Shown here piece by piece: positions 1-64,000 of a stretch of DNA of 64,000 bases. The number at the start of each line of letters is the position of its first letter. Within the stretch, counting starts at the first letter, position 1. The DNA is from an uncultured Gemmatimonadales bacterium (lineage in GTDB: Bacteria; Gemmatimonadota; Gemmatimonadetes; Palauibacterales; Palauibacteraceae). The translations under genes and the position numbers were made by a program. The stretch is taken from positions 192,001 to 256,000 of the forward strand of contig CAWANJ010000007.1 of assembly GCA_963783385.1 (NCBI GenBank), given 5' to 3'. The notes under the pieces were generated by a model. That model saw nothing but the letters and a program-made list of their open reading frames with translations. It did no database searches and was not told the origin of the DNA.

Positions 1-1686
1 CACGCCCATCGCACGCTGTTCGCGCTGGTGGCCGGGCTCCCGGAGCACAAAATCCGCATCATCTCGCCGGACGTGGGCGGCGGGTTCGGCAACAAGGTGC
101 CGATCTACCCCGGCTACGTGGTCTCCGCCGTCGCCTCCCTCAAGCTGGGCCGGCCCGTGAAGTGGACGGAGGAGCGCTCCGGGAACCTGCAGAGCACCGG
201 CTTCGCACGTGACTACCACATGCACGCCGAGCTCGCGGCCACCAAGGATGGGAAGATCCGGGCGCTGCGGGTGAAGACGCTGGGCGACCACGGCGCCTTC
301 AACGCCGCGGCGCAGCCCTCCAAGTTTCCGGCCGGGTTCTACAACATCTGCTCGGGCTCCTACGATCTCGAGAACGCGTTCGTCGAGGTCAATGGGGCCT
401 ACACCAACAAGGCTCCCGGGGGGATCGCCTACCGGTGCTCCTTCCGGGTGACCGAGGCCTCCTATCTCATCGAGCGCACGGTGGACGTCCTGGCCGACGA
501 GTTGGGCATCGACCCCGCCGAGATCCGCAAGAAGAATTTCATCGCGCCGGAGAAGTTCCCGTACGCCACGCCGCTGGGCTGGACCTACGACAGTGGCAAC
601 TACGCCGGGGCCATGGACAGGGCCCTCGAGATGGTCGGTTACGAGGACCTGCTGAAGGAGCAGGAGGACAAGCGCGGCCGCGGCGAGCTCATGGGGATCG
701 GGATCTCGAGCTTCACCGAGATCGTGGGGGCGGGACCCGGCAAGCAGTGCGACATCGCCGGGATCGAGATGTTCGACTCCTGCGAGGTGCGTATCCACCC
801 GACCGGCAAGGTCCTGGCCCGGATCGGCGTGCAGACTCAGGGGCAGGGGCACGAGACCACCTTCGCCCAGATCCTGGCCGAGGAGCTCGGGATCCCGGTC
901 GGGGACATCACGGTCGAGCACGGCGACACCGACACGGCGCCCTACGGGCTGGGCACCTACGCGAGCCGCTCGACGCCAGTGGCCGGGGCCGCCACCGCGG
1001 TCGCCGCGCGGAAGGTGCGGGCCAAGGCGAAGAAGATCGCCGCCTACCTCCTCGAGGTGGACGAGGCGGACCTGGAGTGGAAGGACTACGCCTTCCGGGT
1101 GAAGGGCGCGCCGGACAAGACCAAGACGATGCAGGACGTCGCGTTCGCGGCCTACACCAACGTCCCCGAGGGCCTGGAGGCGGGCCTCGAGGCCGTCGAC
1201 TACTACGATCCGCCCAACATGACCTACCCGTTCGGCACGTACATCTGCGTGGTCGACATCGACAGGGGGACCGGCGACTGGAAGGTCCGGAAGTTCGTGG
1301 CCGTGGACGACTGCGGCACGATCATCAACCCCATGGTGGTCGAGGGGCAGATCCATGGGGGCCTCACCGAGGGCTTCGCGATCTCGAAGATGCAGCTCAT
1401 CGAATACGACGAGGGTGGCAACATCACGGGCGGGAATTTCATGGAGTACCTGATCCCCACGGCGGTCGAGACGCCCCACTACGACACGGACAAGACCGTG
1501 ACGCCCTCGCCGCACCACCCGATCGGCGCCAAGGGGGTGGGCGAGTCGCCCAACGTGGGCTCCCCGGCCGCCTTCGTGAACGCCGTGATCGACGCCCTCT
1601 CGCCGTACGGGGTCCGGCACATCGACATGCCGATCACCTCCGACAAGGTGTGGAAGGTCCTCAGGGACGCGGGGATCCAGGACTAG
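1..1686 (+). CDS. coxL: Aerobic carbon monoxide dehydrogenase large subunit, form I (5'-truncated by the window edge)
   Basis: Frame is open from base 1. Active-site loop IAYRCSFRVTEA is the form I AYXCSFR signature. Also GGGFGNK, QGQGHET and GAKGVGE molybdenum-hydroxylase motifs. Confidence 0.96.
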   Translation, partial: HAHRTLFALVAGLPEHKIRIISPDVGGGFGNKVPIYPGYVVSAVASLKLGRPVKWTEERSGNLQSTGFARDYHMHAELAATKDGKIRALRVKTLGDHGAFNAAAQPSKFPAGFYNICSGSYDLENAFVEVNGAYTNKAPGGIAYRCSFRVTEASYLIERTVDVLADELGIDPAEIRKKNFIAPEKFPYATPLGWTYDSGNYAGAMDRALEMVGYEDLLKEQEDKRGRGELMGIGISSFTEIVGAGPGKQCDIAGIEMFDSCEVRIHPTGKVLARIGVQTQGQGHETTFAQILAEELGIPVGDITVEHGDTDTAPYGLGTYASRSTPVAGAATAVAARKVRAKAKKIAAYLLEVDEADLEWKDYAFRVKGAPDKTKTMQDVAFAAYTNVPEGLEAGLEAVDYYDPPNMTYPFGTYICVVDIDRGTGDWKVRKFVAVDDCGTIINPMVVEGQIHGGLTEGFAISKMQLIEYDEGGNITGGNFMEYLIPTAVETPHYDTDKTVTPSPHHPIGAKGVGESPNVGSPAAFVNAVIDALSPYGVRHIDMPITSDKVWKVLRDAGIQD

Positions 1687-1717
1687 GGCGGCCACGGCGA
1701 GCCGTTCCCTTCGTGCG

Positions 1718-1752
1718 CGGGTAGGAAACCGGGTAGGAACCCCGGGTGAACC
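1718..1752. repeat. Short intergenic tandem repeat, CGGGTAGGAA(A/C)C x2 plus a partial third copy
   Basis: cgggtaggaaac (1718-1729), cgggtaggaacc (1730-1741), then ccgggtgaacc, between coxL and coxF. Confidence 0.5.
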
Positions 1753-1774
1753 GGAGGCGAGGGGGGCGAGGACG

Positions 1775-2773
1775 ATGGCCGAGCACGACATCCTGATCGA
1801 GGCCGGGGACCGTGCGGCTCGCGGGTGCGCGTTCGTCCTGGCCACCGTGGTGCGCCGTCGGGCTCCCAGCTCCGCGCGGCCGGCGCAGAAGGCACTCGTC
1901 CTGCCCGACGGGGCCCTGGTCGGATGGATCGGCGGCAGCTGCATCGAGCCGGTGGTCCGTCGCGAGGGGCTGGCGGCCTTGCGGGAGGGGCGCCCCCGCC
2001 GCGTCGTGCTCGCTCCCGACCCCTCCGATTCATCCTCCGACTCGTCCTCCGAGGGCTCGGAGCCCGACCTGCACGCCCATCCCATGACCTGCCACAGCGG
2101 GGGGACCGTGGAGATCCTGCTCGAACCCTACCTTCCGGCCCCGCTCCTCGAGCTGTACGGGGATTCGCCGGTGACCGAGGCCCTGTCGGTGATGGCGCCG
2201 CCGCTCGGCTGGAGGGTGGCGCGCCGGAGAGAGCCCGACGACGCGGAGGCGTCGGACGGCGCGGAGGTCACCGAGGGTGAGGCGGGTCCCGCCGCCACGC
2301 GGCTGGCCGTGGTCGCGACCATGGGGGTGTGGGACGAATCGGCGGTGGCCCGGGCCCTGGCGTCGGGGGCGCGCTACGTGGGCCTGGTGGCGAGCCCGAG
2401 GCGGACCGACGAGGTGCGGCGCCGTCTGGCGGGCCGGGGCCTCACGGAGGAGCGCCTCGCTTGCCTGGTGGGCCCGGCCGGCCTGGACCTCGGGGCCGAG
2501 AGCCCCGCGGAGATCGCGGTGACGATCCTGGCCCAGATCGTGGGCCGCCGGGAGTTGTTCCGGGGAGACGGGGAGGGTTCCGACGTCGGCGCTTCCGGGG
2601 CGGCGTCCGACGCCGGGCCCCCGATCCCGGCGATCGACCCGGTGTGCGGCATGGAGGTCGACCCGGCCACGGCCCGCTTCACGCTCGTGCACGCGGACCG
2701 GGAGTACTTCTTCTGCTGCGAAGGCTGCCGGGAGAAGTTCCGGGCCGACCCGGCCGCGTTCGGGGCCAGCTGA
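1775..2773 (+). CDS. coxF: XdhC/CoxF family CODH maturation factor with C-terminal YHS metal-binding domain
   Basis: LATVV...GWIGGSC, MTCHSGG, GPAGLDLGAESPAEIAVTILAQ; C-terminal DPVCGM...YFFCCEGCREKF (YHS). Directly follows coxL. Confidence 0.88.
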   Translation: MAEHDILIEAGDRAARGCAFVLATVVRRRAPSSARPAQKALVLPDGALVGWIGGSCIEPVVRREGLAALREGRPRRVVLAPDPSDSSSDSSSEGSEPDLHAHPMTCHSGGTVEILLEPYLPAPLLELYGDSPVTEALSVMAPPLGWRVARRREPDDAEASDGAEVTEGEAGPAATRLAVVATMGVWDESAVARALASGARYVGLVASPRRTDEVRRRLAGRGLTEERLACLVGPAGLDLGAESPAEIAVTILAQIVGRRELFRGDGEGSDVGASGAASDAGPPIPAIDPVCGMEVDPATARFTLVHADREYFFCCEGCREKFRADPAAFGAS

Positions 2774-2774
2774 C

Positions 2775-3686
2775 GTGGAGCGCGCGATCCGGGCCATCGT
2801 CGAAGCAATGGAGGCGCAGGGCTACGTGGCCGATCGCGACATCGCCACGGCCGTCCACCTGGCTCGCCGACTCCGCAAGCCGCTCCTCGTGGAGGGCGAG
2901 GCCGGCGTCGGGAAGACCGAGATCGCCAAGGTGGTGGCGGCGGCCTTCGACATGGAGCTCATCCGGCTCCAGTGCTACGAGGGGCTCGACGTGGCCACCG
3001 CCCTGTACGAGTGGAACTATCCTCGCCAGATCCTCCGCATCCGGATGGGGGAGGCGGAGGGCGCATCGGCCCGCGAGCTCGAGGAGACGATCTTCGACCG
3101 CGAGTACCTCCTGGAGCGGCCCCTCCTCCAGGCCATCAGCCGGGAGAAGGCGCCCGTCCTGCTCATCGACGAGATCGACCGGGCGGACGAGGAGTTCGAG
3201 GCCTTCCTGCTCGAGCTGCTGTCCGACTTCCAGGTCACGATCCCCGAGCTGGGCACCGTGCGCGCCCGGAGCCACCCGTATGTCGTGCTGACCTCGAACG
3301 GAACGCGGGAGCTCAGCGACGCGCTCCGCCGGAGGTGCCTGTACCTGTGGGTGGATTATCCGAGCTTCGAGAAGGAGCTGCGGATCCTGCACGCCCGGGT
3401 TCCCGACCTGCGTACCGGTCTCGACGAGGAAGTGGCGCGATTCGTCCAGCGTCTCAGGCAGGAGAAGCTGTACAAGCGGCCCGGGGTGGCGGAGACGCTG
3501 GATTGGGCCCGGGCCCTGGAGGACCTCGGCGTGCGGGACCTGGAACCCGAGATCGTGCGCGCCACCCTGGGCTGCCTCCTCAAGGACCGGCACGACATGG
3601 AGGGGCTCGAGCCCGCGGAGCTCGAGCGCCTGCTCGCGTCGGCTCTCGAGGGCCCGTCGGAGGCCCCGGCGGGCGAAGGGGCGTGA
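2775..3686 (+). CDS. coxD: CoxD-like MoxR-family AAA+ ATPase
   Basis: Walker A GEAGVGKT, RLQCYEGLD, Walker B LLIDEIDRADEEFE, RELSDALRRRC. Confidence 0.92.
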   Translation: MERAIRAIVEAMEAQGYVADRDIATAVHLARRLRKPLLVEGEAGVGKTEIAKVVAAAFDMELIRLQCYEGLDVATALYEWNYPRQILRIRMGEAEGASARELEETIFDREYLLERPLLQAISREKAPVLLIDEIDRADEEFEAFLLELLSDFQVTIPELGTVRARSHPYVVLTSNGTRELSDALRRRCLYLWVDYPSFEKELRILHARVPDLRTGLDEEVARFVQRLRQEKLYKRPGVAETLDWARALEDLGVRDLEPEIVRATLGCLLKDRHDMEGLEPAELERLLASALEGPSEAPAGEGA

Positions 3687-4873
3687 CCGGAGCCGTACGG
3701 GACGCTCCGCGTCCGTCGGCGGGCCGGGCGGCCGCGTGGGTCGTAGAGCTGTCGCGCGCCCTTCGGGCCGAGGGCCTCGGCTGCACGTTGCACGAGTCCC
3801 TGGCGGCGCGCGACGCCCTCGAGGAGCTCGACCTGTCCGACGGTCTGGACGCCTACTTCGGCCTGCGCTCCGTGTTCGTCTCCGACCCCTCCGAGATCCC
3901 CGCGTTCGACCGGTGTTTCTGGGCCGCCTGGGGCACGCCCCAGGAGCGTGCGCCCGCCCGCTCCCGGACCCGGAACCGGAAGTCGAAGCGCGGCGAGCCG
4001 GCCGGGGGCCCCGGTCCGACCCAGCGAGGGCCGGGCGCCAGCGTGCTCGAGCGGCTGTCGGGTCGCGCCGCCCCGGCGCGAGCCGGCCGGGAGGGCGAGG
4101 TGCCGACCCCGAGCGCCTACAGTCCGTCCGAGGGACTGGCGCGCCGCTCGTTCGCGGAGCTGGACGAGCACGAAGTCCGGGCTCTCGAGCGGGTCCTCGA
4201 CCGGCTGGCGCTCAAGCTGGCCACCAGGCGGAGCCGTCGAACGCGCCCGGCCGCACGGCGCGGCTTCGTGGACCTGCGGCGCAGCCTGCGGGCCGCGGTC
4301 CGCCACGACGGCGAGATCGTCCGTCTGGCACGAAGGAGGCGGCGCGTCGAGCGCCCGCGCATCGTGCTGCTGTGCGACGTGAGCGGCTCGATGGAGCGTT
4401 ACAGCCGCTTCCTGGTCCGCTTCATCCTGGCGCTGGACCGGACCGGCGACGTGGAGGCGTTCGCGTTCAGCACCCGACTGACGCGGCTCGACACCGGGCG
4501 GCGGGGCGGCCGAGTGGACGCCGCCCTCGGCGCACTGCGCGAGCAGGTGGGGAGCTGGCCGGGCGGGACCCGGATCGGGGCGTGCCTGGAGGACTTTCTG
4601 GACCGTTTCGGACGCCGTCTGCTGGGAGAGAGGACCGTCGTCGTCATCCTGTCGGACGGACTGGACCGGGGCGACACGGCCGCGCTCGAGCGGGCCATGC
4701 GAGGCATCCACCGGCGGGCGCGGAAGGTGATCTGGCTCAACCCCCTGCTGGAGAGCGCCGACTACGAGCCCGAGGCGAGGGGGATGAAGGCGGCGCTCCC
4801 GTTCGTGGACGAGTTCGCGCCGGGGCACAGCCTCGAGGCGCTGCGCGACCTGGCCCGCCTCATCCGGCTATAG
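3683..4873 (+). CDS. coxE: CoxE-like VWA domain protein
   Basis: GTG overlaps the coxD stop (GTGA). MIDAS motif DVSGSM, FSTRL, GGTRIG, SDGLD, WLNPL. Confidence 0.9.
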   Translation: MTGAVRDAPRPSAGRAAAWVVELSRALRAEGLGCTLHESLAARDALEELDLSDGLDAYFGLRSVFVSDPSEIPAFDRCFWAAWGTPQERAPARSRTRNRKSKRGEPAGGPGPTQRGPGASVLERLSGRAAPARAGREGEVPTPSAYSPSEGLARRSFAELDEHEVRALERVLDRLALKLATRRSRRTRPAARRGFVDLRRSLRAAVRHDGEIVRLARRRRRVERPRIVLLCDVSGSMERYSRFLVRFILALDRTGDVEAFAFSTRLTRLDTGRRGGRVDAALGALREQVGSWPGGTRIGACLEDFLDRFGRRLLGERTVVVILSDGLDRGDTAALERAMRGIHRRARKVIWLNPLLESADYEPEARGMKAALPFVDEFAPGHSLEALRDLARLIRL

Positions 4874-4874
4874 C

Positions 4875-6230
4875 GTGGCGAAGAGAATGACGCCCGGGGC
4901 CGGGCCGGGGCCGAGCACGTCCCCGGCCAGGCCGCTCGGACTGCTCGTCTGGCTGGCCTTCGTGGTCACCTGGCTGGTGTGGACGCCGTGGGGTCCGTTC
5001 GGTGAGTCCTCCCGGATGGTGCTGGCCCCGCCCACCGGCCTCCTGGAGATCGTGCTCAACCTGCTGCTCATGGCGCCCCTCGCCACGGCCATCGCCGTCA
5101 CCGGGCGCCGGGGAGGGACGCCCACCGGCGTTCTCGAGGCGACGGGCGTGGCCTTCGCGTTCAGCGTCATCGTCGAGCTCGTCCAGGGCCTGGCGCCAGG
5201 GCTCGGCCGCGTGGCCTCGCCATACGATGTGCTCCTCAACACGGCGGGGGCCGGGGCGGCCGCCGGCCTCGCCGTGGTCGCCGTGCGCCGCCTCGGAGCC
5301 ACCCGTCGGGCGCTGGTCGCGGCCGCGGCGCTGGCCGCCTTCGGTGGAGTCGCGACCTACATGCTGGGCTCCACGGTCCGCAGCGCGCACGGGCTGGCCA
5401 TCGAGCGCTGGGACCCATCCTACCGGGTGGTGGCCGGCGACGAAGTCGGCGGCGGGCGCCGCTATGTGGGTACCGTGACCGAGGCCGAGATCTGCGCCGG
5501 TCCTCCCGATCGGGAGGTGTGTGCGCGGCCGGGCGCTGGCCCGGAGCGGCGCACGGCGCTGGTGGCCGCGGCGGAGGCCACCGACCGGGTACGGGTCCAC
5601 GCCAGCGTCCTGTCGCGCACGAACGATCAGCACGGTCCGGCCCGGATCGTCACCTTCTCGACCAGCGTCCGGGACCGCAACGTCACTCTCGGACAGGAGG
5701 GGCAGTCCCTGGTCCTGCGCGTGAGGACGCCCCGGCTGGGAATGAACGGCGCCTCCATCGAGTTCGTCCTCGGGAGGGCGGTCCGTTCGGGGCGGCCCAC
5801 GCGCGTCGACGCGACCTTCGTGAACGGGCGGGTGGAGCTCCGGGCCACCGACGCCGCCGGAAGCCGCGCCGGCGCGTTCCCCGCCGGGCTTCTGCCCAGC
5901 TGGTGGTACGTCCGGCCGGGTCTCCAGGAGCGCGGCAGCGTGACGCCCCGCTACCTGGTGGTCGCCTCGGCCCTCGGCGCCGCCGTGCTGTTCACGCCCG
6001 TCGCCTACGCCGTGGCCGGGGTCGGCGCCGGGCTGCTCGCGTCGCTGGGCCTGGCCTCGGCCACCTCCGTCGCGGGGCTGGTGTCCGTCAACGCGCTCCT
6101 GGGCTCCGCGACGTCGAGCTTCGGAGTCCTGTTCGTGCTGGCCGCCTCCGTGGTGGGCGTGCTCCTGAGAGGGGCGGACGTCCGGCTCGCGCGCCGGGGC
6201 GGGGAGGGCGGGACGGCGGGACGCCTTTAG
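4875..6230 (+). CDS. VanZ-like multi-TM membrane protein with extracytoplasmic beta-rich (LamG-like) domain
   Basis: N-terminal NLLLMAP...IVELVQG...R..S..DVLLNTAG VanZ pattern. Central GPARIVTFS...RNVTLGQEG.SLVLRVRTP. C-terminal TM helices. Confidence 0.6.
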   Translation: MAKRMTPGAGPGPSTSPARPLGLLVWLAFVVTWLVWTPWGPFGESSRMVLAPPTGLLEIVLNLLLMAPLATAIAVTGRRGGTPTGVLEATGVAFAFSVIVELVQGLAPGLGRVASPYDVLLNTAGAGAAAGLAVVAVRRLGATRRALVAAAALAAFGGVATYMLGSTVRSAHGLAIERWDPSYRVVAGDEVGGGRRYVGTVTEAEICAGPPDREVCARPGAGPERRTALVAAAEATDRVRVHASVLSRTNDQHGPARIVTFSTSVRDRNVTLGQEGQSLVLRVRTPRLGMNGASIEFVLGRAVRSGRPTRVDATFVNGRVELRATDAAGSRAGAFPAGLLPSWWYVRPGLQERGSVTPRYLVVASALGAAVLFTPVAYAVAGVGAGLLASLGLASATSVAGLVSVNALLGSATSSFGVLFVLAASVVGVLLRGADVRLARRGGEGGTAGRL

Positions 6231-6245
6231 CCGAGCGGGACGCCT

Positions 6246-7100
6246 CTAGCCAGCCGCTCGCAGGACGGCCCGCGTGGCCATGACGGAGGTCATCGCGCGC
6301 CGGTACTCGGCCGAGCCGTGCAGGTCGTCATGCACGTCCTCGAGCACCCCACCCGCGCCAGAGCACGCCTCGCGCACCGCCCGCTCGTCCTCGAGCGACA
6401 TGCCCGCGAGCGCCTCTTCGGTCTCCTCGAGGCGCAGGGGCCGACCGCCGGCCCCCGTCACGGTCAGGCGGGCCCGTCGGCACGTCGACCCGTCCAGCTC
6501 CAGCACCGCGGCCACTCCCACCAGCGCGAAGCCCGAGGCCTTCTGTCGCAGCTTCGCGTAGGCGCCCCGCGAGCCATCCGGGATCTCCATCCGCGCCCCC
6601 ACGAGAAGCTCGCCGGGCCGCAACGCCGTGGCGAACGGACCCAGGAAGAAGTCTCCGGCCGGGATCTCCCGCTCTCCGTCCGGCCCGTGTGCCAGGAGCG
6701 TGGCCTCCAGGGCGAGGACGGCGGCCGGGAGATCCGCGGAGGGGTCCGCGTGCGCGAGACTGCCCCCGAAGGTGCCCCGATTCCGGACCTGCACGTCGCC
6801 GATGGCGGCGGCCGCCTCGGCCAGGGCCCTGCCGCCGCCGACCAGCAGGTTGGAGCCGGCAACCTCGGCGTGGGGCGTGAGGCCGCCCACGGCGACGCCG
6901 CCATCCACCTTCCTCACGTAGCGGAGCCCGTCCAGGCGGCGAAGATCCACGAGGCGCGCCGGCCGGGCCAGCCGCAGCTTGAGGAGGGGCAGGAGGCTCT
7001 GGCCCCCGGCCAGCGCCCGCGCGTCGGGTCCCTCGGCCAGGGCGCCGACGGCTTCCTCGATCGAGCCGGGAACGACATAGTCGAAAGCACTCGGAAGCAT
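6246..7100 (-). CDS. coxM: CoxM/CutM-like FAD-binding medium subunit of a xanthine oxidase-family enzyme
   Basis: ATG at 7100 with AGGAG RBS. LAGGQSLLP, IGDVQVRNRGTFGGS, HADPSADLP, DLHGSAEYR. Confidence 0.9.
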   Translation of the reverse strand: MLPSAFDYVVPGSIEEAVGALAEGPDARALAGGQSLLPLLKLRLARPARLVDLRRLDGLRYVRKVDGGVAVGGLTPHAEVAGSNLLVGGGRALAEAAAAIGDVQVRNRGTFGGSLAHADPSADLPAAVLALEATLLAHGPDGEREIPAGDFFLGPFATALRPGELLVGARMEIPDGSRGAYAKLRQKASGFALVGVAAVLELDGSTCRRARLTVTGAGGRPLRLEETEEALAGMSLEDERAVREACSGAGGVLEDVHDDLHGSAEYRRAMTSVMATRAVLRAAG

Positions 7101-7108
7101 GGCTACTC

Positions 7109-9439
7109 CTAGTCCCGCTCGGTGATGATGCGCCACAGCTTCTCGGGCGTGGCCGGCATGTCCACGTGCCGTACGCCCAGGTGGGAGACCGCGTCCACGA
7201 CCGCGTTCATGACACACGGGTTCCCGGCGATGGTCCCGGCCTCTCCCACCCCTTTGGCGCCCAGCGGGTTGACGGGCGTCGGCGTGGTCGTCCGCCGGAG
7301 CTCATAGGACGGGAGGTAGCTGGCCCTGGGTACCGCGTAGTCCATCAGGCTCCCCGTGACGAGCTGTCCGTCGGCATCGTAGACCGCATGCTCGTACAGG
7401 GACTGAGCGATGGCCTGGGCCACGCCGCCGTGGATCTGGCCGTCCACGATCATCGGGTTGATCACGTTGCCGCAGTCGTCCACCGCGACGTAGCGCCGAA
7501 TCGAAGGCTCGCCCGTGTCGGGGTCGATGTCCACCACGCACAGGTGCACGCCGAACGGGAAGGTGAAGTTGGAGGGCTCGAAGAAGCGCGTGGAGGCGAG
7601 GCCGGGCTCGACCCCCTCCGGCAGGTCGTCGGCCATGTAGGCCGCCGTGACCACGTCCTGGAAGCCGACCGCGCGGTCCGGGGCTCCCCGGATGTGCAGC
7701 TTGCCCTCGTCGAACACCACGTCCTCCGGGTCGGCCTCCAGCAGGTGCCCGGCAATCTTCCGGGACTTGTCGCGCACATCCTCGAGCGCCACGGAGAGCG
7801 CGGCTCCCCCGACCGCCTGGGCCCGGGACCCGAACGTGCCGATGCCCTCCGGCACGTAGTCCGTGTCGCCGTGCGCGATCTCCACGTCGTCCAGGCCGAC
7901 GCCGAGCGCGTCGGCGACGATCTGGGAGAAGGTGGTCTCCTCGCCCTGCCCGTGGGGGCTCACGCCGGTCTTCACCACCACGCGGCCTGTCCGTCGCACC
8001 TCGAGGGTGCACGCCTCCCACCCGCCGGCGGGGAGCGCGGCCGAGGGGCCGAGTCCGCAGATTTCGACGTAGCAGGCGACCCCGATCCCCATCAGCTCGC
8101 CCCGTTCCCGCCTCTGCGCCTGCTCGCGCCGCAGGGCATCGTAGTCGATGGTCTCGAGGAGCAGGTCCATGGCCGCCTGGTAGTTACCGCTATCGTAAGT
8201 GAGGCCGGTGCAGGTGTCGGCCGGGAACGCGTCGGCCGGGAAGAAGTTCCGCCGCCGGACCTCGATCGGGTCGATCCCGGTCGCGTCGGCGATCAAGTCC
8301 AGGACCCGCTCGATGATGAAGTTGGCCTCGGGCCGACCGGCCCCCCGGTAGGCGTCGGTGGGCGTCTTGTCGGTGAACACGCCCTTCAGCTCGACCTGGA
8401 GATTCCGGAGCCGGTAAGCGCCGGGCAGCATGAGCACGGTGAGCGTAGGGATCACCGGCGTGAGGAGCTGGTGGTAGGCGCCCAGGTCCTGGAGGAGCTT
8501 CACGCGCATGCCGTGCAGGACGCCATCCTCGCTGGCCGCGATCTCGACGTCGGCCAGCTGGTCACGCCCGTGGATGGTGGCCTGGAAGCCCTCCGTCCGG
8601 GTGGCGGTCCACTTCACTGGACGCCCCAGCTCGCGGGCCAGGTGTCCGACCAGCGCCTCCTCGGCGTACACGTTGAGCTTACTGCCGAAGCCTCCGCCGA
8701 CCTCTGGCGCGATGACGCGGACGCTGTGCTCGGGGATCCCGAGCATCACGGAGAGCTGGGTGCGAAGGAGATGGGGGATCTGGGTGCTCGACCAGATCTC
8801 GAGCTTCCGGTGCCCCCGGTCGAAGCGCGCCGCCACCGCCCGCGGCTCGACCGCGAACGGGATCTGGCGCTGGTTCACGATCCGCTGCCGGAGGACGACC
8901 GGGGCATCGTGGAACGCGCCGTCCACGTCGCCGGCCTCGAACGGGAAGGTGAAGGCCACGTTGGTGCCGAGCTCCTCGTGGACGAAGGGACCGCCCGCGG
9001 CGGCCTTCTCGACGTCCACCACGGCTTCGAGCTCCTCGTACTCGACCTCGATCCGCTCGAGCGCGTCGCGCGCCGTGGACGGATCCTCGGCCACCACGGC
9101 GGCCACGCCGTCGCCCACGTACCGGACCTCGTCGATTGCCAGCACGCGGTGGGGCGGCTCGAGGAGGCCCTCGATCTTGTGGGCCACCGGCAGCCCGCCG
9201 ATCGCCTCCTGGACGTCGCGCCCGGTCACCACCCGGAGGACACCCTTCGTCGCCTCCGCACCCGACGTGTCGATCGAGGCGATGCGGGCGTGCGCGTGCG
9301 GGCTCCGCAGGACGGTGCAGTACGCCATCCCGGGGAGCTTCAGGTCGTCCGTGTAAGTGGAGGAGCCCGTGATGAGGCGCGGATCCTCCTTGCGCCGAAC
9401 TCGGGCGCCGATCTGCTTCGGAACCGTCGTCGTGGCCAT
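7109..9439 (-). CDS. Form II CoxL-like / xanthine dehydrogenase-family molybdopterin large subunit
   Basis: [17 protein letters not shown], active-site [10 protein letters not shown] (form II motif, no Cu-binding Cys), GAKGVGEAG. Confidence 0.92.
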
Positions 9440-9448
9440 CGTTCCTCC

Positions 9449-9928
9449 CTAGCTCGACGCTGCGCCCATCGCATCGGCGGCCCGCTGGACGGCTCGCACG
9501 ATGTTCTGGTAGCCGGTGCAACGGCACAGGTTGCCCTCCAGCCCGTGCCGGATCTCGGCCTCGCTCGGGTCCGGGTGATCCTCGAGGAGCTGGTGGGCGG
9601 CCATGATCATCCCCGGGGTGCAGAAGCCGCACTGGAGCCCGTGCTCCTCCCAGAACGCCTCCTGGAGCGGGTGCAGCTCGTCCCCGTCCGCGAGCCCCTC
9701 GATCGTGGTGACCTCCGCCCCGTCCGCCTGCGCCGCCAGGACCGTGCACGCCTTCACGGCGCGCCCGTCCAACAGCACGGTGCAGGAGCCGCACAGGCTC
9801 GTCTCACAGCCCACGTGGGTGCCGGTGAGGCCGAGGACGTCCCGGAGGTAGTGGACGAGAAGGAGGCGGGGTTCGATCTGAGAGTCGTGCGGGGTTCCGT
9901 TCACGGTGATGCTGACGGCGGTCTTCAT
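9449..9928 (-). CDS. coxS: CoxS-like 2x[2Fe-2S] small subunit
   Basis: ATG at 9928 after a [37 protein letters not shown]. Confidence 0.93.
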
Positions 9929-10057
9929 GCGGTCCTCCCGCTGGACGGCGCGGCGGCGGCTGCGGCTTGGCCCGGCCGGAGCCGCGTCGTACGATATCGG
10001 TGCCCGCCGGACGGGGGATATTAAGATTTGCGCGCGGCGGAGTCCACGGGGGAGTCC

Positions 10058-11098
10058 ATGAGCATCGACGAGGTACTGGCGCCGCTGCGCAGCTGGTCGG
10101 CCGAGGGGCGGCGCGCCGGGGTCGCGACCCTGGTGCGCGTGCGACGCTCCGCTCCGCGCCTGCCGGGAGCGAGGTTCGCGGTCAGCGAGGACGGCCGCCT
10201 GGCCGGCTCGGTCTCCAGCGGCTGCGTAGAGGGGGACCTGCACGAGCACATCGGCCAGCTGCTGGCGGGTGGGGAGCCCCGACTCGTCCACTATGGCATC
10301 ACCGACGAGATGGCGGCCGACGTGGGCCTGGCGTGCGGGGGCGAGATCGATGTCCTGGTGGCGCCGCACGATCCCTCCAGTCCGGTGTGGAGCGCGCTCG
10401 GGGACGTGCTGGACCGGCGCGGAGCGGCCCTCCTGGTCACCGGCCTCTCCGAAGGCATCCGGGGCCGTGCGCTGCTCGAGGAGGCGGAGGGTCGTCGATT
10501 CGGGGGGCTGGGGGACACGGCCCTGGACGAGGCCGCGCTGGAGGCGGCGCGTCCCCTGCTGACCACCGGAGGGACCGGGGTGGTCGATCTGGAGGATCCT
10601 CCGGCCACCCTGTTCCTCGAGGCCTTCCTGCCACCCCCGCGGCTGGCCATCGTGGGCGCGAGCCCGGTGGCGCAGGCGCTCTGCCACCTGGCGGCCTGGC
10701 TCGGCGACGAGGTCACGGTCGTGGACCCGCGCGCGGCCTTCGCGGACCCGGCCAGGTTTCCCGAGGCGGCCCGCGTCGTCCGCGCCTGGCCCGAGGAAGG
10801 CCTGGCGGAAGCCGGGCTGGACCGCTGGCTGGACGTGGTGGTGCTGGCCCACGACCGGAAGCTCGACGTCCCGGCGCTGGAGACCGCGCTGCGGGCCGGG
10901 TGTCGGTACGTGGGCCAGATCGGCGGGTCCCGCACCCAGCGCCTTCGCCGCGAAGCCCTCGAGGAGCGCGGTGTGGACGAGGCGGCCATCGACCGCATCC
11001 GCGGTCCGGTGGGGCTCGACATCGGAGCCCTCGGTCCCGGGGAGATCGCCGTGGCCATCCTGGCGGAGCTGGTCGCCGTGAGGCGGGGCAGGGCGTGA
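10058..11098 (+). CDS. xdhC: XdhC/CoxI family molybdoenzyme maturation factor
   Basis: [46 protein letters not shown]. Confidence 0.9.
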
Positions 11099-11757
11099 CG
11101 GCGACTCCTCCCGAACGGGCCCGGGTGGCGGGCCTGGTGCTGGCGGCCGGTGCATCGAGCCGCCTGCACGGAGGCTCGAAGCTGCTGCTGCCCTATGCGG
11201 GCGGGCCGCTGGTCGCGGCTCCCGTGCGGGCGGCGCTGGACGCCGGCCTGGATCCCGTGGTCGTCGTCGTGGGACACCGGGGCGCGGAAGTGCGCGCCGG
11301 CCTCGCGTCGCTCGAGGACGCGGCGGGTCGGGTGAGGGTCGCTGCCGTGACGGATCCGTCGCTCGGGCAGGCCTCCTCCCTGTCGGCCGGGATCGGGGCC
11401 CTCGAGGCGGAGCCGGAGGTCGAGGCGGCGGCGGTCCTCCTGGGCGACGAGCCCGGTGTGCGGGCGGAGGACATCCGGCGGGTCGTGGAGGTGTGGCGCC
11501 GGGGAGGGACGGCGGTCGTCCGGGCCCGCTACCGGGACCGCCCGGGCCATCCCGTGGTGTTCGGCCGGAGCTGGTTCGCGCGTCTCGCGGGACTGACGGG
11601 GGACCATGGCGCCGGGGGGCTCCTCGAGACCCGCCGGGACGACGTGATCGAGGCGAGGCTTCCGGGCACCGCTCCCGTGGACGTGGACACGCGGGAGGAC
11701 TACGCCGCAGCCGCCCGGCGGGCGGGGATCGAGCGGGATGGGGGCGTCTCGTCGTGA
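11095..11757 (+). CDS. mocA: Molybdenum cofactor cytidylyltransferase (MocA-like NTP transferase)
   Basis: GTGA overlap with xdh[40 protein letters not shown]. Confidence 0.85.
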
Positions 11758-12764
11758 GCGCAGGCCGGGGCGCCATCGCCGTGGTGGCCTCGGCGGCCCT
11801 CCTCGCCGGCGGCTGCCGCCGGGTGGGCCGCGCCGGAGAGCCGGTGGACGTGGTGTACGCCGCTTCTCTCACCGCCGCCATGGAGCAGGCGATCGGCCCG
11901 GCATTCCGGGCGAGCGCGGGACGCGGCTTCCGCGGCGTCGCTCGGGGCTCCACGGCGGGGGCCCACCAGATCCGGGACGGTGTCCTCCAGGCCGACGCCT
12001 ACATCACCGCCGATCCGGGCACCCTCTCGGGGCTGGGGCCGTCCGATCCGGGGTGGGCGATCGCCTTCGCGACCGGGGAGCTGGCGCTGGGCTACCGGAA
12101 GGACGGCCGTTTCGCGCCCGCCCTGGACAGCGCGTCTCGGGGACGGGTGGCGTGGTGGCGCGTGCTGGAACGGCCGGGCTTTCGGTTCGGACGAACCGAT
12201 CCGGCGCTGGACCCCAAGGGATACCGGACGCTGTGGCTGTTCCGGCTGGCGGCCCGCCGGTACGACGCCCCGGGCCTGGCCGACCGCCTCCCGGGAGGAG
12301 AGCGCCAGCTGTTCCCCGAGGACCAGCTGGCCGCGCGCGTGGAGACCGGCCAGCTGGACGCCGGCGTCTTCTACCTGTCGGAAGCACGCGCCCAGGGCCT
12401 GGCGGTGGTCCGCCTGCCGCCCGAGGTGAGCCTGGGTGATCCGGCCTGTGCCGACCTGTACCGGACGATGACGTACCGCGCTCCGGACGGCACCGAGTTC
12501 CGGGGAGGGACCATCCTGTACGCCGCCACGGTGCCGGTCGGCGCCCCGGACGCGGCCGCCGGCGACCGCTTCCTGAGCTTCCTCCTCTCCGACCGTGGCC
12601 GCGCGGAGCTCGCGGCCCGCGGTTACGAGCCGACGGCATCCCTGCTGGGGGACACGACGCGGGCGCCGGAGGAGCTGGCGCGCCTGGTCCGGTCGCGCTC
12701 GACGGGCGCAGACGGCACGGGGATGGGCTCGGCATGTGGAACCGACTCCGCCGGAGCGCCGTGA
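11754..12764 (+). CDS. Molybdate/tungstate ABC substrate-binding lipoprotein (WtpA/ModA-like)
   Basis: Lipobox-like LAGGC; [42 protein letters not shown]. Lies in the Moco gene cluster. Confidence 0.8.
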
Positions 12765-13705
12765 GCGCGGCCGGTGGGCGTCGCAGCGTGTGGGTGGCAC
12801 TCGTCGCCAACCTCCTCATCGCCGTCACCAAGTTCGTGGCCGCCGCGGTGAGCGGGAGCTCGGCGCTGTTCGCCGAGGGAATCCACTCGGTCGTCGACAC
12901 CGGGAACCAGGGTCTCCTCCTGCTGGGGATCTCACGGGGAGCCCGACCGCCGGACGAGGAGCACCCGTTCGGGCACGGGCGCGAGGTCTACTTCTGGAGC
13001 TTCGTGGTCGCGCTCCTCGTGTTCGCTGTCGGCGCCGGCGTGTCCCTGTACGAGGGGGTGATCCACGTCCTGGACCCGGCACCGATCCGGGACCTGGTGG
13101 TCAACTACATCGTGCTCGGGGTGGCCTTTCTGTTCGAGGCGGGGTCCCTCGTGGTGGCGGGCCGCGAGTTCCGCGAGCGCTCGGAAGGTCGAGGCTTCTT
13201 CCGGACGATCCGCGAGAGCAAGGACCCGACGGTGTACACGGTCGTCCTCGAGGACGGGGCGGCCCTGGTGGGGCTCGCTTTCGCCTTCGCGGGTAACCTC
13301 CTGTTCGATCTCACGGGAGCGCCCGCCTGGGATGGCGTGGCGTCGCTGGCGATCGGCGGTCTGTTGGCGGCGATCGCCGCGTGGCTGGCGCACGAGACGC
13401 AGGGGCTCCTGATCGGGGAGGCGGCGAATGACCGCGTGCGCGACACGATCCGAGGGCTGGTCGAGCGCCAGAGCGGGGTGGCGGCCGCGCGCCGGATGCT
13501 GACCACGCACCTGGGGCCCGAGGAGATCCTGGTCAACCTGTCGGTCGACTTCGATGACGGCCGCTCGGCGGCCGACGTGGAGGCTGCCACTCGCCAGCTC
13601 ACGTCCCGCATCCGGGAGGCGCTCCCCCAGGTCCGCTGGGTGTTCGTGGAGACGACCGGCGACGAGGAGCCCGGGAGCGAGCCCGGCCTCCCCGGGTCGT
13701 CTTAG
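12761..13705 (+). CDS. Cation diffusion facilitator (CDF) family transporter
   Basis: ALVANLLIAVTKF, AEGIHSVVDTGNQ, HPFGHGRE.YFW, VLEDGAAL, T.HLGPEEILV. Confidence 0.9.
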   Translation: MSAAGGRRSVWVALVANLLIAVTKFVAAAVSGSSALFAEGIHSVVDTGNQGLLLLGISRGARPPDEEHPFGHGREVYFWSFVVALLVFAVGAGVSLYEGVIHVLDPAPIRDLVVNYIVLGVAFLFEAGSLVVAGREFRERSEGRGFFRTIRESKDPTVYTVVLEDGAALVGLAFAFAGNLLFDLTGAPAWDGVASLAIGGLLAAIAAWLAHETQGLLIGEAANDRVRDTIRGLVERQSGVAAARRMLTTHLGPEEILVNLSVDFDDGRSAADVEAATRQLTSRIREALPQVRWVFVETTGDEEPGSEPGLPGSS

Positions 13706-13713
13706 GAGCGCTC

Positions 13714-14758
13714 GTGTCCCTCCGCAAGGTCGCGGCCGTGGGGCTGATCGCCGTGTGGGCGGGCTTGCTGCTGTGGCAGGCGCGCCGGCTCTATCTGCGA
13801 CCCGAGGTCGCCAGGGTCGCCACGGCCGCCCGGCGCATCCCCTCCCGGGGTGGCCTACTACGCGGTGAGCCGGGCCGGTCGCCGCGTCGGCTGGGCCCAG
13901 AGCGCCGTCGACACCCTCCCCGGGGGTTCGGGATTCCGTCTCACCGACCGCATCGTGGTGGAGCTCCGGGCGCTGGCGGCGTCGGCGGGCGGCGAGCTGC
14001 CGTCGATCGGACATTCGGACGCCGGGGCCGGGGCAAGCAGCCCGGACGCGGGGCCCGACAGGTCGGCGGCCGGCGGCGCCCCGGGCACCGTCGAGATCCG
14101 GTCGGAGGCCCGGGTCGGGCCGACCCTGGCGCTGCAGTGGTTCCGCGCCACCTCCACCGGGCTCCTGGGAGGGCTGTCGGCGCGCGGCGACGTCGAGGGT
14201 GACTCTCTGCTCCTGCTGCAGGCCACCGACTCGGCGGGCCGGGGGCGCGGGCCGGTCGACACGGTGCGGACGCACGGTCCCATCGTGTTCGAGAACGCGG
14301 TGCCGCTCCGGGTGGCGGCCGAGCAGCGGGCCGGAGCGCGCGACAGCCTGCGCGTGCGCGTGTTCGACCCGCTCGCCATGGCCCCGCGCACCGTGACCCT
14401 CCGCATCCTCGAGCGGGCCACCCGGACGTATCCGGACAGCGCCGACCGGGACTCGGTGAGCGGTCGGTGGGTGGCGGCCCGGCTCGACACGGTGAGGGCC
14501 TGGAAGGTGGCCCGGGAGCAGGGGGGGCTGAGCCTGACCTCCTGGGTGGACGAAGATGGCCGCATCCTGGAGGCGGACGTGGGCGGTCTGGAGCTACGGC
14601 GTACGGCGTTCGAGCTGGCGTACTACGGGTTCGAGGCGCTGGAGAACACCGGTCCGGAGAGGGGCCCCGCCGGGAGACCCGGGGCCGATGTCGGCGCGGC
14701 GGACACCACCGGCGGACCGGGACGTGAACGGGACACCGGCACGGGAGGCGGCGGATGA
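13714..14758 (+). pseudogene. Membrane-anchored exported protein interrupted by a 1-bp frameshift near 13840 (pseudogene or sequencing error)
   Basis: The 13714 ORF gives a TM anchor ending RRIP and the 13850 ORF continues VAYYAV. Removing one base in atcccctcccggggtg joins them as RRIPPGVAYY. The stop overlaps the ABC ATPase start (ATGA). Confidence 0.6.
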
Positions 14759-15525
14759 TCCGGGTCGAGGGCCTCGTGAAGAAGTACGGCGAGTTCGTGG
14801 CCGTGGACGGAGTCGACCTCTCGGTCGGCTCCGGCGAAATCGTCGGCCTGCTCGGCCCCAACGGGGCGGGAAAGACGACCACCCTTCGGGTGATCGTGGG
14901 GATCCTCGAGGCCGACGACGGCCGGGTGGAGGTGGATGGGTACGACGTGTCTCGCCAGCCCCTGGATGCCAAGCGGCGCCTGGGCTTCGTGCCCGACCGC
15001 CCGTTCGTGTACGAGAAGCTCACGGGCGAGGAGCTGCTGCGATTCTCGGCGGGCCTGCGCGGACGCGTCGGCCCCGAGGTGGACCGGCGCATCGACGAGC
15101 TCCTCGAGCTCTGGGACCTGGAGCCGTGGCGGGACGAGCTGGTGGAGTCTTACAGCCACGGAATGCGCCAGAAGCTCATCCTCTCCTCGGCCCTCGTCCA
15201 CGGACCCTCCACCCTGGTCATCGACGAGCCAATGGTGGGTCTCGATCCGGCCGCCGCGCGGCTCCTGAAGCGGCTTCTCCGCCAGTTCGCCGACCAGGGA
15301 GGGGCGGCGCTGATCTCCACCCACACGCTCGAGTTCGCCGAGGCGCTATGCGACCGGCTGGAGGTGATCCGGAGCGGCACCATCCTGGCCCGCGGCACGA
15401 TGGAGGAGTTGCGCCGGCAGGCGGCGACCGAGAGCGGGGACCTCGAGGAGGTGTTCCTGCGCCTGGTGGGGGGCCTCGAGGAGCGCCGGATCGCGCGAGC
15501 GCTCACCGGGGATCCGCGGACGTGA
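14755..15525 (+). CDS. ABC transporter ATP-binding protein (ABC-2 exporter type)
   Basis: GPNGAGKTT, YSHGMRQK, LVIDEPMVGLDP, H-loop STH. Confidence 0.93.
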   Translation: MIRVEGLVKKYGEFVAVDGVDLSVGSGEIVGLLGPNGAGKTTTLRVIVGILEADDGRVEVDGYDVSRQPLDAKRRLGFVPDRPFVYEKLTGEELLRFSAGLRGRVGPEVDRRIDELLELWDLEPWRDELVESYSHGMRQKLILSSALVHGPSTLVIDEPMVGLDPAAARLLKRLLRQFADQGGAALISTHTLEFAEALCDRLEVIRSGTILARGTMEELRRQAATESGDLEEVFLRLVGGLEERRIARALTGDPRT

Positions 15526-17216
15526 GGACCTGGCGGGAGTTCACCTGGCTGGTGCGGGTCAAGGCCCTGTCGGGCCTGGCGCGCGGGGCGCACGGGGCGG
15601 GGCGGGCGGGCCGCATCGCCCTGGTTCTCGGCGTGGGCGGGCTCACCCTCCCCGGCATCTACCTTCTGCTGGTCCGATTCCTCCGTTCGCTGCAGTCCAC
15701 GGCCGAGGTGGGTCCGCTGCTGGCGGCCAAGCTGCTCGGCCTGGGGCTCATGCTCCTCCTGTCCATCCTGCTCCTGTCCAACCTGATCGCCGCGCTGTCG
15801 AGCTTCTTCCTGGCGCGCGACCTTCCGATCATCCTGGCGGCGCCCGTGGACTGGCTGGCGGTGTACGGCGCCCGCCTGGTCGAGACGGGTGTGAGCTCGT
15901 CGTGGATGGTGGCGCTCGTTCTCGTGCCGGTTCTGGCGGCGTACGGGAGGGTGTACGGCGCCGGGCCGGCCTACGTGGGCTATGCCGTCCTGGTCATCGT
16001 GCCGCTGCTCGTGATCCCCGCGGCGGCCGGGAGCGCCGTCACCCTCCTCCTGGTCCGGGTGTTCCCGGCTCGCCGGACCCGGGACCTGCTCGGGGTGATC
16101 GCGGCCGCGGGCGTGGCGCTCCTGGTCCTCGGGCTCCGTATGCTCCGGCCGGAGCGGCTCGTGAACCCGGAGGGCTTCCGCAACCTCATGGACTTCCTGG
16201 CCGTCCTGCGCGGACCGTCCTCTCCCTGGCTGCCATCCCAGTGGACGGCGGACGCCCTCATGGGCTTCCTCCGGGGCCGCGCGGATCCCTTCCTCCCCCT
16301 GCTCCTGTGGGGGACGGCCGGGGGCGTGACCGCCCTCGGCGCCGTCCTCCACCAGCAGCACTACTCGACCTGCTACACGCGGGCCCAGGAGGGCGCCACG
16401 CGGCGAGTACGCTGGGGCCGGGTGTGGAACGGGCTCGGTCGGCTGCTCCGACCCCTGGGACCGCAGCGCCGAGAACTCGTGCTGAAGGACGCCCGCGTGT
16501 TCTTCCGGGACGCGACCCAGTGGTCGCAGCTCATCATCCTCGGCGTGCTCGTGGTCGTCTACGTCTACAACATGCGGGTCCTGCCGCTGCGCTCCAGCGA
16601 ATCCGTGGGCCGCTACCTGTCCTCCCTGGTGACCTTCCTGAACGTGGCCCTCACCGGGTTCGTCCTGGCCGCCATCGCGGCGCGCTTCGTGTTCCCGGCC
16701 CTGAGTCTCGAGGGACGGACGCTGTGGCTGCTACGGTCCTCGCCCCTGCCGGCGTCGTCCCTCCTGTGGTCCAAGTTCTGGTCGGGGATGGTGCCGCTCC
16801 TGGTGCTCGCCCTGGCGCTCACCCTGCTCACCACGGCCGGGCTCGGCGTGGGCCCCGAGGTCACAGTCCTGTCGGTCGTCACGGTCACGGGCCTCACCGC
16901 CACCTTCACGGCTCAGGCGCTGGCCTGGGGCATCGCCTACCCCAAGTTCGAGAGCGAGAACGCGGCCCAGATCCCGACGTCCATCGGAGGCCTCCTGTTC
17001 ATGCTCGGCGCCCTGCTGACGCTGGGGGTGGTGGTCGCCTTCCAGCTGTGGGCCATGCGCGGATGGGTGCGGAGCGGCCTGCCGTGGCGCCGGGCCCGGC
17101 CGCCGTCCGCGGAGGAGATGGGGGTGGCGATCGGCTTCACCGTGGCCCTGTGCGCGGTGAGCGGCGCCCTGGCCTACCGGGACGCGCGCCGCCGGCTGGA
17201 ACGGCTGGAGGCGTAG
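15522..17216 (+). CDS. Putative ABC exporter permease (multi-TM)
   Basis: GTGA overlap. Many hydrophobic helices; SSFFLARDL, KDARVFFRD..QWSQ, SLEGRTLWLLRSSP. Confidence 0.85.
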   Translation: MRTWREFTWLVRVKALSGLARGAHGAGRAGRIALVLGVGGLTLPGIYLLLVRFLRSLQSTAEVGPLLAAKLLGLGLMLLLSILLLSNLIAALSSFFLARDLPIILAAPVDWLAVYGARLVETGVSSSWMVALVLVPVLAAYGRVYGAGPAYVGYAVLVIVPLLVIPAAAGSAVTLLLVRVFPARRTRDLLGVIAAAGVALLVLGLRMLRPERLVNPEGFRNLMDFLAVLRGPSSPWLPSQWTADALMGFLRGRADPFLPLLLWGTAGGVTALGAVLHQQHYSTCYTRAQEGATRRVRWGRVWNGLGRLLRPLGPQRRELVLKDARVFFRDATQWSQLIILGVLVVVYVYNMRVLPLRSSESVGRYLSSLVTFLNVALTGFVLAAIAARFVFPALSLEGRTLWLLRSSPLPASSLLWSKFWSGMVPLLVLALALTLLTTAGLGVGPEVTVLSVVTVTGLTATFTAQALAWGIAYPKFESENAAQIPTSIGGLLFMLGALLTLGVVVAFQLWAMRGWVRSGLPWRRARPPSAEEMGVAIGFTVALCAVSGALAYRDARRRLERLEA

Positions 17217-17246
17217 CGCGGGGCCTCCGCTGCGCCCCCGAAGGTC

Positions 17247-18356
17247 CTAGCGCCGCTCCCGGTGGATGGGCCACCGGTCCACCACCTCCTCGCCCACCAA
17301 CACGTGGTAGGCGTCGAAGCAGGCCGCGGCGAGGCAGGAGTGGTTGGGCAGCACGCGGACGCGCGTCCCGTAGGGTAGCCGCCCGCGGACGATGCCGTGC
17401 TCCTGGCTCAGGGAGACGAGCCTGACGTCGGGACGGAGCGTGCCGGGCCCGTCGGCGGCGAAGATCTCCCCCATGGAGCGCGGGCTCTCCCCCGCCCGCC
17501 CGCCGGCTCCCGGGTCCGCCGACAGGGCCAGCGCGCCGGTGTCCACCACGCAGTGGTCCGATGCGGGCTGGGAGGAGACGACCGTGGCGGCCACGCTGAG
17601 CGCGCAGTCCGCGGCCGTGCACGAGCCCAGGACCACCTGGGTGTAGTCGTAGAACGCGTAGTTGCCGGGCCGGGCCTCGTCGACCCCCTCGAGCGACCTG
17701 GCGGCGGACATGGCCGGGGTGGACCCGACGCTTACGGCGGGCACCTCGATCCCGGCCGACCGGAGGCGTTCCGCGGCGCCCGCCATGACGCTGCGCTCCT
17801 CCTCGGCGGCCGCTGCCAGCGCCTCCCGTCCACGGGCGTGGTACGCCTGTCCGGAGTGCGTGAGAAGCCCGTCGAACACGAGCGTGCGCGAGGACGCCAG
17901 GGCGTCGGCCAGCTCCGCGAGCCGGGTCCCCCCGGGGTCGAGTCCCGCGCGTCCGTACCCGCAGTCGACCTTCAGCCACACGTGGAAAGGGTGGCCGGAG
18001 GCCTCCAGCGACCGGATGGCCTCGGGGCCGTCGGCCAGGACCCGGAGACGCGCCCTCTCCCCGTCCACACGAGACGCCTCCTCGATGCGGCCCGGGATGA
18101 CCGGGAACGCCCAGGTCATGTCGTCGAAGCCGGCCGCCGCGAAGGCCCGGGCCTCCTCCAGCGTCGAGACCGTGATGCCCCGGGCGCCCCGTTCGCGCTG
18201 CAGCCGTCCAATCTCGATGCACTTGTGAGTCTTGATGTGCGGACGCAGGTGGACTCCGAGGGCGTCGGCGCGTCCGGCCATCCGGTCCAGGTTGCGCTCC
18301 AGGACCTCGAGGTCGAGGAGGAGGGCGGGCGTGGGCAGGTCGTGGATGGTCGTCAT
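17247..18356 (-). CDS. Fold-type III PLP enzyme, DSD1/D-threonine aldolase family
   Basis: LPTPALLLD, LRPHIKTHKC (PLP Lys), THSGQAY, GSTP, EARPGNY.FYD, SQEHG, PNHSC. Confidence 0.88.
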   Translation of the reverse strand: MTTIHDLPTPALLLDLEVLERNLDRMAGRADALGVHLRPHIKTHKCIEIGRLQRERGARGITVSTLEEARAFAAAGFDDMTWAFPVIPGRIEEASRVDGERARLRVLADGPEAIRSLEASGHPFHVWLKVDCGYGRAGLDPGGTRLAELADALASSRTLVFDGLLTHSGQAYHARGREALAAAAEEERSVMAGAAERLRSAGIEVPAVSVGSTPAMSAARSLEGVDEARPGNYAFYDYTQVVLGSCTAADCALSVAATVVSSQPASDHCVVDTGALALSADPGAGGRAGESPRSMGEIFAADGPGTLRPDVRLVSLSQEHGIVRGRLPYGTRVRVLPNHSCLAAACFDAYHVLVGEEVVDRWPIHRERR

Positions 18357-18508
18357 GACGGGCAAGGTAGGCGGGGGGCGCGGCGGCCGCGACGCCGGGC
18401 TCCCGTGCGTCGCGACGCTGGACCATCGGCCGGCGGGGCCGCATCGTGCGCGGCGGAGCGGGGAGCGAGGGTCGGGGAGGTGGACGTCCCACCGGGAAGG
18501 AGGTGAGC

Positions 18509-20590
18509 GTGGAGGGTCGCGGACCGGGCGGGAGGTCGGATCGAAAGCTCCCCCGCGTGTTCTACCTGCTGGCGGGCCTGGTGCTCGTCTACTTCCTCCT
18601 GCCGCTCGTCCTCTTCCTGCCCGACGTGTCGCTCGCGCGCCTCGGGGCGGAGCTGGCGCGGGGAGGGCTGGCGCGCGCCGTCGCCGTGTCGCTGGGCAGC
18701 GCCACCCTGGCCACCGCCCTGGCGGGGCTGTGCGGCGTTCCGCTCGGCTACCTGCTGGCACGGGATGCGGTCCGACCCGCCGGGCTGGTGCGCGTGCTGT
18801 CCCTCGTCCCGCTCGTCCTGCCGCCGATCGCCGCAGGGGTCCTCCTGCTCAACGTGTTCGGGCCCTCGGGTCTCATCGGCGGGCTGCTCCAGGCGGCCGG
18901 ATGGAGCTTCGTCAACGCCTTCGGCGGCATCGTGCTCGCACAGTGCTTCGTGGTGGCTCCCTTCGTGATCCTGTCCGCCGAGGCGGCGTTCCGGGCGCTC
19001 GATCCGACGCTGGAGGAGGCGGCCACCACGCTCGGGCAGTCCAGGGGCCGGGTGTTCCGGCGCGTGTCCCTCCCGCTGGCCCGTCACGGCCTGGCGGCGG
19101 GGCTGGCCCTGGCGTGGACTCGGGCGGCCGGCGAGTTCGGTGCCACGATGGTGCTGGCCTACCATCCCCACTCCCTGCCCGTCTACCTGTGGGTCCAGCT
19201 GACCAGCACCGGTCTCGGCGCCGCCCTGCCCGTGGCCCTCGTGGCCCTGTTCCTGGCGGGAGTCGTGCTCGCCGCCGCGCAGGCGCTGGCGGGGCGGGAG
19301 GGCGCGACGCCGGCCGACCGCAGCCTGCGCGGTCCGGCGCGCCGGGCCGCTGCGAGTCCCGGAGGCGGGCCGCGTCGCTTCGCCGGGAGCGGTGCGCCCG
19401 AAGGGGAAGCGGCGGCCCCGGCGGCCGGCGCTCCCGGTCCCGTCCTCTCCCTGGACGTCGAGCACCGCCTCGGCGACTTCCACCTGCGCGCTCGCCTCGA
19501 GGTGGCGCGGGAGATCGTCACGCTGTTCGGGCCCTCGGGGGCGGGAAAGACCACGCTCCTCCGCCTGGCCGCCGGTCTGGAGCGGCCGAGGAGCGGCCGG
19601 GTGTCGGTAGGCGGACGGGACGCGTTCGCCTCGGAGGACGAGCCGGGCGGCCCCCGCTGGGTCCCGGCCGAGGGCCGGGCCGTGGGCATGGTGTTCCAGC
19701 AACCGGCCCTGTTCCCGCATCTGACGGTGTGGGAGAACGTCCTGTTCGGCGCCGGCGCGCACCCGGGCTCGGCCGCCCGCTCCGAGGCGGTCGAGCTCCT
19801 GGGGATGGTCAGGCTGGACGGCCTGGACACGCGTTATCCCTCCGAGCTGTCGGGCGGACAGCAGCAGCGGGTCGCCCTGGCCCGCGCGCTCCTTCGCCGA
19901 CCGTCCGTTCTCCTCCTGGACGAGCCCTTCTCCGGCCTCGACAGCAACATGAAGGAGCAGCTCCTGCTGGACGTGCACGACATCCAGAGGTCGCGCGGAC
20001 TGGGCGTACTCTACATCACGCACGACCTGCGGGACGCGTGCTCGCTGGGGGACCGCATGGCCGTGATCGCCGACGGGCGCATCGCCCAGGTGGGAGCGCC
20101 CCTGGAGGTCATTCGCCGGCCGGCGAGCCTGGACGTGGCCCGCTTCGTGGGAACTCGGAACCTGCTGCCGGGCCGGGTGGAAGCGGTCGGGGGGGGAACG
20201 GTCGCCGTGAGACTGGAGGGCGGCCCGGTGCTCCACGCCTCGGGCGCTCCCCCCTGCGCCCCCGGCGAGGAAGTGGTCGCCTGTGTCCGCCCCGAGGCCG
20301 TGGACCTGGTCGAGCCGGGCACGACGGAGGAGGGTGAGGGCGCGACCCTCCTGCCGGGCCGTGTCGTCCTCGAGCGGCTGCGCGGGGCGACCTCGACCCT
20401 GACTCTGACCCTGGAAGGCGCGGAGCAGGAGGTCCGGGCCCCGGCGCCGCTGCACGTCGAGGTCGAAGTCCCCGTCCGCTCCTACGAGGCACTCGGGGGA
20501 CATCGGAGGGACCGGTGGGTGCTGCGGATCCGTCCCTCCGTCGTGCACGTCCTGCGCTCGTCGCGCCCCTCCTCGGCCCACGGTCCCTGA
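18509..20590 (+). CDS. Fused molybdate/tungstate ABC permease + ATPase (ModB-ModC fusion)
   Basis: N-terminal PLVLPP, EEAATTLG, RAAGEFGAT (ModB). C-terminal GPSGAGKTT, LSGGQQQRVALARAL, LLLDEPF, TOBE-like tail. GGAGG RBS before the GTG. Confidence 0.88.
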   Translation: MEGRGPGGRSDRKLPRVFYLLAGLVLVYFLLPLVLFLPDVSLARLGAELARGGLARAVAVSLGSATLATALAGLCGVPLGYLLARDAVRPAGLVRVLSLVPLVLPPIAAGVLLLNVFGPSGLIGGLLQAAGWSFVNAFGGIVLAQCFVVAPFVILSAEAAFRALDPTLEEAATTLGQSRGRVFRRVSLPLARHGLAAGLALAWTRAAGEFGATMVLAYHPHSLPVYLWVQLTSTGLGAALPVALVALFLAGVVLAAAQALAGREGATPADRSLRGPARRAAASPGGGPRRFAGSGAPEGEAAAPAAGAPGPVLSLDVEHRLGDFHLRARLEVAREIVTLFGPSGAGKTTLLRLAAGLERPRSGRVSVGGRDAFASEDEPGGPRWVPAEGRAVGMVFQQPALFPHLTVWENVLFGAGAHPGSAARSEAVELLGMVRLDGLDTRYPSELSGGQQQRVALARALLRRPSVLLLDEPFSGLDSNMKEQLLLDVHDIQRSRGLGVLYITHDLRDACSLGDRMAVIADGRIAQVGAPLEVIRRPASLDVARFVGTRNLLPGRVEAVGGGTVAVRLEGGPVLHASGAPPCAPGEEVVACVRPEAVDLVEPGTTEEGEGATLLPGRVVLERLRGATSTLTLTLEGAEQEVRAPAPLHVEVEVPVRSYEALGGHRRDRWVLRIRPSVVHVLRSSRPSSAHGP

Positions 20591-20605
20591 CGCCCCGATC
20601 CGGAT

Positions 20606-20632
20606 GTGACGCGCGGCCCACCTCCCTCGTCA
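20606..20632 (+). promoter_or_regulatory. Candidate ECF sigma promoter GTGAC-N17-CGTC, copy 1
   Basis: GTGAC 20606-20610, 17-nt spacer, CGTC 20628-20631, upstream of the ECF operon. The same motif and spacing recur at 24285-24310. Confidence 0.5.
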
Positions 20633-20725
20633 CCGGGATGCTGGTGGTAGAGCGCGTGCCGGCGCCGAACGACCCGGTGCCCGGCGAGCGCGCGGCGAGC
20701 GATCACGGGACGAGCGAGGGAATCG

Positions 20726-21748
20726 ATGTCGGAGGATCTTACGGAAGGACGCCCGGAGCGCATCCGGGAGAGTCGCGGGACGCGCGCGCTCGCGCGGGGA
20801 GGGATCCTCGCCGGAGCCGTCGCGGCGGCGCTGGCGCTCGGGGCGTGCAGCCAGGGTGGTGTGACCGGGCCGGCCGGATCGCCGCGGGTCTCGCTCCTGC
20901 TCAAGGACGCACCCGGCGAGGTGACGCACGCCTGGGTGGACGTGAAGGAGGTCTATCTGCAGGGCCAGGTCTCGGACTCGAGCGCCTCCGACTCCGGGCG
21001 GGTGGTCCTGGTGGACAAGGAGACCGGCCTCATCGACCTCACGCAGCTCGCCGACAGCGCCATGAAGCTGGCGGACCAGGTCGTGGTGCCGGCCGGCACG
21101 TACTCGCAGCTCCGGGTGGTGCTGGGAGGTGCCGTGGTGGAAACGTCGACCGGGGTGTATTCCCTGGACGGCGCGGTGCCGCCGAACGGCGACGCGAGCG
21201 CGATCACGGGTCAGCTCCGGTGTCCGAGCTGCCAGCAGTCGGGTCTCAAGGTGAAGCTGCCGGGCGGTGCGCTCGACCTCCAGACCGGCTCGAAGGTCCT
21301 GGTCCTGGACTTCGACGTGACGCAGAGCTTCGGCCACGTGGCCGGCGCGTCGGGTTCCTGGGTGATGCATCCGGTGATCCGCACATCCACGGTCGAGACC
21401 AGCGGCTCCATCGCCGGAACGGTCGCGCTGGCGGACAGCGTCACGGTGCCGGCCTGCGGCGGCTCCGACCGGTCGCTCCAGGACTTCGTGCCGACGGCCA
21501 CGGCCACCCTCGACACCAGCAGCGTGACCGAGCAGGGCGCTGTGCAGGCCGACGGGAGCTACGCGATCGACTACCTGGCGCCGGCCACGTGGACGATGGG
21601 CTACGTCGAGGCCATAGGATACGAGGGCGGCGACACGCTCCGCTTCACGGCGACGGCCGATCCCGCCACCGTCAATGTGACCTCCGGTGCGACGGCCGCG
21701 TCCGATTTCACGGTGATCGGCGCCGAGTGCTCGGCCTCGGGGGGATGA
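20726..21748 (+). CDS. DUF4382-like lipoprotein with C-terminal Ig/carboxypeptidase-regulatory-like domain
   Basis: Lipobox LGAC; LLLKDAP, VPAGTYSQLR, CPSCQQSGLKV, LVLDFDVTQSF, WVMHPVI. Confidence 0.75.
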   Translation: MSEDLTEGRPERIRESRGTRALARGGILAGAVAAALALGACSQGGVTGPAGSPRVSLLLKDAPGEVTHAWVDVKEVYLQGQVSDSSASDSGRVVLVDKETGLIDLTQLADSAMKLADQVVVPAGTYSQLRVVLGGAVVETSTGVYSLDGAVPPNGDASAITGQLRCPSCQQSGLKVKLPGGALDLQTGSKVLVLDFDVTQSFGHVAGASGSWVMHPVIRTSTVETSGSIAGTVALADSVTVPACGGSDRSLQDFVPTATATLDTSSVTEQGAVQADGSYAIDYLAPATWTMGYVEAIGYEGGDTLRFTATADPATVNVTSGATAASDFTVIGAECSASGG

Positions 21749-21874
21749 TGACCGGACCCGCCTCGTTGTCAGGGACCGCCGCGGGCACCAAGTTGGCATG
21801 GACGTCGGCGGCGGATCTCGTCCGCCGTCCGTCCGGCAGCGCCGGACCGGTGAGCGTGACCCGACGAGGAGGCG

Positions 21875-22423
21875 GTGGCGGAAGACCTGACGGACGGCCA
21901 GGTGGTCCGGGTGGTCCTCGATGGCCGGCCCGACTCGTATCGACTCCTGGTGGAGCGATACCAGGACGTGCTGTACCGGCATGCGCTGCGCATGACGCGG
22001 CGCCCGGACGACGCGTCCGACATCGTCCAGCGCGCCCTGGTCAAGGGGTTCAGGCGTCTGGACGACTGTCGGCATCCGGACCGGGTGGGCGGCTGGCTGT
22101 TCCGAATCACCTCGAACCTGTGCAAGGACTTCCTCAAGAACCGCCGTCGCGACGAGGTGACCCTGGACGACGCTCCGACCCTGGTCTCCTCCCGGGGGGA
22201 TCCGGAGCGGGAGCTCGACCGGTCGGAGCTGGGACTGGTGCTCGAACGCGCGCTGTCCCGTTTGAGCGAGGACCAGCGGGAGGCGTTCCTGCTGAAGCAC
22301 ATGGAGGACCGGTCGTACGAGGAGATGTCGGAGATGCTGGACGTCTCGGTGTCGGCGCTGAAGATGCGCGTCCACCGGGCGCGAGAGGAATTGCGTGACC
22401 TGTTGATCGAGTATTCGTCGTGA
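21875..22423 (+). CDS. ECF-type RNA polymerase sigma factor
   Basis: 182 aa. Region 2 DASDIVQ...WLFRITSNLCKD; region 4 L..LSEDQREAFLLKH.E.RSYEEMSEML.VS.SALKMRVHRAR. GAGGAGG RBS. Confidence 0.93.
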   Translation: MAEDLTDGQVVRVVLDGRPDSYRLLVERYQDVLYRHALRMTRRPDDASDIVQRALVKGFRRLDDCRHPDRVGGWLFRITSNLCKDFLKNRRRDEVTLDDAPTLVSSRGDPERELDRSELGLVLERALSRLSEDQREAFLLKHMEDRSYEEMSEMLDVSVSALKMRVHRAREELRDLLIEYSS

Positions 22424-23139
22424 GCGACATGCTGACGCGTTACCTGGACGGAGAGATCGGGCTCGATGACCTGGATCCCGTGGAGCGGGCCGAGGCCGGA
22501 GCCTGGGAGGGGATGTTCGGCGACCTCCGCTCGCGGGGGATGACGCGGGCCCCGGAGGGGCTGACCGACCGGGTGATGACCGAGCTCGGGCTGAACTCTC
22601 CCGCCCGCGCCGGCCGGGGGGATGCGGCGCCGGTCCACGACGCGGCGCCGGCGGGGCACGGCGGCGCCTCGAAGGTGTGGCAGGCGATCACCTGGCCCTT
22701 CCGCCCCATCCGCGTGCCCGTGCCCCCGGCGCTCGCGCTGGCGGCCGGAGCGGCGCTGGCGCTGTTCGTGTTCGTGTGGCGTGGGGGCGGGCCGACCACG
22801 GCGGGGGAGATCGCGGCCGGGGTGGTGCAGCCCGCCAGCCTCAAGGCGCCGGCGGCGCCGACCCGCGTCTACGTGGAGCTGCGCTTCGACGCGCCGGACG
22901 CGTCCTCCGTGGCCGTGGCCGGGGACTTCACCAACTGGCAGCCCACCCTCGCGCTCCAGGATCGCGACGGGGACGGCGTGTGGACCGGGCTCGTGCCGAT
23001 GAGTCCCGGGATCCATCAATACATGTTCGTGATCGATGGCACCCGGTGGGTGACCGACCCGGGAGCGGCGCGTCACGTCGACGACGGGTTCGGGCATCGG
23101 AACGCGGTGGTGGCCGTGGCCGCACCGGCGGGCGCCTGA
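22420..23139 (+). CDS. Putative anti-sigma factor with TM helix and C-terminal CBM48/AMPK-beta-type glycogen-binding domain
   Basis: GTGA-coupled to the ECF sigma. N-terminal LTRYLDGE, single TM ALALAAGAALALFVFVW, then VAVAGDFTNW...GVW...PG.HQYMFVIDG.RWVTDP...DDGFG.RN. Confidence 0.8.
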   Translation: MSDMLTRYLDGEIGLDDLDPVERAEAGAWEGMFGDLRSRGMTRAPEGLTDRVMTELGLNSPARAGRGDAAPVHDAAPAGHGGASKVWQAITWPFRPIRVPVPPALALAAGAALALFVFVWRGGGPTTAGEIAAGVVQPASLKAPAAPTRVYVELRFDAPDASSVAVAGDFTNWQPTLALQDRDGDGVWTGLVPMSPGIHQYMFVIDGTRWVTDPGAARHVDDGFGHRNAVVAVAAPAGA

Positions 23140-23142
23140 GGG

Positions 23143-24288
23143 GTGGAAGCGGGCCGTAGCGCGGCCTTCACCACCCTCGCCCTGCTCCTGGTCTCGATTC
23201 CCGGGGCGACGGCCGCCCAGGACGTCCACGTGGAGGCCGATGCGGGCTTCTCGCGCTCGCAGCCGCCCGCGGGATCGCTGGCGGAGCCGGCCACCTATCT
23301 CCTCGGAGGCGTGCGGGCGAACGGGCACCCGGGGACGGGCCCCGGGCGCTGGTTCGGCAGTCTGTACGGCGGCGTCGGCCTGCAGGGGCGCGGCGGCGAC
23401 TGGGCGTCGCTGACGCTGGGAGGCGGCTGGAGCGCGGCGCTGGGCCGCAAGCTCGGGCTCGACGCCCGCGTGGAGGGGACGGCCTTCGCGGTCGGTTCCC
23501 CGACCTGGTTCCGGGCCGTGACGCTACAGGGCGTGCCCGAGCTCAGCTATCCCATCGGGTCCGTCTACGTGCTGCTGCGCGGGCGGCTCGGGATCGGCGG
23601 CTCCCGGTCCCGGGACGATCTGCCGGGGCCGAGGTCGCCGACCTCGGGTTCGCACCTGTGGTTCGCCGGCGGCGGGCCCGGCATCCGGGTCCCGGTCGGC
23701 GACCTGGGCGTGACGGGCCGCGCCGAGGCGTTCGGCTCGGTCGGCGGCGATTACGGCCTCGGCTCGATCGAGGTCTCGGGAGGCGACGGGCCGGTGGGGT
23801 GGAGCGCCTCCTTCCAGGTGTGGGGAACGCCCCGGGGGGCGCGCGCGACGGGCTCGATCAGCGTGAGCCTGCCGCTCGGCGGCGGATGGAAGCTGTTCGG
23901 GGCGGGCGGCCGCACGGAACCGGACCCGCTCGTCGAAACCCCGGTCGCGACGTACGCCACCGGCGTGGTGAGCCACCCGCTGGTGCGCCGGGAGCGGGAG
24001 ACCGCCGAGCTGTACCGGGTGGTCCGCTCGGGGCCGCGCCCGACGATCCGGTTCACGCTACGCGCGCAGGGTGCGAGCCAGGTGGCGCTCGTGGGGGACT
24101 TCAACCGGTGGAAGCCGCTGGCCATGCGCCGGCGGGACGGGATATGGACGATCCGGGTTCGAGTGGCGCCGGGCACCTACCACTTCGGCTTCATGGTCGA
24201 CGGCAAGTGGTTCGTGCCCGCCGATGCCCCTGGAATCGTGAGTGATGCATGGGGACGCGACAACGCCACGCTCGTCGTGAACCCGTGA
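23143..24288 (+). CDS. Secreted beta-strand-rich (probable outer-membrane barrel) protein with C-terminal CBM48 domain
   Basis: Signal peptide ending AAA-Q; Gly/aromatic alternating strands; C-terminal VALVGDFNRW...GIW...PGTYHFGFMVDGKW...DAWGRDNA. Confidence 0.7.
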   Translation: MEAGRSAAFTTLALLLVSIPGATAAQDVHVEADAGFSRSQPPAGSLAEPATYLLGGVRANGHPGTGPGRWFGSLYGGVGLQGRGGDWASLTLGGGWSAALGRKLGLDARVEGTAFAVGSPTWFRAVTLQGVPELSYPIGSVYVLLRGRLGIGGSRSRDDLPGPRSPTSGSHLWFAGGGPGIRVPVGDLGVTGRAEAFGSVGGDYGLGSIEVSGGDGPVGWSASFQVWGTPRGARATGSISVSLPLGGGWKLFGAGGRTEPDPLVETPVATYATGVVSHPLVRRERETAELYRVVRSGPRPTIRFTLRAQGASQVALVGDFNRWKPLAMRRRDGIWTIRVRVAPGTYHFGFMVDGKWFVPADAPGIVSDAWGRDNATLVVNP

Positions 24289-24311
24289 CGAGGAACGGGA
24301 GAGCGTCGTCT
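24285..24311 (+). promoter_or_regulatory. Candidate ECF sigma promoter GTGAC-N17-CGTC, copy 2
   Basis: GTGAC 24285-24289, 17-nt spacer, CGTC 24307-24310, upstream of the secreted helical protein gene. Confidence 0.5.
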
Positions 24312-24388
24312 GACGCTTGGACCCGGGCAGCGGGCCGTCCCGCCACGTTCGGGGCGGATCGCAGGGACGAGCGAGAGGGGTGCGAGCC

Positions 24389-25165
24389 ATGAGACCGGTA
24401 CGGGGAACGGGGCGATGTCGACGATGGATGACCTGCGTCGCCGTGGCGCTCACGGTGGCGGTCGCCCCGGTGTACGCGCAGGCCCAGCAGGCCGAGGCGC
24501 CGGCCTCGGAGAGCGAGGTGGGAGCGCGTCTGCGGCAGATGAGGAACCACTTCGGACCGGCGGTGTCGGCTCGCATCGATGACGTCCTCGCCTCGGCCCG
24601 GAAGGCGGGCGTCCCGGAGGACGTGCTGATCACCAAGGCCCTGGAAGGTGCGGCCAAGGGCGTGCCGGGCACGCGCGTCGTGGAGGCGCTCAAGTCCTAT
24701 TCCGAGCGTCTCCAGCGCGCCGATCGACTGCTGGGTGGCTCGGCCGGGAGCCCGATCCTGGTGGCCGCGGCCGATGCTCTCCAGAAGGGGGTCGATCCGA
24801 ACGCGGTCCGTGAGGTAGGCCGGGCGGCGGGTGGGGATCCCCTGCCGCTCGTGGTGCTCGGCGACCTCAGGGATGCCGGCGTTCCGGTGGACCAGGCCGT
24901 GGAGGTCGTCCGCCAGGCGCTGAAGCAGGGCCGCCACGGTGACCAGCTCCTGGATGTCTCCGCCGAGGTCCGGCGCGCCATCCGGGCGGGCAAGCCGCCG
25001 GGACAGGCGGCGCAGGAGGTCGGCAGGGCGCTGCAGGGGGGCAGGGGGCCGACCCCCGCGGGGAAGGGCCAGGGGAACGGGAATCCGCCGGGCGCGAAGG
25101 GAGGCGGCCCGCACGGCTCCGGCGGCGGTCCCCCCGGGCGTCCGCACGGCTCCGGCGGGGGCTGA
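24389..25165 (+). CDS. Secreted alpha-helical hypothetical protein with Gly/Pro-rich tail
   Basis: Signal peptide (VAVALTVAVAPVYA-Q); repeated GVP/GVD helical units; tail GPHGSGGGPPGRPHGSGGG. Start uncertain (24389 or 24424/24427 region). Confidence 0.7.
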   Translation: MRPVRGTGRCRRWMTCVAVALTVAVAPVYAQAQQAEAPASESEVGARLRQMRNHFGPAVSARIDDVLASARKAGVPEDVLITKALEGAAKGVPGTRVVEALKSYSERLQRADRLLGGSAGSPILVAAADALQKGVDPNAVREVGRAAGGDPLPLVVLGDLRDAGVPVDQAVEVVRQALKQGRHGDQLLDVSAEVRRAIRAGKPPGQAAQEVGRALQGGRGPTPAGKGQGNGNPPGAKGGGPHGSGGGPPGRPHGSGGG

Positions 25166-25176
25166 GCCCGACGGGC

Positions 25177-27477
25177 ATGTCGTTCCGGCGACGGGCACGC
25201 CGGCGTCGCCTCTCGTGGTCGCGGGTCCTCGCCTCCCTGCTGGCGGGAGCCGCGGTGACGACCGTCGTCGGCTGGCTGTACGTGCGACACGCGGCCGCCC
25301 GCATCGAGGCGACGTGGAGCGCCCATACGTCGAGCGCCCCCTCGCGGATCTACTCCCGTGCCCTGGACCTGTATCCGGGGCGGTTGCTGGACGGGGGAGA
25401 CTTCGCCCGCGAGCTGGAGGCTCGCGGCTACCGCCCCGCGCCGGCACACGGTCCGCTCGCCCCCGGCCAGTACCGGGCGGGGGGGGACCGCCTCGACGTC
25501 GGACTGCACGGCTTTCGGTATCCCCCTCCGGACGACGTGTTCGCGGGCTTCCCCCTGCGCATCCGCTTCCGGGATGGGCGCATCGCGTCCCTGACCGACC
25601 TGTCCGCCGACAGCGCCGTGGGGGACGTCCGCCTGGAGCCCGTCGTGGTCGCGGACCTCCTGGACCGACACATGGTGCTGAGATCGCCGATCACGCTCCA
25701 GCAGGTGTCAGCCTCTCTCGTCGAGGCCGTGCTGACCGTCGAGGACCGCCGCTTCTACGAGCACGGGGGGATCGACCCGGTCCGCATGGCCGGAGCCGCC
25801 CTGCACGACCTGCGGCACGGACGCCTCGAGCAGGGCGGTAGCACGCTCACCCAGCAGCTGATCAAGAACTACTACCTGTCGTCGAAGAAGACGCTGGGCC
25901 GGAAGCTGCGCGAGGCGATCATGGCGATGGTGCTCGAGCACGAGCACGACAAGGCCGACATCCTCCAGGCCTACCTGAACGAGGTCTACCTGGGCCAGGA
26001 GGGTCCGGTGAGCATCGTCGGGGTCCAGGAGGCCGCCCGCCATTACTTCTCCCGTGACGCGTCACAGCTCGACCTGGCGCAATCGGCGCTCCTGGCGGGG
26101 ATGATCCGCAGCCCCGCCGCCTACGATCCATTCCGGCATCCCGACGCGGCGCGCCGACGCCGGGCGGCGGTGCTGGGCATGCTGGCCGCCCGCGGGACCA
26201 TCGACCGGGCGGAGCGGGAAAGGGCCTCGCGCGAGCCGCTCCCCCGTCCGCCCCGCGAACGGCCCCTGGATGCGGCTCCCTACTTCGTGGACTACGTCGA
26301 GCGGGAGCTCGCGCGGCGCTTTCCCGCGGACGCGCTCCGCCGCGAGGGACTCAGGGTGTTCACCACGCTGGAGCCCCGGATGCAGCGAGCGGCCGAGGCG
26401 GCCGTGCGCTCGGGGCTCGCGGATCTCGAGAAGGCCCACCCCGACGTGCGGCGGTCCGGATTGCAGGCGCTCCAGGCGGCGCTGGTCGCGATGGACCCCC
26501 GCACCGGCGACGTGGTCGCCATGGTGGGGGGGCGCTCCTACCGATCGAGCCAGTTCAACCGGGCCACCGAGGCAAGACGGCAGCCCGGCTCGCTGTTCAA
26601 GCCGTTCGTGTACCTGACCGCGCTCGAAGACACGACCGGACGCTGGACGCTGGCCACCCCGGTCCCGGACTCGTCGCTGTCCGTGCGGGTCGGCGACACC
26701 GTGTGGACGCCGCACGACTTCGACGGTAGCGAGCACGGCATGGTGCCCCTGCGGGACGCGCTGGTGCATAGCTACAACCTGGCTACCGCGCACCTCGCCC
26801 TGGACGTGGGTCTGCCTCGCGTCGTCTCGACGGCCCGCGACCTGGGCGTGCAGGGACGCCTGAAGCCGGTTCCGTCGGTCTCGCTCGGGGCGTTCGAGAC
26901 CACGCCGCTCGTCATGGCCGATGCGTACTCGGCCCTGGCCGGGGGCGGGATCCGACCCGATCCCCTGACGGTGCTGCACGTGGTCGCCGCCGGGGGCTCG
27001 ACCGTCGAGGCACGCGAGCTCGAGATGCGCCGGGTCGCTCCCGCGGGTCCGGTCTACCTGGTGGACCGGGCCCTCCAGGACGTGCTCGACCGAGGAACGG
27101 CCGCCTCGGCGCGCCGGCTCGGCTACGGGGGACGGGCAGCGGGGAAGACGGGGACGAGCAGCGACTACCGGGACGCCTGGTTCGCCGGCTTCACGCCCTC
27201 GCTCGTGACGGTGGTGTGGGTGGGATTCGACGACAACCGGTCCGTGGGGCTCACCGGCGCCCAGGCGGCGCTTCCGATCTGGGTGCGGTTCATGGAGGCG
27301 GTCGGCGGTTCCCCGGACCAGCCGTTCAGCGTCCCCGACGGGATTCGTACCACCAGCGTGGACAGCGCCACGGGGCTCCTGCCGGGCCGGGGCTGCGGGC
27401 CGACCCGCGACGAGGTCTTCCTGCAGGGGACGGTCCCGTCTCGCCGCTGCGACTCGGTGGGGCGGGGCTCGCCGTGA
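25177..27477 (+). CDS. mrcB: Class A penicillin-binding protein PBP1B-type with UB2H-like insert
   Basis: Glycosyltransferase motifs EDRRFYEH.G, QGGSTLTQQLIKN, RKLRE, YLNEVYLG; transpeptidase S.xK (GSLFKP), SYN, GKTG. Confidence 0.9.
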   Translation: MSFRRRARRRRLSWSRVLASLLAGAAVTTVVGWLYVRHAAARIEATWSAHTSSAPSRIYSRALDLYPGRLLDGGDFARELEARGYRPAPAHGPLAPGQYRAGGDRLDVGLHGFRYPPPDDVFAGFPLRIRFRDGRIASLTDLSADSAVGDVRLEPVVVADLLDRHMVLRSPITLQQVSASLVEAVLTVEDRRFYEHGGIDPVRMAGAALHDLRHGRLEQGGSTLTQQLIKNYYLSSKKTLGRKLREAIMAMVLEHEHDKADILQAYLNEVYLGQEGPVSIVGVQEAARHYFSRDASQLDLAQSALLAGMIRSPAAYDPFRHPDAARRRRAAVLGMLAARGTIDRAERERASREPLPRPPRERPLDAAPYFVDYVERELARRFPADALRREGLRVFTTLEPRMQRAAEAAVRSGLADLEKAHPDVRRSGLQALQAALVAMDPRTGDVVAMVGGRSYRSSQFNRATEARRQPGSLFKPFVYLTALEDTTGRWTLATPVPDSSLSVRVGDTVWTPHDFDGSEHGMVPLRDALVHSYNLATAHLALDVGLPRVVSTARDLGVQGRLKPVPSVSLGAFETTPLVMADAYSALAGGGIRPDPLTVLHVVAAGGSTVEARELEMRRVAPAGPVYLVDRALQDVLDRGTAASARRLGYGGRAAGKTGTSSDYRDAWFAGFTPSLVTVVWVGFDDNRSVGLTGAQAALPIWVRFMEAVGGSPDQPFSVPDGIRTTSVDSATGLLPGRGCGPTRDEVFLQGTVPSRRCDSVGRGSP

Positions 27478-27908
27478 GCGGAGTGGCCTCGACATGCCGG
27501 ATCCCGGTCGGCCGGCGGACCGGAGCCCTCCCGCGCTTGATGCTGGCGCTCGTCGTCGGGCTCGGGATCGCCGCCTGTGCGGGCGGCGGGACGGAGGACC
27601 GGGCGGTGCCGGCGGTCGACTCCCGGGCGGCGGCGCCCGAGCGTGCGGCCTCGGAGCGGCTCGTGGAGCGCGGGCGCGGTCTGCTGGAGGGGAATCAGCC
27701 CCGCGAGGCCGCCTCCGTGCTGGAGCGCGCCGTGCGTGTCGACCCGTCGAACGGTCACGCGTACCTGGAGCTGGCCCGGGCCCGGATGGTCCTGGGAGAG
27801 CCCGAGGTCGCGCGCGGCCTCCTGCAGCGGGCGGCCGCGCTGCTCAGGCCCTACCCGGAGATGGAGGCCCGGGTGGACAGCCTCCGGGCGGTCCTGGGCG
27901 GAGGCTAG
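27474..27908 (+). CDS. Small TPR lipoprotein
   Basis: GTGA-coupled to PBP1B; lipobox IAAC; TPR helices AASVLERAVRVDPSNGHAYLELARAR. Confidence 0.8.
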   Translation: MSGVASTCRIPVGRRTGALPRLMLALVVGLGIAACAGGGTEDRAVPAVDSRAAAPERAASERLVERGRGLLEGNQPREAASVLERAVRVDPSNGHAYLELARARMVLGEPEVARGLLQRAAALLRPYPEMEARVDSLRAVLGGG

Positions 27909-27917
27909 ACCCGAACG

Positions 27918-27958
27918 GCGAACGCCTCCCGGCCGGCGGTCCGGCGGGAGGCGTTCGC
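27918..27958. terminator. Strong hairpin between convergent genes (probable bidirectional terminator)
   Basis: gcgaacgcctccc (27918-27930) pairs perfectly with gggaggcgttcgc (27946-27958), with an inner gccgg/ccggc stem. Confidence 0.7.
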
Positions 27959-27983
27959 GTGGTGCGTCCGGAAGTGCGGGTCG

Positions 27984-28580
27984 TCAGCCGCCCTGGCCGG
28001 AACCGCCCGAAGCGCCACCCTGGAGCGTCGCCTGGAGGGCCTCCAGCCTGGAGATCAGGGAGTCCGCGCTCGGGTCGATGTCGTTCATTTTCTTGATCAG
28101 ATCGGTGCGGAAGGTGTCCAGGTCCGCCGCGATCGCCTTGTCCTGCATGGCCTGCATCTGCGTCTGCTGATTCTTCTGGCCGAGCGTCTGATACTCGGTC
28201 ATGAGCGAGCGGATCTTGGCGGTGTCCTGGTTCTGCCGCGCCTGTTGGAACGACTGCTTGATCTGGTTCATCCGGTCGTTCCGCGTGGAGGTGGCGGAGT
28301 CGATGTCGTTCATCTTCTGCTCGATCTCCTGCTGCAGCGTGAACTGCTCCTCCTGGATGACCGAGTCCTGCAGGGCCTGCTGGCGCAGCTGGATGACCTT
28401 CTGCCCGACCTCCCGCATCTCCTGCTGGATCTTCTGGGTCGAGGCGTCCGTGCCGGCGCCGCTGCTTGCCTGCGCCGCGAGCGGCGCGGTCGCGAGCAGA
28501 GCCAGACCGGCGGCCATGGCCCCCAACCGGAGCGGCGGGGTGAACCTGTTGGCGCGAGTGACGAGCATAATCGTGCGCAT
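27984..28580 (-). CDS. Secreted Gln-rich coiled-coil protein
   Basis: Signal peptide LALLATAPLAA-Q followed by Q/K/M-rich heptad helices. Start uncertain. Confidence 0.75.
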   Translation of the reverse strand: MRTIMLVTRANRFTPPLRLGAMAAGLALLATAPLAAQASSGAGTDASTQKIQQEMREVGQKVIQLRQQALQDSVIQEEQFTLQQEIEQKMNDIDSATSTRNDRMNQIKQSFQQARQNQDTAKIRSLMTEYQTLGQKNQQTQMQAMQDKAIAADLDTFRTDLIKKMNDIDPSADSLISRLEALQATLQGGASGGSGQGG

Positions 28581-28878
28581 CCTTGTGTGGGTTGTGGAGC
28601 CTTCGGCGTCGTCGGTCGCCCCGTGAGCCGCTCGCGGCCCCTGGGCGTCGGAGCGCGAGAGTCCGGGGTTTCCGCCGACCGCGGCGGTCTCCCGGCGCCC
28701 ACGCAGGCGGATCAATATGCCCGGCTCCCGGCCTTGTTCCAAAGCTCGCCGCGTTGAGCGTCCGCCGTCGGCGTCCTATGTTCGGCCTCTGACAGGAGCC
28801 ACGCGCCGGCCCGAGCATCGTCTCCGTCCTTCCATACGACGAAATCGGGGCGTGGAAGGTCACGCTTCGGAGGCACGA

Positions 28879-29973
28879 GTGAGTCCAGGACAGCCCAGCG
28901 CCCGCATCGCGGGTACGGGGAGCTTCCTCCCCCCCAATCGGGTCGACAACAGGACCCTGTTCGAGCATCCCGGGATTCGAGAGAACTTCGACGTCGAGCG
29001 GGCGCGGGGTGCCCTGAAGGACGTGGATGCCGCCGCCCTGGATCCGGTCGAGGTGTTCGACCTGTGGGCTCGCCAGGTGACGGGCATCGAGGAGCGCCGG
29101 GTTCTGACGGAGGGTGACGGCCTCACCACCGAGCTCATGTGCGCCGAAGCGGGGCGCCGGGCCCTGGCGGCGGCCGGTATGGAGGCGGAGGAGCTGGACC
29201 TGGTCCTGGCCGCCTCGCTCACGGGCAGCCGGCAGGTCCCCAACGTCTCGTGCACGGTGGCCGCCGAGCTCGGCGCCCCCACCGTCGGGGGCTTCGTGCT
29301 CAACGCCGCCTGCGCCGGGTTCGTGTACGTGCTGGGGACGGCCTACGCGCACATTCGCGCCGGCACCGCCCGCAACGTCCTGGTCGTGGTCGGCGACGCC
29401 CTCTCCAAGATCACCGACTTCACGGATCCCAAGACGGCCGTTCTGTTCGCTGACGGAGCCGGGGCCGCCGTGCTCACGCGGTGCCCGGACGGGGAGGGGA
29501 TCCTCGGAGCCCCCTACGTGGAGGCGGACTACTCTTACGACGATCTCCACCTTCACGGGCAGGGCTGGGAGAGCCCCGACGAGCCCGAGGCCAAACTGCA
29601 CATGGGGGGCGGGCCGCAGGTGCTTCGTCAGGCCATCCAGGCCATGAAGCGCGTCGCCGACCGGGCCCTGGAGCGCACCGACCTGGGCTGGGACGACATC
29701 GACTACGTGGTTCCCCACCAGGCCAATCTGCGCATCACGCTCGGGCTGGCGAGGCACCTGCCGCTCGAGGAGGAGCGCGTCGTGCACACGATCCAGAAGT
29801 ATGGCAACCTGTCCGCTTCCACGGTGGCGGTGACGCTGGACGAGGTGCTCCGCGGGCGCCACGGCGCGCTCCCGAATCCGACGAACCTCGTGCTCACGGC
29901 CGTCGGAGGGGGGTACACGAGCTCCGGACTGGTCGTCTCCTGGCGTCCCCCGGGCGAGGGAGCGGAGGGCTAG
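28879..29973 (+). CDS. fabH: 3-oxoacyl-ACP synthase III (KAS III) family protein
   Basis: GTGSFLP, TGIEERR, catalytic NAACAGF, VLFADGAGA, PHQANLRI, YGNLSAST, VGGG. Confidence 0.88.
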   Translation: MSPGQPSARIAGTGSFLPPNRVDNRTLFEHPGIRENFDVERARGALKDVDAAALDPVEVFDLWARQVTGIEERRVLTEGDGLTTELMCAEAGRRALAAAGMEAEELDLVLAASLTGSRQVPNVSCTVAAELGAPTVGGFVLNAACAGFVYVLGTAYAHIRAGTARNVLVVVGDALSKITDFTDPKTAVLFADGAGAAVLTRCPDGEGILGAPYVEADYSYDDLHLHGQGWESPDEPEAKLHMGGGPQVLRQAIQAMKRVADRALERTDLGWDDIDYVVPHQANLRITLGLARHLPLEEERVVHTIQKYGNLSASTVAVTLDEVLRGRHGALPNPTNLVLTAVGGGYTSSGLVVSWRPPGEGAEG

Positions 29974-31061
29974 AGGTCGGCCGCGGCCGTGAGCGAGAGG
30001 ATCTTGGGCAGGTAGCGGGCCGTCTCGCTCCACCGCCGTCCGTCGCGGCTGGTGAACAGCTGGCCGGTCGAGGTCCCGAAGTGCACGCCGCAGGGCTCCT
30101 CCCCGTCCGTGCACAGCGCCTCGCGCAGCACCGACACGTAGGCGTGCTCCTGGGGGAGCCCTGCCTCCCGCGCCGTCCATCGCCCGCCCGCGTCCTCCGT
30201 CTCGTACACGCGCAGCCGCCCGTCGCACACCGAGCGCATGTGGCTGCTCTCCTCGGGAATCACCCAGGCCCGGTCCGGGTCTCGCGGGTCGAGGCCGACC
30301 ACGTAGCCGAAGTCGCTGGGGAGCTCCCCGGTGATCTCGGTCCACGTGCCGCCCCGGTCGTCCGACCGGTAGGTGCCGCAGTGATTCTGCTGGTAGAGGC
30401 GATCGGGATGCGCCGGATGGAGCCGGAGGGCGTGCACGCACTGGCCGGCCACGGGAGGCGGCCCGGGCAGGAACTCGCTGCGCACGCCACCGTTGATGGC
30501 GGTCCAGGTCGCGCCGCCGTCGTCGGTCCGGTAGCAGCCACCCGCCGACAGGGCCACGTACACGCGCTGCGGCCGCTCCGGGTCGACCTGGATGGAGTGC
30601 AGGGCCAGCCCGCCCCGGGCCGGCTGCCACACGTCCCGGGTGGGGTGCCGGTCGAGGGAGCGGACCCAGTCCCAGGTGGCGCCGCCGTCCGTGCTCGTGA
30701 ACAGGCCGGCCGGCTGGGTGCCGGCCCACAGGCGATCGGGCTCCTCGGGGCCGCCGGGAGACAGGCTCCACACGGCTTTCACCGCGCGGTCGGCCTCCTC
30801 GGGGAAGGCGGGCCGTCCCGGCAGGGCCTCCCAGCTCCGCCCGCCGTCGCGCGTGACGTGGATGTGCGCCCCCCATACCGGGTGTCGGACGGCGGCCCAG
30901 CCGCGCCGTGGGTCGCGCGGGTCCAGAAGGGCGTGGTAGACCTCGAACCCGGCCAGGCACGGGCCTTCCAGCCGCCAGTCCCGCCGCCCCGGGCTCGAGA
31001 CCACCCGGAACAGCCCGCGGTGGGTCCCGACGAGCAGGACCACGGATCGGTCCGCGCTCAC
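29970..31061 (-). CDS. BNR/Asp-box beta-propeller protein (WD40/YVTN/BNR-like)
   Basis: Repeated S/T.DGG..W boxes; LYQQNHCG.YRSDD.G..W; LPSDFG. Start overlaps the moeA stop. Confidence 0.85.
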   Translation of the reverse strand: MSADRSVVLLVGTHRGLFRVVSSPGRRDWRLEGPCLAGFEVYHALLDPRDPRRGWAAVRHPVWGAHIHVTRDGGRSWEALPGRPAFPEEADRAVKAVWSLSPGGPEEPDRLWAGTQPAGLFTSTDGGATWDWVRSLDRHPTRDVWQPARGGLALHSIQVDPERPQRVYVALSAGGCYRTDDGGATWTAINGGVRSEFLPGPPPVAGQCVHALRLHPAHPDRLYQQNHCGTYRSDDRGGTWTEITGELPSDFGYVVGLDPRDPDRAWVIPEESSHMRSVCDGRLRVYETEDAGGRWTAREAGLPQEHAYVSVLREALCTDGEEPCGVHFGTSTGQLFTSRDGRRWSETARYLPKILSLTAAADL

Positions 31062-32353
31062 GCCGCTCCGGAGGCAAGCCGGGGCGCCCACGGATCGAGC
31101 GGGATGACCTCGACCCCTTCGCCCTCCTCGAGCGTCCCCGTCCCCTCGGGCATGACGAGCAGCGCATCGGCCCGGGCCATGGACGTCAGGAGTCCCGAAC
31201 CCTGCGGCCCCGTGAGCCTGGCCAGGGGAGGCTCCCCCGGGCGCTCGTCGAGCCGCACCCGGAAGAAGTAGGTCAGGTCCGGGCTCCCGCGGGCCGCCTC
31301 GCCGAGCACGGCCCGGCGCCGGCGCCGCTCGAGGCGTGCGTGCCCCGCCATGCGGCGGAGGGCGGGACGCACCAGGACCTCGAAGGTGACCAGGGCCGAG
31401 ACCGGGTTCCCGGGAAGCCCGAACACCGGACGGGCGCCCGGGAGGAGCCCGAACGCGAACGGGCTCCCCGGCCGGATCCGCACGCGCCACAACACCCTCA
31501 CCATGCCCATGTCCGCCAGCACCTGCCGCACGAGGTCGCGCTCTCCGACACTCACGCCCGCCGTGGTCACCAGGACGTCGCAGTCCGCGGCGGTCTCCAG
31601 CCGGGCCCGGATCGCCTCCGGCTCGTCTCGAGCGATGCCCAGCGGCACCGGGATGGCCCCGGCGGAGGCCACCTGCGCGGCCAGCGCCGGCCCATTGGAG
31701 TTGGCGATCTTGCGTCCGGCCCGCACCTCGTCGAACGCATCGGGATCGGCCAGCTCGTCGCCCGTGGCCAGGATGCCCACGCGGGGAGCGCGTCCGACCT
31801 CGACCTCCATGCGTCCCACGGTGGCCAGGACCCCGACCGCGCCCGAGCTCACTTCCTGGCCCCGCTCCAGCACGGTCTGGCCGCGCCGGAAGTCCTCTCC
31901 CGCGAGGCGAATGTTGCGGTCGGCGTCGTCGGCGCGCCGGATGGTCACCCGGCCTCCCCGCCCCCCGTCGGTGTGCTCCACGCGGATCACGCCCGTGGCG
32001 CCCTCGGGGACGGGAGCGCCCGTCATCACCCGCACGGCCGTGCCCGGTGCCAGGGGGCCCTCGGGAAAGGTGCCGGCGGGGACGTCGCCGCTGATCGGCA
32101 GGATGACCGGCGAGGCCTCGGCCGCCCCGGCCACGTCCTCCGCCCGTACGGCGAAGCCGTCCATGCCGCTGTTGTCCCACGGCGGCTGGTCGACGCCGGA
32201 GCGGATGTCCGCCGCGAGGGCGCGCCCGGCCGCTCGCTCCACGGGCACGATCTCGCTCCCCAGGGGTGGGGTCCGCTCCAGCACCCGGGCGAGCGCCTCC
32301 GGATAGGGGAGCCAGTCCGGGCGCTCCGCCTCCCCGTGGCCTGTCCCGCTCAC
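31058..32353 (-). CDS. moeA: Molybdopterin molybdotransferase MoeA
   Basis: PPWDNSGMDGFAV, VMTGAPVPEG, ATGDEL, GVSVGERD, FGLPGNPVS, QGSG.L.S. Confidence 0.95.
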   Translation of the reverse strand: MSGTGHGEAERPDWLPYPEALARVLERTPPLGSEIVPVERAAGRALAADIRSGVDQPPWDNSGMDGFAVRAEDVAGAAEASPVILPISGDVPAGTFPEGPLAPGTAVRVMTGAPVPEGATGVIRVEHTDGGRGGRVTIRRADDADRNIRLAGEDFRRGQTVLERGQEVSSGAVGVLATVGRMEVEVGRAPRVGILATGDELADPDAFDEVRAGRKIANSNGPALAAQVASAGAIPVPLGIARDEPEAIRARLETAADCDVLVTTAGVSVGERDLVRQVLADMGMVRVLWRVRIRPGSPFAFGLLPGARPVFGLPGNPVSALVTFEVLVRPALRRMAGHARLERRRRRAVLGEAARGSPDLTYFFRVRLDERPGEPPLARLTGPQGSGLLTSMARADALLVMPEGTGTLEEGEGVEVIPLDPWAPRLASGAA

Positions 32354-33921
32354 GGCGCCCCGCTCCCGGCGCTGTCGCGCACGGCCGGCCAGCCCGGCAC
32401 CACCGGCCGGCGGTAGAGGGCGAGCTGCTCGACCAGGAGGTCCCGGAGCTCCTCGGCGGCGTCCCCCGGAACGCCGTAGCCGTTCAGGAGGAGCGCGAAC
32501 ACGAGCGTCTCCCCGTCCCCGGCCGTGACGTACCCGGCCAGGCCGCGCACCGCGTCCAGCGAGCCCGTCTTGGCCCGCACCGCCTCGCGCGCGGGGACGC
32601 CCTCGAAGCGGCCGTGCAGGGTGCCCTCCTCCCGGGGCGCGGGCAGGGCGGAGCGGAACATCCCGAAGTCCCGTCGGCGCCACATGGTCCGCAGCAGCCG
32701 CACCAGGGCGTCCGGGGTGAGCTCGTCGTAGCGCGACAGCCCCGAGCCGTCGGTGAGCTCGTAGGAGGAGGGCTCAATGCCCCAGCCGGACAGCGTCTCC
32801 GACTCGATCCGCAGGCCCTCCTCGTCCGAGCCGGCCCGTCCCTCCACGGCGCCCAGCGTGCGCAGGAGCGACTCGGCCATGGCGTTGTCGCTCGGATGGA
32901 GCATCTCGGAGAGGACGGCGCCGAGCGAGTCCGAGCGCAGCGTGTCGGCCCATGCCGCCGAGGGTGGCCGCTCCCCGGCGCGCGGCTCGCGGAAGCTGCC
33001 GTCCACCCGGATTCCCGAGTCGGCGAGGACCGTGGCGAAGCGGGCGAGCAGGTAGCGGGTCGGCGGCGCCGTGGCCAGGTAGAGCGGCACCGAGTCCGCG
33101 TCGGCCGGCACCCAGCCCCGGAGGATGGCCCCCGACGGGGGCGTGCCGTCCGCCGGGAGGAAGCGCACGCGCGCGGTCGATCCCGGCGCCCCGGTTCGCA
33201 CCCGGACGACGAGGGGCAGGGTCGGTCCGGGATCGAGGAGCTCCAGCGTCGCCGAGTCCCCGGGCTGCGCGCCCGGCCGGAGGAGGGCGCGCACCCGGGC
33301 CGGGTGGAGCTCGAGGCCGCCGACCCCCGAGGCCCATCCGCCCACCAGGTCTCCCCACATCCAGCCCTCTCCCCAGCGCGGCGGCTCGAAGTACCGACCG
33401 TCGCCGACCACGTCCCCCCCGATCCGGCGCACGCCCGCGCCGCGCAGCCGTCCGGCCAGGCGACGCAGCCCCTCCTCGTCCAGGGACGGATCCCCACCGC
33501 CGACCAGCCACAGGTCGCCCGCCAGCCGGCCCCGGCGCGGCGCGGCCGCGGAGAGCATCCGGGTGGCCCACCGGTGCCCGGCGCCCAGGCGCGCCAACCC
33601 GACCGAGGCGGCCACCAGCTTGGTCGTGCTGGCCGTGGTGAAGCGCTTCTCGCCGTTCCGGCTGAACAGCGTCTCGCCCGTCTCAGCCACGCGCACGACC
33701 AGGCCCACGTGCGCGTGGATCAGGCCGGGCTCGGCCAGGAGAGAGCGAAGCCGGCGGGCCAGCCCGGCGCGGTCGAGGGGCGCGGGCGGCGTGGCCGCCG
33801 GGGGGCGGGAGGGGGCGGTCGTCTGCGCGGACGCGGGAGCGGCCGCCGCCAGCAGCAGGACGCCGAGGATCGTCGCCCGCCCGGGCGAGCGTCCCGGCCC
33901 GGACGTCAGAAGTACCGCCAC
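32350..33921 (-). CDS. dacB: D-Ala-D-Ala carboxypeptidase/endopeptidase PBP4 (peptidase S13)
   Basis: ASTTK (SxxK), GGGDPSL, SDN, DGSGLSR, AKTGSL; signal peptide. Start approximate. Confidence 0.9.
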   Translation of the reverse strand: MAVLLTSGPGRSPGRATILGVLLLAAAAPASAQTTAPSRPPAATPPAPLDRAGLARRLRSLLAEPGLIHAHVGLVVRVAETGETLFSRNGEKRFTTASTTKLVAASVGLARLGAGHRWATRMLSAAAPRRGRLAGDLWLVGGGDPSLDEEGLRRLAGRLRGAGVRRIGGDVVGDGRYFEPPRWGEGWMWGDLVGGWASGVGGLELHPARVRALLRPGAQPGDSATLELLDPGPTLPLVVRVRTGAPGSTARVRFLPADGTPPSGAILRGWVPADADSVPLYLATAPPTRYLLARFATVLADSGIRVDGSFREPRAGERPPSAAWADTLRSDSLGAVLSEMLHPSDNAMAESLLRTLGAVEGRAGSDEEGLRIESETLSGWGIEPSSYELTDGSGLSRYDELTPDALVRLLRTMWRRRDFGMFRSALPAPREEGTLHGRFEGVPAREAVRAKTGSLDAVRGLAGYVTAGDGETLVFALLLNGYGVPGDAAEELRDLLVEQLALYRRPVVPGWPAVRDSAGSGAP

Positions 33922-34661
33922 ACCGTGACGGTCAGCGCCAGGTTGTGGGTCCACTGCTTGTCCTGCGGCGCCGCCAGCCCGAGCTGATCGATCTGGTCGA
34001 GGACGCTCTGCTGGAAGAAGCCTGATGGCGCCTTGATGTGGAGGAGCTTGTCACGGGCCTCGAAGCTCACCGAGAAGCGTCCCCCGGGGATCCACTCGAA
34101 GCCCGCGCCCGCCTCGAGGACCGGCATGGTCCCGAGGCCGTAGCGGAACGGCGCGTCCGCGGTGGCGGACAGGGCGGGACTCAGGGGCTGGTCGAAGCCG
34201 CGCAGGAGGCCGCCCTCGAGAAGGACGAAGGGCTGGAGCCGGTGCCAGGTGCGCTGTCCGGTCAGGGCGAACTGGAGGCCGGCCTCGATCGAGGCCCAGC
34301 GGGTGGTGGTGGTGTCCACGACGCCGGGCCCGTTCGCCAGTCGGGGGTCGATGACCAGGAGGTCCGATCGCCCGTATGCGGCCTGGACCTCCACGCTCAG
34401 CGGGTTGCTGAGCCGGGCCCGGAAGATCAATCCTCCGTACGGTGTGGAGCCCGGGCCGAGGCGGTCCGTTCCGCGGCCGGTGTCGAGCCAGCCCCCGAAC
34501 GCGCCGAGCCGCAGGGCCCGGCCCACCCAGCGATACGCGCTGGTGATGTGCGGGGCGTTCGTCGCCGGGACCTGCTGTCCGGCGACCGGCGAGGCGGCCA
34601 GCAGCCCCAGCCCGAAGGCCAGTCCCAGTACCGGGATGTATGTGCCCGCCTTCCTCCCCAC
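33906..34661 (-). CDS. Putative outer-membrane beta-barrel protein
   Basis: Signal peptide, amphipathic beta strands, C-terminal aromatic signature VWRYF. Confidence 0.65.
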   Translation of the reverse strand: MGRKAGTYIPVLGLAFGLGLLAASPVAGQQVPATNAPHITSAYRWVGRALRLGAFGGWLDTGRGTDRLGPGSTPYGGLIFRARLSNPLSVEVQAAYGRSDLLVIDPRLANGPGVVDTTTTRWASIEAGLQFALTGQRTWHRLQPFVLLEGGLLRGFDQPLSPALSATADAPFRYGLGTMPVLEAGAGFEWIPGGRFSVSFEARDKLLHIKAPSGFFQQSVLDQIDQLGLAAPQDKQWTHNLALTVTVWRYF

Positions 34662-34880
34662 ACCGTCCTCCGATTCGCGTCCGTGTGCGCCTGGTGGTGC
34701 TCGTGGCCGTACCCGCGGCCCGACCCGGCGAGCGGCCGGGCTCGTCCCGGCCGCGATTGCCGGCGTCCGAAGCGGTTTCTATACTCGAAGAGCCCGCGAG
34801 GTCCGGGATGAGCCCCGGGCCACGAGCCGGGGCGGGACGACCGGTCCGCCAATGTAGGAGCGCCGCCCCGCCGCATCCAA

Positions 34881-35966
34881 ATGGAGGTCGCCGTACTGCC
34901 ACACCGTTCCGTCCTTCGACGCGCCGCCACCCCCGTCCTCGTGGGCCTCGCCCTGGCGGCGGGCACGCTCGGGGCGCGCGCCCAGACGGCCCGCGTCTCG
35001 GTCGATCGGGAGAACCTCCGCCAGGCGCCGCAGGGGAAGGTGCTGGCGCAGGTGAACCAGGGCACGGACCTGGCCATCGTCGGTCGGCAGGGACAGTGGC
35101 GACAGGTGGTTCTGTCCGGCTGGATCTGGGGACCCTCGGTGTCCTCGGTGAACCGCGATGGCTTCGACCTGGTCGTGTCGGCGGCCGGCGGCGAGAACCT
35201 GCGGGCGCAGCCCGACGCCGGAGCCAATGTGGACGCCCGCCTGCTGCGGGGCTTCCTCCTGGAGAAGACGGGGGAGCAGGGCAGCTGGGTGCACGTGCGC
35301 CGCACGGCGTGGATGTGGGGCCCCTCCCTGGCCGGGTCGTCCACCCCCGGAGGGAGCTCCGGGGGAAGCCCGAGCGGGGGCGGTGGCTCCGGGGGAGCCG
35401 GCGCCGGTGAGGCCGGGGGCTCGGCGGGCGGCGCGCGTCCGGCGGCGGGAAGCAACCAGCTCCCCGACCACGTGGTGGTGAAGGGCGCCCCGGCCCGCCT
35501 GTTCGTGTCCCCGCAGGGCGACACGCTGGCCGTGGCCCGGCCCGGCGCCGACCTGCAGGTGCTCGAGCACCGGGGCGAGTGGAGCCGGGTGCGGCTGGAA
35601 GGTTGGGTCCGCAACTCCGAGCTCCTCCCCGCCGACTCGGCCGCCGCCAGCGCCGGGCTCACGCCGTCCGACCTGCGGACGAACCCGGACCAGTACGTGG
35701 GCCGGGTGGTGCGCTGGAACGTGCAGTTCATCTCGCTCGAGAAGGCGGAGGCGGTGCGGACGGACTTCTACGAGGGGGAGCCGTTCATTCTGGCCCGCTC
35801 GCCCGGTCCCTCCGAGAGCTTCGTGTACCTGGCGGTGCCGCCCGAGCTCCTCCAGCAGGTCGGGGCGCTGCGCCCCCTCCAGTCCATCCAGGTGGTGGCC
35901 CGGGTGCGGACCGGGCGCTCGGCCCTCATGGGCGCCCCGGTCCTGAATCTCCTGGAGATCCACTAG
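34881..35966 (+). CDS. Secreted protein with repeated SH3b-like domains and C-terminal OB-fold-like domain
   Basis: Repeats ENLRQAP/ENLRAQP...G.W..V...GW; Gly-rich linker; DLRTNPDQYVGRVVRW. Confidence 0.7.
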   Translation: MEVAVLPHRSVLRRAATPVLVGLALAAGTLGARAQTARVSVDRENLRQAPQGKVLAQVNQGTDLAIVGRQGQWRQVVLSGWIWGPSVSSVNRDGFDLVVSAAGGENLRAQPDAGANVDARLLRGFLLEKTGEQGSWVHVRRTAWMWGPSLAGSSTPGGSSGGSPSGGGGSGGAGAGEAGGSAGGARPAAGSNQLPDHVVVKGAPARLFVSPQGDTLAVARPGADLQVLEHRGEWSRVRLEGWVRNSELLPADSAAASAGLTPSDLRTNPDQYVGRVVRWNVQFISLEKAEAVRTDFYEGEPFILARSPGPSESFVYLAVPPELLQQVGALRPLQSIQVVARVRTGRSALMGAPVLNLLEIH

Positions 35967-36000
35967 CCTGCTTGCCGCCCCTCCTCCGGGGATGCTATGC

Positions 36001-36032
36001 TTCGGTGTCACTTTCGGTTTTTGTTCGGTATG
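36001..36032 (+). promoter_or_regulatory. TTCGG direct-repeat operator candidate upstream of imuA
   Basis: TTCGGT at 36001, 36013 and 36024. ctttcggtttttgttcggtatg (36011-36032) matches 41588-41609 at 20/22. Confidence 0.65.
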
Positions 36033-36091
36033 ACCGCCGGGAGGCCCGCCCGTCCTCCGGAGCGGCGATCCCGGCGGCGGCAGGAGGTCGT

Positions 36092-36853
36092 ATGGCCGAT
36101 CCCGCGGTCCTGCGGGAGCTGGAGAGGAAGCTCGAGGAGATCGGTTCCGCCGGGGTCCGTCCGGCCGACGTCCGGCCGACGGTGTCCACCGGCGTGCCAC
36201 TCCTGGACGCCGTCCTCCCGCGCGGCGGACTTCCCCGGGGCGAGCCCGTGGAGTGGCTGGGTCCGCGCTCGTGCGGAAAGACGGCCCTGCTGCGCAGCGT
36301 CCTCCTCCGGCTGAGGGAGGAGGGCGAGCCCGTGGCGATCGTGGACGCGGGCCGGACCCTGTTCTCCCCCGACTGGCTCGAAGCCGAGACGGGGGAGGGG
36401 GCGTTCTGGGTCGTGCGTCCCCCATCGCAGGAAGAGGCCGCCTGGTGCTCCGACCTCCTGCTCAGGAGCGGGAGCTTCGGCGCCGTGGCCCTCCTCCTGG
36501 GGGATGAGCCGGGAGAGGCGTCCTCCTCCGGCTCGCCGGGAAGGACGGGGCCGGGGTTGCGCCGGAGCGTCTCGGTACGGCTCCAGCGGCTGGCCGAGGA
36601 GGCGGGGACGGTCTTCGTGGTGGGGGGCGCCTCGCCCCTGGCGGCCCTCCGCCTCCGCTTCCGGCCCGGACGGGTGGAGCCGGTGACCGGCGTCCCCTTC
36701 GCCCCCTTCCTCCCCACGATCCGGCCGGTCTGGGTCCGGGTGGAGTGGGGACGGTCGGCGGAAATCCCGGTGCTGTGTCCCGAGCCGGGTGGAGGCCGAC
36801 CCCGGCGCCCCGGGGAAGGCGGGGCGATCCGGGACCGCAAGGGACGCCGGTGA
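36092..36853 (+). CDS. imuA: ImuA-like RecA/SulA-fold protein
   Basis: AGGAGG RBS; VSTGVPLLDAVLPRGGLPRG..VEW.G..SCGKT; LLRSGSFG; RLQRLAEE. Upstream of imuB. Confidence 0.8.
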   Translation: MADPAVLRELERKLEEIGSAGVRPADVRPTVSTGVPLLDAVLPRGGLPRGEPVEWLGPRSCGKTALLRSVLLRLREEGEPVAIVDAGRTLFSPDWLEAETGEGAFWVVRPPSQEEAAWCSDLLLRSGSFGAVALLLGDEPGEASSSGSPGRTGPGLRRSVSVRLQRLAEEAGTVFVVGGASPLAALRLRFRPGRVEPVTGVPFAPFLPTIRPVWVRVEWGRSAEIPVLCPEPGGGRPRRPGEGGAIRDRKGRR

Positions 36854-36856
36854 GCC

Positions 36857-38347
36857 GTGGGCCGGGTCGCCTCGGTCCGCATCGCGGACCTCCCGCGGGG
36901 GCGAGCCGGGGGCGCGTCTCCCCGGGATGACGGAGAGGGCCCGCCGGCCCGCCGGCTGGCCGTGTCCCTCCTGGCGGCCTCGCCGCGGGTGATGGTGGCC
37001 GGCCCCGGCCTGTGCCGGGTGGACGCGCGCGGCTGGGAGCGCCGGGGCGGGGAAGTCGCCTTCGCCCGGGCCCTGCACGCGGCGTCCCGGGGGGAGCGCG
37101 TGCGCGTCGGCGTGGGGATCGCGGACGGGACGGTGGCGTCGGATGCGGCCGCCACCCTGGCCGCGGAGGGCGCGCCTTCCGCGCGGGCCGCCGTCCCGTC
37201 CGCGACCGGGACCGCCGCCGTCGGGTCCGGACCGGAGCCACCCCGGACCCGGATCGTGGCCCCCGGGGGGTGCCGGGCGTTCCTGTCCGATCTCCCGCTG
37301 TCCCTCCTGGGCCTCCCGGAGGAAATGACCGAGACCCTCCGGGTCCTGGGCTTCCGGACGGCGGGCGAGCTGGCCGCGCGGAACCGCGCGGAGCTCGAGA
37401 CTCGCTTCGGTCCGGCCGGGGTGCTGGCGCACCGGCGGGCTTCGGGGGAGGGGGACGAGCCCTTCCGACCACTGGCCGCCGAGGACCTCCCCGGGGCTTC
37501 CGTGGAGCTCGAGGCGGGCGTCCGGGAGGTGGAGCCCCTCCTGTTCGTCCTCGGTCCTCTCCTGGACAGCCTGTGCGAGGAGGTGGGCCGGACGGGATGG
37601 TCCATACGGCGACTCCTCCTCCGCCTGGAGGTGGAGGGCGGGGGCCACGGGGAGGTCTCCGTGCGTCCGGCTCGCCCCACCCTCCGGCGGGACCTCCTCC
37701 ACGAGCTGTGCCGTGCGGGCCTGGAGCGGGCCGCGGCGGCGCGGGACGGGGGAGAGGGGCGGCTCCCGGCTCCCGTCGTGGGGCTCTCCGTTCTGGCGGT
37801 CGTCCGATCGGCCCCGGCGGTGCGCCAGGAGGAGCTGTTCCGGGCCCGGAGCCGGGATCCGGTCCCGGCCACGGCGGCGCTCTCCCGCATCCGGGCCCGG
37901 CTGGGCGAGGACGCGGTGGTGGCTCCTCTCCCCCGTCCGCACCATCGACCCGAGCGACGCAACGGGTGGCGACCCGTCTCCCCACCCGGGGAGGAGCCCT
38001 CGAGCGGCGGGACGGTCGAGGACGGGCGCGCCGGGCCCGGACGCCCGGAGGCGGCTTCCTCCCCGGGGGAGAGCTCCGTGGCGGGCGTCCTGCGCCTCCT
38101 CCCCGAGCCCCGGCCCGTGGACGTGCGGTGGGAGGGTGGGAGGCCCGTGGCCGCCTGGGATGGGGAGGGAAGACACGAGATCGTGACGGCGGAGGGTCCG
38201 GAGCGTCTCTCGGGTGAGTGGTGGGAAGATCCTTACCGCCGCGAGTATTACCGTGCCTGCACGGCGGACGGGGAACTCCTGTGGCTGTTTCGTGAATACC
38301 GTTCCGATGGCGCATGGCACTGGTGGCTGCACGGGTGGTGGGACTGA
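36857..38347 (+). CDS. imuB: ImuB-like inactive Y-family polymerase
   Basis: FLSDLPLSLL, LG.RT.GELA, LETRFG, LRARLGEDAV, GPERLSGEWW, REYY, C-terminal W.LHGWWD. Confidence 0.82.
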   Translation: MGRVASVRIADLPRGRAGGASPRDDGEGPPARRLAVSLLAASPRVMVAGPGLCRVDARGWERRGGEVAFARALHAASRGERVRVGVGIADGTVASDAAATLAAEGAPSARAAVPSATGTAAVGSGPEPPRTRIVAPGGCRAFLSDLPLSLLGLPEEMTETLRVLGFRTAGELAARNRAELETRFGPAGVLAHRRASGEGDEPFRPLAAEDLPGASVELEAGVREVEPLLFVLGPLLDSLCEEVGRTGWSIRRLLLRLEVEGGGHGEVSVRPARPTLRRDLLHELCRAGLERAAAARDGGEGRLPAPVVGLSVLAVVRSAPAVRQEELFRARSRDPVPATAALSRIRARLGEDAVVAPLPRPHHRPERRNGWRPVSPPGEEPSSGGTVEDGRAGPGRPEAASSPGESSVAGVLRLLPEPRPVDVRWEGGRPVAAWDGEGRHEIVTAEGPERLSGEWWEDPYRREYYRACTADGELLWLFREYRSDGAWHWWLHGWWD

Positions 38348-38648
38348 CGGGGTGCCCACGGCGTGCGCCCGCCAGCGGGGTGCGATTCCCCGGGAGCGTG
38401 GCTACATTGGTCGGTCGAACAGGGGTAGGGTAGTGCCGCAGGCGCACGTGCCCGGCCCGCCCCGTCGGTCGTCCGCGAGGGCGCCGATACGAGGGCGACC
38501 TTCGACCGACGCACCGGGACACGACTTCCGATGACCCCGACCTCACCTCTACAGGGCGATGGCCGCCGCCGGACGGCGCTCGGACCGGACCGGACTTCCG
38601 GCCCGCGGCGTCCGCGCGCGCATGCCGGGCGGCGGGGAAGAGGCTAGA

Positions 38649-39158
38649 GTGAACGTACCGTCCGGGACCGGGCCGGGGACCGATCCGGACGAGCCCATGG
38701 TGCTCCTGCCGGAGGACGAATCCGGGCGATTCGGGCACTGGACGCCGGGACGCTGGATCCTGGTGGCCGTACTGATCGGGGCTGCCGCGGGAGGCGGCGC
38801 CGTCCTGTTCCTGGGCGGCGGAGACCAGGGCAACGCCGGCGCGCCGGCGCGCCCGGAGCCCGAGCGGCGGGTGGACCCGGTCGTGCGCCGCCTGGGCATG
38901 CTCTCGGACTCGCTGCAGGATCGCCTGTCGGCGTACTGGGAGGCCCAGGATGGATTCGACCGCAGGCGGATCGGGTGCGACAGTCTGGCGAGCGTCTACC
39001 GGGGCGTGGACGAGGCCTTCCTGTCGGTGGCGCAGGCCTACCGGCAGACGGGGGCCCCGGCCGACACGGCGGTCGCCCGCACCTTCGACCGGGCCTCGAC
39101 GGCGGCCGACAGCGCCAACCGTCGGTTCGACGCGACCGGTTGCCGGAGACCGGAGTAG
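38649..39158 (+). CDS. Single-TM hypothetical protein with helical extracytoplasmic domain (two Cys)
   Basis: TM WILVAVLIGAAAGGGAVLFL; C-terminal ...GCDSLA...GCRRPE. Start uncertain (GTG 38649 after GAGG). Confidence 0.65.
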   Translation: MNVPSGTGPGTDPDEPMVLLPEDESGRFGHWTPGRWILVAVLIGAAAGGGAVLFLGGGDQGNAGAPARPEPERRVDPVVRRLGMLSDSLQDRLSAYWEAQDGFDRRRIGCDSLASVYRGVDEAFLSVAQAYRQTGAPADTAVARTFDRASTAADSANRRFDATGCRRPE

Positions 39159-39236
39159 AGCGGAGGCGGTTACGGCGTTGCGCACGCAGGCGGCGGGCGA
39201 GCGGCGGCAGCGTGATTCTCGATACGGAGGCGGGGC

Positions 39237-41462
39237 GTGAAGCGATCGGTCCTGTACACGATCCTGGTGATGTTCGGCGTCGGACTGGCGGTCCCCGGCC
39301 GGGCCGCGGCGCAGCAGACCCCGCCTCTCACCAAGACGGACGTCGTCCGTCTGCTGGTGAGCCCATCCACCACCCAGGCGGAGACGGCGCGCACGATCCG
39401 TAGCCGTTGCCTGAGCTTCCAGCCCACGGCGTCGGACATCGACGACTTCAAGCGACTGGGCGCGACGCAGCCGGTGCTCGACGCGATCCAGGCCTGCCAG
39501 GCCCAGCGCGAGGCGGAGCAGCGTCGCCGGCAGCAGGAGCGGCAGCGCCAGCAGGAGCAGAAGCCCCCGCCCACCGCGGCGCAGCCGTCCGCGGCGGCTC
39601 GCCCGAGCCTCAGCCTCGAGGCCGACTCCGCGCGGACGGTCACCGGCGGGGAGGTGTCCATCCCGGTGCACGTGGAGAGGAACGGCCAGCCGGTGAGCGG
39701 CATCCGGGTGGTGGCGCGCGGGAGCGGTAGCCTGCCCGGCGGGTCGGGCTCCGACGTCACGGCCGTGACGGACCCGGACGGATCGGCGCGGCTCCGCGTG
39801 ACCGCCCCCTCCGCCGCGGGTCGCTACCAGGTGCAGGTCGCTCCAATCTCGTCCGACGTCCAGGGGGGAGGGCCGTTCCAGCTCGTGGTCCTTCCGGGAC
39901 TGGCGCGCACGGTCCTCCTGCAGCCCGACCACCTGCGGCTGGCGCAGGCCGGTCTGGACACCCTGTCGATGAGCGTGGTCGTGCACGACGCGCAGGGCAA
40001 CGGCGTCACGGGCGCGGAGGTCCGGCTCCGGCACAGCGAGTCCGGGGGCCGCGAGGTGAGCTGGCGGGCGACCACGGGCCCGTTCGGCCTGGCCGACTTC
40101 CACCTCCCGGCCGACGCCTTCCGGGGCGGAGACACCCTGGCGGTGGTCGTGGACGGGAAGGTCCTCGCGCACCTCCCCGTGACGGGAGAGCGCACCCCCG
40201 AGGTGGCGGTCCGGCCGGACTCGCTCGGTGCCCGGGTTCAGAGGGCGCAGGGGTTGCTGGACGCCGGTCAGCCCTCTCAGGCGGCCCAGGCGTTCCAGGA
40301 GATCCTCGCGCAGGACGCCCGGAACGCGGACGCCCTCGTCGGCCTCGGCCAGGCGCTCCTCGCGCAGGGGGCGACGCCCCGGGCCGAGGCGCGGTTCCGG
40401 GACGCGCTCGCCGCCGACCCCAGCCGGGTGGACGCCATGCAGGGGCTGGCGCGCATCGCGCGCGATCGCGGGGACCTGAAGGAGGCCGCGCGCTGGCAGC
40501 GCTCGGTGGCCGAGCACCGTCCGGCCCAGCCGGACGCGTGGATCCAGCTCGGAGACCGGTATCTGGCGGCGGGGGAGGCCCGGGAGGCGCACGACGCCTA
40601 CCAGCGGGCCCTGGTGCTCGATCCGGGCTCGCGCGAGGCGCGGGCCGGCCTGCGGCGCGTGGAAACCGCCGTGCGCGCCACGCCGCCCTACGCCGAGGGC
40701 TTCATGTGGGGCGGGAAGCTGTTCTCCCCGGCCGGCTCGGGGAACGGTCGGTCCGTCGGCTTCCGGCGGGGCGGGGCGGCGGTGTGGCCGGTGCCGCAGC
40801 TGCGGCTGCGCGGCTACTACGACAACATGCTGCTCCTCGACCACCCGGAGCTGGTGCGTGGTCCGGTCGACATGCGGGGCGTGTGGGCCGACGCGCGGGC
40901 GAGCTACGGCCCCGGCCAGCGCTTCTCGACCCTGGCCGGCTACGCCCGCCGGGGACAGCCCCCCTACGACGTGGGGGAGGACGTGTTCGAGCTGGCCCAG
41001 ACGGTGCGGCTCGGAGAGGGGCTGCGCGACTTCGACCGGGTGTCGCTGCGGCTCGGGACCCTGATCGGGCACTGGTTCGACCGCACGGACTACCTGGTCA
41101 CGACCACGATCGGGATCCCGGCCAGCCCCACGGTCCGGGTCGTGCCGAGCTTCTCGTACGGGGACTACGTCGGAACGGTCGCGTTCGCGGACCGATACGC
41201 CGCCAAGGAGGGACGCTTCAGCCTGGGCCTGGACATCCGTCCCGCGGCCGGGTGGGAGGTGCAGCCCGCCCTCTCCTACGGCGACGTGACCGCGGCGTCC
41301 GACTCGCTCTCGGGCGGGCTGTTCGACGGGACGCTCCAGGTCACCGCGCCGCTGGGCGACTACAGCCGGGTGCAGGCCTTCTTCCGCTACCAGTCCCCGC
41401 CGGGCCTTCCCAAGTTCACGACCCTGGGGCTGGGATTCTTCGGTCTGGTGCCGCGCCCCTGA
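39237..41462 (+). CDS. Secreted multidomain protein: helical N-domain, Ig-like domains, TPR repeats, C-terminal beta-rich (barrel-like) domain
   Basis: Signal peptide AAA-Q; PVSGIRV..TDPDGSA and DAQGNGVTGAEV..TGPFG.A.F (Ig-like); about 4 TPRs; aromatic beta strands at the C-terminus. Confidence 0.75.
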   Translation: MKRSVLYTILVMFGVGLAVPGRAAAQQTPPLTKTDVVRLLVSPSTTQAETARTIRSRCLSFQPTASDIDDFKRLGATQPVLDAIQACQAQREAEQRRRQQERQRQQEQKPPPTAAQPSAAARPSLSLEADSARTVTGGEVSIPVHVERNGQPVSGIRVVARGSGSLPGGSGSDVTAVTDPDGSARLRVTAPSAAGRYQVQVAPISSDVQGGGPFQLVVLPGLARTVLLQPDHLRLAQAGLDTLSMSVVVHDAQGNGVTGAEVRLRHSESGGREVSWRATTGPFGLADFHLPADAFRGGDTLAVVVDGKVLAHLPVTGERTPEVAVRPDSLGARVQRAQGLLDAGQPSQAAQAFQEILAQDARNADALVGLGQALLAQGATPRAEARFRDALAADPSRVDAMQGLARIARDRGDLKEAARWQRSVAEHRPAQPDAWIQLGDRYLAAGEAREAHDAYQRALVLDPGSREARAGLRRVETAVRATPPYAEGFMWGGKLFSPAGSGNGRSVGFRRGGAAVWPVPQLRLRGYYDNMLLLDHPELVRGPVDMRGVWADARASYGPGQRFSTLAGYARRGQPPYDVGEDVFELAQTVRLGEGLRDFDRVSLRLGTLIGHWFDRTDYLVTTTIGIPASPTVRVVPSFSYGDYVGTVAFADRYAAKEGRFSLGLDIRPAAGWEVQPALSYGDVTAASDSLSGGLFDGTLQVTAPLGDYSRVQAFFRYQSPPGLPKFTTLGLGFFGLVPRP

Positions 41463-41587
41463 TCCGGACGGTCGCGCCGGGAAGTCGGGCCGCGCCCCCC
41501 TGAGGGCGGCCCCGCCGCCCCGCCGCTCCGGCCTCCCCCGCCGCTCCACGACCGGAGTTGGCGGGGGAGGCTTTTTCGGGCGCTCGC

Positions 41588-41609
41588 CTTTCGGTATTTA
41601 TTCGGTATG
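41588..41609 (+). promoter_or_regulatory. TTCGG direct-repeat operator candidate abutting the dnaE2 start codon
   Basis: ctttcggtatttattcggtatg ends in the dnaE2 ATG; an additional TTCGG at 41575. Confidence 0.65.
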
Positions 41610-44600
41610 GCGACACCCTTCGTGGAACTGGCGGCCCGCTCGGCCTTCTCCCTCCTGGACGGGGCCGCCACGCCGGAGGCCCTGGCCGCGAGGGCGGGCC
41701 GGGTGGGGATGCCGGCCCTCGGGATGGCCGACGCGTTCGACCTGGGGGGCGCCGTGCGCTTCGCACGGGCGTGCCGGGAGGCGGGCGTCCGGCCCCTGCT
41801 CGGGGCCGAGGTCTTCGTCCGTCCGGACCGTCCCTTCGTCCTCCTGTGCCGGGGCGTGGAGGGGTGGCGCAACCTCGCCTCCCTGGTCACGGAGGGCCGC
41901 CGGAGCCGCCCCCGGGGCGAGCCGCGGCTGACCGCCGCCGCCCTGGAGGGGCGGACGGGAGGACTCCTGTGCCTGGTCCGGGTGAGCGAGGGCGGAGGGT
42001 CCGTCACCGGAGGAGGCGCCGCGGGCTGGACGGAGGGAGCCGTGCGGGCCCTGGCCGCGCGCTTCCCGGCCGGGGACTGTCTCCTGGCGCTGGAGCACCA
42101 CGGACTCCCGGAGGACGGGCGGCGCGCGGCCCGGTGGATCGAGCTCGCCGACCGGACCGGGATCGCCTGGGTGCCCAGCAACGCGCCCCGGTACGCGGCG
42201 CCGCGGGACCGGATCGTCCACGACGTCCTCACCTGCCTGCGGCACGACACGACCCTGGACGGGGCGGGAGACCGGCTGCTGCCGAACGGGGAGTGGTATC
42301 TGAAGTCGGCGTCTCAGATGGCGGCGCGGTGGTGCTTCGGCGAGGCCCCCAAAAACCCCGGATCACGGGCGGGGGGGAGGGCGCGGGGGTCCTCCTCGGC
42401 TTCGCCTTCGCTGCGCGCCCGTCGATCGCGCTCGGCCTCGAGCGAGATCCCGGTTCGCCGGGACGATGGGCCCGTAGCCGACAGGGCGCTCCGCTCCGGC
42501 TTCGCTCCGGAGGACCCCCGGGCCCTCCCCCCTTCCATCGCGCGGGGCAGGCCGGGAGCTCCCATGGACCACGGCGCCGTCACCTGCGACTGCGCGGGGT
42601 GCCGGGGGATGCGGCGGACGCTGGAGGTGGCGGAGCGCTGCGACTTCCGAATCGAGGACCTCGAGCCGCGGCTGCCGCGGTTCCCGGTGCCGGGGGGAGG
42701 GGAGCCGGAGGGCTTCCTGCGGGCGCTGGTGGAGCAGGGGGCGCGGGAGCGCTACGGCGAGCCGCCCGGCGAGGCGGAGCGGAGGCAGCTCGAGCACGAG
42801 CTGGGGATCATCGGGCGCCTCGGACTGGTCGACTACTTCCTCATCGTGTGGGACATCGTGCGTTTCGCCCGCCGGCGGGGGATCCTCGTGCAGGGGAGGG
42901 GGTCGGCGGCCAACTCGGCCGTGTGCTATTGCCTGGGGATCACGGCGGTGGACCCGGTGGGGATGGACCTCCTGTTCGAGCGCTTCCTGTCCGAGGAGCG
43001 CGGCGAGGCGCCCGACATCGACCTCGACATCGCGCATCGGGACCGCGAGGAGGTGCTCCAGTACGTGTACGGCACCTGGGGGCGGGGCCACGCGGCCATG
43101 GTGTGCGAGTCGATCACCTACCGGGGCCGGCTGGCCGTGCGCGACGCGGCCCGGGTGCTGGGCTTCCCGCAGGAGACCTCCGATCGGCTGTCGGCCGAGG
43201 TCGACCGCGGCGAGGCGTCCGACGCGGCGGCGCGGCTGGCCGACGGGGGCGCGGCGCGGGCCGGTCTCGACCCGGACGATCGCCGCACCCGGGCCCTGAT
43301 CCGGGCCGTGCGCGGCATGGACCGGCTGCCGCGCCACCGCTCCATCCACGTGGGGGGCTTCGTGCTCTCGGACCGGCCGCTCGGGGAGGTCGTGCCGATC
43401 GAGGACGCCTCCATGGAGGAGCGCACGGTCATCCAGTGGGACAAGGACGACCTGGAGGATGCGGGGCTCATCAAGTTCGACCTCCTCGGCCTCGGGATGC
43501 TCACCGTGCTGGGGGACGCGCTGGCCGCGGTGCGCCGCACGCGCGGATGGGCGCTGGACCTGGCCGGGATCCCGGCCGACGACCCGGCCGTGTACGACAT
43601 GCTGTGCGCGGCCGACACGGTGGGCGTCTTCCAGGTGGAGTCCCGCGCGCAGATGAACACGCTCCCCCGGGTGAAGCCGCGCTGCTTCTACGACCTGGTC
43701 ATCGAGGTGGCCCTCATCCGCCCCGGACCCATCCAGGGGGACATGGTCCATCCCTACCTCCGGCGCCGCCGGGGGGAGGAGCCGGTCACCTACCTGGATC
43801 CGCGCCTCGAGCCCGTGCTGGAGCGCACCCTGGGGGTGCCGCTGTTCCAGGAGCAGGGGATGAAGGTGGCCGTGGCGCTGGCCGGTTTCACCCCGGCCCA
43901 GGCGGACCGGCTGCGGCGGGCCATGGGCTTCAAGCGCTCCGAGCCCGCCATGCGGGAGGTGGGCCGGGAGCTCGAGGCGGGGCTGGCGCGGAACGGCGTC
44001 CTCCCGGGCGTCCGGGAGAAGATCTTCAAGCAGCTCACGGCCTTCGCCAGCTATGGCTTCCCGGAGAGCCACGCGGCCAGCTTCGCGCTGCTCGTGTACG
44101 CGTCGGCGTGGCTCAAGCTGTACGCGCCCCCCGAGTTCTACGCCGCCATGCTGAACGCGCAGCCGATGGGCTTCTACAGCCCCTCGACCCTGGTGCACGA
44201 CGCGCGGCGGCACGGGGTCGAGGTACGGCCGGTCGACCTGGCGCGCTCGGCGTGGGACTCGACCCTGGAGCCGGCGCCGCCGCCGGGCCCGGCCTCCGGC
44301 GGCGGCACGGCGGAGGCCGCCGCCCACCACGCCCTCCGGCTCGGCCTCCGCCTGGTGCGGGGGTTGGGCCCGGCGGCCCGCGAGCGGCTCGAGCGGGCGC
44401 TGGAGCAGGGCGCGTTCGCCTCGGTCGAGGACGTGGTGCGGCGCACGGGCCTCGGGGAGGCGGAGCTCCGCGCCCTGGCCGAGGCGGGCGCTTTCCGCAG
44501 CCTGTGGCCGGGGCGGCGGGCGGCGCTGTGGGAGCTGCTCAGGCGGCTGCGCGGCGACGCCGGCCCGCTGGCCCCGCGCCGGCCGGAACCCGGACGGCCG

Positions 44601-45086
44601 CGAGCCGGCGCGATGGTGGAGGGATCGTCCCGGCGAATGGAAGGAAAATCCTTCCCTCTGGCCCCACTCACCCGGCCCGAGCGGGTCGCCGCCGATTACC
44701 GGGCCACCGGTCTCTCTGCCGAGGGGCACCCGATGGAGTTCCTGAGGGAGGCGCTGGCACGGGCGGGCGTGCTTTCGGCGGCGGCGCTCCGGGAGCGGTC
44801 GGATGGGGACGAGGTGCGGGTGGCGGGGATCGCCATCTGCCGCCAGCGGCCCGGCACGGCCCGCGGGGTCATGTTCATGACCCTGGAGGACGAGACCGGG
44901 TTCGCCAACTTCGTGGTCATGCCGGACGTGCGCGAGCGCTTCCGGGTCGAGCTCCGCTCGCCTCTCCTCCTGGCCGCGGGCAAGGTGGAGAGGGAGGAGG
45001 ATGTGATCAACGTCCTGACGCATCGGATCGAGCCCCTGGTCACGCGGGCCGGCGCCGGCCGGGTGCCGAGCCGGGACTACCGGTGA
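41607..45086 (+). CDS. dnaE2: Error-prone DNA polymerase DnaE2 (ImuC)
   Basis: Degenerate PHP domain, QGRGSAANS, PDIDLD, IKFDLLGLGML, YGFPESHAASFA, LNAQPMGFY, OB fold QRPGTARG.FMTLEDETG, C-terminal SRDYR. Confidence 0.95.
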   Translation: MATPFVELAARSAFSLLDGAATPEALAARAGRVGMPALGMADAFDLGGAVRFARACREAGVRPLLGAEVFVRPDRPFVLLCRGVEGWRNLASLVTEGRRSRPRGEPRLTAAALEGRTGGLLCLVRVSEGGGSVTGGGAAGWTEGAVRALAARFPAGDCLLALEHHGLPEDGRRAARWIELADRTGIAWVPSNAPRYAAPRDRIVHDVLTCLRHDTTLDGAGDRLLPNGEWYLKSASQMAARWCFGEAPKNPGSRAGGRARGSSSASPSLRARRSRSASSEIPVRRDDGPVADRALRSGFAPEDPRALPPSIARGRPGAPMDHGAVTCDCAGCRGMRRTLEVAERCDFRIEDLEPRLPRFPVPGGGEPEGFLRALVEQGARERYGEPPGEAERRQLEHELGIIGRLGLVDYFLIVWDIVRFARRRGILVQGRGSAANSAVCYCLGITAVDPVGMDLLFERFLSEERGEAPDIDLDIAHRDREEVLQYVYGTWGRGHAAMVCESITYRGRLAVRDAARVLGFPQETSDRLSAEVDRGEASDAAARLADGGAARAGLDPDDRRTRALIRAVRGMDRLPRHRSIHVGGFVLSDRPLGEVVPIEDASMEERTVIQWDKDDLEDAGLIKFDLLGLGMLTVLGDALAAVRRTRGWALDLAGIPADDPAVYDMLCAADTVGVFQVESRAQMNTLPRVKPRCFYDLVIEVALIRPGPIQGDMVHPYLRRRRGEEPVTYLDPRLEPVLERTLGVPLFQEQGMKVAVALAGFTPAQADRLRRAMGFKRSEPAMREVGRELEAGLARNGVLPGVREKIFKQLTAFASYGFPESHAASFALLVYASAWLKLYAPPEFYAAMLNAQPMGFYSPSTLVHDARRHGVEVRPVDLARSAWDSTLEPAPPPGPASGGGTAEAAAHHALRLGLRLVRGLGPAARERLERALEQGAFASVEDVVRRTGLGEAELRALAEAGAFRSLWPGRRAALWELLRRLRGDAGPLAPRRPEPGRPRAGAMVEGSSRRMEGKSFPLAPLTRPERVAADYRATGLSAEGHPMEFLREALARAGVLSAAALRERSDGDEVRVAGIAICRQRPGTARGVMFMTLEDETGFANFVVMPDVRERFRVELRSPLLLAAGKVEREEDVINVLTHRIEPLVTRAGAGRVPSRDYR
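42356..42547. mobile_element. Palindromic miniature element (MITE/RPE-like) inserted in-frame in dnaE2
   Basis: 24-bp inverted repeats at 42372-42395 and 42509-42532 (23/24 match), nested stems and GCTTCGC loops. Coincides with a ~90-aa segment not expected in DnaE2. Confidence 0.65.
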
Positions 45087-45261
45087 GCCGGCGCCGGCCG
45101 CCCGCGGTCCGGCGACTGGCCGGGTGCACGCTCCGGCGCCTATTGTGTGGGGCCCGGGCCCTCCCCGGTCCCGACGCTTCGCGGCCCGCCCGATCCCGTC
45201 CCGGAGAGAGGAGAGCCCCGGGGCCATCGGTCTCGACACGAAGGAGCAGGAGGCACTCGCG

Positions 45262-45618
45262 GTGACGGAAGCCGACGCACGTACGCCGAAGGTCGTCGAC
45301 AAGCCCTGGGGGCGGGAGATCTGGTACGCCCACACGGATCGTTACGCGGGCAAGGTGCTCGAGGTGACGGCCGGCCACGCCCTCTCGCTCCAGAAGCACC
45401 GCGTGAAGCACGAGACGCTCTACCTGCAGAGCGGGCGCATGACGTTCACCCTGGGGGAGCGCAGCTTCGAGTGGGCTCCCGGGGAGCGCATCGAGATCCC
45501 CCCGGACACCATCCATCGCATGGAGGCGCTCGAGGACTCGGTGATCCTCGAGGTCAGCACACCGGAGCTCGAGGACGTGGTCCGCCTCGAAGACCGCTAC
45601 GGGCGGGCCGGCACGTGA
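45262..45618 (+). CDS. Cupin domain protein (mannose-6-phosphate isomerase type II C-terminal-like)
   Basis: VDKPWGRE, LSLQKHRVKHET, IPPDTIHRM, EVSTPELEDVVRLEDRYGR; AGGAGG RBS. Confidence 0.88.
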   Translation: MTEADARTPKVVDKPWGREIWYAHTDRYAGKVLEVTAGHALSLQKHRVKHETLYLQSGRMTFTLGERSFEWAPGERIEIPPDTIHRMEALEDSVILEVSTPELEDVVRLEDRYGRAGT

Positions 45619-45631
45619 GACCCGGCGCCCG

Positions 45632-46153
45632 ATGAGCGGCCGCCTGCAGGAGCTGCAGGACCGAAGCTACCCGCGGACCTGGCTCCTCCTCGAGGCCGTC
45701 GAGGCGGGGCCGCTCCTCCTGGGCCGGGAGGTCGTGGACCTCTCCCCCGGCGCCATCGAGCTTCGTCACGCGGCCCGGGCTCTGCGCGGCTACGCCGAGG
45801 AGCGCGAGCACTGGCTGGCCCTGGACGAGGAGGGGCGCTGGTCCAGGCTGGGCGAGGGGCATCGCCGCGAGATGTCCTTCGGGCCCGAGATCCGCTACTG
45901 CGTGGAGCGGGACGGCCGCGGACACATTCACGCGGGCCGTCCGCTCCGGCATCTGGCGCTCCGCTTCCGGGGCGGAAGCCTCACGCCGGCCACCTCCGCC
46001 GAGATCGGGCTCTACTTCTACGGCCGGCGACCGGCCGTCTTCGGCCTCATCGGTCCCCAGCGGGTCCACGGCTTCATCGGGTTCGAGTGGGAGCCCCTCG
46101 CCGGCGAGGACGTCCGCTGGCTCCTGGAGCGGGAGATGGGAGAGCGCCGGTGA
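45632..46153 (+). CDS. Hypothetical protein
   Basis: Fills the gap in an operon, with coding-like codon usage; its stop overlaps the next start. Confidence 0.65.
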   Translation: MSGRLQELQDRSYPRTWLLLEAVEAGPLLLGREVVDLSPGAIELRHAARALRGYAEEREHWLALDEEGRWSRLGEGHRREMSFGPEIRYCVERDGRGHIHAGRPLRHLALRFRGGSLTPATSAEIGLYFYGRRPAVFGLIGPQRVHGFIGFEWEPLAGEDVRWLLEREMGERR

Positions 46154-46998
46154 GCCGGGCGGTAGCGATGCTGGTGCGCGCCGCCTGGGTGCCGGCGCGG
46201 GCCGAGCCTACCCACCGGTCCGAGATGGTCACCCAGTGGCTGTGCGGCGAGCGGCTCGTCGCGCTCGAGGAACGGGAGGAGTGGGTGCGCGTCCGCGGTC
46301 CGGACGGCTACGAGGGCTGGTGCGGTCGGGGCGGCCTGCGCGAGGTCGAGGAGGGCGTCGCGGCGGCCTGGGTCCGCGACGCGGAGCTCTACTCTCTCGG
46401 GGTCGAGCTCTCCGGGCCGGTGGAGCCGGCCGGCGCCGTCCGCCCGTGGCCGCGCCACCTGCCGTGGGGAGGGCGCGTGGCCCGGGCCGGGGAGGGGCAC
46501 GTGCGGTTGCCGGATGGCCGGGAGGCCGTACCGTTCGATACGGCGCGGCTCCTGGACCCGGCTTCCCTGCGGCGGCGCTTCCCGAGCCGGGGCGACGCCG
46601 TCGCCGAGACGGCCGCCGGGTGGGCGGGAACCCCCTACCTGTGGGGCGGACGCACCCGACTCGGGGCCGACTGCTCCGGGTTCGTACAGGCGGTGTACGC
46701 CGCGCACGGCGTCGGCCTTCCACGCGACAGCGGGGACCAGCTGTCGGCGGGCCCGGGGGTCGACGAGGCCGTCTCCGACGCGGCCGAGCGTCGGCCCGGA
46801 GACCTCCTGTTCTTCGGAGCGTCCCGCTCGGCGGTCACGCACGTGGCGCTGTCCCTGGGAGGCACGGCCATCCTGCACGCCGCCGCGGCCAACGGAGGGG
46901 TGGCCGCCGACGACCTGGAGGCCCTGCCCGGGTCGCTCGCCGGCCTGCCCTCCCGGCTGGTGGGCGTCACCCGCCCCCTGGAGCTCAGCCCTCGATGA
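46150..46998 (+). CDS. NlpC/P60 (C40) peptidase with N-terminal SH3b domain
   Basis: SEMVTQ.L.GE, DGYEGW, GTPYLWGG, DCSGFVQ, LPRDS..Q, PGDLLFF, HVAL, ILHA. Confidence 0.9.
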   Translation: MSRAVAMLVRAAWVPARAEPTHRSEMVTQWLCGERLVALEEREEWVRVRGPDGYEGWCGRGGLREVEEGVAAAWVRDAELYSLGVELSGPVEPAGAVRPWPRHLPWGGRVARAGEGHVRLPDGREAVPFDTARLLDPASLRRRFPSRGDAVAETAAGWAGTPYLWGGRTRLGADCSGFVQAVYAAHGVGLPRDSGDQLSAGPGVDEAVSDAAERRPGDLLFFGASRSAVTHVALSLGGTAILHAAAANGGVAADDLEALPGSLAGLPSRLVGVTRPLELSPR

Positions 46999-47362
46999 CC
47001 ACCACGGCCGCCGCCAGGCGCCCCTCGTGGGTGAAGCTCAGGTGTACGCTACGCCCGCCCGCCTCCCGCAGGCGCTCGGCGGCGGTTCCCGACAGCCGGA
47101 GGTAGGGGCGGCTCCCGGCCCCGGCCGAAACCTCCACCTCGTGCCAGCCGATCCCCCGGGACCACCCCGTGCCCAGGGCCTTCAGAAAGGCCTCCTTGGC
47201 CGCGAAGCGGGCCGCGAAGCACTCCTCCGGGCGGGCGCGGCCGGCGCAGGCGGCGCGCTCCTCCTCCGAGAACAGGCGGCGTGACGCGCGCACCGGCTTC
47301 CGCTCGAGGAGGCCGGCCACGCGCTCCGTCCGCACCATGTCGATGCCGATACCCACGATCAT
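46985..47362 (-). CDS. acpS: Holo-[ACP] synthase
   Basis: MIVGIGIDMV, AARFAAKEAFLKALGTG, HLSFTHE. Confidence 0.95.
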   Translation of the reverse strand: MIVGIGIDMVRTERVAGLLERKPVRASRRLFSEEERAACAGRARPEECFAARFAAKEAFLKALGTGWSRGIGWHEVEVSAGAGSRPYLRLSGTAAERLREAGGRSVHLSFTHEGRLAAAVVVIEG

Positions 47363-47444
47363 GCGCGCATCGTACGACCCTCTCGGCGACGGGGCCACGC
47401 CCTCATGTGGCCTTCGTCCCGGCGGGCCGGTATATTGGGGCCAG

Positions 47445-47461
47445 TTGAGAATCAGTCTCAA
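47445..47461. promoter_or_regulatory. Fur-box-like palindrome
   Basis: TTGAGAATCAGTCTCAA resembles the 7-1-7 Fur box (TGATAATnATTATCA) and lies directly upstream of an iron permease in an AT-rich patch. Confidence 0.7.
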
Positions 47462-47505
47462 TCAAGCGACAATGCCTTCGGTGAGGACGCGGTTCGGATG
47501 AGCGG

Positions 47506-49677
47506 GTGCCAGGGGTGAGAGGAGGGGCCACAGGAGGTCGCGAGCGCGCGGGAAGCCGGGCCGGCCGCCTGGCCGCGCGGGCGGTCATGGCCGCCTGGCT
47601 GGCCGGCATCGTCGCCGCGCCCGCTCCGGCGGTCGCCCAGGGGACCCGGTCGTCCACGGCCGCCGGCGCCGGTCCGTCGCCGGCGGAGGTCGCGGAGCGG
47701 GCGGGACGGGTCGCCTCGCTCCTGGAGCTGGCGGCCGGCGAGTACGCGCTCGGCGTGCCGGCGGAGGGTGGCCGCGTGAGCGCGCCGTCCGAGTACGCCG
47801 AAGCCCGCCAGTTCGTGGCCCAGGCGGCCGACCTGTTCGCCGGGCTCCCCCCGGCCTCGCGGCAGACCGGCGCCGAGGCGAGGGCGGCGGGGGCGCGCCT
47901 CGACTCCCTGGGCCGGGCCGTGGAGCGCCGGGCTCCGCCGGCCGAGGTGCGGGATCTGGCGGCGCGCACGGCCCGCTCCCTGGCCTCGGGGTGGGGCGCC
48001 GTGCTCGTGCCGAGCCCGCCCTCCCGGCCATCGGCCGCGCGGGGCGCGGCCCTGTATCGTTCCGACTGCGCGGCGTGCCACGGGCCGTCCGGGGAGGGCG
48101 ATGGGCCGGCGGCGGCCGGCATCGAACCGCCGCCGGCGGACTTCACGGCGTCGGCCCGTGCCACCGACGGCACCCCGGCGCGAGACTTCCAGGTCGTCAC
48201 CCTGGGCGTCCCCGGCACGCGCATGAAGGGCTGGGGGGACGAGCTCTCCGTGCAGGAGCGCTGGGATCTGGTCGCCTACATCCAGACCCTGCGGTTCAGC
48301 GCCTCCCAGGTGGCCGAGGGCACCGCCCTCTCGCTGGGAGACGGCGCGGCCGCCGCGAGCCCGGTCTCCGGGCGTCTGCGGGCGTGGTCCTCGCTCCCCG
48401 CCGCCGCCCGTGTCTCCGACCTCGACCTCCAGGGCCGGGTGCAGGAGCGCTGGTCCTCGGCGACGGGCGACACCCTTTCAGCTCCGCAGGCCCGGGCCGT
48501 CGTGGCCTACGCCCGCGACCTCCTGGGCACGCCGGCCTCGGGCGTGCCGGCCGCCGACCCGGGCGCGGAGCTCGGCGAGCGGATCGAGCGCGCCGACTCC
48601 CTGGCCGGCGTGGCCGCCCGACTGGGGGCCTCCGGGGACGCGGCGGGCGCCCGCGCGGCGGCCCTGGATGCGTACATGGCGTTCGAGGGGGCCGAGACCG
48701 GGCTGCGCTCGCGGGCCCCGGACCTGACGAGTCGCATCGAGGCAGCCTTCGGGGGCTTCCGCGACGAGGTGTCGTCGCCGGAGCCCGGCGCGGACGGGGC
48801 GCGCCGGATCGAGGCCGCCCGGGCGGGACTCCACGGCCTCCTCGGGCAGGCCGCCGAGGCCGTGCGCAGCCCCGTCACCGCCTGGTCGCTGGCCACCCAG
48901 TCCTTCTTCGTCATCCTGCGCGAGGGGTTCGAGGCCATCCTGATCATCGGCGCCATCCTCACCTTCCTGGGCAGGACCGGGCACGAGCGCCGCCGCCGCG
49001 ACGTCCACCTCGGCGTGGGGGCGGCGGTGCTGGCCAGCTTCCTGACCGCCTGGGGCCTGCAGGAAGTGCTGTCGGTGACGCCGGCGAGCCAGGACGTGCT
49101 CGAGGGCGCCACCATGCTGGTGGCGGTCGCCGTCCTGTTCTCGGTGAGCTACTGGCTCCTCTCGAAGATGGAGAGCGACCGCTGGCAGGCCTACCTGCAC
49201 AGCCGCATGCAGCGCGCGCTGGGGACCAGGGGCGGGATGGCGCTGGCCGGGGTCGCCTTCCTCGCGGTCTACCGGGAGGGGTTCGAGACGGTGCTGTTCT
49301 ACAAGGCCCTGTTCGGCTTCTCGGCCGGGAGCACGGTCCCCGTGGCGGGCGGCTTCGTGGCCGGCTGCGTGGCGCTGGCCGCCATCTATCTGGCGTTCAA
49401 TCGGTTCGGGGTCCGCATCCCGATGCGGCCCTTCTTCGGGGTCACGGGCGGCGTGCTCTACTACATGGCGGTCGTGTTCGCCGGGAACGGCGTCCACGAG
49501 CTGCAGGAGGCCGGCGTCATCGGGTCGACTCGCCTCGCCGGGGCGCCGAGGATCGAGCTCCTCGGCGTCTACCCGACGGTCGAGAGCCTCCTCGCCCAGG
49601 GACTCCTCCTCGGGCTCCTGGTCGGAGCCCTGTGGATGACCTTCGGCCGGCTGACGGTCCGCCCGAATCGTCGCTGA
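47506..49677 (+). CDS. Cytochrome c / FTR1 (PbrT/EfeU-like) iron permease fusion
   Basis: Heme motif CAACHG; two REGFE motifs (ILREGFEA, VYREGFET); 7-TM FTR1 domain. Start uncertain. Confidence 0.9.
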   Translation: MPGVRGGATGGRERAGSRAGRLAARAVMAAWLAGIVAAPAPAVAQGTRSSTAAGAGPSPAEVAERAGRVASLLELAAGEYALGVPAEGGRVSAPSEYAEARQFVAQAADLFAGLPPASRQTGAEARAAGARLDSLGRAVERRAPPAEVRDLAARTARSLASGWGAVLVPSPPSRPSAARGAALYRSDCAACHGPSGEGDGPAAAGIEPPPADFTASARATDGTPARDFQVVTLGVPGTRMKGWGDELSVQERWDLVAYIQTLRFSASQVAEGTALSLGDGAAAASPVSGRLRAWSSLPAAARVSDLDLQGRVQERWSSATGDTLSAPQARAVVAYARDLLGTPASGVPAADPGAELGERIERADSLAGVAARLGASGDAAGARAAALDAYMAFEGAETGLRSRAPDLTSRIEAAFGGFRDEVSSPEPGADGARRIEAARAGLHGLLGQAAEAVRSPVTAWSLATQSFFVILREGFEAILIIGAILTFLGRTGHERRRRDVHLGVGAAVLASFLTAWGLQEVLSVTPASQDVLEGATMLVAVAVLFSVSYWLLSKMESDRWQAYLHSRMQRALGTRGGMALAGVAFLAVYREGFETVLFYKALFGFSAGSTVPVAGGFVAGCVALAAIYLAFNRFGVRIPMRPFFGVTGGVLYYMAVVFAGNGVHELQEAGVIGSTRLAGAPRIELLGVYPTVESLLAQGLLLGLLVGALWMTFGRLTVRPNRR

Positions 49678-49717
49678 GGCCCCCGCCGCGGGCCCCGGCG
49701 GCCCCCCGGCGGACGTG

Positions 49718-51502
49718 TCAGTCGCTGAACATCACGTGGGTCTCGTACGCCTCCATGAGGTGGGAGCGGCCCAGCATCCCGAGGAGACGGTGGGATCCGT
49801 CGCCCTCCACCACCGGGATGAAGTCCAGGTCCCTCACCCCCATCTTCCGCATCGCCTCCAGCAGCGTTTCGTCGGGGGACACGGTCTCGATGTCCTCGAG
49901 CATGAGGTCGGCCACCAGGAGGAGTCCGCCCATGTCCTCCTGCGCCACGGCCCGCGCGAGCTCGGGGTAGCTGAGGACGCCCACCAGCTCGAGGTCCCGG
50001 TTCACCACGGGGAAGTCGGTCTGCCGGGAGCGCCGCAGGCGGTTGAGGAGCTCCCGGACGGGCGCGTCCTCGGTCACCACGTCGGGGTCGCGGTCGTAGC
50101 ATTCCCGCACCGACACGCTCTCGAGGACCGAGCGGTCGACGCCCGGACGGATCTTCTCACCCTCGCGGGCCAGGGCCAGGGTGTAGATCGAGTCGCCGTT
50201 CAGGCCGCGCGCCAGCACGTAGCTCACCACGCACACGAGCATGAGGGGCAGGATGAGCCCGTAGTCGTTCGTCATCTCGAACACGATGATGATCGCCGTG
50301 AGCGGGGCGAAGGTCGCGCCGGACAGCACCCCGGCCATGCCCGCCAGAGCGTACGCCTCGGGCCGGATTCCGAGGCCCGGGAACAGGCTCTGGATCGTGA
50401 GGCCGAAGAAGCTCCCGAAGGAGGCTCCCACGAACAGGGAGGGGCTGAACACGCCGCCGGCGCCCCCTCCCCCCATGGTCAGGCCCGCCGTGACGCCCTT
50501 GAGGAGCGCCACCGCCAGGGCCAGGACGCCGGCCAGCTGGCCGAACAGCACCATCTGGATCCCGGGGCGTCCGGGACCCAGGAGCTGCGGATGGACGAAG
50601 CCGGCCGCGGCCACCAGGAGGCCGCCCACCAGCGGGGGGCCGAGCCACGGCACCGGCATGCGTTCGGCGAAGTCGAGCGCCAGGTAGAAGATCCGAACGA
50701 AGAACACCGCGACCAGGCCGGTGGCCAGTCCCAGCGCCAGGTAGAAGCCCAGCTGCCGAACGGACACGAGCAGGAACTCGGTCGGCACGTCGAAGGAGGG
50801 GTGGCTCCCCAGGTAGGCACGGGAGACCACCGCGCCGACCACGCTCGCCACGACCACGGGACTGAGGGCGGTCACCGTGAAGGTCCCGAGCACCACCTCG
50901 AGCGCGAACATGACGCCCGCGATGGGCGCGTTGAAGGCGGCCGAGATGCCGGCGGCGGCCCCGCAGCCCAGGAGCACCTTGGTGCGGTTCGCGCGGAAGC
51001 GGAACAGCTGCGCCAGGCCCGAGCCCACCGTGCCGCCCGCCAGCGCCACGGGCCCCTCCGCGCCCAGGGAGCCGCCCGCGCCCAGGGTGACGGCGGCGCA
51101 GAACACCTTGGCGAGGGTCCGCAGGACGGGAAGCTCCCCTCGCTTCCGGGCCACCGACACCATGAGGGTGGGGACCATCTCCCCGCTGCCACCGCCGGCG
51201 AGCGCGAAGCGCATCCACCGGGCCACGCCCAGGCCGACCGGGACCAGGAGGAAGGCGGCCCAGCGCGGATCCAGGGGCAGGCCGAGGTGGGAGACGGACC
51301 AGTCCGCCCCCGCCCGGATCAGGTGGACGATGGCGTAGAAGCCCACGATAGCGTAGCCGGCTCCGGCCCCGATCGCCGCGGCGAAGACGATGATGACCCA
51401 GTCCTCGTCCACGTCGCGATCGAGCAGGAAGCGGGTGATCCGGCGCCACCACGGAAGGTGCCGGGCCCGCTTCCGAGGCCGCGACTTCCAGGGACGTGTC
51501 AT
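49718..51502 (-). CDS. CLC chloride channel/antiporter with CBS pair
   Basis: GSLGAEGP, AGISAAFNAPIAG..FALE, GGVFSP, FEMT..Y; C-terminal CBS domains. Confidence 0.92.
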   Translation of the reverse strand: MTRPWKSRPRKRARHLPWWRRITRFLLDRDVDEDWVIIVFAAAIGAGAGYAIVGFYAIVHLIRAGADWSVSHLGLPLDPRWAAFLLVPVGLGVARWMRFALAGGGSGEMVPTLMVSVARKRGELPVLRTLAKVFCAAVTLGAGGSLGAEGPVALAGGTVGSGLAQLFRFRANRTKVLLGCGAAAGISAAFNAPIAGVMFALEVVLGTFTVTALSPVVVASVVGAVVSRAYLGSHPSFDVPTEFLLVSVRQLGFYLALGLATGLVAVFFVRIFYLALDFAERMPVPWLGPPLVGGLLVAAAGFVHPQLLGPGRPGIQMVLFGQLAGVLALAVALLKGVTAGLTMGGGGAGGVFSPSLFVGASFGSFFGLTIQSLFPGLGIRPEAYALAGMAGVLSGATFAPLTAIIIVFEMTNDYGLILPLMLVCVVSYVLARGLNGDSIYTLALAREGEKIRPGVDRSVLESVSVRECYDRDPDVVTEDAPVRELLNRLRRSRQTDFPVVNRDLELVGVLSYPELARAVAQEDMGGLLLVADLMLEDIETVSPDETLLEAMRKMGVRDLDFIPVVEGDGSHRLLGMLGRSHLMEAYETHVMFSD

Positions 51503-51731
51503 CTCGTCAGGAGCATGTCTCGCGTGCGTTCGGATGAAGGCGGCCCGGTCGCCGACGCGGCGCGGGCGACGGCGTCCACGGAGCCAGGTGGCGTGCAGTA
51601 TCGGGCCGGGGCCGGAGGCCGGCAACGGGTCGGCCGTTGCTCCGAGGCTGTCTCCCCTCTATCCTCCACCGTCATGACGACTCCGCGACGGACCTGACCG
51701 GACTCCCACGACCTCCTCCCGCGACCCGCTC

Positions 51732-54700
51732 ATGGAGCAGACGGCCTCCACGAAACAGTGGATCGACCGGGTGATCGACTTGCTCTCCGGCGAGCGCCCC
51801 GACGCCTCGGGCGGCGCACTGGAGAGCTTCGGACGGCGTCTGCTGGCGCGCGCCTCGGCCGACCTCCTGGAACGACGCGACCCCGAAGCCCTGGCCGCCG
51901 ACGTGGCGTCCCTGTTCGACTTCGTGCAGGAGCGCGGCCTGGGCGAGATCGGCGTGCGGGTGAGACCCGTGCCCGGTCGGTCGCACCGTACGGTGATCGA
52001 GACGGTCATGCCCGACCGGCCTTTCATCGTCAACACCCTGCGCGAGTACCTGCACGGGGAGGACCTCGCGATCACCCACCTCCTCCACCCGGTGGTGGCC
52101 ATCGAGCGGGACGAAGAGGGACGGATCGCGGCGGTGCGGGGGCGGGACGCCGGGGGCCCCCACACGTCGGTCGTGCACCTCGAGATCGAGGGAAGGGTGG
52201 AGCCCGGGGTCGCGCGGAAGATCGAGGACGACCTGCGCTATCGCCTGCGGCAGGTGCAGCTCGCGACCGACGACTTCGGTGCCATGGTCGAGCGCTGCCG
52301 CGAGATCAGCGCGGACCTCGAGGAGGAGAAGGAGCGCGTGCCGTGGCGGGCGGCCGAGCTCTCCGAGGTCCAGGAGCTGCTGTCGTGGCTGGAGGACGGC
52401 GACTTCGTCTTCCTGGGCTACAGGGCCTACGACCTGGACAGCCGCAACGATACGCGCTGGATCCGGGTCGAGGAGGGCACCGGCCTCGGCATCCTCCGGG
52501 AGGAGAGCACCTCCCGGTACGCGGAGCCGCAGCGAGTCGAGGACCTGCCCGCCGACTTGCGCGCGCGCGTGCTCGGCGGCCCGCTGCTCATCGTGTCGAA
52601 GACGAACGCCGAGTCTCCGGTCCACCGCCGGGCCCGCATGGACTACATTGGGATCAAGAAGCTGGGACCCGAGGGCGAGGCGATCGGTGAGAGGCGCTTC
52701 CTGGGCCTGTTCACGGCGAAGGCGTATGCCGAGGACGCCTCGAACATCCCCATCCTGCGGCGCAAGCTGAAGGAGATCCTCGAGGCCGAGGGCGCGTCCA
52801 AGGGATCGCACGACTACAACCAGATCGTGCAGATCTTCAACAGCATGCCCAAGGAAGAGCTGTTCCTGGCGTCCGTGCCGGAGTTCCTGGCCGTGATCGG
52901 CGAGGTGATGGCGACGGAGGGCTCCGACGAGGTCCGAGTCCTGGCCCGTCCGGACCCGCTGGCGCGGGGCGTCAACGTGCTCGTCATGCTTCCCCGCGAG
53001 CGCTTCTCCGAAGAGGTGCGCCTCCAGGTCCGGGAGGATCTGCTGGAGGCGTACGGCGGCGAGGTGCTGGACTACCACCTGGCCATGAACGGCGGCGACC
53101 AGGCCCGTCTGCACTTCTATCTGAGCACCGAGCTCGAGGAGATCGCCTCCGTCGACGTGCTCGCGCTGGAGGACCGGGTCCGCCGCTCCGTGCGCAGCTG
53201 GGACGAACGGCTCTCCGACGCCCTGGAGCGCACGCACGATGTCGATGCCGCCCACGCCCTCGCCGACCGTCACCAGGAGGACTTCTCGGCCGAGTACAAG
53301 GCCACCATCGAGGTGGAGACGGCCGTCGAGGACATCGGCCATCTGGAGAACCTGGCCGCCACGGGGCTCCAGCAGCTCTCGCTGGAGTCGGCCGAGGGTG
53401 GGCGTGAGGGCGCCTGGACGCTCAAGGTATTCTCCCCGCGGGGCATGTACGTCCTCAGCGACCTGATGCCCATCCTCGAGAACCTCGGGTTCCGCGTCAT
53501 CGGCGCCGACAAGTACGACCTCGGCCAGGCCGGCGGCGTGGGCCGGACGATCCACACCTTCCAGGTCGAGACGCCGGCGGGCTGGGCGATCGACACGCGG
53601 GACGCCGCCGACCGGGTGGTCGAGGTGTTCCGCGCCGTGCGCCAGCGCCGCGCCGAGGACGACCGGCTGAACTCGCTGGTGCTGTCGGCCGGGCTGGACT
53701 GGCGTCAGGTCGCGCTCCTGCGGGCCTACGCCGGCTACGCGTTCCGGATCGGTGCGGTGTCGAGCCGGGCCGGCGTTCGCCGGGCCCTCACCGGTCACCC
53801 GGACGCGGCCCGCCTCCTGTTCGATATGTTCGAGGCCCGCCACGACCCGAGCCGCACCGAGGAGCCCGGTCCCGCCGTGGCCGAGCTCCGGGAGCGCTTC
53901 CGCGACGCGCTCGACACGATCGAGGGCATCGAGGAAGATCGGACCTTCCGGCGACTCCTCAACCTGGTCCAGGCCACGGTGCGCACGAACTTCTTCCAGA
54001 CGTCGAGCCACGTCAGCGAGGAAGGGACGATCGCGCTCAAGTTCGACGGTCGGCGGATCGAGGTGCTGCCGTCGCCGCGTCCCCGCTACGAGATCTACGT
54101 GAGCAGCGGGCACACCGAGGGCGCCCACCTGCGGATGGACACGGTGGCGCGGGGCGGGATCCGGTGGAGCGACCGGAGCGAGGATTTCCGGGTCGAGGTG
54201 CTGGGGCTGGTTAAGACCCAGCAGGTCAAGAACGCCGTCATCGTCCCGGCGGGAGCCAAGGGCGCCTACGTGGTCAAGCGCGCGCCGGAGGGACGGGCCG
54301 CCCTGCGCGAGGCCGGCGTGGCCAGCTACCGGGAGTTCATCGGCTCGCTCCTCGACCTCACGGACAACATCGTCGATGGCAAGGTGGTCCACCCGCCGGA
54401 CACGGTGATCCGCGACGGCGAGGATCCTTACCTGGTCGTCGCCGCCGACAAGGGCACGGCCGACCTGTCCGACACGGCCAACGATCTGTCCGCGGCCTGC
54501 GGCTTCTGGCTCGGTGACGCTTTCGCCTCGGGCGGCTCGCACGGCTACGACCACAAGGAGCTCGGGATCACGGCCCGCGGGACGTGGGAATCCGTCAAGC
54601 GGCACTTCCGGGAGATGGGCGTCGACATCCAGGAGGAGCCGTTCACGGTCGTCGGCATCGGGGACATGAGCGGCGACGTGTTCGGAAACGGCATGTTGCT

Positions 54701-56561
54701 GAGCCGCCGGATCCGTCTGGTGGCCGCCTTCGACCACCGGCACATCTTCCTGGATCCCGACCCCGATCTCGACACGAGCTTCGAGGAGCGCCGCCGGATG
54801 TTCGCGCTTCCCTCGTCGAGCTGGGCGGACTACGACCCCGCCCGGATCAGCGAGGGCGGCGGGGTGTTCGAGCGCGGCGCCAAGCGCATCCCCCTCTCGC
54901 GCGCGGCCCGCGACGTCCTCGGCATCGAGGACGAGGCAGTCAACGGTGAGACCCTCATCCGGGCCATTCTGCGCGCCAACGTGGACCTGCTGTGGAACGG
55001 CGGCATCGGCACGTACGTCAAGGCGAGCGACGAGACGCACGGGCAGGTCGGCGACTCCGGCAACGACGGCGTCCGGGTGGACGCGGACGAGCTGCGGGCG
55101 CGGGTGGTGGGGGAGGGCGGCAACCTGGGGTTCACGCAGCGTGCCCGGATCGAGTATGCGCTCCGCGGGGGGCGAATCAACACCGACGCACTCGACAACT
55201 CGGCGGGCGTCGACATGTCGGACCACGAGGTGAACCTCAAGATCCTGCTGGCGCCCGCCGTGGAGGCGGGCCTCCTGGACCCGGAGGCCCGCAATGCGCT
55301 CCTGGTCGAGGTGACGGAGGACGTGGTCGAGGACGTCCTCGAGCACAACGAGCGCCAGAGCCTGGCCATCAGCCTCGACGAGCATCGGGTACGGGAGTCC
55401 CCCGCCGAGTTCGGCGACGCCCTGGTCACCCTCGAGCGCGAGGATCTCCTGGACCGGGCGCTGGAGTCGCTGCCGACGACCGAGGCGCTGATCGAGCGCC
55501 AGGAGGCGTACCAGCACCTCACGCGGCCGGAGCTGTGCGTGCTGCTCGCCTACGCGAAGCTGCATCTCAAGCGCCGCCTCCAGGACACGGACCTCGCCGG
55601 CGACTCGGCGCTGTCCGAGCTCCTGCGCGATTACTTCCCGGCGCATGCCGTCGAGATCGCCGGCCCCGACAGGGTCGAGCGGCACCGGCTGGCTCCCCGC
55701 ATCATTGCGACGGGCCTCACGAACCTGTTCGTCGACCTCATGGGCTCGACCCGGCACCTGGAGCTCGTCCGGGAGACGGGGCGGCCGGCCGAAGAGGTGG
55801 CGCTGGACTGGTACGCCGCCTACCGGATCGGGCGCGCCGACCGGCTGCGGAAGGGCCTGAAGGCGATCGAGGCAAGGGTACCCGCCGGAGTGTACGGGCG
55901 CTGGCAGCTGCGCCTGTCGGATGCGCTCGAGCGCGCCACCCGGTGGCTCCTGGCGAACACCGACCCGGCGTGGTCCATCATGCAGCGGGTGGAGGCGTAC
56001 GGCGCGCGCGTGGACGAGCTCAGGGAGGCGCTTCCCCGCCTGCTGACCGGCTCCGGGCTGCAGGAGTTCGAGTCCCAGCAGAGGTTGCACGCCACCGACG
56101 GACTTCCGGACGACGTGGCGGAGGAGCTGGTGGGCTTCGACCATCTGGAGGCGCTGCTCCCGGTGGCCGAGCTGGCGCGGGAGCACGGCCTGGACGCGGT
56201 CCTCGTGGGCGAGATCTTCTTCGGCATCGCCGAGGACGTCGACTTCCCGTGGCTCCAGGCCCGGCTGGGCTCCATCGCGGGCCGGGACCTGTGGGAGCAG
56301 CGGGCCGCCAAGACCCTCGCCCTGCAGCTCGAGACCGCCCGCATGCGCATCGCGGCCCGCCTGTTGGGACAGCTCGACGGGCCGGAGGCGTCCACCGTCG
56401 AAGCGGTCCTGGCCCGCTTCAGGGAAGCTCACGCCGTGGAGCTCGACCGCATCGGCCACGTGCTGGCCGACGTGCGCTCGGTGGCCGAGCCCAACCTGGC
56501 CGCCCTCATGGTGGCCGTCCACGCGATCGGTTCCCAATCGCTGGCGCGCGCCGGCGTCTAG
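51732..56561 (+). CDS. gdhB: Large NAD-specific glutamate dehydrogenase (GDH2, ~1600 aa)
   Basis: ARGGIRWSDR, KTQQVKNAVIVP.GAKG, YLVVAADKGTA, GYDHK..GITA, GIGDMSGDVFGNG, DNSAGVD.SDHEVN.K. Confidence 0.96.
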   Translation: MEQTASTKQWIDRVIDLLSGERPDASGGALESFGRRLLARASADLLERRDPEALAADVASLFDFVQERGLGEIGVRVRPVPGRSHRTVIETVMPDRPFIVNTLREYLHGEDLAITHLLHPVVAIERDEEGRIAAVRGRDAGGPHTSVVHLEIEGRVEPGVARKIEDDLRYRLRQVQLATDDFGAMVERCREISADLEEEKERVPWRAAELSEVQELLSWLEDGDFVFLGYRAYDLDSRNDTRWIRVEEGTGLGILREESTSRYAEPQRVEDLPADLRARVLGGPLLIVSKTNAESPVHRRARMDYIGIKKLGPEGEAIGERRFLGLFTAKAYAEDASNIPILRRKLKEILEAEGASKGSHDYNQIVQIFNSMPKEELFLASVPEFLAVIGEVMATEGSDEVRVLARPDPLARGVNVLVMLPRERFSEEVRLQVREDLLEAYGGEVLDYHLAMNGGDQARLHFYLSTELEEIASVDVLALEDRVRRSVRSWDERLSDALERTHDVDAAHALADRHQEDFSAEYKATIEVETAVEDIGHLENLAATGLQQLSLESAEGGREGAWTLKVFSPRGMYVLSDLMPILENLGFRVIGADKYDLGQAGGVGRTIHTFQVETPAGWAIDTRDAADRVVEVFRAVRQRRAEDDRLNSLVLSAGLDWRQVALLRAYAGYAFRIGAVSSRAGVRRALTGHPDAARLLFDMFEARHDPSRTEEPGPAVAELRERFRDALDTIEGIEEDRTFRRLLNLVQATVRTNFFQTSSHVSEEGTIALKFDGRRIEVLPSPRPRYEIYVSSGHTEGAHLRMDTVARGGIRWSDRSEDFRVEVLGLVKTQQVKNAVIVPAGAKGAYVVKRAPEGRAALREAGVASYREFIGSLLDLTDNIVDGKVVHPPDTVIRDGEDPYLVVAADKGTADLSDTANDLSAACGFWLGDAFASGGSHGYDHKELGITARGTWESVKRHFREMGVDIQEEPFTVVGIGDMSGDVFGNGMLLSRRIRLVAAFDHRHIFLDPDPDLDTSFEERRRMFALPSSSWADYDPARISEGGGVFERGAKRIPLSRAARDVLGIEDEAVNGETLIRAILRANVDLLWNGGIGTYVKASDETHGQVGDSGNDGVRVDADELRARVVGEGGNLGFTQRARIEYALRGGRINTDALDNSAGVDMSDHEVNLKILLAPAVEAGLLDPEARNALLVEVTEDVVEDVLEHNERQSLAISLDEHRVRESPAEFGDALVTLEREDLLDRALESLPTTEALIERQEAYQHLTRPELCVLLAYAKLHLKRRLQDTDLAGDSALSELLRDYFPAHAVEIAGPDRVERHRLAPRIIATGLTNLFVDLMGSTRHLELVRETGRPAEEVALDWYAAYRIGRADRLRKGLKAIEARVPAGVYGRWQLRLSDALERATRWLLANTDPAWSIMQRVEAYGARVDELREALPRLLTGSGLQEFESQQRLHATDGLPDDVAEELVGFDHLEALLPVAELAREHGLDAVLVGEIFFGIAEDVDFPWLQARLGSIAGRDLWEQRAAKTLALQLETARMRIAARLLGQLDGPEASTVEAVLARFREAHAVELDRIGHVLADVRSVAEPNLAALMVAVHAIGSQSLARAGV

Positions 56562-56568
56562 CGCCGTA

Positions 56569-56594
56569 GCGGAGAGGCCCCGCGCGCCTTCCGC
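56569..56594. terminator. Imperfect hairpin between convergent gdh and glnA
   Basis: gcggagaggc...gccttccgc stem in a short intergenic gap. Confidence 0.4.
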
Positions 56595-58004
56595 CTAGTA
56601 GGTGGACAGGTACTTGCCGACCTCCCAGTCGGTGACCTGGGCGATGTACTCGGCCCACTCCTTCTTCTTGGCGGACGTGAAGTTGTGGAAAATGTGCTCG
56701 CCGAGCGCATCCCGGAGCACCTCGTCCGCCTCCAGCTCCGCCACCGCCTCGCCGAGGTTGGCGGGAAGGGTGTCCATGTCGTAGCGGGCGCGCTCCTCCT
56801 CGGAGAGCTCCCACACGTTCGTGTCGATCGGGGGACCCGGGTCGATCTGGTTGCGGAGCCCGTCGAGCCCGGCCGCGAGCTGGACGGCCAGCGCCAGGTA
56901 CGGGTTGCAGGAGGGGTCGGGCATGCGGAACTCGACCCGCGTCCCCTTCCCGCGCCGCTCCGGGACCCGGATCATCGGGGAGCGGTTGCGGCGGGACCAG
57001 GCGATGTTGACCGGCGCCTCGTACCCCGGGACCAGCCGCTTGTAGCTGTTGACCAGGGGGTTGGTGATGGCGGCGATGGCACGCGCGTGCTTCTTCAGCC
57101 CGCCAATGTACCAGCGCATGGCCTCGGAGAGCTCGAACTCCCCGTCGGGGTCGAAGAAGGCGTTGTCGTCGCCCTCGAACAGCGACTGGTGTGTGTGCAT
57201 GCCCGACCCGTTCTGACCGAAGATGGGCTTGGGCATGAAGGTGGCGTGGAGTCCGTGCGCCAGCGCGGCGTTGCGGACGATGAAGCGGAAGGTCGACAGG
57301 TTGTCCGCGGTCACCACCGCGTCGGCGTACTTGAAGTCGATCTCGTGCTGGCCCGGCGCGACCTCGTGGTGGGCGGCCTCGATCTCGAAGCCCATGGCCT
57401 CCAGGTCGTTCACGATCATGCGGCGCGCCTTTTCGCCCAGGTCCACGGGCGTGAGATCGAAGTAGCCGCCGGCGTCGTGCGTGAGGGTGGTCGGGTTGCC
57501 CTCCTCGTCGCGCCGGAACAGGAAGAACTCCGCCTCCACGCCCGCCATCATCGCGTAACCCATGCCGGCCGCGTCGGCCACCACCCGCTTGAGGGCGAGC
57601 CGCGGGTCACCGCCGAAGGGAGATCCGTCCGGGTCGAGCGTGTCACAGATGAGCCGTGCGACCCGTGCCTCGGGGTTGCCCCACGGGAACACCCGGAAGG
57701 TCGACAGGTCCGGCGCCAGGAGCATGTCGCTCTCCTCGATCCGCACGAAGCCCTTGATCGACGACCCGTCGAACATGATCTCGCCGTCCAGCGCCTTCTG
57801 GAACTGGCTGGCCGGCACTTCCACGTTCTTGGTATGCCCCAGGATGTCGGTGAAGGTGAGGCGAAGGAACCGCACGTTGAGAGCCCGGCACAACTCCAGG
57901 ATCCCCGCGGGTTCCGGCGCCCCGCCCAGCTTCTTTCCGTAGTGCTCGTACTGCGTTTCCGCGGAATGCTCCGCCGGCGCGCCGAACAGTGTGTCCTGGG
58001 TCAT
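56595..58004 (-). CDS. glnA: Glutamine synthetase type I (GSI-alpha-like)
   Basis: FDGSSI.GF.RIEESDM, HHEVAPGQHEIDF, FMPKPI.G.NGSGMH.HQS, NSYKRLVPGYEAP, R.EFR.PDP. AAGGAGG RBS. Confidence 0.96.
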   Translation of the reverse strand: MTQDTLFGAPAEHSAETQYEHYGKKLGGAPEPAGILELCRALNVRFLRLTFTDILGHTKNVEVPASQFQKALDGEIMFDGSSIKGFVRIEESDMLLAPDLSTFRVFPWGNPEARVARLICDTLDPDGSPFGGDPRLALKRVVADAAGMGYAMMAGVEAEFFLFRRDEEGNPTTLTHDAGGYFDLTPVDLGEKARRMIVNDLEAMGFEIEAAHHEVAPGQHEIDFKYADAVVTADNLSTFRFIVRNAALAHGLHATFMPKPIFGQNGSGMHTHQSLFEGDDNAFFDPDGEFELSEAMRWYIGGLKKHARAIAAITNPLVNSYKRLVPGYEAPVNIAWSRRNRSPMIRVPERRGKGTRVEFRMPDPSCNPYLALAVQLAAGLDGLRNQIDPGPPIDTNVWELSEEERARYDMDTLPANLGEAVAELEADEVLRDALGEHIFHNFTSAKKKEWAEYIAQVTDWEVGKYLSTY

Positions 58005-58074
58005 CGACCTTCCTCCTTGACGATTGAACGCTCCTGCTGCGGACCGGGCCCTCGCCGGTCGGCACGCTCCACGA

Positions 58075-58090
58075 TGCACAGTATGTGCCG
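58075..58090 (-). promoter_or_regulatory. Candidate sigma54 (-24/-12) promoter of glnA
   Basis: Minus strand reads CGGCACATACTGTGCA, i.e. GG-N10-GC, about 70 nt upstream of the glnA ATG. Confidence 0.55.
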
Positions 58091-58326
58091 AATCGTCAAG
58101 TATGCGGCCCATATTGGTCCGATACATCGTCCAAGTTGCGCTATTCATGTTGTTTAATGTCGTGCCAAGAACTCATATCACTCATTCGCGCAATTTCCAT
58201 GGGGCACAGGCGGGCGGCGTCCGCCCCGCCGGCTGACGCGAAGACGCCACACACGTGGTGCGGGCTCCTCCCGAGCCGGCCGGGCTCCATGTGGCGACCC
58301 GGACTGGAGGGGCGTACCTTGCCCGC

Positions 58327-59715
58327 ATGTCGCGACTTCCCACGCTCTCGGTCCCGACGGGATCCCTGCGTGGCCAGCTGCTGGCCGGTCTTGCCGTCCT
58401 CCTGTTCGCCGCCTTGCTGGCCAGCATGGCCGTGGTGCTGGTGTCGATCCCGATCGGGTGGTCGCCCGGCCTGATGGGGCTGATCCTGCTGGTGCTGGCG
58501 TTCGGGGAGGTGGCCGTGCTGCTCCTGTTCGGTGACTACCTGCTCCGCCACCTGTTCCTCCAGCCGCTGGGGCGGATGGTGTCCGAGGCCGAGCGGATCG
58601 CGCAGGGAGAGCAGTGGCACCGGATCGAGGTGGAGAGCCCGGGGGAGCTGACGCGGTTGGCGGAGGCCGTGAACGCGATGGCGGCCCACCTGATCGAGAA
58701 CCAGCGCATGCTCGCGCACAACGTGCACTCGCTGGACGAGACCAACCGGGCCCTCACCGAAGCCAGGAACGAGCTGGTCCAGGCAGAGAAGCTCGCCTCG
58801 GTCGGTCGGCTGGCGGCCGGTCTGGCACACGAGATCGGCAACCCCCTCAACTCGATCCTGGCGTATGCCGACGTGGGCCGGCGCCGGGGGGCCGAGGGGG
58901 AGTGGATCGACGGCATCGTGCACGAATCCCACCGGATCGACCGGATCGTGGCGGGCCTCCTCGACTATGCGCGTCCCAAGAGTGGACCTCCGGCGCTGGT
59001 CCAGGTGAACGAGATCGTGGCGGAGACGGTCTCCCTGCTCTCCGTGCAGGGGCGCTTCAGGAAGGTCGACGTGACGACCGAGCTCGCTCCCCATCTGCCG
59101 GAGGTGAAGCTCAATCCCGATCGGCTCCAGCAGATCCTCGTCAACCTCCTCCTCAACGCCTGCGACGCCGTCGAGGAGGGTCTCGGCGACGCGGAGGAAG
59201 CTCGGGCCGAAGGATCGGCGGGCGGCCACGGGGGCGGAGCGGACACGCGCGGGGAGGCCGGGTCGTCCGGTCGCACCGGGTCCATACGGGTCACCAGCTC
59301 CCTGGTCCGCCACGAGGGGGCGCCGGGCGACGGGGTGCGCGCACGGCGCAAGGACGACCCCGAAGAGATCGACTACTCCCACCTGCGCCGCTTCCGGAGC
59401 CAGCCCGCCGAGGTCCCGCGACCCCACTTCGACGAGGGGCAACCTCTCGTGGAGATCGCCGTGGCCGACGACGGCCCGGGGATCCCCGACGCGCAGCTGG
59501 AGCGGGTGTTCGACCCGTTCTTCACCACCAAGGAGCCCGGCCGTGGAACGGGGCTGGGCCTGGCGGTGTCCGCGCGCCTCGCCTATCGCATGGGGGGCAC
59601 GATCGAGGTGTCGCATCGGCGCGGTGGGGGGACGGTGTTCACCGTGCTCCTCCCGCTGGCCGAGGACACCCGCCGCCCCGTTCCCGATCCTGAATCGCGC
59701 GAGGAGAGCCCGTGA
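58327..59715 (+). CDS. Sensor histidine kinase (2 TM, HAMP, HisKA, HATPase)
   Basis: [49 protein letters not shown]. Confidence 0.93.
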
Positions 59716-61079
59716 GGGTCCTCATCATCGACGACGACCCCGGCGTGCGCCGCTCCATCTCGCTCATCCTCGAGGAGGAGGGCTACGAGGTCCTCACGGC
59801 CTCCGATGGCCGCGACGGACTCGACCTGGCGCTGGAGGCCGGCCCCGAGCTGCTCCTGTGTGACGTCCGGATGCCGCGCCTCGAGGGGCTCGAGTTCCTG
59901 GACGAGTACCGGAAGGCGGGGGGCGAGGGGCTGGTGATCATGATCACGGCCTACGGCAGCACCGAGCTGGCCATCGAGGCCATGAAGCGAGGCGCCTACG
60001 ACTACCTCGCCAAGCCATTCTCGGCCGACGAGGCGCTGCTGGTCCTGCGCAAGGCGGAGGAGCGCGAGAAGCTGTGGCAGGAGGTCAGCCGGCTTCGCGA
60101 GGCGATCAGCTTCGAGCACCGGTATCCTGCCATCGTGGCCAAGAGCGAGGCCATGGAGAACAGCGTGCGGCTGGCCGAGAAGGTGGCCCGTCACCCCTCG
60201 ACGGTCCTGATCACCGGAGAGAGCGGCACGGGGAAGGAGCTCATCGCGCGGCTGGTCCACGACATGTCCTCCCGCAAGGGCGCTGCCTTCATCCCGGTCA
60301 ACTGTGGCGCCATTCCAGAGAACCTCCTCGAGTCGGAGCTGTTCGGTCACGTGAAGGGCTCCTTCACGGGAGCGACCGCGGACCGGGCGGGGCTGTTCGA
60401 GGAGGCGCACGGCGGCACGCTCTTCCTGGACGAGATCGGCGAGCTGCCCCTGAACCTCCAGGTGAAGCTGTTGCGCGCCCTGCAGGAGGGGGAGATCCGC
60501 CGGGTGGGTTCCTCGACGGCCCGCCAGGTGGATGTGCGAGTGGTGACCGCGACCGCCCGCGACCTCGAGGGGCTCGTCAAGGAAGGCGAGTTCAGGAGCG
60601 AGCTCTACTATCGGATCAACGTCGTCCGTATCCACCTCTCGCCGCTCCGTCATCGCACCGAGGACATCCCGCCCCTGTGCCGGCACTTGGTGGCCAAGTT
60701 CAACCGCGTCCTCAACCAGCGAAGCGAGGGCTTCGCGCCCGCCGCCATGAAGCTCCTCCTGGACTACAGCTGGCCCGGAAACGTGCGCGAGCTCGAGAAC
60801 ATGGTCGAACGGGCCATGGTCCTGACCGACGAGAAGCAGATCGGGGCCCCACTCGTCCAGGAGCTGTTGCCGGCACCGGGGATGGGTCTCGAGGCGGATC
60901 TGGGCGTGCTGCCCCCGGACGAGCTGTCCGTGAAGAAGCACGCGGCGCGCCTGGAGGCCCAGCTGATCGAGCGCGCCCTCCAGGTGACCGATGGCAACCG
61001 CACCCGGGCCGCCGAGTTGCTGGACCTCAGCTATCGGGCGCTCCTCTACAAGATCCGGGACTACGGCCTGGGCGATTGA
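59712..61079 (+). CDS. Sigma54-dependent response regulator (NtrC/AtoC/PilR family)
   Basis: Receiver DDD...D.RMP; GESGTGKE; ESELFGH.KGSFTGA; LFLDEIGE; WPGNVREL; Fis-type HTH. Confidence 0.95.
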
Positions 61080-61336
61080 GCCCGCGGGGACGGACCCCGC
61101 CGGGGAAAGGGGGCGGTGGCCCTGCGGGCCGCCGCCGGCCGTGCGGGGCCGGCTCCTCACATCGATGTGGGCAACATGCAACGGCGGGCCGTGACCCCGG
61201 GAGCGGCGCTATCCCCTAACGTCGTGCACATGAAGCGCTTACGCGATGATCGGGTGTTAGCACAGCTTGTGCAGGTTGGGAGGCCGAACAGCACCTGCTC
61301 ATTGAGACGCCGCTACATGCGGGAGGACGGAGGGTC

Positions 61337-62182
61337 GTGAGAGAGCAGAATGGGGCGGTGTCCTCGGAGCTGACGCTGGACGTCCCGAGGGACGACACGC
61401 GGCCGCGCCGACGCCGCTGGTTCCGAGATTCGTCGGGCCCGGGAGGCTCGACCACCCGCCAGGAGGCGCGTACGTCGTCGAGTGAGCCGGGCTTGAGTCG
61501 ATCGCACGACTCCCTCCTGCGCACGATCAACGTGCTGGTGGCCGTGGTGTGCCTCATCGTCCTCTCCCCGGTGATCCTGGTCGTCGCGATCGCGATCAAG
61601 CTGGACAGTCGGGGTCCCATCCTGTACCGGCAGCTCCGCATCGGGCTCGACCGTCGGCGGCTGGACCAGGCGGCGGCGAGCAGCCGCCGGACCGGCGACC
61701 TCGGCGGCCGCCCCTTCGTCATGTACAAGTTCCGCACGATGCACACGAACGCCGAAGTGGGTACCGGGCCCGTGTGGGCGAGCCAGAACGACGGCCGCAC
61801 CACGCGCGTCGGACGGTTCCTGCGCCGACACCGCCTCGACGAGATTCCGCAGTTCTGGAACGTCATCAAGGGGGACATGTCGGTCGTCGGTCCGCGCCCC
61901 GAGCGCCCCGGCTTCGTGCAGATCCTGCGAGACGAGATCGACGGGTACGCGCTCAGGCACCGGGTTCCGCCCGGGATCACGGGCTGGGCGCAGGTGAACC
62001 GGACGCCCGACCAGTCGGTGGAGGATGTTCGGCGCAAGCTGGAATACGACCTGGAGTACATGCGCCGACGCTCCGTGTGGTTCGATCTGCGCGTCATGCT
62101 GCGAACGGTGGTCGTGGTGACGGAGCCGGAGACACCGGCCTCGTCTTCGGGTGACGGGGCCAATCCGGCGGAGGGGGCGTGA
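61337..62182 (+). CDS. Polyprenyl-phosphate sugar transferase (WcaJ/EpsL-like priming glycosyltransferase)
   Basis: IKLDSRGP..Y.Q.R.G, YKFRTM, R.TRVGRFLR...LDE.PQ..NV.KGDMS.VGPRPE, PGITGWAQV, DLEY. Confidence 0.92.
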   Translation: MREQNGAVSSELTLDVPRDDTRPRRRRWFRDSSGPGGSTTRQEARTSSSEPGLSRSHDSLLRTINVLVAVVCLIVLSPVILVVAIAIKLDSRGPILYRQLRIGLDRRRLDQAAASSRRTGDLGGRPFVMYKFRTMHTNAEVGTGPVWASQNDGRTTRVGRFLRRHRLDEIPQFWNVIKGDMSVVGPRPERPGFVQILRDEIDGYALRHRVPPGITGWAQVNRTPDQSVEDVRRKLEYDLEYMRRRSVWFDLRVMLRTVVVVTEPETPASSSGDGANPAEGA

Positions 62183-63152
62183 GCGCACCGGATCGATCAC
62201 TCGAGTCGAGCGACGTGCGGCCGGCACCGTTCCGCGGTCCCGAGGTGGTGCGCCTGCTGGTCGGTACCCGGCGGGACTGGTACGCTGCCGCCCTGCGCAC
62301 GCTGCTGGAGCCGGAGGGCTTCGTCCTCGAGGTCGTCTCGGACGAGGCCGCGCTGCTGGAGGCAGGGTCGGAGTGGCGCCCCAGCCTCGTGCTGCTGGAC
62401 TACGAGCTGGCCGGGATCGCCACGCGCCGGCTGTGCCGCGAGTTGTACCGTGGAGCGCTCCCGTGGAGCGTGCCCGTGGTCGTGAGCTCGGCGGGGCCTC
62501 TCGAGGAGTCCCGAAAGGCGGAGGTGTTCGAGGGCGGAGCGTGGCTGGTGCTCACCGAGCCCCTGTTCTTCAGCTCTCTCCTCGCCCAGCTCCGCAAGCT
62601 GGCCGAGGTCGGCTTCGTGGCCGAGGCCGCGGCCCCCGCGACCGATCCCGGCCGAACCGAGCTGCCGGGGCTCGACGAGGCCTGGAGGTCGTTCGGGATC
62701 CTGGCGGCGCTGGCGGAGAGGCGCGGGGAGGCGCTGACCTGCATCGTGGCCGGACCGACGACCCCGGCGGGCGGGGAGACGCTGGCGCGACAGAGACGGG
62801 TCACGGCCGAGGTGTGTGCGCGTTCCCTGCGCTCCTCGGACGCGTACGCCTGGACGGGGTCCGAAGAGGGAGACGTGGTGATCCTGGCGTACGGCGCCTC
62901 GCCCGAGGGGGCCAGCGCCATGGTGCAGCGGCTCAACCGGGTGGCAGCGGACCAGGCGGAGCTCGCCGAGGAGCCGCGCCTCCTGAGCGCCGGCATCCGG
63001 GAGATCCTCCCGGCCGGTGCCGAGGCGGGCGCGCCGGCGCGGCCACGAGGCCGGCGGACCGCATCCGGAGCGACGGACTGGCGGCCGCCCGCGCCGCGCT
63101 GCGCCTCGCGCGCAGGGCGGGCGGCGGCGTCCGGATCGCCGGAACATCGTAA
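62179..63152 (+). CDS. Receiver-like + degenerate GGDEF-like protein, probably frameshifted near 63020-63075
   Basis: PSLVLLD receiver, LRSSD, SAGI. The cyclase-like terminal helix LAAARAALRLARRAGG lies in the adjacent frame, ending at TAA 63152. Confidence 0.55.
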
Positions 63153-63434
63153 TGTCCAAGAGAGCCAAGGCCCCGGCACCGTCCGTCTCGAGCGGACGGC
63201 AGGGGAGGGTGCGGGCGTCGGAGCCGACGGACGCGTCCGGCCCGGCCGGTCCACGCCGCATGTCGCGGGCCGTGCGGTCACCGGCCGCCACGGTCGTCCG
63301 TAGCGCCGCCCACCGCCGGCTCGGCGCGCCGTTCGGCCGCGGCACCGGCCGGGACACCGTCGTCGGCATGGCTCCAACCTCTCCGCCGCTGGTGGGCATC
63401 CCGGCGCGTCCGGGCGCTGCTGCCCGTCCGCCGT

Positions 63435-63884
63435 GTGCTGTTCGTCTGTCATGGCAACCTGTGCCGCAGCCCCTACGCCGCCCGGGCCTTCCGGGAGCGG
63501 CTGGCTCCCGAGCTTTCGGATCGGATCCGCGTGGAGTCGGCCGGCTTCGTCGGTCAGGGCCGCCGATCGCCCGAACGGGCCGTCATCGTGGCGGATGAAC
63601 GCGGCGTCGGACTGCGGGAACACGCCTCCCGGCTCATCGAGGCCGGCATGGTTCGCGCATCCGACCTCGTGGTCGTGATGGAGCCCGGACAGCGGCGCGC
63701 CATGCTCCGGCGCTTCGGGAAGACCCGAGTCTTGCTGCTCTCCGATCTCGATCCGGAGGCGGGGCAGGGGCGGGCGATCCGGGATCCGATGTGGCAATCC
63801 CGGGAGACGTTCGCGGAGGTGTACGCTCGCATCGATCGATGTGTGGAACGCCTGGCCGACCTCGTCTCCGGGGCGACGGCATAG
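63435..63884 (+). CDS. Low-molecular-weight protein tyrosine phosphatase (Wzb-like); true start probably further upstream
   Basis: VLFVCHGNLCRSPYA, SAG, DLVVVM, IRDP. The frame is open back to 63153. Confidence 0.88.
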   Translation: MLFVCHGNLCRSPYAARAFRERLAPELSDRIRVESAGFVGQGRRSPERAVIVADERGVGLREHASRLIEAGMVRASDLVVVMEPGQRRAMLRRFGKTRVLLLSDLDPEAGQGRAIRDPMWQSRETFAEVYARIDRCVERLADLVSGATA

Positions 63885-63899
63885 CAGGGAGAGACTGAG

Positions 63900-64000
63900 A
63901 TGAATCCTACGCGTGGTTCGAACAGGAGCTGGCTCGTCCCGGTGATGACGCTGGCGCTGGCGGCGGGGGTGACCGCACCGGCGGTCGCCCAGTCGTCCGG
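63900..64000 (+). CDS. N-terminus of a secreted protein (3'-truncated by the window edge)
   Basis: GGGAG RBS; MNPTRGSNRSWLVPVMTLALAAGVTAPAVAQ signal peptide. Confidence 0.6.
   Translation, partial: MNPTRGSNRSWLVPVMTLALAAGVTAPAVAQSS

Follow-up and report, generated by a model that had tools for sequence, protein, structure and literature searches.

Five genes, read from the open reading frame list with its translations, occupy the + strand at 20606..25165 of the window (the whole 64,000-nucleotide stretch of DNA that was analysed). All five co-oriented genes claimed in an earlier note on this DNA were found, although a sixth gene in the same orientation, encoding PBP1b, starts 12 nt past g5. 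No gene begins at 20606, where that note had set the start; a promoter-like motif opens with this base. The genes and sites are as follows.

20606..20636, + strand: promoter-like site, GTGACG, 16-nt spacer and CGTCA; 120 nt upstream of g1; one of 19 core-pattern matches in the genome
20726..21748, + strand: g1, DUF4382 lipoprotein, 340 aa; Pfam DUF4382 8.4e-24, lipobox
21677..21707, + strand: weak promoter-like site, GTGACC-N16-CGTCC, inside the 3' end of g1 and 198 nt before the sigma gene; 12.0 bits
21875..22423, + strand: g2, ECF sigma factor, 182 aa; Sigma70_r2, r4_2, TIGR02937
22420..23139, + strand: g3, single-pass anti-sigma-like protein, 239 aa; AMPK1_CBM and CBM_48, coupled to g2
23143..24288, + strand: g4, signal peptide, predicted 14-strand barrel and C-terminal CBM48, 381 aa; AF2 model, Foldseek, AMPK1_CBM
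24285..24311, + strand: promoter-like site, GTGACG-N16-CGTCT, overlapping the g4 stop upstream of g5; exact core match
24389..25165, + strand: g5 (HEL), secreted helical protein, 258 aa from the likely ATG; the ORF opens at 24317
25177..27477, + strand: PBP1b; Transgly 1.3e-59, Transpeptidase 2.2e-26, TIGR02071 1.4e-178 (under its cut-off)

The five-gene arrangement with two CBM48 proteins was confirmed. Profile searches for AMPK1_CBM/CBM48 and DUF4382 placed g1, g3 and g4 above the cut-offs or at significance, and g3 and g4 gave the only PF16561 matches in the whole 3.54-Mb genome. The g2 gene starts with GTG behind a GAGGAGG ribosome-binding site, and its product matched Sigma70_r2 (8.3e-15) and r4_2 (2.6e-16) in Pfam and the sigma70-ECF model TIGR02937 in NCBIfam (9.1e-31). 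The first 4 nt of g3 take in the g2 stop codon. The g3 protein matched AMPK1_CBM at 1e-11 (45.3 bits against a cut-off of 26.8) and CBM_48 at 2.8e-6, over residues 154-235, and both models were above their cut-offs in 58/58 members of its family. A family alignment (A6) divides it into a putatively cytoplasmic N-terminal domain of YLDGE type, a transmembrane segment at about 103-121, which is the single hydrophobic stretch, and a CBM48 domain at 150-237 that would be periplasmic. These features bear out the description of an ECF sigma factor with a coupled single-pass anti-sigma-like protein carrying an extracytoplasmic CBM48. No Pfam anti-sigma model reached significance on g3. Its N-terminal domain showed a weak likeness to RseA (RseA N-domain in 1or7_C, E 0.056), and Pfam RseA_N and zf-HC2 each matched 1/58 family members. 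The g2 and g3 products would contact each other as sigma and anti-sigma factor.

The g4 gene starts 3 nt past the end of g3. Its product comprises a barrel at residues 27-283 and a CBM48 at 291-379 (AMPK1_CBM 9.7e-11 over residues 309-380, Pfam). The AF2 model obtained with alignment A3 had 14 strands, with a pLDDT of 86.1 and a pTM of 0.67, and its closest fold match in Foldseek was OmpG (4ctd_B, E 2.6e-7, TMt 0.66). The modelled fold agrees with the earlier placement of the second CBM48 protein in the outer membrane, and an OmpG-like barrel of 14 strands would by its topology put the g4 CBM48 in the periplasm. The likely ATG of g5 stands behind a GA-rich ribosome-binding site. HEL has a motif of the KALEGxAK type and its tail is rich in Pro and Gly, and no Pfam family reached its cut-off on g5; the HEL family itself numbered 3,388 representatives.

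The gene set was compared across the phylum, and its neighbourhood was kept. Matches to g3 were found in 94/151 sampled Gemmatimonadota genomes and matches to HEL in 91/151, with 88 genomes common to both sets. A sigma gene followed by the anti-sigma gene, with overlaps of 4 or 8 nt, was present in 34/40 loci of 16 kb, and among those 34 modules 33 contained HEL and 23 a second CBM48 gene. The sigma gene was also upstream of the anti-sigma gene in 80/80 further named Gemmatimonadota loci (4-kb flanks, screened for the window's own genes only). Because the set recurs in these 34/40 and 80/80 loci from other genomes, the arrangement is far beyond chance. In the 54 loci of the 80 with at least 2300 nt after the anti-sigma gene, HEL was present in 54/54 and the barrel-CBM48 gene in 46/54, and 42 had the gene order of the window. 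The barrel gene is often absent in the nearest relatives of this genome's family (L033, L035-L038), and it is therefore not obligatory. HEL is no add-on; of all the partners it accompanies the anti-sigma factor most consistently. The conserved core across Gemmatimonadota is the sigma factor, the anti-sigma factor, the barrel-CBM48 protein and HEL, and the operon is a phylum-wide, so far uncharacterised bacterial signalling operon of Gemmatimonadota.

The flanking genes were less constant. The DUF4382 lipoprotein was present as described (84.8 bits, cut-off 25, with a lipobox-like LGAC read from the N-terminal translation), but it is only an occasional extra, found upstream on the same strand in 14/80 relatives; g1 is an accessory member and probably a regulon gene. 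PBP1b lay downstream in 3/80 and 0/40 relatives and is a lineage-specific neighbour outside the conserved module. The gene upstream of g1 encodes an ABC protein with permease and ATPase fused; its best NCBIfam matches (none above cut-off) point to the tungstate/molybdate type, and it is not recognisable from its sequence as a sugar transporter.

A conserved motif, GTGAC-N16-CGTC, occurred at three positions, upstream of the sigma, HEL and DUF4382 genes. A position weight matrix (PWM), derived from the loci of the first set and favouring CGTCT, scored at least 14 bits before the sigma gene in 34/80 independent loci, compared with 2/225 background windows. The strict core had 79 matches in 597,770 nt, clustered upstream of these three genes, and lay within 200 nt upstream of HEL in 24/73 relatives; sites before DUF4382 genes scored at least 12 bits in 10/13 relatives. 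In the operon itself, the site before g1 reached only 3.7 bits with the PWM, and the weak site within g1, which no other site in the 260 nt upstream of the sigma gene surpassed, scored 12.7 bits in a 90%-identical relative (L073). The 19 core-pattern matches were counted over both strands of the whole genome, two of them on the + strand of the operon. Over the whole genome the pattern was no commoner than its counterparts with other spacers (19 matches for N16, 33 for N17), and no regulon outside the module emerged.

Structure prediction of the g3 CBM48 with HEL gave a high-confidence interface. The ipSAE was 0.85, 0.80 and 0.84 in three runs, whereas the best of 3 controls reached 0.01; the partners had pLDDT values of at least 86, and contacts agreed by at least 90% between runs. 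The ipSAE mark was reached by 116/157 solved complexes and 2/215 mismatched pairs, counts that are only rough for g3-HEL because self-built alignments were used. These alignments were unpaired, and the complex is a model score and not a measurement. No similar complex is known by sequence in the PDB, where HEL had no relative (best match E 0.058). The predicted interface involves W173, W210 and D222-F224 of g3 and L85, E86, G87 and K90 of HEL, all at least 92% conserved in 150-row alignments. Conservation of the interface was not higher than in the rest of the domain for g3 or HEL (Mann-Whitney p 0.28 and 0.27), since conservation extends to the core residues. In g3, W173, W210 and F224 align with AMPK W100, W133 and L146. 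The g3 CBM48 is predicted to bind HEL via the residues that hold glycogen in AMPK-beta, in place of a sugar or in addition to one, which is new here. The g4 family keeps the positions of this face (W323 1.00, W356 0.97, D368 0.91), and HEL may bind the g4 CBM48 as well. One HEL gene stood behind each CBM48 gene in 4 loci, and one database protein (P0340) is a HEL fused to a C-terminal AMPK1_CBM.

We tentatively propose, at a little less than an even chance, that the module is a self-regulated four-component envelope signalling system of Gemmatimonadota in which HEL docks on CBM48. The single-pass anti-sigma factor g3 would hold the ECF sigma factor g2 at the inner membrane, and its periplasmic CBM48-fold domain would serve as the docking site for the dedicated secreted HEL, which would occupy the face equivalent to the glycogen-holding face of AMPK-beta. 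The OmpG-like barrel of g4 would bring a second CBM48, with the same face conserved, into the periplasm. A change in the outer membrane or periplasm might then shift which CBM48 holds HEL, or displace HEL, and this could expose or protect the anti-sigma factor and so release the sigma factor. The released sigma factor would transcribe the module genes, and the DUF4382 gene where present, from the GTGAC-N16-CGTC promoters. From these parts we infer which way regulation runs, how the sigma factor is freed and what acts as the signal.

The two CBM48 domains might instead both bind a glycan, be it alpha-glucan or some other one from the envelope or from outside, and control the anti-sigma factor in this way, with the glycan displacing HEL as a plug or co-factor. 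We consider this rather unlikely. The case for alpha-glucan sensing comes down to the domain name and the conserved aromatic residues, and with HEL predicted on the glycogen-type face of g3 it has a rival for that site. The CBM48 matches throughout the g3 family speak for it; moreover, g3 retains, or replaces conservatively, 5/6 of the AMPK sugar-site positions (W173, W210, F224, G225, N228), and the PDB entry closest to it in sequence is a CBM48-type domain from a type II pullulanase (5ot1, E 7.1e-13), so that glycan binding may still occur. Glycogen sensing is proposed in the ECF278 description (PMC7826278), and RsgI/SigI anti-sigma factors can sense polysaccharides (PMC10328401). However, K126 of AMPK-beta1 is essential, K126Q abolishing glycogen binding (PMC6274970), and its equivalent is a Met in g3, invariant across the anti-sigma family (alignment A7), and variable in the g4 family (Gly in g4 itself). 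The earlier observation that glycoside hydrolases and sugar transporters are lacking also held: when the 40 loci of 16 kb were clustered, CBM48, sigma and HEL were the only families to recur widely, and no glycan enzyme or transporter recurred. The genome does have GH13 genes, but their cluster is on another contig, with no core motif nearby among the matches listed, and a periplasmic source of alpha-glucan is not evident.

HEL could also merely guard the periplasmic domain of g3 from site-1 cleavage, as in a stress system of the RseA/RseB kind, leaving the barrel-CBM48 and DUF4382 proteins as output and not sensors; we judge this unlikely. The proteobacterial sigmaE-RseA-RseB system, which is autoregulated, is encoded by an operon for a sigma factor, a single-pass anti-sigma factor and a third protein, which is periplasmic and attaches to the anti-sigma factor's domain in that compartment. 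The operon logic here resembles rpoE-rseA-rseB in its parts and its proposed autoregulation, besides the weak RseA likeness of g3. HEL always accompanies the anti-sigma gene, 6 to 8/54 loci and several nearest relatives lack the barrel, and HEL and DUF4382 genes have sigma-type promoters of their own. Yet Pfam and PDB sequence searches gave HEL no likeness to RseB/MucB, the periplasmic domain of g3 has a CBM48 fold, and the operon encodes an outer-membrane barrel that shares this domain with the same conserved face and lies inside the operon in most loci. The paired HEL and CBM48 genes and the HEL-CBM48 fusion likewise speak against this reading. That g3 is no anti-sigma factor and the genes are simply co-transcribed envelope proteins, as its failure to match a Pfam anti-sigma model might suggest, is very improbable: the 4- or 8-nt start/stop overlaps recur in relatives, the layout fits the +1 single-pass anti-sigma factor described for ECF278, the sigma gene is upstream in all 80 further loci, and the g3 family keeps the YLDGE-type N-terminal region and one transmembrane segment.

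Among known systems, FecI-FecR-FecA likewise encodes together an outer-membrane barrel with a periplasmic domain, an inner-membrane anti-sigma factor and an ECF sigma factor, and this likeness suggests trans-envelope signalling. FecA is a 22-strand TonB-dependent transducer, in contrast to the predicted 14-strand barrel of g4, and FecR, TonB-box and plug had no Pfam match on g3 or g4. RsgI proteins use CBM families other than CBM48 and work in a monoderm, with no outer-membrane partner and no HEL, and SigI is not known to be an ECF sigma factor of the g2 type. In SigI/RsgI of Clostridium thermocellum, too, a membrane anti-sigma factor with an extracytoplasmic carbohydrate-binding-type module controls its cognate alternative sigma factor, and the periplasmic domain of RsgI autocleaves at an Asn-Pro motif (PMC10328401). 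The earlier note knew of no characterised system of this architecture, and no experimental characterisation of ECF278 was found in the literature; an anti-sigma factor with a CBM48-type domain is, however, already catalogued as ECF278 (subgroup s1) in the supplement to ECF classification 2.0 (Casas-Pastor et al. 2021; PMC7826278), a purely bioinformatic description. Compared by description, it shares the +1 single-pass anti-sigma factor with a periplasmic 'glycogen recognition site of AMPK' (PMC7826278). The supplement's passages on ECF278 draw on Desulfovibrio, Syntrophobacter and Chloracidobacterium rather than on Gemmatimonadota, and mention neither a helical partner nor an outer-membrane barrel (PMC7826278). 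Its predicted −35 element, GTGAC, is identical to that of the operon motif, whereas the −10 element is GTATA as opposed to CGTC(T/A) (PMC7826278).

The window has a G+C content of 69–77%, and proteins nearly identical to its own are from Gemmatimonadota ('Candidatus Palauibacterales'). Between 20726 and 27477 it carries six genes placed head to tail on the + strand. The gene set of the earlier note, which described five co-oriented genes beginning at 20606, was borne out; no gene starts at 20606, however, and PBP1b had been omitted. The genes are as follows.

20726–21748, + strand: g1, DUF4382 protein (E 8.4e-24) with a lipobox-like LGAC
21875–22423, + strand: g2, ECF sigma factor of 182 aa (Sigma70_r2 8.3e-15, r4_2 2.6e-16)
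22420–23139, + strand: g3, overlapping the g2 stop by 4 nt, with one hydrophobic stretch and a C-terminal AMPK1_CBM (1e-11; CBM_48 2.8e-6)
23143–24288, + strand: g4, beginning 3 nt past g3, with a second, C-terminal AMPK1_CBM (9.7e-11)
ORF from 24317, probable start ATG 24389, + strand: g5 (HEL), a secreted helical protein of no Pfam family
25177–27477, + strand: PBP1b, a PBP1b-like class A PBP with a UB2H domain, beginning 12 nt past g5

The g2 product matched TIGR02937 with 106.7 bits (cut-off 42.9), carries regions 2 and 4 only, and is an ECF sigma factor (sigma-70 group 4); no NCBIfam equivalog scored over cut-off for it. The single TM stretch of g3 was assigned by reading the sequence, not by a TM predictor. 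Consensus scans of 20000–28500 for sigma-70 promoters and terminators gave nothing informative.

Relatives of g3 in the databases numbered 563 at E ≤ 0.001 among 8,000 candidates scored, and the 120 listed mostly cover 95–100% of the length (one fragment, 64%) and are from Gemmatimonadota where named. Within 151 sampled genomes of the phylum, a g3-like match was found in 94 and a HEL match in 91; when the two lists were compared, 88 genomes held both, six the CBM48 match alone and three the HEL match alone. Two unpublished genomes, G057 and G097, are counted here; leaving them out gives 92, 89 and 86 of 149. Three of the six CBM48-only genomes are from family f11, in which no sigma accompanies the lone protein (loci L061–L063), and two of the three HEL-only matches are weak. 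Family f6 lacked matches to both g3 and HEL (0/16), and family f10 had none to g3 (0/13) and two weak ones to HEL (2/13). Because related genomes are not independent, the co-occurrence is a pattern and not a test. About 60% of the genomes sampled carry the module, often in several copies.

Gene order was compared in two sets of loci. The first comprised 40 loci of ~16 kb each, 34 of which have the sigma followed by the anti-sigma with overlaps of 4 or 8 nt; HEL is present in 33 of those 34 and a second CBM48 gene (312–432 aa) in 23, and the usual order is sigma, anti-sigma, HEL, barrel-CBM48. All-against-all clustering of ORFs from 41 sources, the window included, recovered CBM48 in 41, sigma in 37 and HEL in 37 and no other widespread real family, the fourth cluster being an antisense shadow of the sigma. 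No glycoside hydrolase or sugar transporter was recurrent in the 40 clustered ~16-kb loci, which agrees with the earlier remark that neither accompanies the operon. The second set, independent of the first, was drawn from a pattern scan and consisted of 80 named loci, the best 80 of 193, all from Gemmatimonadota where named. The synteny was kept here: the sigma is upstream in 80/80, and among the 54 loci with at least 2300 nt past the anti-sigma, HEL is found in 54/54, the barrel-CBM48 in 46/54 and the window's order in 42. DUF4382 lies directly upstream in 14/80.

Several loci depart from the usual arrangement. Loci L039, L043, L048 and L050 have two HEL genes, one 3′ of the anti-sigma and one 3′ of the barrel-CBM48, which fits one HEL per CBM48 domain. 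The order in L056 (genome G118) and L057 (genome G125) is anti-sigma-like CBM48 gene, second CBM48 gene, sigma, HEL; locus L041 has two CBM48 genes and HEL, with no sigma detected.

The genes flanking the module were also compared. PBP1b may be co-transcribed with g5; it was rejected as a module member, being downstream in 0/40 and 3/80 loci, the latter being the three closest relatives (L073–L075). In the window it sits between the module and an ORF at 28717–29973 (+ strand) that recurs just 3′ of the module in same-family relatives, including L033–L038 (cluster 5, 8 loci). On the other side, a fused ABC permease and ATPase with a TOBE_2 domain (18446–20590, + strand) has counterparts upstream of the module in 11/80 relatives; its best NCBIfam matches were of the tungstate/molybdate type (WtpB/ModB, WtpC/ModC), none over cut-off.

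The C-terminal domains of g3 and g4 are members of the CBM48/AMPK1_CBM family. The HMM search proposed in the earlier note placed both over the cut-off of 26.8 bits (g3 45.3, g4 42.2), returned DUF4382 for g1, and matched AMPK1_CBM in 58/58 family members; the 3.54-Mb genome has no AMPK1_CBM match besides g3 and g4. At the N-terminus of g3, a YLDGE-type region is conserved in the family, and comparison with PDB 1or7_C (E 0.056) gave a weak RseA_N likeness. Among the 58 g3-family members, RseA_N matched one (E 0.0012) and zf-HC2 one (E 0.095), both weakly. Coupling to and position beside the sigma, the one membrane stretch, the YLDGE region, the weak RseA_N likeness and a layout like that of sigma group ECF278 are sequence features that point to g3 as a putative anti-sigma.

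A fold of g4 from its single sequence was poor (pLDDT 38.8). Adding an alignment of 33 rows raised the pLDDT to 86.1, and this model consists of a signal-peptide helix, 14 antiparallel strands (27–283) and a separate beta-sandwich (291–379). Foldseek ranked OmpG chains best (TMt 0.57–0.66; 4ctd_B, E 2.6e-7, TMt 0.66), with other porins next. The protein is accordingly modeled as a signal peptide followed by a closed, 14-strand antiparallel OmpG-like barrel, and the earlier designation of the second CBM48 protein as an outer-membrane partner holds; with 8–9% identity to OmpG, this is a likeness of fold and not family membership. Outer-membrane barrels with an even number of strands have both termini on the periplasmic side. 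Given the 14 strands of the model, the CBM48 of g4 should therefore be periplasmic, as for g3.

HEL is a large family for which we found no published name; a profile search returned 3,388 cluster representatives at E ≤ 0.001, 2,005 at ≤ 1e-10 and 732 at ≤ 1e-30. The window protein had no Pfam family over cut-off, and families shared among 38 members were only weak and unrelated, the commonest being T2SSF (3/38). A PDB search yielded no relative, the best match being a capsid protein at E 0.058. Atlas neighbours, reached via the 92%-identical database protein P0135, were Gemmatimonadota clusters, with no structure there.

We predicted the complex between the periplasmic part of g3 (122–239) and mature HEL (32–225) from our own alignments of 150 rows each, with 142 and 148 rows used. 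The ipSAE was 0.85, 0.80 and 0.84, and the best of three controls reached 0.01; the partners had a pLDDT of at least 86, and at least 90% of contacts agreed between runs. The ipSAE mark was reached by 116/157 solved complexes and 2/215 mismatched pairs, a calibration that is only roughly valid with own alignments. By sequence no comparable complex is known, so the score is unlikely to reflect a memorised structure. In the model, W173, W210, D222, G223 and F224 of g3 make the tightest contacts with L85, E86, G87 and K90 of HEL, so that the CBM48 would meet the most conserved motif of HEL with its canonical sugar face. The equivalent positions in the g4 family are conserved (W323 1.00, W356 0.97, D368 0.91). 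Taken together, the interface residues were no more conserved than the remaining residues of either domain (p 0.28 and 0.27).

A 549-aa database protein, P0340, has a HEL region (18–224) and a C-terminal AMPK1_CBM (478–547) that scores 26.8 bits, at the cut-off; it may be a true fusion or the result of two genes called as one.

The earlier note read the CBM48 domains as candidate sensors of alpha-glucan, or else as partners of each other. The architecture and the outer-membrane partner in that interpretation hold, but the putative alpha-glucan sensing now faces a concrete rival in the predicted docking of HEL on the sugar face. The residues of that face were mapped by aligning g3 with AMPK-beta2 (2f15).

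g3 W173: AMPK-beta W100
g3 M202: AMPK-beta K126
g3 W210: AMPK-beta W133
g3 F224: AMPK-beta L146
g3 G225: AMPK-beta G147
g3 N228: AMPK-beta N150

The passages on AMPK-beta1 in PMC6274970 report that glycogen binding is abolished by W100G and K126Q and weakened by W133L and G147R. By this mapping the aromatic platform is kept in g3 and the lysine is not (K126 to Met202). Among PDB sequences the best relative comes from a type II pullulanase, through its CBM48-type domain (5ot1, 7.1e-13), and ferulic acid esterases matched at E 0.0011. The organism has alpha-glucan enzymes, as a cluster of three GH13 (alpha-amylase family) matches lies on contig C9 of the source genome (G000:C9:236922-244676), the largest in a 1129-aa open frame, all unlinked to the module. 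A glycan that competed with HEL would reconcile HEL docking with glucan sensing.

In the mechanism that we consider the likeliest, built around HEL docking, g3 would hold the sigma, and the aromatic face of its CBM48 would hold HEL in the manner of the predicted complex, while the barrel would present another face of this kind at the outer membrane. If HEL were redistributed or displaced, the fate of g3 would change and the sigma be freed, possibly through regulated proteolysis by analogy with RseA and RsgI, and the freed sigma would re-express the module. A further-reaching reading, which we regard as tentative and on balance rather unlikely, is that the CBM48 fold serves here as a receptor for protein. 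HEL would be its diffusible ligand in the periplasm, shuttling or competed for between the CBM48 domains of barrel and anti-sigma; a signal would thereby pass from the outer membrane to an ECF sigma independently of TonB, and a glycan might compete for the aromatic face common to both domains and displace HEL.

Among the signalling schemes of bacteria, ECF sigma/anti-sigma pairs are a major one, for which few input mechanisms are known to us. Soils and sediments contain abundant Gemmatimonadota, whose genetics, to our knowledge, has hardly been studied. The module unites three parts for which we know of no experimental description, namely an anti-sigma bearing a domain of starch-binding type, a Pfam-less helical family of thousands of members and a CBM48-bearing barrel. 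If the predicted contact is true, a carbohydrate-binding face is used in signalling to dock a protein, and caution would be due in taking 'glycogen-binding domain-containing protein' annotations as evidence for sugar sensing. Because it points to particular residues and a particular promoter, the prediction is directly testable.

A known group of matching layout is ECF278, defined by Casas-Pastor et al. 2021 (PMC7826278) in a supplement, the relevant passages of which name other phyla and no partner genes. There, ECF278s1 has at +1 an anti-sigma that crosses the membrane by one TM helix and exposes an AMPK glycogen-recognition domain to the periplasm, the same layout as g3. The ECF278 promoter is given as GTGAC (−35) and GTATA (−10), whereas the module has GTGAC(C/G) at −35 (relatives and two window sites) and CGTC(T/A) at −10. 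The taxa named for ECF278 are Desulfovibrio, Syntrophobacter and Chloracidobacterium, unlike those of our best 80 of 193 loci. Among the papers searched, none dealt in its text with ECF278 or with an anti-sigma that has an AMPK1_CBM/glycogen-binding domain, and for CBM48 in connection with ECF anti-sigmas the one paper returned was an unrelated metagenomics study; other groups with the domain may stand in further parts of the same supplement. RsgI/SigI is the characterised case of an anti-sigma with a carbohydrate module, according to PMC10328401. The closest working analogy for HEL is RseA/RseB; with neither a Pfam family nor a PDB relative, HEL is not placed within RseB/MucB. FecIRA offers the closest analogy for the barrel, but the module is not of FecIRA type, as no Pfam TonB-dependent-transducer, signalling or FecR-type domain was found on g3 or g4 and the barrel has 14 strands.

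A promoter-like motif precedes the sigma in the first locus set, with GT(G/T)AC(C/G) and nGTCT separated by exactly 16 nt, the strict form being found in 18/33 upstream regions. A PWM was built from 16 such sites, with L036 and L037 left out as near-duplicates of L038. Applied to the 80 independent loci within 250 nt before the sigma, it scored at least 14 bits in 34/80 and at least 12 bits in 42/80, against a background of 2/225 windows at either threshold. The strict core, GTGAC(C/G)-N16-CGTC(T/A), had 79 matches in 597,770 nt of coding strand from the 80 loci and 19 on both strands of the 3.54-Mb genome, which makes it ~49-fold denser in the loci. The matches cluster at three places, before DUF4382, the sigma and HEL (24/73 loci with HEL). 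The window contains the following sites.

20606–20636, + strand: exact core match before g1
21677, + strand: weaker site of 12.0 bits before the sigma
24285, + strand: exact core match overlapping the g4 stop, before g5

With such sites before the sigma, HEL and DUF4382, the module seems to regulate itself, and DUF4382 seems to be one of its targets. The site before g1 is near-palindromic (GTGACG ... CGTCAC) and also matches on the − strand (20633–20607), facing the 3′ end of the ABC gene; this second match is probably without meaning.

Genome-wide, the core pattern was not enriched relative to other spacers, and the PWM gave 28 matches at ≥14 bits in the source genome versus 13 in the reversed sequence. 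Several of the 19 core matches are intragenic (RpoA, FtsK and GDPD fragments), and searches with PWM and core pattern found no coherent regulon beyond the module in this genome. The other matches lie ahead of a further ECF sigma gene, genes for a Gly-zipper and a zinc-ribbon protein, and ORFs without a name. This second ECF sigma (L153; G000:C1:473251-473988, − strand) lies just downstream of its exact core match, which could reflect cross-regulation or a related promoter specificity.
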